A stretch of DNA of 33,840 bases. Source: an uncultured Clostridia bacterium (GTDB taxonomy: Bacteria; Bacillota; Clostridia; Christensenellales; UBA1242). The first letter of the stretch is position 1. Each line of letters opens with the position of its first letter. Under the pieces are notes generated by a model. The model worked only from the letters and a program-made list of their open reading frames with translations. It made no database searches and was not told the origin of the DNA. Shown piece after piece: positions 1 to 33,840 of this stretch. Location of the stretch: positions 1 to 33,840 of the forward strand of contig CALWTP010000074.1 in assembly GCA_944384495.1 (NCBI GenBank). Direction: 5' to 3'. The position numbers were made by a program, and so were the translations under genes.

Positions 1-159
1 AGGAGCAAATCCCTCTCTGTATTGGTAAGTCCTTACATATCTTCCCTTTTGAAGTTTTCCATCAGTATCAAGAAAGGTATATTCACCATTATCAAGCTGA
101 ACTTTAGCAAGACCACATTCATTAAAATCCCAAACTTGCCTAATTCCTTTTGGATACAT
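1..159 (-). CDS. WG/KWG-repeat-like protein, N-terminal part (gene runs off the left edge)
   Basis: Absent from the ORF track because it is open at the window edge. The reverse strand reads GGGAGG-N7-ATG (ATG = complement of 157-159), then MYPKGIRQVWDFNECGLAKVQLDNGEYTFLDTDGKLQKGRYVRTYQYREGFAP. The spaced F.ECGLAKV and Y.EGFAP pattern resembles WG-type repeats. Confidence 0.5.
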   Translation of the reverse strand, partial: MYPKGIRQVWDFNECGLAKVQLDNGEYTFLDTDGKLQKGRYVRTYQYREGFAP

Positions 160-190
160 AAATTTTCCTCCCTTTTTATCCTATATCTCT

Positions 191-216
191 ATTATAGTCG
201 GGGGGGGAATTGTCAA
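191..216 (-). promoter_or_regulatory. Consensus sigma-A-type promoter of the WG-repeat gene with a C8 tract in a 14-nt spacer
   Basis: Minus strand reads TTGACA (complement of 211-216), then attCCCCCCCCgac (197-210), then TATAAT (complement of 191-196). The SD and ATG lie about 30 nt downstream. Confidence 0.5.
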
Positions 217-291
217 GTCCTTTTTTCAAAAAAAGTTGAAATTTAATTGTTTATCACATAAAAAAGATTCTGGTTGCTGTCTTTTTTAATG

Positions 292-319
292 TTGACTAGA
301 ATTTTGGGGATGATATAAT
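292..319 (+). promoter_or_regulatory. Orphan strong promoter (TTGACT-16-TGaTATAAT)
   Basis: TTGACT at 292-297 and an extended -10 TGATATAAT ending at 319. There is no plus-strand ORF until 701. A hairpin plus T-run follows at 356-388. Confidence 0.45.
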
Positions 320-386
320 TTTGTTTATGTAAAACATTACTTAAAAATGGTATGAGTATTTGCTTTTTTGCAAATATTCTTTTGTT

Positions 387-521
387 TTATATTTCCTTGA
401 CTAAAATCTTAAATTTTTCTCCATCTGAAAAAGTAATATAAAAATTGCTCCCTTCTTGCTTAATCTCTGCTTTCAGGTCTTGGCTTAGAGATATTGACAA
501 CACATCCAATATGTCCTGCAT
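387..521 (-). CDS. Small hypothetical protein (44 aa), divergent from the XRE gene
   Basis: Below the ORF-track cutoff. Reverse strand reads AAGGAAGGA-ttat-ATG, then MQDILDVLSISLSQDLKAEIKQEGSNFYITFSDGEKFKILVKEI and a stop. The peptide is hydrophilic and I found no convincing promoter. Confidence 0.3.
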   Translation of the reverse strand: MQDILDVLSISLSQDLKAEIKQEGSNFYITFSDGEKFKILVKEI

Positions 522-700
522 ATAATCCTTCCTTTTAATCGTCACCTACTAGCGGTAGGCAGTCTACACCAATATTATAAATCAATTTTGATTACAATAA
601 AATAAATGACTACTTTTGTCGAATATTGAGTTAATTTGCAGAAAATCAATTTCAAGATGAAGATAGGGAAAAAATTGTCAAAAAACTATGGGGAGGATTT

Positions 701-1138
701 ATGACATTTGCTGAGGTGTTAAATGAAATTTTAATTGAGAATAATATGACAAAAAGAAGACTTGCAGGAATTTGTCACGTGACCACATCTCAAATGACTT
801 CCTTTTTTAGAGGTGCCATGCCAAGTATAAAGACGGCAACAAGAATTGCAGATGCACTTGACATTTCACTGAATTTTTTGATGGGTTTAGATGAGAACAG
901 GGAAGAGACAAAAGTGCTAAACAAGGGCTACGACTTATCAAATTTTTTAAATAGATACCAAACAGCCCTTGAATTAAACAAGATATCACATTGGAAGGCG
1001 AGCAGGCTATTAAGCATCAGCGAATCAAATATTAGGGGCTGGAGAAAGGGCTCAATTCCAAAAATTGAAACACTTATGAAGCTGGCGGAGTATCTCCATG
1101 TGTCAATTGACTATCTTTTGGGTAGGGCAAGGGATTAA
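701..1138 (+). CDS. XRE-family transcriptional regulator with two tandem HTH domains
   Basis: SD GGGGAGG precedes the ATG. Two Cro/C1-type HTH units are visible: MTKRRLAGICHVTTSQMTSFFRGAMPSIKTATRIADALDISLNFLMG and ISHWKASRLLSISESNIRGWRKGSIPKIETLMKLAEYLHVSIDYLLG. Confidence 0.85.
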   Translation: MTFAEVLNEILIENNMTKRRLAGICHVTTSQMTSFFRGAMPSIKTATRIADALDISLNFLMGLDENREETKVLNKGYDLSNFLNRYQTALELNKISHWKASRLLSISESNIRGWRKGSIPKIETLMKLAEYLHVSIDYLLGRARD

Positions 1139-1265
1139 AAACTGCTCATTGTAATAACTGATCATTAAAACTGTAAAAACACCATAAGCATTCAAATTAT
1201 GAAGATGATTATAATTTAAAAAGCAGTTTAGATTTTCAAAATTAAAGAAAGAGGTTATCAAAAAA

Positions 1266-1290
1266 ATCCCATTACAGAATGGGATCTTTT
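1266..1290. terminator. Bidirectional intrinsic terminator between convergent genes
   Basis: The 8-bp stem ATCCCATT/AATGGGAT has loop ACAG. An A-run lies on the left and a T-run on the right. Confidence 0.6.
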
Positions 1291-1330
1291 GACTTGTAAT
1301 AAGATAGGTGAGAGGGATAAAATAAAATCT

Positions 1331-2110
1331 TTATGAACCACTGCTCTTATATTTTTTTAAGCTAAAGTTGAAAAACAATAGGCAAGGAATGATAAACAAC
1401 ATACCAAATACTGGCGCCAAACCACAAAGCCACATCGGAATATTTCCTATGCCAAGCAAAAAGCTGAGAGGAAGATAGTTAAAACAAGCGACTGGGATGA
1501 CAAAGGTGAAAATTCTTGTCAGCCATTTTGCATAAATATTGATGGGATAATATGCGATTTCTTTGCTACCGTGAGTCAAAATATTTACAAACTCAAGCTG
1601 TTCAATTGTGTAAATACTTATTCCAGCAGAGATAATAAATATACCAATGACAATCATGGTTCCACTTATAATTGTGGAAATAAATACCAAGACTTTCAAG
1701 ACATCCCATTCGATGTTGAGATTGACAAGGGCTATAATTGAAATGGTCAGACCGAGAGCCACACGCGGTAATTTGACAAGGTCAAATTTGGAAGCAAGGA
1801 TTTGATAGTTTATATTTACCGGTCGAATTAAAATTCGATCAAAATCACCAGATCTAATCAGGTCGCTAAACTCGTCATAACCGCAGGCAAAACATTCGCT
1901 AAGTGAGAATACAGCAAAGGTTATTCCCATAAGAAGCAGACATTCATAAAATCCATAGCCACCTATTGAGGTAAAGGTTCCAAATAACATCCAAACACTG
2001 AGCACTTCGCCAACCGATACAAGAACTTGAGTGATTGAGATAAATGTTGTATTAAATCGATATTGCATTGATGAGCGAAGGTGCATTTTTAAATATTTTG
2101 CATATAACAT
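1331..2110 (-). CDS. ABC-2 family transporter permease (COG3694/COG4587-type)
   Basis: Polytopic hydrophobic protein. I place the start at the internal Met (MLYAKYLKMHL...), because GGAGG lies 8 nt upstream and overlaps the stop of the upstream permease. The ORF-track start at 2191 would overlap the neighbouring gene by 79 nt. Confidence 0.8.
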   Translation of the reverse strand: MLYAKYLKMHLRSSMQYRFNTTFISITQVLVSVGEVLSVWMLFGTFTSIGGYGFYECLLLMGITFAVFSLSECFACGYDEFSDLIRSGDFDRILIRPVNINYQILASKFDLVKLPRVALGLTISIIALVNLNIEWDVLKVLVFISTIISGTMIVIGIFIISAGISIYTIEQLEFVNILTHGSKEIAYYPINIYAKWLTRIFTFVIPVACFNYLPLSFLLGIGNIPMWLCGLAPVFGMLFIIPCLLFFNFSLKKYKSSGS

Positions 2111-2112
2111 TT

Positions 2113-2910
2113 TTAACCTCCTTGAATTACTGTTTTTTTCAAAGCAGATCTTATCAAAAGTTTGCCAATAATTATAAGCACGATCAGCCATGCAAAGCCA
2201 ATAGCAAGAAATATTGCACCTTCCGTTATTCCAACATTGCCTATATAGATTCGAAAAGGCAAATCGGTGATAAATCGGAAAGGAAGATAATTTACCACAT
2301 TTTGAATTGCCTGTGGCATAAGTGGAAGGGGAATAACCATACCGCTAAACAGCCCGGTAATGGTGTTGACAATTGAGCTTGAGCCTCTTTTTGACAATGT
2401 TTTAAAAGTAAGATAGACCGCAAACATCGAAATGGTTACACTCATACAAAGTCCAAGGATGAGGCCGATAAGAAAGAGTAAAAAGGCGGGAACACTGACC
2501 GGCAGAGAAAGCCCTAAACCGGCAGGAAGAAGCAGACCTAAAATTATAATGGGCGGAAATCGTAGAAGCACTGACGACAATTTTTCGCCAAATGTTTGGC
2601 AAAACCACTGCGAATAGATGTTCAAAGGGCGGACAAAGTGATAACAAATATTGCCATTTTCAATATTTTTTCCAATTTTTTTGCCCATCATTATAAAACG
2701 AATAGCAAAGAAAGCTTGTCCAAGCCAAATATATGATGCCATTTGTGAAATTGAGAAGCCGTCCACAGAGGTATTTTGCAGGCATGCAATGTAAAGATAA
2801 ATATTCAGAAAACCCCAAAAAACTTGAGTCATAACACCGGAAATGGCCTTGCCTCTATATTGAAGTTCTCCTTTAAAATTCATTTTAAATATGGATAAAT
2901 ATGGTCTCAT
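2113..2910 (-). CDS. ABC-2 family transporter permease (second subunit)
   Basis: Multi-TM protein sitting tightly between the ATPase (stop 2914) and the second permease. This is the typical ATPase plus two DUF990-like permeases arrangement. Confidence 0.8.
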   Translation of the reverse strand: MRPYLSIFKMNFKGELQYRGKAISGVMTQVFWGFLNIYLYIACLQNTSVDGFSISQMASYIWLGQAFFAIRFIMMGKKIGKNIENGNICYHFVRPLNIYSQWFCQTFGEKLSSVLLRFPPIIILGLLLPAGLGLSLPVSVPAFLLFLIGLILGLCMSVTISMFAVYLTFKTLSKRGSSSIVNTITGLFSGMVIPLPLMPQAIQNVVNYLPFRFITDLPFRIYIGNVGITEGAIFLAIGFAWLIVLIIIGKLLIRSALKKTVIQGG

Positions 2911-2913
2911 AGG

Positions 2914-3912
2914 CTACCTCTCAACAAGTCCATATTCTTTATAGAGCTGAGCGAGTATTTCATCAACACTGATCATATCAACTTGGAAGTCAATCACCTC
3001 ATATTTCTTTGATATTTGATTGACAAAATCTTTTATATGAAATTCTTTATCTGGTAAATTTTTTATAGTGGCGAATTTGCGTTCATGCGAAATGGTCTGA
3101 TATCCATCAAGTGAAATCTCGTCATATTCTTGTGCAAATTCAATACTGATTATTTTTGTGGAAGAATATTTGTTTTTAATCTCATCAAAACTACCCTTAT
3201 AAAGAATTTGTCCTTTTCCAATAAGAATAATTTGATTTGTAAGCGCCTCAATATCGCTCATGTCATGTGTGGTAAGTATTATTGTTGTGTGCCACTGCTT
3301 GTTTATAAATTTTATAAAATCACGAACGGCAAGTTTTGTCACAGCGTCGAGTCCAATTGTAGGCTCATCCAAAAATAAAATTTTAGGGCGGTGTAATAGC
3401 GAGCCTGCAAGTTCGCATTTCATCTTTTGACCAAGAGACAATTGTCTAAGTGGTCTGTTTAAAAGTTCTTCAAGTCCAAGAGCCTCATTGAGTAAATTTA
3501 AAGTGTTCTCAAACTCTTGTTGTGGGATTTTATAGATATCACGAAGAAGTTCAAAGCTGTCCATTACTGGAACATCCCACCATAACTGGCTCCGTTGTCC
3601 AAAGACAACACCGATGCTCCTGACGAATTTTTTTCGATCTTGCCAGGGCACGAAGCCATCAATCGTGCAACTCCCTGTTGTCGGATTAAGTATTCCGCTC
3701 ATAATTTTGATCGTAGTGCTTTTTCCAGCACCATTCGGTCCGATATAGCCGACAATATCTCCTTCTTCAACTTGAAATGAGACATGTTTTAGGGCTTTAA
3801 TAGTCTTGTGTTTTCTGAAGAAGAAGTTCTTCAGAGTACTAAACTTGCCCTTGGCTCGAAGCGGAACTTTAAAATTTTTGCAAATGTCTTGAAAGTCAAT
3901 TATACTTGCCAT
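2914..3912 (-). CDS. ABC transporter ATP-binding protein (COG4586-type)
   Basis: Walker A GPNGAGKST, signature LSLGQKMK, Walker B ILFLDEPT and H-loop TTHD are present. The likely start is MASIIDFQD (ATG complement at 3910-3912), downstream of GGAGG. Confidence 0.9.
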   Translation of the reverse strand: MASIIDFQDICKNFKVPLRAKGKFSTLKNFFFRKHKTIKALKHVSFQVEEGDIVGYIGPNGAGKSTTIKIMSGILNPTTGSCTIDGFVPWQDRKKFVRSIGVVFGQRSQLWWDVPVMDSFELLRDIYKIPQQEFENTLNLLNEALGLEELLNRPLRQLSLGQKMKCELAGSLLHRPKILFLDEPTIGLDAVTKLAVRDFIKFINKQWHTTIILTTHDMSDIEALTNQIILIGKGQILYKGSFDEIKNKYSSTKIISIEFAQEYDEISLDGYQTISHERKFATIKNLPDKEFHIKDFVNQISKKYEVIDFQVDMISVDEILAQLYKEYGLVER

Positions 3913-4018
3913 TTTTCCTTTTACCTCCTTTTTCCGAAAAATTAGCATAAGAAATTTTTTGGCCGGTAAATATCTTTAAGACAATTTCTTAATTTCACAA
4001 AAAAATGTGAAACGATTA

Positions 4019-4047
4019 ATTCTATCATAAATTGTCGAAAAAGTCAA
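4019..4047 (-). promoter_or_regulatory. Promoter of the ABC-2 operon, followed by the inverted repeat TTTCACA-N6-TGTGAAA (3993-4012)
   Basis: Minus strand reads TTGACT (complement of 4042-4047), a 17-nt spacer, then TGATAGAAT (-10 = complement of 4019-4024). The perfect 7-bp inverted repeat lies just downstream of the predicted TSS. Confidence 0.5.
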
Positions 4048-4135
4048 GTAAAAATACAAAAAAAATATTATAATTAGAAAATAATATTAAAAAGAGTAAT
4101 TAAATAGAAAATTCTATGTAAAAAATAAATTAAAA

Positions 4136-4178
4136 TCACAAATATATATCAATATATATCATCACAAATATATATCAA
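4136..4178. repeat. 17-bp exact direct repeat TCACAAATATATATCAA x2
   Basis: Copies lie at 4136-4152 and 4162-4178, in the spacer between the ABC operon and the tRNA gene. Confidence 0.7.
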
Positions 4179-4339
4179 ATCGATTACTTTATATGTTTAT
4201 ATTAAGTTATAGCCTTAAGTTTACATTAATTCAAAAAAAATGATAAACATGGATGACTAAATGTAAAAATAAGACAAATCATAAAAATAACAAAGTAAGA
4301 TATTTATTGAATTTGTTGTTAAAGACTTTATTAAATTTG

Positions 4340-4368
4340 TTGCAAGAGTGGGAAAATTGTGATATAAT
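4340..4368 (+). promoter_or_regulatory. Promoter of tRNA-Arg
   Basis: TTGCAA at 4340-4345, a 17-nt spacer, then TGATATAAT with the -10 at 4363-4368. It is preceded by a duplicated TTATTRAATTTGTTG motif. Confidence 0.55.
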
Positions 4369-4400
4369 CAAGTGGATTTGAGAAAAAAAGAAAATTAAAT

Positions 4401-4475
4401 GTTCCCATAGTAAAGTGGATATTACAAGCCCCTCCTAAGGGCTAGTCACAGGTTCGAGTCCTGTTGGGAACACCA
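4401..4475 (+). tRNA. tRNA-Arg (anticodon CCU)
   Basis: A cloverleaf folds by hand. Acceptor GTTCCCA/TGGGAAC, D arm GTAA/TTAC, anticodon arm AGCCC/GGGCT with loop CU-CCU-AA, T arm ACAGG/CCTGT with loop TTCGAGT, discriminator A and an encoded CCA. Confidence 0.9.
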
Positions 4476-4614
4476 TAAAATATTACAGTATTAGTGATTA
4501 TCTTTTCACTCATACTAAAAAATGTTTAAGCAAGACAAATTTTTCTTGTATTTTTTTATTTAACTAGGCGGTGTTTTTTCGTAACTTTTGCCTCTTTTGT
4601 CTTCAAAATTATCG

Positions 4615-4640
4615 AAATATGGATGTATATATCCATATTT
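4615..4640. promoter_or_regulatory. Perfect 10-bp inverted repeat, candidate operator upstream of the XRE gene
   Basis: AAATATGGAT-gtatat-ATCCATATTT lies about 85-110 nt upstream of the ATG at 4725. Confidence 0.4.
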
Positions 4641-4724
4641 TATATACTTTTTAGTACATTTTAACAAGAATTATACTATAGTAAGATATCATTTTTCAGA
4701 TACAATAAGTGAGAGGTATCTAAA

Positions 4725-5030
4725 ATGGATTTACAAGAGATAATAGCGCGAATTAGTTTACTTCGCGTTCGAGAAGGGGTTTCGGCTAGAGAGCTTAGTT
4801 TGAGAATTGGAAAAAATGAGGCATATATTAATAGACTTGAATATCGTAAAAATTTTAACCCATCAATAACCGTTATTGATGATATCGCTAAGGCCTGCCA
4901 TTCTTCAATTGAAGAATTTTTTTATTATGAAATAAATCAGTACAAAATTGACAAAAAGATCATTGATTTATTACGCAAAGCAAAACCAGAAATCAAACAA
5001 GCAATTATAGATATTTTAGAAAACATTTAA
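4725..5030 (+). CDS. XRE-family HTH transcriptional regulator
   Basis: N-terminal Cro/C1-type HTH (VSARELSLRIGKNEAYINRLEYRKNFNPSITVIDDIAKA). An SD GAGAGG lies upstream. Confidence 0.8.
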   Translation: MDLQEIIARISLLRVREGVSARELSLRIGKNEAYINRLEYRKNFNPSITVIDDIAKACHSSIEEFFYYEINQYKIDKKIIDLLRKAKPEIKQAIIDILENI

Positions 5031-5269
5031 CTGTTAATGGAATTATGATTTTGGTAAGACAAACCTATCTTTTTTTGTTGTGATTTTTATTTAGACAAAT
5101 AAATATATAAAAATTAAAAATCAAATTAAAATTGGGATAGATAATCCTATAACTGCGAGTAAGACGTTTATTAAAATATATCCGGATAAAAATCTTGGGC
5201 GGTATATGCCTTTTTAATTTTACAGTTTAAAGATATTTAATTTAATTTTACAAAAGACGAGGAGAAAAA

Positions 5270-6919
5270 ATGAAAAAATATTTATCATGCTTGGTTTTGG
5301 TGGCTATTGTTTTCCTAATGCCGATCGTTTTGGCGGGATGTGGAGAGAGTGGTGTTTTGCAGGCAAAAAATATTACCCGAATTTTTGGTAAAGGCGAAAA
5401 TTTTGAAATAGGTGAGCTTGCCACAGTTAAAATTGTCGATGACGAAAGTGAGGAGTTTTTGGATGAAGGTGACTACAACTTGACCACCAATTATAATCCT
5501 GCCGAAGAGGGCATATACAATGTGACAATTACTGTTGATGATTTGCAATATGCATATGAGGTTGTTGTGATAGATTTTTCCGCTTTATCGGTTCAGTATG
5601 GTGGCAAGCTTGGAGATATAGCCTTGCCAAGTGCATTGAGTTTGGAGTGGAAATATGTAAATGAAGTGGTTGGACCTGTCGGGACAAATATGAAAACAGC
5701 ATATTTTACTGACAGCAATGGGCAAACAATAGATGTAACACTGCCAGTTTGTGTGCTTGAAAATCAAAACTATTGGATCACGCAGGTCACAATTGAGGAT
5801 TGGATTTATGGACAGACGCCTTCTACTCCTTATGCAAGTGCATTGATCGGGGATGTGGAGTATAGTTATTACACAAACCAAAATGGCGAGAGGGGCGAGA
5901 GGCTTGCAAATATACCAACTGAAGCGGGTGACTATTTTGTTGAAGCGAGTGTGACTGGTGTGGAAGGATATGGCAATATTTTTTCACAGAAAAGTTTTAA
6001 AATTGAAAAAGCAACGATTTCTGTTCAAATAGATACTCAAAATATAATCGAAAAAGACTATGATGGAACGAGCATATTTAATGACAACAATTTTTCTATA
6101 AATGATTATGTGACTTTGAGCTGTCAAACTGCAGATATTGAAGGATTTGATTTTCAACTCTCTCACGACTTGTATTTTGTTGCCGATCAAACGACTGGAC
6201 AGGAGCAGATTAATGCGGGAAACTGTTTTTTAAAGGCAACTTTAAATATGCCAGCTTCGCAGTTTGAAAACTTTCAATTTGAAAATGGGCAAGCAAGTCA
6301 AAATATCTTTATCCCTGCAAGGATAAATAAGCAAACTCCACAAATTGATCAGATGCCTATTGCAAGTGCAATTATAAGTGGACAAACCCTGTCAGAAAGC
6401 GATATAACAGGCGGAGTTGTGACTGCAAATTTGATTGTTGACGGCGTGTCTCAAAGCAAAAGTATTCTTGGCAGTTGGCAATGGCAAAATCCAGAGCAGG
6501 TTGCTATAGAAAGTGGAAATTATCAGGCAATATTTATTCCAACCGATAAGAATTTTTCATCTGTCACACAAACTCTTTCAGTCACTGCTGGATTTGACGA
6601 TGGAGTTAGTGCATATATAACCGATGACTTTGGTGAAACTATTGCATCTTTCGTTCGAGATGGCAACAATTTTACCCTGCAATCACCTCAAAACATAGAC
6701 AGCTTTAATATTGTCATCGATTTTGCCTCAGGCTTAGATGCTGTGTATACATTTTATTATGATGAGGAGTTGTATGAAATTGATTTTCCTTATTTCAGTG
6801 GCGACATATTGTCATCGGTGACAAGCTTTGAACAACAAGTTTACAGCAAGATTCGGATAGAACTAACTTTAACAGACTATGTCGATAGTCGTACATTAAT
6901 TTTCGAAATTTTGATTTAA
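5270..6919 (+). CDS. Surface lipoprotein with Ig-like / YDG-type (MBG-like) repeats
   Basis: Signal peptide with lipobox LAGC (MKKYLSCLVLVAIVFLMPIVLAGCG). The KATISVQ...EKDYDGTS motif is typical of MBG/YDG adhesin-type domains. SD GAGGAG. Confidence 0.75.
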   Translation: MKKYLSCLVLVAIVFLMPIVLAGCGESGVLQAKNITRIFGKGENFEIGELATVKIVDDESEEFLDEGDYNLTTNYNPAEEGIYNVTITVDDLQYAYEVVVIDFSALSVQYGGKLGDIALPSALSLEWKYVNEVVGPVGTNMKTAYFTDSNGQTIDVTLPVCVLENQNYWITQVTIEDWIYGQTPSTPYASALIGDVEYSYYTNQNGERGERLANIPTEAGDYFVEASVTGVEGYGNIFSQKSFKIEKATISVQIDTQNIIEKDYDGTSIFNDNNFSINDYVTLSCQTADIEGFDFQLSHDLYFVADQTTGQEQINAGNCFLKATLNMPASQFENFQFENGQASQNIFIPARINKQTPQIDQMPIASAIISGQTLSESDITGGVVTANLIVDGVSQSKSILGSWQWQNPEQVAIESGNYQAIFIPTDKNFSSVTQTLSVTAGFDDGVSAYITDDFGETIASFVRDGNNFTLQSPQNIDSFNIVIDFASGLDAVYTFYYDEELYEIDFPYFSGDILSSVTSFEQQVYSKIRIELTLTDYVDSRTLIFEILI

Positions 6920-7017
6920 AGTTTTAATTATCTTGAAAATATGTTATAATAAAAATGGTTAAGCGGATTGTAAATCAAATTTGCGTACACCATTTTTAAT
7001 TTTTTTAGGAGAAGAAT

Positions 7018-7905
7018 ATGGGAAAATCAAAAGTTTATTTTACCAAAGAAATATCATCGGACTCGCTCATTAAAATCTTTGAAGTACTGAATAGACAGCT
7101 TAAAGGAAAGGTTGCTGTCAAAATATCAACTGGTGAGCCGGGTGGACATAATTTTTTAAATCCTCAGCTGATAAAGCCTTTGATCGATAAGCTTAACGGA
7201 ACCATTGTTGAATGCAATACCGCATATGAAGGCAGGCGAAGCAATTCAAAAGCGCACTGGCAGGCAATAAAAGAGCATGGCTTTTTGGATATTGCTCCTT
7301 GTGATATTATGGATGAAGAGGGAGAGATCAAAATCCCAGTAAAAAATTCAACACATCTCAAGGGATACAATATTGTTGGTAGTCATATAAAAAATTATGA
7401 TTCAATGCTCATATTATCTCATTTTAAAGGCCATGCAATGGGTGGCTTTGGCGGGGCATTAAAAAATATAAGTATCGGCATTGCCTCAAGAAATGGCAAG
7501 GCATGGATTCACACAGCAGGTATTACTGAGGATCCAATCAAGCTTTGGAATCATATAGATGATCAGGACGGATTTTTGGAGAGTATGGCTGAGGCCTGTG
7601 AGGGAGTGATAGATTATTTTGGCATTGAAAATATGGCATTTATCAATGTTGCAAACAATCTATCTATTGACTGCGACTGCGATTCAAATCCAAGCAAGCC
7701 AGAGATGGCGGACATTGGAATTTTTGCCTCCCTAGATCCAGTTGCTCTTGACAAATGCTGTTATGATCAAATCATGAATTCAAATGATAAAGGCAAGGCA
7801 TCGCTGGTAAATAGAATGCAGGATCGTCATGCAATTGTTACAGTTGTGACGGCAGAAAAATTGGCACTTGGCAGTATAAACTATGAACTTATTTGTATAG
7901 ATTAA
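7018..7905 (+). CDS. DUF362 domain protein (COG2768-type uncharacterized Fe-S centre protein)
   Basis: The N-terminus KVYFTKEISSDSLIKIF...VAVKISTGEPGGHNFLNP and the later SIDCDCD motif match my memory of the DUF362 family. Confidence 0.7.
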   Translation: MGKSKVYFTKEISSDSLIKIFEVLNRQLKGKVAVKISTGEPGGHNFLNPQLIKPLIDKLNGTIVECNTAYEGRRSNSKAHWQAIKEHGFLDIAPCDIMDEEGEIKIPVKNSTHLKGYNIVGSHIKNYDSMLILSHFKGHAMGGFGGALKNISIGIASRNGKAWIHTAGITEDPIKLWNHIDDQDGFLESMAEACEGVIDYFGIENMAFINVANNLSIDCDCDSNPSKPEMADIGIFASLDPVALDKCCYDQIMNSNDKGKASLVNRMQDRHAIVTVVTAEKLALGSINYELICID

Positions 7906-7924
7906 TTGATTTAATGGAGGTATT

Positions 7925-8377
7925 ATGAAAAAAGAAAATCCAAAATTACCTAAAACCTATCTTATATTGAAAATTATAGGGGGTTTATTGCTTGCAACTG
8001 GCATCCTCTTATTCATCCTCTCGTTTGTGATTTTTAATCAAAGCGGAGAGGAAGCCTCACGGATGGGGATGCGTTTTGGCGGAACATGCGCATTCATAAT
8101 AGGAATATTTATAACTTTTTGCGGTTTTATTCCAAATGTATCAAAATTAAATGTTAAGACAACCAAATACATAATGAATCAAAATCAAGATGATTTGACA
8201 GATATCTCCACCATGCAAGGTGAAATATCTGCCCAAGGCACATCAAAGGTTGCCCAAGCGATCAAAGAGGTCTTTGATAAAGATGGTGAGGGCAAAACCA
8301 AATATTGCAAATATTGTGGCAAAGAAATCGATTATGATGCCATATATTGTGATAGATGTGGCAAAAAACAAGAATAA
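7925..8377 (+). CDS. Membrane protein with C-terminal zinc-ribbon
   Basis: Two predicted TM helices, then a CxxC-N11-CxxC motif (YCKYCGKEIDYDAIYCDRCGKK). Confidence 0.7.
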   Translation: MKKENPKLPKTYLILKIIGGLLLATGILLFILSFVIFNQSGEEASRMGMRFGGTCAFIIGIFITFCGFIPNVSKLNVKTTKYIMNQNQDDLTDISTMQGEISAQGTSKVAQAIKEVFDKDGEGKTKYCKYCGKEIDYDAIYCDRCGKKQE

Positions 8378-8393
8378 AGATTAAAAGTGAATT

Positions 8394-9116
8394 TTGAAGA
8401 GTATGAAATCAAAAATTCAAGAAAAAATTGATAAGTTTTTGCAAGACAATCAAGATGATAAATATGCACAATTTAGCCGGGGGCTAATTGCCTCGCGCTT
8501 TCCTATTTTAGGAATACGAACAAAAGAGTTGGAAGGTTTTGCTAAAGAACTTTTAAAAGAGGGGATAAGTGTATATGATATTCCACTTATTTATCATGAG
8601 GAAATAGTCATAGCAGGATTTATGATTGCATTTTCAAAGGAAAATGCCGAATGCAAAGTTGAAAAATTAAAATATCTCTTGCCATACATCGACAATTGGG
8701 GTAGTTGTGATATGATCACCATAAGACTTAAAGGGCTTGAAAGTCAAAAAGATTTTTTTGTTTCTCTTTTAAAGAGCGACAATGCCTTCACCGTGCGAGT
8801 GGCTATTATTTGGCTTTTTAGAAATTTGGTAAAAGAACATACAGAAGAAATTGTCGATTATTTTTCGCAAATAGATTTTTCAAAATTTGAAGAGACTGTC
8901 AATATGAACGGCAAAACAGTTCCGCAAAGTTACTATATCAAAATGGCAATAGCATGGTGCTATAGCGAGGCTCTTATTTATAAGTTTGATTTCATGTATA
9001 AATTGCTTGCCAGTATGGATGATAGGTTTATAAAACTGAAAACAATTCAAAAAGCTTGCGAGTCTTACAGAATAGGAGAACAAGAAAAACAGCATCTTAA
9101 AGCACTTCGTGGTTAA
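8394..9116 (+). CDS. DNA alkylation repair protein (AlkD-like HEAT-repeat family)
   Basis: KYAQFSRGLIASRFPILGIRTKELEGFAKEL and a repeated helical architecture. The track start at 8394 is TTG; the ATG at 8403 is an alternative. Confidence 0.65.
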   Translation: MKSMKSKIQEKIDKFLQDNQDDKYAQFSRGLIASRFPILGIRTKELEGFAKELLKEGISVYDIPLIYHEEIVIAGFMIAFSKENAECKVEKLKYLLPYIDNWGSCDMITIRLKGLESQKDFFVSLLKSDNAFTVRVAIIWLFRNLVKEHTEEIVDYFSQIDFSKFEETVNMNGKTVPQSYYIKMAIAWCYSEALIYKFDFMYKLLASMDDRFIKLKTIQKACESYRIGEQEKQHLKALRG

Positions 9117-9264
9117 AAATTGTCGAATTTTAGGGTTTTTATGGATAAAACTATCCTAATCTGACAATATTTTCAAAAAAATAAACTAAATTTATAAAAT
9201 ATTTGTTAAAATCGTTCAAATCTATTATAATGCTTAATAGATGTGTTTATTTTGAGGAGAAAAG

Positions 9265-10797
9265 ATGTTAGCAAAAGTAAAAAGTTTTGGATTACAAGGG
9301 ATAGATGGATTTCCGATTGATGTTGAAGTTGATGTAAGCAATGGACTTCCTCATTTTGAAATAGTTGGACTTGCCGATACTGCAATCAAGGAGGCAAAAG
9401 AGCGTGTCCGCTCAGCCATAAAAAATAGTGCATATGATTATCCAATCAAGCGAGTTACCATCAACTTGGCACCAGCAGATATCAAAAAAGAAGGGTCATT
9501 ATATGATCTTGCAATTGCTGTTGGAATGCTTTCAACCAATGACGAGAATGGTATAAAAAACCAAGGCGATTATGTTTATATTGGCGAGCTATCCTTTGAT
9601 GGGAGTGTGAAGAAGGTAAAAGGTTTGTTGCCACTTTTGATATCTGCACGATCACTTGGCTATAAAAATTTTATAATTCCATTTGAAAATTCAAAAGAGG
9701 CAAGTTTTATAGAAGGAATTTGTGTTTATCCAGTCAAAAGCCTCGACGAGACGGTAAAATTTTTAAAAGGCGAGCAAAATATTGAAAAAATTGAGCATTG
9801 TTCATATGAGGATATAAAAAATCAAAAGGTTTCCGGCCTTGATTTTTGTCATGTCAAAGGTCAAGCCATGGCAAAACGCGCGCTTGAAATTGCCGCGGCA
9901 GGAGGACATAATCTGCTTATGATAGGTCCGCCGGGAAGTGGAAAGAGCATGCTTGCAAAGTGCTTTCCAACAATTCTGCCAGATATGACATTTGAGGAGG
10001 CACTGGAGGTGACAAAAATTCACTCGATTGCAGGTGAGCTTGACCTAAATGAGGGAATTGTCAGCAGACGACCATTTCGAAGCCCGCACCATACCGCGAC
10101 AATAATTGCCTTAACTGGTGGCGGAACGCATAGCAAGCCGGGAGAAATTTCGCTTGCAGATCATGGTGTATTGTTTTTGGATGAATTTCCAGAATATTCA
10201 AAGCAGACAATCGAGACGCTAAGGCAACCACTTGAGGATGGGGTGATAACAGTTGCCAGAAACAAGGCGACAATTACATATCCGGCCTCCTTTACTCTTA
10301 TTGCCTCAATGAACCCTTGTCCTTGTGGAAACTATGGTTCCAAGGACAGAGAATGTCGTTGCAGTCCAAGTCAAATCACAAAATACCTCTCTCGTATCTC
10401 TGGGCCGATCATGGATCGAATTGACATTCATATCGAAGTTGACAGTGTGACATATGATCAGCTTAAAAGTGTGGAGGAGGAAGAGAGCTCAGAAAAAATT
10501 AAAGAGCGGGTAAACAAGGCAAGACAAAGGCAAATTGAAAGGTTTAAAAACGACAAAAATTATAATAATGCCAACATGAGTGTCACGCAAGTAAAGAGAT
10601 ATTGTAAGCTTGATGACAAGAGCGAAGACTTGCTTAGAGGAGCTTTTGAAAGTCTGAAACTTTCAGCGCGGGCGCATGATAGAATACTGAAAGTGGCAAG
10701 GACAATTGCCGATCTTGAACAAAGTGAAAACATTGAGCTAAGCCATATTGCGGAGGCAATTTCCTATAGAACACTTGATAGAAAATATTGGGAATAG
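9265..10797 (+). CDS. comM: YifB/ComM family Mg-chelatase-like ATPase
   Basis: N-terminal Lon-protease-like domain, Walker A GPPGSGKSM, Walker B VLFLDEFPE, a CPCG zinc motif and a C-terminal ChlI-like region. Confidence 0.9.
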   Translation: MLAKVKSFGLQGIDGFPIDVEVDVSNGLPHFEIVGLADTAIKEAKERVRSAIKNSAYDYPIKRVTINLAPADIKKEGSLYDLAIAVGMLSTNDENGIKNQGDYVYIGELSFDGSVKKVKGLLPLLISARSLGYKNFIIPFENSKEASFIEGICVYPVKSLDETVKFLKGEQNIEKIEHCSYEDIKNQKVSGLDFCHVKGQAMAKRALEIAAAGGHNLLMIGPPGSGKSMLAKCFPTILPDMTFEEALEVTKIHSIAGELDLNEGIVSRRPFRSPHHTATIIALTGGGTHSKPGEISLADHGVLFLDEFPEYSKQTIETLRQPLEDGVITVARNKATITYPASFTLIASMNPCPCGNYGSKDRECRCSPSQITKYLSRISGPIMDRIDIHIEVDSVTYDQLKSVEEEESSEKIKERVNKARQRQIERFKNDKNYNNANMSVTQVKRYCKLDDKSEDLLRGAFESLKLSARAHDRILKVARTIADLEQSENIELSHIAEAISYRTLDRKYWE

Positions 10798-11883
10798 GTG
10801 GATATGGAAGAAGAGAAAAAACTGTTATTATTCCTGTCAATGTACGATTTGACGATCAATAAATTGGATCAAATCTATTCGGTTTTGGGCGAAGATAGAT
10901 CGCTCAAAGCATTTTTCAAGAGTAAAGAGATAGAAAAACTTTTTGCAAAAGACAAGTTTGAACAGCTTAGGCAGTTGTATGATGAAAATAGAATTTCAAA
11001 CTATCAAAAGAATTTACAAAATCAAGATATTCATATTATCACAAGGTTTGACAGCACTTTTCCTTCTCAACTTAAAAATCTTCCAGACAGTCCTTATTTT
11101 TTGTTTTGCAAAGGCGACCTAACGCTTCTGTCTTGTCCATCGCTGGCTATTGTCGGCACAAGAAAGCCGTCAAATTATGGCAGAGTGGTGACAGATAAAT
11201 TTGCCAAAGCATTGGCTAAAGAAGGAATTGTCATTGTAAGCGGGCTTGCATATGGCATAGATAGCATTGCTCACCGAAAATGTCTGGAAGTTGGAGGGAA
11301 GACTATAGCGGTTTTGGGATCTGGTTTAAACGAAATATATCCAAAGGAGCATATGGCACTTGCTAGCGAGATTGCAAGTCAGGGTTTGCTGATAAGTGAA
11401 TATTCTCCAAATCGAAAAGCCACAAGCTATACCTTTCCACAGCGGAACCGTATCATTGCAGGCCTGAGCGGTGGTGTGCTTATCACCGAGGCAAGCATAA
11501 AAAGCGGAACGATCCATACAAAGGACTTTGCGTTGGATTATGGCCGAAACATCTATGCTGTTCCAGGGAATATTGACAGTCCTTCCAGCGAACTTACCAA
11601 TGAAACAATCAAATCTGGTCAAGCAATGTGCGTGACCAGTCCAAGTGATATTTTAAAGGATTATGCTGTGATGAAGAAAAAAGAGCACAAAACTGAACAG
11701 GCTATCCAGCTTTCAATGGATGAGCTAAAAATAGTTTCGCTATTGCAAGATGGCATGAAAGATATAGATTATCTTGCAAAAAACAGCAATTTAAGTATAA
11801 ATATTTTTAATAGTTATTTGACAACACTTGAAATTCGTGGAATAATAAGTAGGCTACCTGGTGGGTATGTTGTAAAAAACTAA
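10798..11883 (+). CDS. dprA: DNA-processing protein DprA (Smf)
   Basis: Rossmann-like core IVGTRKPSNYG...IVSGLAYGIDSIAHR...GVLITEA plus a C-terminal winged-helix-like tail. It directly follows comM. The GTG at 10798 or the ATG at 10804 could be the start. Confidence 0.9.
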   Translation: MDMEEEKKLLLFLSMYDLTINKLDQIYSVLGEDRSLKAFFKSKEIEKLFAKDKFEQLRQLYDENRISNYQKNLQNQDIHIITRFDSTFPSQLKNLPDSPYFLFCKGDLTLLSCPSLAIVGTRKPSNYGRVVTDKFAKALAKEGIVIVSGLAYGIDSIAHRKCLEVGGKTIAVLGSGLNEIYPKEHMALASEIASQGLLISEYSPNRKATSYTFPQRNRIIAGLSGGVLITEASIKSGTIHTKDFALDYGRNIYAVPGNIDSPSSELTNETIKSGQAMCVTSPSDILKDYAVMKKKEHKTEQAIQLSMDELKIVSLLQDGMKDIDYLAKNSNLSINIFNSYLTTLEIRGIISRLPGGYVVKN

Positions 11884-11884
11884 A

Positions 11885-13957
11885 GTGGAGGGGATTTTGA
11901 AATTAGTAGTTATTGAATCGCCATCGAAAAGAGAGGCATTAAAGAAATATTTGGGATCGGGATATGAAATTTTTGCAACAAAAGGACATATTCGAGATTT
12001 ACCTCAAAAAGGTCTTGCAATCGACATAAACAACAATTTTACACCAAAATATGAGATCGTTCCTGATAAAAAAGAGCTTATTACACAATTAAAGAACAAG
12101 GCAAAATCGGCAGATGAGGTTTTAATTGCCTCCGACCCCGATAGAGAAGGAGAGGCAATTGCATGGCATGTTGCAAATATTCTCGGGTTTGATAGCGAGA
12201 AAACCTGCCGAATAGAATTTAATGAAATTTCAAAAAAGGCAGTAAGTCAGGCATTGACAAAACCTAGGAAAATTGATCTTAAACTTGTAAATGCACAGCA
12301 AGCAAGACGAATTCTGGATAGGCTTGTTGGATACAAGCTTTCCCCAATTTTATGTAAAAAGATTGCCCCAAAACTCTCTGCTGGCAGGGTTCAGTCTGTT
12401 GCCCTAAAGCTTGTCGTAGACAGAGAAAGAGAGATAAGGGCCTTTGTTCCACAGGAGTACTGGGTTGTCTCAGCACTGCTTAAAAAGGATAAACATCAAC
12501 TGCGTGCAACTTTGGCAACATATAAAAAGAAAAAAATCACCCTTAAAAGTCAAGCTGAGGTTGATGAATTACTCAAGGCAGTAAAGGACAAGGAATTTAA
12601 GATAACAGAAATAAAAAAGGCGAAAACAAAGTCACATGCTCCTGCTCCATTTACCACTTCAACAATGCAACAGGATGCCCTCAACAAGCTTGGAATGAGT
12701 CTTACAAAGACATCCGCGGCCGCGCAAGCACTTTACGAAGGAGTAGAGATCAAGGGTGAAGGAAAAATTGCCTTGATTACATATATCCGAACAGACTCTG
12801 TACGAGTATCAAGCGATGCTCAAAATGCCTGTCTTGAGTTTATAAGAGAAAACTATGGCCCAGATTATGTGCCAAACAAACCCAATATCTATCACACAAA
12901 GGATAATGCACAGGATGCGCATGAGGCAATAAGGCCAATTACAATGGCGATCACCCCACAAAGGGCAAAAGAAACTCTTTCAAGTGATCATTACAGGCTT
13001 TATAAATTGATTTATGAACGATTTTTGGCAAGCCAGATGAGTGAAGCGCAATACGCAACTGTTTCGGTGAGCTTTGACTGTGCAGATTATGGCTTTAAGC
13101 TTAATGGCAAAACAATGGAATTCCCTGGCTATACTGCTGTCTATAAAGAATTTGTCGAAGAAAACAACAGTGATGGTATGGCAGGAAAATTGCCAAGGCT
13201 TGATGAGGGAGAGAGCTTGCCGTGTGAAAAAATTGAGAGCGAGCAAAAATTTACCAAACCTCCAACTCGTTACAGCGAAGCCACACTTGTCAAAGCAATG
13301 GAAGAGAAAGGAATTGGCAGGCCCGCGACTTATGCATCGACAATAACCGTCCTTGCAAAGCGAAAATATACCCAAAAAGAGGGAAAATATCTCCATCCAA
13401 CAGAGCTTGGCGAGAAAATTACAACCTATCTTGAGAAGTATTTTAGTGGTGTGATAAATGTAAAGTTTACTGCATTTATGGAACAGCGACTTGATGATAT
13501 TGCACACAAAAATGAGGATTGGCACAATGTCGTATCAAGTTTTTATAGTGGTTTTGAAAATCTTTTGGAAAAAGCAGGACAAAGCGATGAAAATATGAAA
13601 GTTCCTCCAAAAGAGACAGACCAAATCTGTGAAAAATGTGGAGGAAAAATGCTGTTAAGAACAGGTCGTTATGGTGAATTTCTGGCTTGTTCAAATTTTC
13701 CTAAATGTAAAAATACCAGACCTGTAGCCAAACCTTTAAAAAAAGTGGGCATCTGTCCTGAATGTGGTGGCGATATGGTTGAGCGAAAGAGCAAGCGAGG
13801 CAAAACTTTCTACTCCTGTTCCAGATACCCTGACTGCAATTTTATGAGCTGGGATATCCCGACCGGTAAAAAATGTCCAAAATGTTCAAGCTATTTAATT
13901 CGAAAGGGTGGCGTGATAAAATGTAGCAACAGTGGTTGTGATTTTGTTGAAAGCTAA
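11885..13957 (+). CDS. topA: DNA topoisomerase I
   Basis: Toprim region LVVIESPSK...DPDREGE, the TYIRTDS active-site Tyr motif and three C-terminal Cys4 zinc ribbons. The likely true start is the TTG at 11897 (MKLVVIESPSK) after GGAGGGG. Confidence 0.95.
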   Translation: MEGILKLVVIESPSKREALKKYLGSGYEIFATKGHIRDLPQKGLAIDINNNFTPKYEIVPDKKELITQLKNKAKSADEVLIASDPDREGEAIAWHVANILGFDSEKTCRIEFNEISKKAVSQALTKPRKIDLKLVNAQQARRILDRLVGYKLSPILCKKIAPKLSAGRVQSVALKLVVDREREIRAFVPQEYWVVSALLKKDKHQLRATLATYKKKKITLKSQAEVDELLKAVKDKEFKITEIKKAKTKSHAPAPFTTSTMQQDALNKLGMSLTKTSAAAQALYEGVEIKGEGKIALITYIRTDSVRVSSDAQNACLEFIRENYGPDYVPNKPNIYHTKDNAQDAHEAIRPITMAITPQRAKETLSSDHYRLYKLIYERFLASQMSEAQYATVSVSFDCADYGFKLNGKTMEFPGYTAVYKEFVEENNSDGMAGKLPRLDEGESLPCEKIESEQKFTKPPTRYSEATLVKAMEEKGIGRPATYASTITVLAKRKYTQKEGKYLHPTELGEKITTYLEKYFSGVINVKFTAFMEQRLDDIAHKNEDWHNVVSSFYSGFENLLEKAGQSDENMKVPPKETDQICEKCGGKMLLRTGRYGEFLACSNFPKCKNTRPVAKPLKKVGICPECGGDMVERKSKRGKTFYSCSRYPDCNFMSWDIPTGKKCPKCSSYLIRKGGVIKCSNSGCDFVES

Positions 13958-13995
13958 ACATAAAGGTTTAGAGCTTGCAATAATCTTTGCCTTAC

Positions 13996-14151
13996 AAAAT
14001 GTAAAAAAAGAATAAAAAACAAAATAAAGAAAAAATAAATAAAAAAATAAAATAGTTTAAAAAATAAAATAGATTAAATTAAAAAACAAAATAATAAAAA
14101 AACAAAATAAATTATAGAAAAAAAATAAAACAAAAGCATAAAATAGTTTAA
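13996..14151 (+). repeat. Strand-asymmetric A-rich low-complexity tract with AAAATAAA-type repeats
   Basis: About 155 nt that are almost entirely A on the plus strand. ATAAAATAGTTTAA occurs exactly twice (14047-14060 and 14138-14151), plus a near copy at about 14062-14075. Confidence 0.7.
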
Positions 14152-14209
14152 GATTATATAGTAATTATCTTAAAAATTTAGTCTTATAACATCTGTTACA
14201 GTTTTTGCT

Positions 14210-14238
14210 AAGGATAAACTGAGGGTTTATCCTTTTTT
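14210..14238 (+). terminator. Intrinsic terminator
   Basis: The 10-bp stem AAGGATAAAC/GTTTATCCTT has loop TGAGG and is followed by TTTT. Confidence 0.65.
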
Positions 14239-14368
14239 AGACATAAAAATATAATCTTTTCAAAATCAATCTTATAACTTTGCTTTGCAATTTTATCAAT
14301 ATGTAGTAAAATTTATATAGTCATTGTCGACTTTTTATTTTAACAATTGCAATATTTAGAAGGATATT

Positions 14369-15619
14369 ATGAAAGAACATATTTTTGTAAATGTGATAGG
14401 TTGTGGCTATGCCGGGGTGGAGTGTGGATTACTTCTTGCCAATTTAGGTATAAAAGTCCATGTATTTGATGGCTTGGAAGGCTATCATTATACATGCAAA
14501 AACTGTTACGACAGCAAAAAATTACCCATTTCTGAGCAGATTTACAATGAAGTTTTAAAAAAAGAATTAGCTCTTTTATGCAGTCCACTCATACGAGAGG
14601 AAGAGCTACTAAAAAAATCAGATTTTAAGGGTTGTAAAGCTGGTGAAATTTTAAATATTTGTAAGGAAAAATTAAAAAGACATAAAAATGTTGAATATTT
14701 TAATATTTCGATAAGCGACATCAATCCAAAAGAGATAAATATTATCACCACAGGGCAAAACAGTAATAAAGAAATTTATAATTATCTTTTAAACCGATTT
14801 GGTTCAATGAAGTGTATCAATTACAAAAATTCGGGGCCGATTTTTAGCAATGTCAATGAAAAAAATCTATATCAATTATCTGATGAGAGTTATGCTTTGC
14901 CTTTAGGGTATAAAGATTATATAAACTTTATAAATAGGGTGGTCAGGGCTGTGAACGAGAATATTTCAACAGGGAACTTTAGTCCAAGTGATCATAGTCT
15001 AGAGGGACTTGTTTGTCAAAGCAAAGATGCTCTTAAAAATTTTGCTTTTACACCAATAGGTGTGGATGGCTTTTCACAAAGGCCTTATGCAGTTGTACGA
15101 TTAAAAAAAGAGGGTGATTATTTTTCTATTTGCAAAATTGGTTCAAGATTTGATAACACAACTCAAGAGGAGATATTCAGGATTTTGCCGGGATTTGAAA
15201 AGGCAAACCTGATAGTTGAGGCAAAAAACGAAAGTAGTGTACAATTATTGCCAAAATACACGATAAACAAATACTGCCAAAGCCAAACGGATAAAAATCT
15301 ATTTTTTGCAGGCTCTATTCTTGGTCTTGAGGGTTATGAGAGATGTATTGCAAGCGGACACTATGTTGCCCGGGAGGTTTTTAGACGGGTGCTCGGTTTT
15401 GATTTTATGGATTTTCCAAAAAACAGCCTTATAAATGATGTAAATAATAAAATTTTTGATAAAAATTCGTTAAATTTTAATGAAAAATGTGACGAGTATG
15501 ATATAATATGTTGGCAGCGAGATGAAAACAAATACCAATTGATTGAAAAATTTTTTAAAAATTCATCAGATAGTCTTGCTAGATTTAAGGAGGAATATTT
15601 ATATGGAAAGCATTTTTAG
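14369..15619 (+). CDS. trmFO: Divergent TrmFO (Gid)-like FAD-dependent tRNA methyltransferase homolog
   Basis: N-terminal dinucleotide-binding motif [10 protein letters not shown], plus [21 protein letters not shown] and [20 protein letters not shown]. These align by eye with B. subtilis TrmFO (RPYAVVQLRQDD, IPGLENV, FFAGQMTGVEGYVESAASG). The conserved position between topA and hslV supports the call. Confidence 0.65.
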
Positions 15620-16142
15620 AGGTACAACGATATGCGGTGTAAAAAGGGATGGAAAAATCGCTATTGCTGGAGATGGACAGGTGACCATGAGCGAGAGTGT
15701 TATTTTCAAATCCAACGCACATAAAGTACGTCGAATATACAATGATAAAGTGGTGATCGGTTTTGCAGGTTCAGTTGCAGATGCCTTTTCGCTCTGTGAA
15801 AGATTTGAAAATATGCTCAACAAATTTTCAGGCAATCTTATGCGAAGTGCGGTCGAGCTTGCAGGCACTTGGCGAGAGGATAAGGCATCTCGTCAGCTCA
15901 ATGCCATGATGATTGTTGCAGACAAAAATCAACTGCTGATTGTAAGCGGTACAGGCGAGGTGATAGAGCCAGACGATGACGTATGCGCCATAGGCAGTGG
16001 CGGAAACTATGCTTTGGCTGCTGCAAAGGCATTAAAACAGAATACTGATCTTTCGGCAAGAGAGATATGCACGAAGGCGCTTGATATTGCAGGACAGATA
16101 TGTGTTTTTACAAATAATCACATAACAGTAGAGGAGGTGTAA
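15603..16142 (+). CDS. hslV: ATP-dependent protease subunit HslV (ClpQ)
   Basis: Start at the internal Met after AGGAGG ([18 protein letters not shown]...). The GTT N-terminal nucleophile region, GDGQVT and GSGGNYA motifs are present. The track start at 15543 lies inside trmFO. Confidence 0.9.
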
Positions 16143-16143
16143 C

Positions 16144-17439
16144 ATGAATTTGACCCCAAGAAAAATAGTAGAAGAATTAGATAAATATATCATAGGACAA
16201 GCCAAAGCCAAACGAGCGGTAGCAATTGCATTGAGAAACAGATATCGAAGAAGTTTACTTCCAAAAGAATTAAGAGAAGAAATCACTCCAAAAAACATCA
16301 TTATGCGTGGTCCAACAGGTGTTGGAAAAACTGAAATAGCAAGAAGACTTGCAAAACTTGTCAAAGCACCTTTCATAAAGATTGAAGCCACAAAATATAC
16401 CGAGGTTGGATATGTCGGCAGAGATGTGGAGAGTATGATCCGCGATCTAGTTGAAGTGGCTGTCAGAATGGTAAAAGATGAAAAGGCACATCAAATGGAA
16501 GCAAAGGTTCGCCCAATCGTTGAAAACAAACTTATTGATGCCATTTGTGACACAAGACGGGCAAGTGATCAGCCAGTGGATAAGACGGTTGTGACCACAG
16601 AGCTACGGGAAGGAAAGCTTGAGAATGAGAATATTGATATTCTTGTTGCCGATACTCCAAAACCAATGGTTGCAATAGGTGGCCCAGAAATCAGTCTTGG
16701 TTCAATGTTTGATGGACTGCTTCCTCAAAAGCATAAAAAGAGAAAAATGTCTGTGAGCAGAGCCCGCGAGATTTTAACAAATGAGGAATGTGATAAAATC
16801 ATTGATAAAGATAATGTCTATGCAGAGGCAATCCGCAGGACTGAAGAAGAGGGAATTATTTTCATCGATGAAATTGACAAGATTATAGGCAAAAGCGGTG
16901 GCTCTAATAATCAAGATGTCTCAAGAGAGGGAGTGCAGAGAGATATTCTTCCGATCGTTGAAGGAAGCACGGTGGCGACCAAAGATGGCAATGTCAAGAC
17001 AGACTTTATTCTGTTTATTGCATCGGGAGCATTCCATGTTTCCAATATCGAGGATATGATTCCAGAGCTTCAGGGCAGATTTCCAATAAGAGTTGATCTT
17101 GACAACTTGACAAAAGAGGACTTTAAGCGTATCTTAACAGAGCCAAAAAATTCTGTGACCTTGCAGTATGCCAGCATTTTGAAGGTTGACAATATTGAGC
17201 TAAGTTTCACTGAAGATGCTTTAGATGAGATAGCTGAAATGGCGGCAACTGAGAATGAAACAAGTGAAAATATAGGAGCAAGAAGACTTCATACAATTAT
17301 GGAAAGTTTGCTTGAGGACATTTCCTTCAACGCGTCAAATGAATTGCCTTTGACAAAGGTCAATATTGATCGCTCCTATGTTCAAAATGCCTTTAAAGAA
17401 ACCAAGAAAAAGTTTGATTTGAAAAAATATATACTTTAA
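16144..17439 (+). CDS. hslU: ATP-dependent protease ATPase subunit HslU (ClpY)
   Basis: LTPRKIVEELDKYIIGQ, Walker A GPTGVGKTEIARRLA, Walker B GIIFIDEIDKI, and the sensor/Arg region GARRLHT. Confidence 0.92.
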   Translation: MNLTPRKIVEELDKYIIGQAKAKRAVAIALRNRYRRSLLPKELREEITPKNIIMRGPTGVGKTEIARRLAKLVKAPFIKIEATKYTEVGYVGRDVESMIRDLVEVAVRMVKDEKAHQMEAKVRPIVENKLIDAICDTRRASDQPVDKTVVTTELREGKLENENIDILVADTPKPMVAIGGPEISLGSMFDGLLPQKHKKRKMSVSRAREILTNEECDKIIDKDNVYAEAIRRTEEEGIIFIDEIDKIIGKSGGSNNQDVSREGVQRDILPIVEGSTVATKDGNVKTDFILFIASGAFHVSNIEDMIPELQGRFPIRVDLDNLTKEDFKRILTEPKNSVTLQYASILKVDNIELSFTEDALDEIAEMAATENETSENIGARRLHTIMESLLEDISFNASNELPLTKVNIDRSYVQNAFKETKKKFDLKKYIL

Positions 17440-17468
17440 TCGAATTAGCATAATCTAAAGGAACAAAT

Positions 17469-18158
17469 ATGGATAATTCAAGAACGGCAATTTTGCTTGG
17501 AAAAGAGAATATGTTAAAATTATCTAAAGCAAGAGTTGCCATAGTAGGAGCAGGTGGCGTTGGCGGTAATTTAGCGGTTATGCTCATCCGTGCGGGGATA
17601 GAAAATCTTACAATATTTGATTTTGATAGGATTGAAAGCTCCAACATAAATCGACAAGCTCAGGCATTTATGGATACTGTTGGGCAAGATAAAGTTGAAG
17701 TTTTAAAAGAAATTTTGTTTAAAATCAATCCAAATGCACAAATTAATGCTGTAACTGCAAAGATAACAGGCGCAAACATAGAAGATTTTGATTGGAACTT
17801 TGACCTTGTCGTTGACGCAATTGATATTGTGAGTGATAAGGTGGAACTCATATGTTATTGCAAGGAGAAAAATATAAAAATTGTCTCCGCTATGGGAGCT
17901 GGAAATAGGTTTAAAAATCCTGTGTTTATAGTCGAGGATATATACAAAACGCATGATGACGGACTTGCAAAGATTGTTCGCAAAAAACTCAAGGAAAGAA
18001 ATATCAAACATCACGATGTGGTCTATTGTCCTATAAAACCTGAAAAAATTGAAGGGACAATTGGCAGTGTCAGCTATTTTCCAATGGCATCCGCTTGTAT
18101 GCTTGCAAGTTATGTAATAAATTTTATAATTGAGGAGGAAAGAGATGAAGGAAATTAA
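17469..18158 (+). CDS. tcdA: ThiF/HesA-family protein, TcdA (tRNA threonylcarbamoyladenosine dehydratase)-like
   Basis: VAIVGAGGVGGNLAVMLIRAGIENLTIFDFDRIESSNINRQ is the E1-like nucleotide-binding fold. The size and lack of a C-terminal Cys domain fit TcdA/YgdL. Confidence 0.75.
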   Translation: MDNSRTAILLGKENMLKLSKARVAIVGAGGVGGNLAVMLIRAGIENLTIFDFDRIESSNINRQAQAFMDTVGQDKVEVLKEILFKINPNAQINAVTAKITGANIEDFDWNFDLVVDAIDIVSDKVELICYCKEKNIKIVSAMGAGNRFKNPVFIVEDIYKTHDDGLAKIVRKKLKERNIKHHDVVYCPIKPEKIEGTIGSVSYFPMASACMLASYVINFIIEEERDEGN

Positions 18159-18453
18159 ACAGTCTGAATTTACAGAACAAACAAAAGAAGGGGTGTGTCT
18201 TATAGACTTTTTTGCCACTTGGTGTGCACCATGTCGAATGATGTCACAAATTTTGGAAGACGTTGATAGGGAACTTGATGGGAAAGTTAAAATTTTGAAA
18301 GTCGATGTTGATGAAAATGAAGACCTTGCAAGAACTTATGGAATTTTATCTATTCCAACACTTATAATTTTTAAAGATGGAGTGGCAAAAGAAAAGCATG
18401 TGGGAGTATGGCTTGCACATGATTGTGTTGATGCATTAAAGAAATATCTTTAA
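18145..18453 (+). CDS. trxA: Thioredoxin
   Basis: Start at the ATG at 18145 after GAGGAGG (MKEIKQSEF...). The active site reads WCAPC, with Ala in place of the usual Gly. The start overlaps the tcdA stop by 14 nt. Confidence 0.9.
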   Translation: MKEIKQSEFTEQTKEGVCLIDFFATWCAPCRMMSQILEDVDRELDGKVKILKVDVDENEDLARTYGILSIPTLIIFKDGVAKEKHVGVWLAHDCVDALKKYL

Positions 18454-18457
18454 TTTT

Positions 18458-18568
18458 GACGGGTGGCAGTCGAAATTCCCAAAAACTTTTTGGGAATTTT
18501 TTTGTATCACGAGCGAACCCGCCCGTGATACAACAGCTCGCTTGGCGAGCTAGACTGCCACCGCGGTC
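18458..18568 (+). other. GC-rich four-stem structured element (the trxA terminator hairpin nested inside a closing stem)
   Basis: P1: 18462-18471 GGTGGCAGTC pairs with 18553-18562 GACTGCCACC, plus GAC/GTC. P2: 18473-18484/18488-18499, followed by a T-run. P3: 18504-18511/18524-18531. P4: 18535-18541/18545-18551. Confidence 0.5.
18473..18503 (+). terminator. Intrinsic terminator of trxA
   Basis: The 12-bp stem AAATTCCCAAAA/TTTTGGGAATTT has loop ACT and is followed by TTTT. Confidence 0.75.
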
Positions 18569-18643
18569 ATCTATTTTTATTCTTACATATTAAAAAAACA
18601 CAAAATCATACAAATTAAAGTTGTTTTTATTACACTTTACATA

Positions 18644-18672
18644 TTGACTTTAAAATGTTTTAGTGATAAAAT
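18644..18672 (+). promoter_or_regulatory. Promoter of the nifS operon
   Basis: TTGACT at 18644-18649, a 17-nt spacer, then TGATAAAAT with the -10 at 18667-18672. Confidence 0.55.
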
Positions 18673-18692
18673 TTAGGTAAAGGAGTGCAAAA

Positions 18693-19865
18693 ATGAAAAA
18701 AGTATATCTTGATAGTGCTGCTACAACCTTTGTATCAAGCGAAGTGCTTGCAGAAATGCTTCCATGTTTTAATACGATTTATGGAAACAGCAACTCTATT
18801 CACAGCTTTGGAAGAGAGGCAGATGCAATCGTTGACAGAGCAAGAGATCGTATTGCAAACGCAATAAATGCAAGCAAGAGCAATGAAATATATTTTACTT
18901 CAGGTGGTACTGAGGCGGACAACTGGGCAATAAAAGGTATTGCTCATGCATATTCAAACAAAGGAAAACATATCATCACAAGTGCAATTGAGCACCATGC
19001 TGTTTTAGACAGTTGCAAACAACTTGAACAAGAGGGATTTGAAGTGACATATCTTCCAGTTGACAGACATGGGCTTATCAATATTGTTGAGCTTCTTCAC
19101 TCAATCAGAAAGGATACAACATTGATTTCAATCATTGCAGTCAACAATGAAGTTGGAACAATTCAAAATATAAAAGCAATCGCAAAAATTGCACATGACT
19201 ATGGTGTGATCTTCCATACAGACGCAGTATCGGCAATTGGAAGTGTAAAACTCGATGTGCAGGATATGGAGATTGATGCCCTGACAATTTCGGGACATAA
19301 GCTTTATGGTCCAAAAGGAATAGGATGCCTTTACTTAAAAAATGGCATAAGGATTGAGCCTCTTATCGTTGGCGGAAGCCAAGAGCGAGAAAAAAGAGGA
19401 GGAACGGTCAACGTTCCAGCTGTTGCCGGACTTGGCAAGGCGGTCGAGATTGCTGTAAGAGATTTATATATCAATCAACAAAAACTCAAGAGTATTCGAG
19501 ATTATTTTATTCGCTCAATCAGTGAAAAAATTGAATTTGTACAGGTGAATGGTCATCCTCAACAAAAGGTAAACTCAATAGTCAATATGTCATTTGAAAT
19601 GGTGGACAACGAATCACTTTTAATGCTTCTTGACATGGAAGGAGTGGCTGTGTCTATAGCTTCCGCTTGTACCTCTGGTTCAAATGAACAGTCGCATGTT
19701 TTAAAAGCTATGGGACTTGAAAATAATGCCATTCATTCATCCATCCGATTCTCTTTCGGAAAAAACATTAGCAAAGCAGATATAGATTATGCAGTAGAGG
19801 CAATTGCAAAATCTGTTGAAAGATTGCGTTCTATCTCAGCATTAACAAAAGCAGGAAGGAGGTAA
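18693..19865 (+). CDS. nifS: Cysteine desulfurase (NifS/IscS type, class I)
   Basis: PLP-lysine motif SGHKLYGPKGIG and catalytic-loop cysteine SACTSGSNEQSHVL are both intact. Confidence 0.9.
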   Translation: MKKVYLDSAATTFVSSEVLAEMLPCFNTIYGNSNSIHSFGREADAIVDRARDRIANAINASKSNEIYFTSGGTEADNWAIKGIAHAYSNKGKHIITSAIEHHAVLDSCKQLEQEGFEVTYLPVDRHGLINIVELLHSIRKDTTLISIIAVNNEVGTIQNIKAIAKIAHDYGVIFHTDAVSAIGSVKLDVQDMEIDALTISGHKLYGPKGIGCLYLKNGIRIEPLIVGGSQEREKRGGTVNVPAVAGLGKAVEIAVRDLYINQQKLKSIRDYFIRSISEKIEFVQVNGHPQQKVNSIVNMSFEMVDNESLLMLLDMEGVAVSIASACTSGSNEQSHVLKAMGLENNAIHSSIRFSFGKNISKADIDYAVEAIAKSVERLRSISALTKAGRR

Positions 19866-19867
19866 TT

Positions 19868-20263
19868 ATGTACAGCAACAGGATTTTAGAAAGATTTGCA
19901 TCACCAAAATTTGCAGGTGCACTTCGAGGTTGTAATGGAAGCGGAAAAGCAGAAGATGAAAAGGGTGGAGATGTTATCAAGTTATACATGCTCATCGATG
20001 ACAATTCAATCATATCAAATTGCAAATTCAAAGCTTTTGGCGGAGTCAGCACTATAGTTGCTTGTGATATAGCTTGCCAAATGTTGATAGGCAAAACCCT
20101 TGAGGAAGGCCTTTCCATTTCAAACCTTGATATTTTGGAGGAAATGGGCGAAATCCCACAAGATCGAGAATATGTTGCCTTGCTTGTTGAAGAGGCGATC
20201 AAAAATGCTATAGAGGATTATTACAAACGAAAGGAAAGAGAGGCCAAGAAGGCAATAAATTAA
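19868..20263 (+). CDS. IscU/NifU-N-like protein lacking the canonical cluster-ligand cysteines
   Basis: Aligns along its full length by eye to IscU (MYS..I...F..P...G, GGDVIKLY, KFKAFGGVST, IGKTLEE, EEAIKNAIEDY). The three conserved Cys positions instead read KGGD, FGGV and EYVA. Confidence 0.8.
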   Translation: MYSNRILERFASPKFAGALRGCNGSGKAEDEKGGDVIKLYMLIDDNSIISNCKFKAFGGVSTIVACDIACQMLIGKTLEEGLSISNLDILEEMGEIPQDREYVALLVEEAIKNAIEDYYKRKEREAKKAIN

Positions 20264-20271
20264 GGTGTAAC

Positions 20272-20565
20272 TTGCAAAGATTAGATAAATTTTATATGAT
20301 AGGCGAAAAATTTATAGAAAAACGATTGCAAAGAGCATGGAAAAAAGATGTTGATAAGCTTTGTGCAACTGAAAAAGGAATACGAGTGCTTGAATGCTTT
20401 CAAAATATCTTAGAGCTTTGTGCAGATGGCTGTTTTTCTGAAATTAAAGAGATTTACGATCAAAATCAAGATATTGTTTGTGATTTTGAAGCATTGCTTT
20501 ATAAATACAATTTTGGAGTGGAACAAATTCGACAGTTTGCCACGGATGAAGAAAATCAGTTATAA
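20272..20565 (+). CDS. Hypothetical small Cys-containing protein (97 aa)
   Basis: TTG start 4 nt after AAGGTG, with an alternative ATG at codon 9. It has five Cys and I recognise no motif. It lies 9 nt after the iscU-like stop, so it is probably co-transcribed. Confidence 0.5.
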   Translation: MQRLDKFYMIGEKFIEKRLQRAWKKDVDKLCATEKGIRVLECFQNILELCADGCFSEIKEIYDQNQDIVCDFEALLYKYNFGVEQIRQFATDEENQL

Positions 20566-20572
20566 ATATTTT

Positions 20573-20619
20573 AAAATGCTTAATGACCGAAGTTTTGCAA
20601 CGGCTATTGAGCATTTTTT
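20573..20619 (+). terminator. Probable intrinsic terminator of the nifS operon
   Basis: AAAATGCTTAAT pairs with ATTGAGCATTTT (one mismatch, large loop), followed by a T-run. Confidence 0.45.
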
Positions 20620-20781
20620 ATTTGTGTTCCTTGCTTAAAACAGCAGGGATTTAAAGAATAGTGCTAAGTTAAGCCCATGTAAATGATTGCATTTATGAAT
20701 AGCGTATTATTATGTCATAGATAAAATAACTTATGTATAATTTTGATCGTATTGAGAATACTAAACTCAAGGAGGAGAACG

Positions 20782-21006
20782 ATGAAAGATGTAATGATGC
20801 TTCTTGGATTTAGTATTGGGCTTTTGACCGGCGCACTTTTGTATAAATATTCCCAAAATGCAAAAGAGATGATTGATCAAGGGGAGAAAAAAGTGATGAG
20901 CAAAGTTGATAAAATGGCGACCCAGACTGAAAAGGCCATAAATAAGGCTGAGAAAAAGATAAAGCAAGGGGCTGAAAAGATAGAGAAAAAAATAAAGTCT
21001 CAGTGA
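20782..21006 (+). CDS. YtxH-like small membrane-anchored protein
   Basis: Start at the ATG at 20782 after AGGAGG. An N-terminal TM helix (MMLLGFSIGLLTGALLY) is followed by a Lys/Glu-rich helix. Confidence 0.65.
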   Translation: MKDVMMLLGFSIGLLTGALLYKYSQNAKEMIDQGEKKVMSKVDKMATQTEKAINKAEKKIKQGAEKIEKKIKSQ

Positions 21007-21063
21007 TGGATTAGCAAAATATGAAAAAATTGCATTTTAGTCACAAAATAAAATTGCCATAGA

Positions 21064-21137
21064 AAAAAAGACACTTTAATTTGAGAGCACCACAAAAGTC
21101 TGACACTTTGGTGTTTCACATAATTAAAGTGTTTTTT
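21064..21137. terminator. Long bidirectional terminator hairpin
   Basis: AAAAAAGACACTTTAATT pairs with AATTAAAGTGTTTTTT, with an inner CACC..GGTG stem. It lies between convergent genes. Confidence 0.55.
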
Positions 21138-21215
21138 GAAAAATCCAATTTTCAGATTAAATTTGCCAATATTTGACCAAAAAACTATAAATTCAATCGA
21201 TTTAATGAATTATTT

Positions 21216-21323
21216 TTATTTTTTATCTGGTTTTTTGTCAATATTGATATAATTGTTGTCAAAAAAATCCTCGATAAGTTTGATAAGTTCTTCTTTTAAT
21301 TTTTCATTTTTATTTTTTTCCAT
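21216..21323 (-). CDS. Small hypothetical protein (35 aa) with its own consensus promoter
   Basis: Minus strand reads TTGACT-17-TAGAAT (complement of 21345-21373), then AAGGAG-N6-ATG and MEKNKNEKLKEELIKLIEDFFDNNYINIDKKPDKK. It is below the ORF-track cutoff. Confidence 0.4.
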   Translation of the reverse strand: MEKNKNEKLKEELIKLIEDFFDNNYINIDKKPDKK

Positions 21324-21593
21324 TTTAAACTCCTTTTTATTTTCATTCTAAAACAAAATAGAAATCAAGTCAAATAAAACAAGAAATTTTAACTTGAATA
21401 TAGCTGTTCCGTTAAGCGATCTTCATTTTATTCAAATTGTTTATAAGATGACAAAATTTTGCTTTTTGCAGACTTTAAATTATCGAAAAAGCACTAAAAC
21501 AATTTAATTTCGCACTTTTTATAGTGTTTACATAAAAAATTATTTAAATGTTACATTGAAAACTAAATAATGCATGAATATCGATAAAATTAT

Positions 21594-21625
21594 AAAAAAA
21601 GACAAATACAATACTGCATTTGTCG
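21594..21625 (-). terminator. Intrinsic terminator downstream of the SRP RNA
   Basis: Minus strand reads GACAAAT-gcagtattgt-ATTTGTC, followed by TTTTTTT. Confidence 0.6.
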
Positions 21626-21689
21626 TATAAATTCAGAAATATCTTTCTGTTTATTTTTAAAATACCGAGAACTTGTTTTGATAAGATTT

Positions 21690-21935
21690 CACCAACTGCC
21701 TCAAAAAGCCAAAACTCCACCAAAGCTACCTCATGGCACACTGAAGTGTCTCCTTAATGATGCTGCCGTCAGGCTCTGACATGGTTCAGAGATTTCAATT
21801 GCATAAGACCTTGATTTCATCGCCTTGACTTTTCACACATATTTGACAAAATCAAACCGCAACCAAGCGTTCAATCCCACTATAGCGGATTGTCGGTTAC
21901 AGAGCACCGCTAACTCTCCATCTATCTCGGCAGTT
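21690..21935 (-). ncRNA. ffs: Signal recognition particle RNA, long (Bacillus-type, with Alu-like 5' domain)
   Basis: The minus strand contains the domain IV core CCAUGUCAGAGCC-UGAC-GGCAGCAUC (complement of 21759-21780). This is colinear with E. coli 4.5S CCAGGUCAGGUCC-GGAA-GGAAGCAGC. The 5' AACUGCC pairs with the 3' GGCAGUU (21694-21700). The 5' region GCGGUGCUCUGUAACC resembles the Alu-domain GGUG...UGUAAC motif. The locus is GC-rich relative to its surroundings. End coordinates are approximate. Confidence 0.7.
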
Positions 21936-21938
21936 ATA

Positions 21939-21967
21939 TTTATACCACAAAAAAATCTTTTTTGCAA
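21939..21967 (-). promoter_or_regulatory. Promoter of the SRP RNA gene
   Basis: Minus strand reads TTGCAA (21962-21967), a 17-nt spacer, then TGGTATAAA with the -10 at the complement of 21939-21944. The predicted TSS falls at the start of the terminal stem. Confidence 0.55.
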
Positions 21968-22086
21968 GTAAAAGTTTCAACAATACCAAAACTATTAGCA
22001 GAATATTATAAATAAAATAAGATAAATCATGTAAAATATTATCGTTTTTTGGGAAAATATGTTATCATAAGATAAGATTTAAAACT

Positions 22087-22833
22087 ATGGAGATGAAAAT
22101 GTCAGAAAAAACACAGAAATCAAATGCAAGAAGATTTTTGGAGGCTTACAACAATATTGATTATGCACTAAAAACTCGTTATAACTTTAGCCGGGCGACA
22201 GGTTTTTCCGATCTCATTCGTAAAGTCGTATCAATAAATTATGTTGTTCGCAAATATCAAGATGAACTTATTGATTATGGCAGGCTTAGGAATGCAATCA
22301 TTCACAACAATCATGAAGATTTTATAATTGCCGAGCCTCATATTGAAGTGGTACAAAACATTGAACATATTGAAAAACTGCTGACAACTCCTCCTAAAGC
22401 GGTGGAAACGGTGGGAAAAAGAAAGGTATTGACGATCAATTCTGGCAAAAGCATGAGAGAGGTTATCATGCTTATGGCATCGTCTAATTTTAGCAATATT
22501 CCGGTATACAATCAGCAAAATGAGCTTATTGGAGTGGCAAATGGGCAAAAAATATTGAATTCGTTGGGACAATATTTAATCACGGGCGGAAAATGCTCCA
22601 CATTTTTGGATAATGTCCAAATTGAGGACATGCTCTCAAGCCTAAACGATACGACATATTATGTTGTCAAGCCATCTTCATGTACAGTGGAGGAAGCTTT
22701 ATCTGAATTTGATAAAAATCATAAGTTGCTGGCAATACTTTTCACCAAAAATGGCAATAAAAGTGAACTTCCTATTGGCATCATGACAGGAGCAAACGTC
22801 GTTGAGGCACAAAAGATTTTGGAAGATTATTGA
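22087..22833 (+). CDS. HEPN-like (Rx4H) N-terminal domain fused to a CBS-pair (Bateman) module
   Basis: The N-terminal ~95 aa are helical and end in GRLRNAIIHN, which fits the HEPN Rx4-6H motif. The C-terminus has two CBS repeats (VLTINSGKSMREVIMLMASSNFSNIPVY and YVVKPSSCTVEEALSEFDKNHKLLAILF). The likely start is the third ATG at 22099, after GGAG. Confidence 0.75.
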   Translation: MEMKMSEKTQKSNARRFLEAYNNIDYALKTRYNFSRATGFSDLIRKVVSINYVVRKYQDELIDYGRLRNAIIHNNHEDFIIAEPHIEVVQNIEHIEKLLTTPPKAVETVGKRKVLTINSGKSMREVIMLMASSNFSNIPVYNQQNELIGVANGQKILNSLGQYLITGGKCSTFLDNVQIEDMLSSLNDTTYYVVKPSSCTVEEALSEFDKNHKLLAILFTKNGNKSELPIGIMTGANVVEAQKILEDY

Positions 22834-22950
22834 TAGAGGTTATGATAAATTCCTATGCTTGATGATTTGATTAGCTTATTATGAAAATCATCTAAAATTT
22901 TTATAAAACATTCAGCCATATCGACAAATTAGCTATAAAAAAAACAATGA

Positions 22951-23048
22951 TTTTTTAATTTTATATCAGTTTTTAAATTTTATATCAGCTTTTAATTTTG
23001 TATTAGTTTTTATGTTTTATATGAGATTTTAATTTTATTTTTATCACG
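22951..23048. repeat. Five degenerate tandem repeats of about 19 bp (consensus TTTTAATTTTATATCAG)
   Basis: Units begin at about 22951, 22971, 22990, 23007 and 23026, immediately upstream of the ileS promoter. Confidence 0.65.
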
Positions 23049-23102
23049 ATATTATATATAAAAAATTGATTTGCTATAAAAAATTTCAATTCTGAATTTT
23101 GC

Positions 23103-23131
23103 TTGACAATAGTTTTTTAAAAATATATAAT
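23103..23131 (+). promoter_or_regulatory. Promoter of the T-box/ileS operon
   Basis: TTGACA at 23103-23108, a 17-nt spacer, then TATAAT at 23126-23131. Confidence 0.65.
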
Positions 23132-23134
23132 GGA

Positions 23135-23395
23135 GTAGATTATAAAGGCGTTTGATAAAAGACAGGATTTTTAGATGATTTCTCAAAGAGAGTTGCTGGT
23201 TGGTGAAAAGCAATAGAATAGTTTAAAAATTATCACTTTTAAAGCTGTGACCGTGAAAATCTTTACATTGCGATGGATCAGTAATGGTTTGCCGGGACTT
23301 CCCGTTATAGAAGAGGTGGGTGATGGCCTGCTCAAAGTTGACAAGTGGTTTATAAAGCCTTGGAAGGCTCTTGTGGCTTATTCCAGGCTTTTTTG
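23135..23395 (+). promoter_or_regulatory. T-box leader (Ile specifier AUC)
   Basis: AG-box AGAGAG (23187-23192), distal-loop motif GGTTGGTGAAAAG, and a candidate specifier AUC followed by A (23232-23235). The T-box/antiterminator segment AAGTGGTTTATAAAGCC carries UGGU, which would pair with tRNA ACCA. A terminator AAGCCTTGGAA/TTCCAGGCTT plus T-run lies at 23355-23395. Confidence 0.8.
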
Positions 23396-23413
23396 TTTAG
23401 AGGAGGAATTTTT

Positions 23414-26400
23414 ATGAAAAAAGAACCAGCTTTACCTAATTTTGTCGAAATTGAACATGGAATGCTAAAGTTTTGGAAGGAAAACGATTGTTTCCATAAG
23501 CTCGTCAAAAAGAATGAGGGGCATGAGCGTTTTAAATTTTTAGATGGCCCTGCGACTGCAAACAACAGGCTTGGTGTGCATCACTTTTGGGGACGAACAC
23601 TTAAAGATCTTACCATAAGATATAACGCACTCAAAGGCAAGGACTGTATGTACCAAAATGGTTTCGATGGTCAGGGATTATGGGTTGAGGTCAATGTGGA
23701 GAAAGAACTTGGGCTGAACGGCAAACCTGAAATTGTTGGCTATGGCATTGATAAATTTACAAATAAGTGTATGGAGAGGGTCAACTATTTTGCCAATGAG
23801 ATCACAAATCAAAGCATCAGAATGGGGCAGTGGATGGACTGGGACAACAGTTATTACACAAATTCTGACCACAACATACTTTCAATTTGGCATTTTTTGA
23901 AAGAGTGTGACCGTCATGGATGGATTATAAGAAAAAACAGACCGATGGCATGGTGTCCTCGTTGTGGAACAAGCCTGTCAGAGCATGAGATGTCATCCTC
24001 ATATCATGAAGTTGAACATACTGCTCTATTTATCAAACTGCCAGTCAAGGGAAAAGACTTCAAAATAGTCGCATGGACAACGACTCCATGGACATTGACT
24101 GCGAATGTGGCATTGGCGGTACATCCTGACCTTGACTATGCACTGGTAGATTTTCATGGTGAAAAGCTTTTGCTTGGAAAGGATAGGCTCAATATTTTAA
24201 AGGAAGATGTTCAAATTTTGCAAGAATTTAAGGGGCGTGAGCTTGTGGGGCTTGTCTATGAGACTTGTTTTCCAGAGCTTCAGGAGCAAAATTTTGAGCA
24301 TAAAGTTGTGGCATGGGATCTTGTAGACAACGTTGAGGGAAGCTGTGTTGTCCATATTGCACCGGGCTGTGGAGTTGAAGACTTTGAGCTTGGACAAACT
24401 CTGTCGCTACCTCAAATTTGTCCAATCAATGAACAGGGTGTCATGCTTGACAGCTGTGGATTTTTGGCGGGCAAGAGTGCAAGCGATGTTGCAAGCCTAG
24501 TGTCACAAAGACTTAAAGAAGACGGAAAATTGTTATATGCTCACCGTTATAAACATAGTTATCCATATTGCTGGAGATGTAAAACCGACCTTGTGTATAA
24601 ATTGATAAGCGGATGGTTTATCAAGATGGACGACATTCGTCCAATGGCACTTAAGGCAATTGAGGATGTCGAATTTAAACCTGCCTATGCAAAAAAACGA
24701 ATGGCAGACTGGCTGACAAATATGGGCGACTGGAATATTTCACGAAGCAGGTTTTATGGCTTGCCTTTACCATTCTATGTATGCAACAAGTGCGGAAAAG
24801 TCCATGTAATTGGCAGTAAAGATGAATTAAAACAAAGAGCAGTTGATCCTTCTCTTGTTGACAAGCTTCCAAATATTCACAAGCCATGGATTGACGAGAT
24901 AAAAATCAAATGTGACTGCGGAGAGGAAATTTCGAGAATAAGCGATGTCGGAGATGTCTGGCTGGACGCAGGAATTACTCCATTTAGCACGAAAAAATAT
25001 TTTACAGACAAAAAATTCTTCAAAGAAAACTTCCCTTCAGACTATGTCTGCGAGATGATTGAACAGATCAAGCTTTGGTTCTATTCTCTGCTTATCATGA
25101 GTGTGGTGCTCACTGGTAAAGCTCCATATAAAAAGGTTGTCACATATCAATATGTAAAAGATGAACATGGTGGCGAATTCCATAAGAGTGGAGGCAATTC
25201 TCTCGAGGCTGATCATGTGGCAGACAAGGTGGGAGCAGATGTTGTGAGATATCTCTTCTCTTCTTCTCCACCATCAAGTGATATGCGATTTGGCTTCTCT
25301 TTAACTGATGAGGCAAGACGAAAACTGCTCGCTTTTTGGAGTATATACACATTCTTTAACACCTATGCTTGTATCGATAATCCGGCTCTTGATGATTTCG
25401 TAGTTGATGAGAGCTTGCTCACATATTCAGATCAGTGGATACTTGAAAGTGTCAATCGTTTTATCGAAAACAGTGACAAAAATTACAGCGATGATAAAAG
25501 CTATGCAGTAGTTCATGATTTTGAAAAACTTGTAGATGATATTTCTAATTTCTATATAAGAAGCAATAGAAAGAGATTTTGGAAGAGCGAAAATAAAGAC
25601 GACCAAATGACAGCTTATTATTGTCTTTATTATGCAATCAAAAATATTGCACGTGTTATGACACCTATCACTCCTTTCTTATGTGAGTATATTTGGCAAA
25701 ATCTTGTTCGTCAGATCGAAAAAAATGCGCCAATTTGTATTATGCTTAGTGGTTATCCTAAAGCCGAAGAAAAGAGGTTCGATCAAATCATTGAACAGGT
25801 CAGTCTTGCACGTGAGATCATCTCATCAGCATCAAGACTTCGAAATGAAAATCAAATCAAAGTGAAACAACCTTTAAAAAAAATGTTTGTCGGTGGTGAT
25901 GAAAAAATTGAGGATGTATTAGATAAACTTGGCGACCTTATCAAAGAAGAATTAAACATAAAAGAGCTTGTCACCATTCAAGATGACAGCATATTTAATG
26001 ACGAATATCTGACTGTGAATTTCAAAAAAGCAGGAGCAATTTTGAAAGGGGAAGTGCAGAAAGTTAAAAACTTGCTTGCGACACTTTCAGATGATGAAAT
26101 GGCTGGATGTGTTCGTGAATATAAACAGGGAAAAGTCAATATAAAAGAATTTAAAGATTTTGACAGTGACTTATTCAACCTCGAGAAGAAGCCAAAGAGC
26201 GAATTTGTGATTTCGCATGAAAATGGAATAACTGTTGTGCTTGATATAACTCTTGACCAAAAACTTGTGGAAGAAGGGTATTATAGGGAATTTGTAAGAG
26301 GACTGCAAGTGCTTCGAAAGGAGGCTGATTTCAGGGTTGACGAGCGCATTTTTGCCTGCTTTAACACCGCTGACGAGACCATGAAAAAACTTATAAAAGA

Positions 26401-26524
26401 CAATAAAGAAAAGATCAAGCAGGAAGTGCTTATCAAGGAATTGTTGCCAGCAATCGACAATCCGACCATATCAAAGGAAATAGAAATAGGTGAAAAAACT
26501 ATTGAAGTGAAGTTTAAAAATTAA
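23414..26524 (+). CDS. ileS: Isoleucine--tRNA ligase (type 2)
   Basis: Start at the ATG at 23414 after AGGAGG; the track start lies inside the T-box terminator. HIGH-region variant GPATANNRLGVHHFWGR, KMSKS-region variant EFHKSGGN, CP1 zinc motifs CPRCGT and CWRCKT, and the matching Ile T-box upstream. Confidence 0.93.
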   Translation: MKKEPALPNFVEIEHGMLKFWKENDCFHKLVKKNEGHERFKFLDGPATANNRLGVHHFWGRTLKDLTIRYNALKGKDCMYQNGFDGQGLWVEVNVEKELGLNGKPEIVGYGIDKFTNKCMERVNYFANEITNQSIRMGQWMDWDNSYYTNSDHNILSIWHFLKECDRHGWIIRKNRPMAWCPRCGTSLSEHEMSSSYHEVEHTALFIKLPVKGKDFKIVAWTTTPWTLTANVALAVHPDLDYALVDFHGEKLLLGKDRLNILKEDVQILQEFKGRELVGLVYETCFPELQEQNFEHKVVAWDLVDNVEGSCVVHIAPGCGVEDFELGQTLSLPQICPINEQGVMLDSCGFLAGKSASDVASLVSQRLKEDGKLLYAHRYKHSYPYCWRCKTDLVYKLISGWFIKMDDIRPMALKAIEDVEFKPAYAKKRMADWLTNMGDWNISRSRFYGLPLPFYVCNKCGKVHVIGSKDELKQRAVDPSLVDKLPNIHKPWIDEIKIKCDCGEEISRISDVGDVWLDAGITPFSTKKYFTDKKFFKENFPSDYVCEMIEQIKLWFYSLLIMSVVLTGKAPYKKVVTYQYVKDEHGGEFHKSGGNSLEADHVADKVGADVVRYLFSSSPPSSDMRFGFSLTDEARRKLLAFWSIYTFFNTYACIDNPALDDFVVDESLLTYSDQWILESVNRFIENSDKNYSDDKSYAVVHDFEKLVDDISNFYIRSNRKRFWKSENKDDQMTAYYCLYYAIKNIARVMTPITPFLCEYIWQNLVRQIEKNAPICIMLSGYPKAEEKRFDQIIEQVSLAREIISSASRLRNENQIKVKQPLKKMFVGGDEKIEDVLDKLGDLIKEELNIKELVTIQDDSIFNDEYLTVNFKKAGAILKGEVQKVKNLLATLSDDEMAGCVREYKQGKVNIKEFKDFDSDLFNLEKKPKSEFVISHENGITVVLDITLDQKLVEEGYYREFVRGLQVLRKEADFRVDERIFACFNTADETMKKLIKDNKEKIKQEVLIKELLPAIDNPTISKEIEIGEKTIEVKFKN

Positions 26525-26532
26525 GGAGTTTT

Positions 26533-27381
26533 ATGTTAATCGCAAAAGACTGGAAAGATTTTGAAGTCCTATCATGCTCGAATGGCGAAAAACTTGAGCG
26601 GTGGGGCAAATATCATCTCTTAAGACCTGATCCACAGGTGATTTGGACTTTACAAGAAAAGCTTGAGTCATATCCCAAACTTGACGCGATATATACTCGC
26701 TCCTCGTCTGGTGGCGGAAAATGGGACTACAAAAACAAGTTGCCAGACGAGTGGACAATAGGATATAAGGGTTTACAATTTATCATTAAGCCAATGGGAT
26801 TTAAACATACCGGGCTTTTTCCAGAGCAAGCTGTCAACTGGGATGATTTGACAGATATTATAGGGAAGGCAAAAAGGCCGGTCAAAGTGCTAAATTTGTT
26901 TGCATATACTGGTGGGGCAAGTGTTGTCTGTGCAAAGGCAGGAGCAATGGTCACTCACGTGGATGCAAGTAAGGGCATGGTTGAGCGAGCGAAAGAAAAT
27001 GCCAAACTAAACAATATCGACAACATCCGATTTATAATAGATGACTGTACCAAATTCGTAGAGCGAGAGATCAGGCGAGGGAATTTTTATGATGGGATCA
27101 TCATGGATCCTCCAAGTTATGGCAGAGGCACAAATGGTCAGACGTGGAAACTTGAGAATAACCTTTATGAGTTTGTCCTGCTGACAAAAAAAGTACTGTC
27201 AAAAAATCCGCTTTTTGTGCTTATATCTTCCTACACGACCGGATTGCAAGCGGGAGTTTTGTCGAATATCTTGACACTTGCCTTTGGCAGTGGAAATATA
27301 AATGCGGATGAAATAGGCCTGCCTTGTGGCGAAATCGTGTTACCGTGTGGTTGTAGAGGGTTGAAATTATGGAAAAATTAA
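26533..27381 (+). CDS. Class I SAM-dependent methyltransferase (RlmI/YwbD-like, COG1092)
   Basis: VLNLFAYTGGASVVCAKAGA..VTHVDAS (motif I) and IIMDPPSYGRG (motif IV). Confidence 0.8.
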   Translation: MLIAKDWKDFEVLSCSNGEKLERWGKYHLLRPDPQVIWTLQEKLESYPKLDAIYTRSSSGGGKWDYKNKLPDEWTIGYKGLQFIIKPMGFKHTGLFPEQAVNWDDLTDIIGKAKRPVKVLNLFAYTGGASVVCAKAGAMVTHVDASKGMVERAKENAKLNNIDNIRFIIDDCTKFVEREIRRGNFYDGIIMDPPSYGRGTNGQTWKLENNLYEFVLLTKKVLSKNPLFVLISSYTTGLQAGVLSNILTLAFGSGNINADEIGLPCGEIVLPCGCRGLKLWKN

Positions 27382-28067
27382 CAATTTTATACGAAGATAA
27401 TCATATTTTAGTGGCAATTAAGCCTCAAAATATTCCATCTCAAGCTGATCAGTCAAAAGACGTGGACATGCTTAGCCTTGTAAAACAATATATTAAAGAA
27501 AAATATAATAAAGAGGGAAATGTCTATGTTGGACTTGTTCACCGGCTTGACCGTCCAACGGGAGGCATTATGCTTTTTGCAAAAACTTCAAAAGCTGCGA
27601 GTCGACTTAGCGATGAGTTTAGAAATAACAAAATCAGCAAAACCTATTATGCTGTAACAAGTAGCATTCCTAAAGACAAGCAAGGAGTGCTTGAACATTA
27701 TCTTAAAAAAGATGAAAAAAACAATATTGTAAGAGTTGTTCCTCGCGGAGAGAGCGGTGCAAAAGAGGCAAAACTTTATTATAAAGTGCTTCAAACAAAT
27801 GAAAACAATGCTTTGGTCGAGGTCAAGCTTTTAACAGGTCGATCTCATCAGATAAGAGTGCAATTTTCAGCAATTGGATGTAGCCTTGTTGGAGACAATA
27901 AATATGGAAAAGTGGTAAACCAGAACTCAAATCATCTTGCTCTTTGGGCGGGGAGGCTTGAGTTTATTCATCCAGTCACAAAAGAAAAGATGGTATTTGC
28001 CTGTCCTCCAATGCTCGACAAAAAACCATGGTCAAACTTTTTTATGGAGAAATACTTTTTAAGATAA
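27369..28067 (+). CDS. RluA-family pseudouridine synthase
   Basis: Catalytic motif HRLDRPTGGIMLFAKT and GRSHQIRVQ. It overlaps the methyltransferase stop by 13 nt. Confidence 0.9.
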   Translation: MEKLTILYEDNHILVAIKPQNIPSQADQSKDVDMLSLVKQYIKEKYNKEGNVYVGLVHRLDRPTGGIMLFAKTSKAASRLSDEFRNNKISKTYYAVTSSIPKDKQGVLEHYLKKDEKNNIVRVVPRGESGAKEAKLYYKVLQTNENNALVEVKLLTGRSHQIRVQFSAIGCSLVGDNKYGKVVNQNSNHLALWAGRLEFIHPVTKEKMVFACPPMLDKKPWSNFFMEKYFLR

Positions 28068-28086
28068 ATTAAAAGTATTTTTTTGT

Positions 28087-28185
28087 AAATTTAGAAATAA
28101 TTAATAAATCTATAGAAAAATTAATAAATTCACAGAAATAATTGAATAAATTTATAAAAACAATTAAATTTTACAGATAAAAAGG
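28087..28185. repeat. Four to five degenerate tandem repeats of about 21 bp (consensus TTAATAAATnnAnAGAAA)
   Basis: Units begin at about 28087, 28101, 28121, 28142 and 28163, upstream of pepF. Confidence 0.6.
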
Positions 28186-28260
28186 TATTATCATAAACAA
28201 AAATGCGAAAAATTATTTTAAAATCAAAAAATCATATAAATAGTAAAGGCAGGTGAATGA

Positions 28261-30033
28261 ATGAAAAAACGCAGTCAGATTCAAGAAAGATACAAGTGGG
28301 ATTTGTCACCATTATGCAAAAATGACGAGGAGTTTTATCAAAAACTTGAAATAATAAAAAGTTATCTTCCAAAATTTAAAAAATTTGAGGGAAAGCTTAA
28401 CAATAAGAAAAATATCTTAAACTATCTCAATCTCGATAAAGAGTTTGATATGCTTGCAAATCCAATTGCTTTGTATTGTCACTTGCATGGCGATGAAATA
28501 TTGAGTGATGAAAGACGAAATATCATGCAGGCAAAGCTTGAAAATGTATTTAATGAGTTTAGCATTGAAACCTCATTTGTCACAAGCGAGCTTCATGCTT
28601 TGCCAGATGAGCTTTTAGATGATATTATAAAGGATAAAGATTTTGCAGACTATGATCGCGCATTTAAACAAATAAAAAAATCCAAAAAACATATTCTTTC
28701 AAAAGAAGAGGAAAAACTTCTTGGAGGAATGAGTTTTTTGGATGGTTTTTCCAATAATATGCACTTGCTTAGCGATGTGGACATGAAGTTTGAAAAGATT
28801 GCAGACAGCAGAGGAAAACTTCATCAGCTCACCCAATCGAATTATTCGCTCTATATGTCAAGCCCAGATAGGATACTACGTAAAAATGCCATCACAACGC
28901 TTAATAAAACTTTTGGCAAGACAATTAATATTTTTGCTTCAAATTATATAAGCGATGTAAAGGCTGATTGTTATTTTGCGAAAGTAAGAAAATATGAAAG
29001 TGCACTTGCTCGAGCCTTAGAAGGCGAGGAGATCAGTCAAGAAGTATATGATGTGCTGATCAAAAAAGTAGAGGAAAACTTGAAAATTTTATTCAATTTT
29101 TTCAAAATTAAAGCAAAAATAATGAATTTAAAAGATTTTGCAATCTATGACCATATGGCAGATATAGGAAAGTCAAAATCAAAATATAGTTATGATGAGG
29201 CTATGAATATCATTTTAAAAGCGCTCTCTCCACTGGGCGAAGAATATTTGTCTATTTTAACTCGTGCCAAAAATGAAAGATGGATCGATGTTTATCCAAA
29301 TGAGGATAAGCGGTCGGGAGCATATCAATCATCTGTATATGGTTATCCTCCATATGTACTAACAAATTTTGAGGGCGATTTAAATAGTGTATTTACTCTT
29401 GCTCATGAGCTTGGCCATGCCATGCATTCATATTTTAGCGATAAAACCCAAGTCTATGAGAAAGCAGATTATCCAATTTTCTTAGCCGAGATTGCAAGCA
29501 CCACAAATGAAATGCTACTATTTAATTATCTATTGAAAAATAGTAAGACAAGGCAGGAGAAGATATATCTTTTTAATAAACTTTTCACAGAGGTCAAGGG
29601 AACAATTTATCGTCAGACAATGTTTGCCGAGTTTGAACAACTTGTCCATGCCAAACAAGAGAGTGGCGAGGCTCTTACAAAAGACCTTTTGTGTCGCGAA
29701 TATTACAACTTAAATAAAAAGTATTTTGGCAAGGTAAAGCTGATCGATGAAATAAAATATGAGTGGGCAAGAATTCCACACTTTTTTACAGCTTTTTATG
29801 TATATAAATATGCGACCGGGCTTATCTGTGCCATCGCTTTTACCAACAGGATTCTTTCCGAAGGAGAAAGTGCGGTGGAAGATTATTTTAAATTTTTAAC
29901 GGCCGGCGGAAGCTTGCCACCTTTAGAAACATTAAAAAATGCCAAAGTCGATCTTGAGGACGAAAAGACATTTGATGCTTGTTTTGAGTATTTAGACAAA
30001 ATGCTTAAAGAGTGGAATAAATTGATAAAATAA
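28261..30033 (+). CDS. pepF: Oligoendopeptidase F (M3B family)
   Basis: Zinc motif HELGHAMH, with typical length and architecture. SD AGGTGA. Confidence 0.92.
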   Translation: MKKRSQIQERYKWDLSPLCKNDEEFYQKLEIIKSYLPKFKKFEGKLNNKKNILNYLNLDKEFDMLANPIALYCHLHGDEILSDERRNIMQAKLENVFNEFSIETSFVTSELHALPDELLDDIIKDKDFADYDRAFKQIKKSKKHILSKEEEKLLGGMSFLDGFSNNMHLLSDVDMKFEKIADSRGKLHQLTQSNYSLYMSSPDRILRKNAITTLNKTFGKTINIFASNYISDVKADCYFAKVRKYESALARALEGEEISQEVYDVLIKKVEENLKILFNFFKIKAKIMNLKDFAIYDHMADIGKSKSKYSYDEAMNIILKALSPLGEEYLSILTRAKNERWIDVYPNEDKRSGAYQSSVYGYPPYVLTNFEGDLNSVFTLAHELGHAMHSYFSDKTQVYEKADYPIFLAEIASTTNEMLLFNYLLKNSKTRQEKIYLFNKLFTEVKGTIYRQTMFAEFEQLVHAKQESGEALTKDLLCREYYNLNKKYFGKVKLIDEIKYEWARIPHFFTAFYVYKYATGLICAIAFTNRILSEGESAVEDYFKFLTAGGSLPPLETLKNAKVDLEDEKTFDACFEYLDKMLKEWNKLIK

Positions 30034-30309
30034 GCCAAAAGCATTATTAAAAGAATTAAGTAAAAAAACCTGACAATCTTCAAAAAATATTTAAAGGATA
30101 AAATAAACAGTAATTTAAAAAAGACAACACACAAACAAAATCAAATATTGTGTTAAAAATGTTATCGCTTTTTTAAGCTTATAAAAAATGATTAAATTTA
30201 ATCAAGCCAATTTTCTGTTATATTACGTCTTTTTAAACCATTTTTCAATTAAAAATTTTAATAAAAAATATTATTTATAAATAAAATATAAAATTGTTTG
30301 CACATAGTA

Positions 30310-30338
30310 TTGAAATTTTAAGGGCGATGTGTTAAAAT
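30310..30338 (+). promoter_or_regulatory. Promoter of the orphan two-gene cassette
   Basis: TTGAAA at 30310-30315, a 17-nt spacer, then TGTTAAAAT with the -10 at 30333-30338. The -10 overlaps the ATG at 30337, which argues for the downstream GTG start at 30361 after GAGGAG. Confidence 0.5.
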
Positions 30339-31800
30339 GGTCAGGACAGAGGAGTTGCTTGTGGGAAAAGGCACAATACGAAGAGATATTCATAAAAAGG
30401 GAAAAACTATTGGAAAAAATTTTTCAAAGACTGAAAGCGAAATAAACAAACTGGTCGACACTTATCTTTTTTATGGCACACAGGATGCACTTGACAGGCT
30501 GTTAGATGATTTATCAAAACTCAAAATACCGCCAAATCAAGTCAAAAATTTAATCAAAACAGCCATTTCAGCAAATGTCAAAGAATACAACAAGGATTTT
30601 GACAGACTTTCAGCCGAGTCAAAAGAGGCTCTATCGCCAAATTCCACCCTTTTTGATGGAAAACAGTTTCTTGAAATGAAGTGGCTACATTCTCCTTATT
30701 TTTTGAAAAACAGTGAATATTTACGTCTTTTGCGGGGAGAAAATGTACAGGTATTTATAGATCAATATGATTATTCAACACCAATCTTTTATTTTGGAAA
30801 TAATTTTAAATATACTGCCGCTCGCAAAGCCACCAAAGACTTCAACGATTTAAAGTTTTATCTCAATTGCAATGAAAAATTTATTCTTGCGAAGAAGTTA
30901 TCGTTAAATTTTGATCGTGTCAGCGAAAGATTGCCAGAAAAAATCGCCTATGAGAATAAAAAAGGATATGCTCTATATAATCAAGCACTTTATGACAACA
31001 GTCTCACAGTTGCAATGTATAGCTTACTTGATGGCAAGCCTGACAAAGCTCATTGCTTTATGAGATATGATGGCGGGGGAGTGTTTGTTACACCGCACCA
31101 TAATCTCTTTTTTCAAAATGATCCACGAAAAGAGGTGTATCCGCTCGTAACAAATGGTCCGCATTTCCACTTTCAAAATGAGGATGATAGTATTTTGTGT
31201 TTGAAAAAGTTTCGCAATAGCAGTAAAAGGACAACCTGGCTTACCTCCAGATGTAACGCAATTGATATCGAACATCTCGTAAAATATTTACATACTCTAG
31301 ATCACGCCTCTTGGCAACAATTGCAAAATTTAATGGACAAAGAAAAACATTATTGCATGCCATTTTTGGTATATAAGTACAACAATAAAGCTTTGAATAT
31401 CGATGTGGATTTAGGAAAGAGCCCCAATAAATACACCTTAAGTCTTGAACAAGAAATAAAAGATTGTGCAAATCTTGCACTTGCAAACCTAAAATATTCT
31501 TCAAAAAATGCATGTTTTAAGAAGCTTATCAAGGCACTCTTGTGTCTTAGTGAGATAAACGAGCGCAAGCAAAAATCAAATGATTGTCGTCAGATAAAAA
31601 TTTTAACAGACCTAGAAATAGCCTATGCTGATGGCATCGTAGACAGCATATGCAATACTAAGAAAAAACTTATTACTCAAGATTACCAGCTGAAGTACAA
31701 TATTCTAGGGTCTTATTTAAGACAGTCTAATGTTCATGGATTAAATTTTGAAGATCGTCAAGATGTCAAAGATGAAGATGATTTAGAAGGTGAGGGGTAA
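30337..31800 (+). CDS. Hypothetical protein (about 480 aa) with a His-rich central motif
   Basis: A long uninterrupted ORF. The probable real start is the GTG at 30361 (GAGGAG-N6-GTG). The central motif is RYDGGGVFVTPHHN...NGPHFHFQNEDD. I recognise no family with confidence. Confidence 0.7.
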   Translation: MVRTEELLVGKGTIRRDIHKKGKTIGKNFSKTESEINKLVDTYLFYGTQDALDRLLDDLSKLKIPPNQVKNLIKTAISANVKEYNKDFDRLSAESKEALSPNSTLFDGKQFLEMKWLHSPYFLKNSEYLRLLRGENVQVFIDQYDYSTPIFYFGNNFKYTAARKATKDFNDLKFYLNCNEKFILAKKLSLNFDRVSERLPEKIAYENKKGYALYNQALYDNSLTVAMYSLLDGKPDKAHCFMRYDGGGVFVTPHHNLFFQNDPRKEVYPLVTNGPHFHFQNEDDSILCLKKFRNSSKRTTWLTSRCNAIDIEHLVKYLHTLDHASWQQLQNLMDKEKHYCMPFLVYKYNNKALNIDVDLGKSPNKYTLSLEQEIKDCANLALANLKYSSKNACFKKLIKALLCLSEINERKQKSNDCRQIKILTDLEIAYADGIVDSICNTKKKLITQDYQLKYNILGSYLRQSNVHGLNFEDRQDVKDEDDLEGEG

Positions 31801-32186
31801 TGGAAAAAATAAAAGATGCTATAGATAATTTATCAAATCATATCGGAAAGGATAAGATTAAACAGATCTCACTAAACAGATATTTTGTTGACAGCGGACT
31901 GATGTCACTTTTTACACTAAATTCACTTCCAATTAATTTGGTTGAATTTGATGGTAAATTGTTTTTTGCTGATTATGGAAAGATGTTTGAGTATGCCGAG
32001 ATTAATTACCCGCTACTTGATTCAGAGCAGAAAAACGTGTTAGATGATATTTTTCAGGATTATGATATTATTTTTGACGGAAAAACCATAATGTGCGAAA
32101 CCGATGAGAATGATGTTTATGCTGATTACAATATTTTTGTCAGAACATTAATATTTGTTGAAGATTTATTCCTATCAAAAAATTAA
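31800..32186 (+). CDS. Hypothetical acidic small protein (128 aa), translationally coupled to the upstream gene
   Basis: The ATG overlaps the upstream stop (TAATG), and a strong SD AGGTGAGGGG lies inside the upstream gene. The C-terminal half is rich in Asp/Glu. Confidence 0.7.
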   Translation: MEKIKDAIDNLSNHIGKDKIKQISLNRYFVDSGLMSLFTLNSLPINLVEFDGKLFFADYGKMFEYAEINYPLLDSEQKNVLDDIFQDYDIIFDGKTIMCETDENDVYADYNIFVRTLIFVEDLFLSKN

Positions 32187-32251
32187 TGAATTTTTTTTGT
32201 ATGATTTGGATTTTTGACTTTTTGTGAAATAGTTTTTTGGTTAAAACATTA

Positions 32252-32279
32252 AAATCTGTTGTAATAACGGATTTTTTTT
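32252..32279 (+). terminator. Intrinsic terminator of the two-gene cassette
   Basis: AAATCTGTT/AACGGATTT (one G-U pair) with loop GTAAT, followed by a T-run. Confidence 0.55.
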
Positions 32280-32393
32280 GTTTATTCATCTTAATGGGTT
32301 ATATAAAAAGGTTTACTATAAATTTTTTTACATCTTAAATTTTTTAATATATTTTCTTTTTGCGTTTTTCATATTTAAAAATAAAAAATTTGT

Positions 32394-32422
32394 TTGCTAA
32401 AATGACTAAAAGTTGTTAAAAT
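32394..32422 (+). promoter_or_regulatory. Promoter of the tandem ABC ATPase genes
   Basis: TTGCTA at 32394-32399, a 17-nt spacer, then TGTTAAAAT with the -10 at 32417-32422. Confidence 0.5.
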
Positions 32423-32468
32423 ACATATATAAAAATAGTAACATATGGCGGTTGTTGAAGGATAAGAA

Positions 32469-33431
32469 ATGGAAGGAAACGAGGACAAAGTTATAGAAGT
32501 TGAAAACTTGACTCAGGACTATGGTCATGGCCGTGGTGTCTTTGACATTTCTTTCTCAGTGAAAAAAGGGGAAGTCTTCGGTTTTTTAGGACCAAACGGA
32601 GCAGGGAAGAGTACCACCATTCGTCATATTATGGGCTACTCTAAGCCTCAGCAAGGACATACGCGTGTTTTTGGTCTGGATTCTTTTAAAGAATATTATA
32701 AGATATTAAAAGATGTCGGTTATCTTCCAGGAGAGATTGCTCTTCCAGAGGGCCTCACTGGATGGGAGTTTATCAGAATGATGCAAAGTCTTCGCTCTTC
32801 TGAGAATAAAGAGCGAGTTAAATACTTATTGCAACTCTTTAAGCTTGACCCATCTGGCGAGACAAAAAAGATGAGTCTTGGTGATAAGCGAAAACTGGCA
32901 ATAGTTGCCGCATTTATGGATGATCCAGCTGTGCTTGTGCTTGATGAGCCGACGAGTGGGCTTGATCCAGTCATGCAACAGGTCTTTATTGACCTTGTGA
33001 AAGAGGAGAAAAAGCGAGGGAAAACTGTCCTTTTATCATCTCATATATTCAGCGAGGTTGAGGCGACTTGTGATAGAATTTCCATCATAAAAGATGGGAG
33101 AATAGTATCCACATTTGAAACAAACGCGATAAAACACAATGAAAACAAAAACTATGAGGTGGTTTTCAAAAACTTAAAGGATTTGGAAGATATGTGCGGA
33201 AAATTGCCTAAAATCCGCAAAAATACCATTAAAATCAAACAAAACGCCATTCGCACAGTCGATAAGACGAGTCGAACGGTTATTGTAGCGGTGAACGATA
33301 AAGATATAAACTCACTTGTCAGTCTTTTAAGCCAGTATGATATAGCAAAATTTACACAAGTTAAATTTACTTTACAGGACTATTTTATGCGGTTTTACCG
33401 CGAGAATAAGAACTTTGGAGGAATTTTATAG
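32469..33431 (+). CDS. ABC transporter ATP-binding protein (ABC-2 type) with an extra C-terminal domain
   Basis: Walker A GPNGAGKST, signature-like MSLGDKRK, Walker B VLVLDEPTSGLD and H-loop SSHI. A C-terminal extension of about 90 aa follows. Confidence 0.9.
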   Translation: MEGNEDKVIEVENLTQDYGHGRGVFDISFSVKKGEVFGFLGPNGAGKSTTIRHIMGYSKPQQGHTRVFGLDSFKEYYKILKDVGYLPGEIALPEGLTGWEFIRMMQSLRSSENKERVKYLLQLFKLDPSGETKKMSLGDKRKLAIVAAFMDDPAVLVLDEPTSGLDPVMQQVFIDLVKEEKKRGKTVLLSSHIFSEVEATCDRISIIKDGRIVSTFETNAIKHNENKNYEVVFKNLKDLEDMCGKLPKIRKNTIKIKQNAIRTVDKTSRTVIVAVNDKDINSLVSLLSQYDIAKFTQVKFTLQDYFMRFYRENKNFGGIL

Positions 33432-33840
33432 TGGAAGAGGTCATTAAAGTTGAAAACTTAACTAAAGACTATGGCGGAAATAGGGGTATTTTTGATATCT
33501 CATTTTCTGTAAAAAAAGGAGAAGTTTTTGGCTTTGTTGGAACAAATGGCAGTGGTAAAACCACAACTTTGCGTCATATCATGGGCTTTTTGAAGCCTGT
33601 TCAAGGGAAAGTGAGCGTTCTGGGATTAGATTCATGGAAAGATGCTTGTCAGATAAAAAAATATATCGGTTATATTCCTGGAGAAATTGCCTTTCCTGAT
33701 TTAAAGGACGGTACAACATTCTTAAAAAATCAAGCGCAATTATTGGGTATGAAGGATATGTCTTATGCAAATTACTTAATTGAAAAGCTTCAACTTGATC
33801 CTTCTGCCAACAAAAAACGGATGCAAGAAATGGAGCGACT
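33431..33840 (+). CDS. Second, paralogous ABC transporter ATP-binding protein (3' end beyond the window)
   Basis: Absent from the ORF track because it is open-ended. The GTG at 33431 overlaps the upstream TAG (TAGTG), 9 nt after GGAGG. The product VEEVIKVENLTKDYGGNRGIFDISFSVKKGEVFGFVGTNGSGKTTT is clearly paralogous to the N-terminus of the upstream gene. Confidence 0.8.
   Translation, partial: MEEVIKVENLTKDYGGNRGIFDISFSVKKGEVFGFVGTNGSGKTTTLRHIMGFLKPVQGKVSVLGLDSWKDACQIKKYIGYIPGEIAFPDLKDGTTFLKNQAQLLGMKDMSYANYLIEKLQLDPSANKKRMQEMER

Follow-up and report, generated by a model that had tools for sequence, protein, structure and literature searches.

A HEPN-like domain fused to a CBS pair in a syntenic core gene of an uncultured Clostridia bacterium: a candidate ligand-gated ribonuclease

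A gene located in a housekeeping region of an uncultured Clostridia bacterium encodes a small protein in which a helical N-terminal domain with an invariant R-N-x3-H motif is joined to a C-terminal CBS pair. The gene is part of the conserved core synteny of its clade, and its HEPN-like/CBS family is unnamed and uncharacterised, with EF1724 of Enterococcus faecalis as a relative. From the analysis as a whole, the best explanation, to which we give slightly better than even confidence, is that the protein acts as a ligand-gated dimeric HEPN ribonuclease for physiological RNA control. The gene was analyzed in its window, the whole 33,840-nucleotide stretch of contig CALWTP010000074.1, and the features that bear on it are collected in Table 1.

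The reading frame is genuine and is 248 residues long as called, and a sequence search with the protein found 1,525 homologs. Because a GGAG lies 7 nt 5' of the third in-frame ATG (M5, 22099) and the homologs are 242 to 244 residues long, this ATG is probably the true start codon, which would give a product of 244 residues. The preliminary description of this DNA had called the gene monocistronic, bordered by AT-rich repeat-bearing spacer and free of any antitoxin-like partner, and the locus bears this out. The upstream SRP RNA gene is on the opposite strand, and downstream, ileS is preceded by a perfect TTGACA-17-TATAAT promoter of its own and by a T-box leader (64.5 bits, short of the Rfam gathering score, 93); no antitoxin-like reading frame adjoins the gene. 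No convincing terminator was found after the stop codon, where the hairpin is not better than shuffled sequence (fold z = +0.81); in the close relatives L005 and L007 a clear hairpin and T-run can be seen by eye after the gene. The AT-rich spacer holds a 19-nt unit repeated 4.7 times (22952-23038), and since these repeats were not found in the closest relatives, they are probably incidental. The window reading frames scanned with Pfam were housekeeping genes and included no cas genes.

Table 1. Features of the HEPN-like/CBS gene and its surroundings (positions of the window)
Feature	Position	Strand	Basis
CDS, HEPN-like/CBS protein	22087..22833	+	ORF list; GGAG before ATG 22099; homolog lengths; 1,525 homologs
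N-terminal helical domain, HEPN-like (about aa 10-101)	22114..22389	+	AF2 domain model, pLDDT 90, five helices; sub-threshold HEPN matches among homologs
R-N-x3-H motif region	22288..22305	+	R68, N69 and H73 invariant in alignments of 88, 95 and 93 sequences; position agrees with PMC3710099
CBS motif 1 (about aa 105-165)	22399..22581	+	Pfam CBS best stretch aa 108-152; PDB sequence matches MJ1225 and MJ0100; beta-alpha-beta-beta-alpha in model
CBS motif 2 (about aa 176-247), with G231-I-M-T234-G-A-N237	22612..22827	+	Second Pfam CBS stretch; model secondary structure; family consensus LGIxTxxD
SRP RNA gene, divergent, 156 nt upstream	21665..21930	-	Rfam RF01854, 161 bits; like arrangement in related loci L001, L007, L013, L020 and L037
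ileS promoter (23103-23131) and T-box leader (23142-23365)	23103..23365	+	Promoter scan, 12/12 positions; T-box 64.5 bits, E = 2.6e-13
ileS CDS start	23414	+	RBS and ATG

The C-terminal half is a tandem CBS (Bateman) module, as had been described. Pfam CBS (PF00571) matches the protein in two stretches (E = 1.4e-08; 35.4 bits, cut-off 24), and the full AF2 model (pLDDT 86.8) is similar to solved CBS-pair structures with a Foldseek probability of 1.0, the search with the whole model returning CBS structures only. Both motifs show the matching beta-alpha-beta-beta-alpha secondary structure in the model. The signature G-h-h-T-x-x-D/N is the canonical ribose-binding element of CBS domains, and its adenosine-site form, G-h-h-T/S-x-x-D/N, is present in CBS2 of the window protein and recurs in the family consensus, while the CBS1 counterpart is degenerate in the window protein (G149-V-A-N-G-Q-K). 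From what is established for CBS domains, the CBS2 signature is a putative adenosine site.

The N-terminal 100 residues or so are helical in both AF2 models, that of the full-length protein and that of the domain alone. In the latter, a confidently predicted helical bundle (pLDDT 90), the helices span residues 13-31, 40-47, 52-56, 58-71 and 86-100; the final turn of helix 58-71 contains R68 and N69, and H73 follows shortly after its end. Compared for topology alone, this model has the arrangement described for HEPN domains (PMC3710099). The preliminary description had recognized about 95 helical residues ending with LRNAIIHN (residues 67-74, nt 22285-22308); helicity and motif are both there, but the domain does not end at the motif, which is followed by a loop and the last helix. 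Sequence alignment reveals that R68-N69-x3-H73 is invariant among 88, 95 and 93 diverse homologs with identity down to about 25%, and the E. faecalis and Carnobacterium homologs also keep it. In the alignment of 95 sequences, whose mean column identity is 24%, the sole invariant columns are L67, R68, N69, H73, A82 and P84. In HEPN domains the Rx4-6H catalytic motif occupies the position matching L67-R68-N69-x3-H73 (PMC3710099), and the present motif is family-wide with a polar residue after the arginine, so the proposed fit of LRNAIIHN to this signature survives the conservation test set for it. With the N-terminal domain alone as query, 593 cluster representatives were found.

In profile searches, the N-terminal part of the window protein gave no match above curated thresholds in Pfam, NCBIfam or PADLOC, and its sole PADLOC match was a weak one to REase_II (E = 0.0015). 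The weak matches among the homologs were almost all to HEPN families. In Pfam, sub-threshold matches to RiboL-PSP-HEPN were found in 27/95 homologs and to HepT-like in 13/95 (best E = 0.0017), with Apea- and Cthe2314-HEPN as well; in NCBIfam, HepT_toxin matched weakly in 9/52 (best E = 0.00062), every other family reaching two at most; and in PADLOC, CARF1--CARF_HEPN matched weakly in 15/52 (best 8.1e-05), along with RTasHEPN, Csx1 and Cas13c. In one homolog, P0240, residues 5-89 aligned with positions 310-388 of the 410-position CARF_HEPN model, which lie in its C-terminal part.

Foldseek with the N-terminal model gave nothing at E <= 0.001 in the PDB (best E = 1.3) and nothing significant in BFVD (0.79); the PDB matches of highest TM score, short of significance, were the sacsin HEPN domain 3o10_C (TMq 0.47, E = 4.0) and the HEPN toxin 7ae8_A (TMq 0.44, E = 8.8). 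When the N-terminal profile was searched against PDB sequences, HepT came up at just E = 1.1, and a single distant homolog as query found nothing useful. By hhalign, the N-terminal family profile aligned around the motif region with the single sequence of the HepT protein SO_3166, which was checked against the PDB (P = 0.0012, not significant), and it aligned around the motif with a 121-sequence HepT alignment of low diversity (62-94% identity; P = 0.015, probability 2.9%, not significant). Because this profile comparison reached just P = 0.015 and was centered on the motif, the weak HEPN matches could largely reflect seven residues. None of the searches assigned a non-HEPN fold to the domain, and since the recurrent weak matches belong almost entirely to HEPN families, we accept with high confidence that the protein has a HEPN-like plus CBS architecture; the HEPN fold itself is probable, at matches below formal significance in profile and fold searches.

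The genomic position of the gene is well conserved. It lies in a block ordered nifSU, SRP RNA, HEPN-like/CBS gene, T-box-ileS, rRNA methyltransferase and pseudouridine synthase. We fetched 80 related species loci with a close alignment as query, and ileS is directly downstream of the gene in 77/77 of those with enough downstream sequence; the nifSU/SRP RNA block lies upstream in related loci, and a homolog of 35% identity shows the same gene-ileS arrangement. The identity of the gene tracks that of the neighboring methyltransferase (r = 0.87) and pseudouridine synthase (r = 0.80) with a mean difference of about 3 points, i.e., it diverges at about the rate of the housekeeping genes around it. 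The gene is a chromosomal core gene that this organism and its relatives inherit vertically, rather than a mobile anti-phage element. Adjacency to ileS is universal in the clade of the window and does not occur in E. faecalis, Carnobacterium, Syntrophomonadaceae and others, so it may be positional only, and a functional link to ileS was rejected on the same ground.

Distant members of the family have other surroundings. One on a plasmid adjoins an Eco57I-type methylase, another a DUF2971 protein, another a DUF6361 protein and a helicase, and one on a conjugative plasmid an HNH nuclease and a DEAD helicase. A common partner gene in this distant branch was considered and rejected, as three upstream reading frames of about 340 residues proved mutually unrelated (DUF2971, an Eco57I-type methylase fragment and an unknown). 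Because some of these settings are restriction-modification or defence-like, the family as a whole may still have an immune role. In phage and plasmid collections the family is nearly absent, with four plasmids and two unverified 'phage' contigs. The latter are UNVERIFIED_ORG records, and at least one of them is bacterial chromosome: the Enterococcus contig, with the order fhs - gene - lspA - rluD - pyrR - pyrP.

These data bear on the stand-alone defence effector proposed in the preliminary description. The closest precedent is DS-11 (WP_000257686.1; NCBIfam NF053863, 'CBS domain-containing anti-phage protein'), which came from DefensePredictor and is a validated E. coli anti-phage protein with a CBS module followed by a HEPN domain (PMC13092281). 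Its function is abolished by the CBS mutation Y157A and likewise by the HEPN mutations R330A and H335A (PMC13092281), and this sets a precedent for CBS-gated HEPN activity. Both proteins thus combine a CBS module with a HEPN or HEPN-like domain carrying Rx4H, and the proposed logic, an adenine-derivative ligand on the CBS module controlling a dimeric HEPN ribonuclease, would be alike. By analogy, the window protein could be an abortive-infection effector in which a phage-induced adenine-nucleotide signal on the CBS module unleashes indiscriminate RNA cleavage. The protection of E. coli by DS-11, the defence HEPN models among the weak homolog matches (CARF_HEPN, RTasHEPN and the candidate PDC-S64) and the plasmid-borne and defence-like neighborhoods of the distant members would all agree with this. 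However, DS-11 is an accessory defence gene of about 365 residues (cloned region 1,098 nt) with CBS first and HEPN last, whereas the window protein has 244 to 248 residues in the opposite order and is encoded by a syntenic core gene. Against the DS-11 model it scores 23.1 bits, far below the cut-off of 260, with residues 111-173 aligned to model positions 82-140 only, which is the CBS part. Together with the absence of any PADLOC family for the window gene, the single fixed chromosomal position among housekeeping genes in the window and the 80 fetched loci, the housekeeping rate of evolution and the rarity of the family on phages and plasmids, this argues against a stand-alone defence role at this locus, and we consider the abortive-infection explanation unlikely.

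A second explanation, to which we give somewhat less weight still, is that the N-terminal domain is not a nuclease and serves instead as a helical regulatory domain that binds RNA, DNA or protein, or as an inactive HEPN binding module, under CBS control. It would explain why no catalytic HEPN was matched significantly by profile or fold, and some sources, including JGI, label homologs 'predicted transcriptional regulator'. Non-catalytic HEPN domains are also known, e.g., in Swt1 and sacsin (PMC3710099), but inactive HEPN domains characteristically lack the motif (PMC3710099), while here the catalytic triplet R, N and H, with L67, A82 and P84, makes up all the invariant N-terminal residues, a pattern more like an active site than a binding surface. 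No helix-turn-helix or other DNA-binding family was detected by Pfam in the window protein or its homologs.

HepT also is a small helical domain, with a '..LRN..vH' motif followed by one more helix (e.g., SO_3166; PDB 5YEP, 6M6U), and the weak NCBIfam and Pfam matches to the HepT toxin family and the motif-region alignment with SO_3166 (pairwise P 0.0012) could be taken to indicate a toxin of a HepT/MNT (type VII) or similar toxin-antitoxin pair; yet the gene has no MNT nucleotidyltransferase or other small partner beside it, its neighbors being the oppositely oriented SRP RNA gene and ileS, which is served by a promoter of its own, no partner occupies that position in related loci, the domain is fused to a CBS module that would be the likely regulator in place of a partner, and the window protein has no match to Pfam HepT-like (cut-off 23.5 bits; one homolog scored singly reached 13.7 bits), so that this origin is very improbable.

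Turning to the ligand-gated ribonuclease that we favor, the protein would be a small cytoplasmic enzyme with an N-terminal HEPN-superfamily domain, its R-N-x3-H ribonuclease motif intact, and a C-terminal Bateman module. By analogy with every studied HEPN ribonuclease and CBS protein, it most likely forms a homodimer. The CBS modules would keep the two subunits together and accommodate an adenosine-containing ligand, mainly in the canonical CBS2 site, and ligand occupancy would alter the dimer geometry. The altered geometry may assemble or separate a composite active site made of two R-N-x3-H motifs, whereby metal-independent RNA cleavage would be turned on or off. In this way the stability or processing of cellular RNA could be tuned to nucleotide or energy status; we propose such physiological tuning because the gene is a vertically inherited core gene and not a mobile immune gene.

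The proposed logic has several counterparts. CARF-HEPN proteins (Csm6/Csx1) and the KEN domain of RNase L/Ire1 also couple a sensor to a HEPN domain, with ligand-driven dimer rearrangement activating a composite Rx4-6H site, and the best single profile match among the homologs is to the CARF_HEPN model. The sensors differ, being a Bateman module in the window protein, which has no CARF domain match in Pfam, a CARF domain in Csm6/Csx1 and ankyrin or kinase parts in RNase L/Ire1. The small cytoplasmic Firmicute Bateman proteins CbpB/DarB, CbpA/Lmo0553 (CBS plus ACT) and AcuB have CBS parts similar to that of the window protein, but their output is a protein-protein interaction or an ACT domain, and none has a HEPN domain. 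Proteins of this type are sensors of adenine nucleotides, among them c-di-AMP, AMP/ATP and Ap4A. Identity with the c-di-AMP receptor CbpA was considered from tblastn matches in 'Listeria' and 'Enterococcus phage' records and rejected, since Lmo0553 is a CBS plus ACT protein.

Whether the fusion was already catalogued had been left as a question in the preliminary description, and it was. Anantharaman et al. predicted HEPN-CBS(-HD) fusions computationally in 2013 within the Swt1/Abi2-like HEPN group, with alr3009 and gi 118580987 as examples, and proposed that the CBS part, by sensing nucleotides, controls RNA stability via the HEPN domain (PMC3710099). At the level of the published description these share the domain combination of the window protein, which has no HD domain; the supplement of that survey lists no CBS entries (PMC3710099), and the 25 Pfam families matched by most of the 95 homologs (E <= 1) do not include HEPN_Swt1. 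With the 2013 prediction (PMC3710099) and with DS-11 as a validated relative in kind, of reverse domain order (PMC13092281), the HEPN/CBS architecture is not new in kind, and the surprise is moderate.

The E. faecalis homolog is exactly Q834D7 and occurs on at least 1,000 contigs. The gene order there, fhs - gene - lspA - rluD - pyrR, identifies it as EF1724, which was scored 'Fitness Important' in Tn-seq (PMC7701990). The EF1724 stop codon and the start of lspA share 4 nt, and polarity on lspA and rluD could therefore account for this signal.

As a broader and more tentative possibility, the family may be a domesticated ligand-gated HEPN ribonuclease in the core RNA-metabolism toolkit of many Firmicutes, among them E. 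faecalis with EF1724 and gut Clostridia of a large clade; it would sense an adenine-nucleotide second messenger or the energy charge through its CBS pair and act on translation-related RNA. Such a target is suggested by the persistent position beside ileS/T-box, SRP RNA, lspA-rluD and rRNA methyltransferase genes. The protein is small (about 240 residues) and soluble, with a cultivable and genetically tractable host, so the hypothesis is directly testable, and the family occurs in E. faecalis, an important pathogen, as well as in abundant uncultured gut Clostridia. HEPN ribonucleases have been known mostly as effectors of cell suicide or immunity, such as Cas13, Csm6, HepT, the Abi proteins and DS-11. 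If the possibility is true, the family would be a new class of housekeeping ribonuclease derived from immune-type effectors; a sensor-coupled HEPN enzyme fixed in the core genome would show that such an effector had been taken into everyday physiology, and would indicate that Firmicutes have a nucleotide-responsive switch of RNA decay that had escaped recognition.

There is no doubt that the HEPN-CBS gene is real. A search of a large protein collection returned 1,525 homologs of its product, the best 120 of which show 65 to 99% identity; the few sequences among these 120 with a named source are labeled as Clostridia MAGs. The observation made in the preliminary description was confirmed. Because the third in-frame ATG (22099) is preceded by GGAG at 7 nt and nearly all homologs are 242 to 244 aa long, the true start is probably M5.

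The proposed domain reading, HEPN plus CBS, largely held. The CBS pair in the C-terminal half was verified by Pfam (E = 1.4e-08, two stretches) and by Foldseek, in which the AF2 whole-protein model (pLDDT 86.8, pTM 0.76) matched dozens of solved CBS-pair structures at probability 1.0; the PDB sequence search also led to CBS proteins. CBS1 is degenerate, while CBS2 bears G231-I-M-T234-G-A-N237 (family consensus LGIxTxxD), which, from general knowledge of CBS domains, we take to be the canonical ribose-binding signature of adenosine-ligand sites.

The HEPN assignment comes from an invariant motif, the helices and weak matches. Residues 1 to 100 alone retrieved 593 representative clusters at E <= 0.001, and most representatives are 225 to 250 aa long and so share the same architecture. 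In diverse alignments of 88 to 95 members (mean column identity, 24 to 28%), only L67, R68, N69, H73, A82, and P84 are invariant; loss of the R and H residues among homologs had been named beforehand as refuting the HEPN reading. The domain model (pLDDT 90) contains helices 13-31, 40-47, 52-56, 58-71, and 86-100, with R68 and N69 in the last turn of helix 58-71 and the loop to the last helix beginning at H73, the end-of-helix position at which a HEPN survey puts the Rx4-6H motif (PMC3710099). HEPN domains usually carry an insert between helices 2 and 3 (PMC3710099). The domain does not end with LRNAIIHN as first described, since one further helix follows the motif.

For the N-terminal part of the window protein, Pfam, NCBIfam, and PADLOC gave no above-threshold match. 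Foldseek with the domain model returned no significant hit from either PDB (best E = 1.3) or BFVD; ranked by TM score, the first two PDB matches, both non-significant, were the HEPN domain of sacsin (0.47) and a HEPN toxin (0.44). With the family profile, HepT came up in PDB only at E = 1.1, and hhalign gave non-significant values, P = 0.0012 for the single sequence against the HepT toxin SO_3166 and P = 0.015 against a HepT profile (121 sequences, low diversity), both alignments centering RN..H on RN..H. Homologs scanned one by one weakly matched RiboL-PSP-HEPN (27/95), HepT-like (13/95), Apea-HEPN, and Cthe2314-HEPN (3/95 each) in Pfam, and HepT_toxin (9/52; every other family, <=2) in NCBIfam. 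Weak PADLOC matches were to CARF1--CARF_HEPN (15/52, best 8.1e-05), RTasHEPN (4/52), Csx1, CARF2_HEPN, and Cas13c; in one homolog, residues 5 to 89 align with positions 310 to 388 of the 410-position CARF_HEPN model, toward its C terminus. No recurring non-HEPN rival fold appeared among the homologs' weak matches in these three scans. The N-terminal domain is very probably HEPN, and its R-N-x3-H motif is regarded as catalytic in type. Two other families recur as weak N-terminal matches among the aligned homologs (alignments A2/A3), DUF6548 in Pfam (15/95, best E = 6.9e-05) and the candidate PDC-S64 in PADLOC (9/52, best 1.2e-05); both may represent HEPN-like families not yet catalogued.

The window is an ordinary stretch of chromosome, with comM, dprA, topA, trmFO, hslVU, thiF, nifS, and nifU upstream and, 3' of ileS, an rRNA-type SAM methyltransferase followed by a pseudouridine synthase. 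No partner ORF for the HEPN-CBS gene was found in the window, bearing out the earlier remark that an antitoxin-like partner is lacking: a minus-strand SRP RNA gene lies on one side and ileS with its own promoter on the other. The ileS T-box is missed by the default Rfam scan because its score is below the gathering score of 93, a score that none of eleven related loci reached. The GTG start of ileS at 23345 offered by the ORF finder was rejected, as it falls within the T-box leader. The tandem repeat is probably a strain-specific expansion, because the closest relatives (L005, L006, L007, and L009) lack it in their intergenic regions. L005 and L007 have clear terminator-like hairpins 3' of the HEPN-CBS gene; the window hairpin after the stop is no better than shuffled sequence. 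The trmFO/gid-like ORF may have a divergent N-terminal region or a mis-called start.

Features of the window around and upstream of the HEPN-CBS gene
Feature	Position	Strand	Remarks
ORF of 549 aa	5270-6919		no Pfam match at E <= 0.001
trmFO/gid-like ORF, 416 aa	14369-15619		Pfam GIDA only C-terminally (aa 232-343 vs model 276-389); overlaps called hslV start (15543)
Large bacterial SRP RNA gene	21665-21930	-	156 nt upstream of HEPN-CBS gene, divergent
HEPN-CBS ORF, 248 aa	22087-22833	+	ORF list
AT-rich tandem repeat, 4.7 copies	22952-23038		19-nt unit TTTTTAATTTTATATCAG; upstream of ileS promoter
ileS promoter	23103-23131	+	perfect sigma-70-type TTGACA-17-TATAAT; promoter scan
T-box leader of ileS	23142-23365	+	64.5 bits, E = 2.6e-13
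ileS CDS	23414-26524	+	real start ATG 23414, after GAGGAGG

Scanning the GTDB species genomes gave 126 relatives, of which we retained the 80 best loci (identity, 58 to 85%). Among these 80, ileS is directly downstream in all 77 with enough 3' sequence, regardless of differences in the upstream block, and a homolog at 35% identity keeps a like order of gene, ileS, methyltransferase, and pseudouridine synthase. SRP RNA lies directly upstream, arranged as in the window, in 5 of 11 related loci scanned (L001, L007, L013, L020, and L037) and nearby in a sixth. Because HEPN-CBS identity to the window copy rises and falls with the identities of the methyltransferase (r = 0.87) and the pseudouridine synthase (r = 0.80), and is at about their level, the comparison indicates vertical inheritance under a constraint of housekeeping type. 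The HEPN-CBS gene is a core chromosomal gene. IleS behaves differently: its nearly full-length identity to the window copy across L001 to L084 is bimodal (73 to 85% or ~33%, with two loci intermediate at 54 to 55%) and uncorrelated with that of HEPN-CBS, which looks like repeated replacement of ileS in situ by a divergent type, with flanking genes kept.

Members also occur in Carnobacterium, Ruminococcaceae, Syntrophomonadaceae, and Symbiobacteriaceae, in varied, mostly metabolic contexts. A tblastn match in OR846607.1, a phage-collection record labeled 'UNVERIFIED_ORG' Enterococcus phage, is not phage; the record is bacterial chromosome (fhs, homolog, lspA, rluD, pyrR, pyrP), in which the homolog overlaps lspA by 4 nt. 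The homolog's product exactly equals E. faecalis Q834D7, annotated 'CBS domain protein' and present on 1,000 contigs or more; because EF1721 is pyrR and EF_1723 is LspA, its gene is EF1724. In a Tn-seq study (PMC7701990), EF1724 appears as a CBS-domain protein of the genus core and is scored 'Fitness Important', a signal that may reflect polarity on lspA and rluD. The 2.2-kb OR849199.1, an 'UNVERIFIED_ORG' Listeria phage record, also matches the HEPN-CBS protein.

HEPN fused to CBS, sometimes plus an HD domain, was already recorded by Anantharaman et al. in 2013, who placed such fusions in the Swt1/Abi2-like HEPN group and predicted regulation of RNA stability by nucleotides (PMC3710099). DS-11, a single E. 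coli CBS plus HEPN protein, is phage-protective and loses function by CBS Y157A or HEPN R330A/H335A (PMC13092281). The window protein does not belong to the DS-11 family: it scores 23 bits against a 260-bit NCBIfam cut-off, over CBS only, has the opposite domain order, and is two-thirds the length. CARF-HEPN identity was also rejected: the protein lacks a CARF domain, and none of the ORFs scanned is a cas gene. Our literature search found no paper describing the family, which databases label 'CBS domain-containing protein' or 'hypothetical'.

Some distant members (25 to 31% identity) do have restriction-modification or defense-like surroundings (L103 3940-5678, L085 3902-5714, L094 1-3044, and L104 3774-5750, in loci from other genomes). 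One on a Ca. Chlorohelix plasmid overlaps an Eco57I-type methylase ORF by 4 nt, others adjoin a DUF2971 protein or DUF6361 plus a helicase, one on a Rhodococcus conjugative plasmid adjoins an HNH nuclease and a DEAD-box helicase, and one is flanked by an FKBP gene and sbcDC. Their upstream ORFs are unrelated to each other and so do not form a conserved two-gene system with them; phage and plasmid collections contain hardly any members of the family. At the window locus, core synteny and housekeeping-like constraint do not support the initial framing as a defense effector, and we consider an abortive-infection effector unlikely. A non-catalytic regulator seems somewhat less likely still. A toxin of a toxin-antitoxin pair is highly improbable with the partner ORF absent, for which reason HepT/MNT identity was rejected.

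We therefore lean slightly toward regulated RNA turnover or processing, rather than abortive infection, as the role in the window lineage. The protein has two domains, one with an R-N-x3-H motif that is intact and invariant, the other a Bateman module. The CBS modules would mediate homodimerization, and an adenosine-containing ligand bound at the CBS2 site could shift the two HEPN domains, forming or breaking a composite active site for metal-independent RNA cleavage. The neighboring ileS/T-box, SRP RNA, and rRNA-modifying enzymes hint at a translation-related RNA target; meanwhile, this link may be purely positional. The protein is thus a variant of a kind already known, a predicted sensor-coupled HEPN RNase, set apart by a HEPN-CBS order reverse to DS-11, by membership of an unnamed family, and by the core-genome status of its gene.
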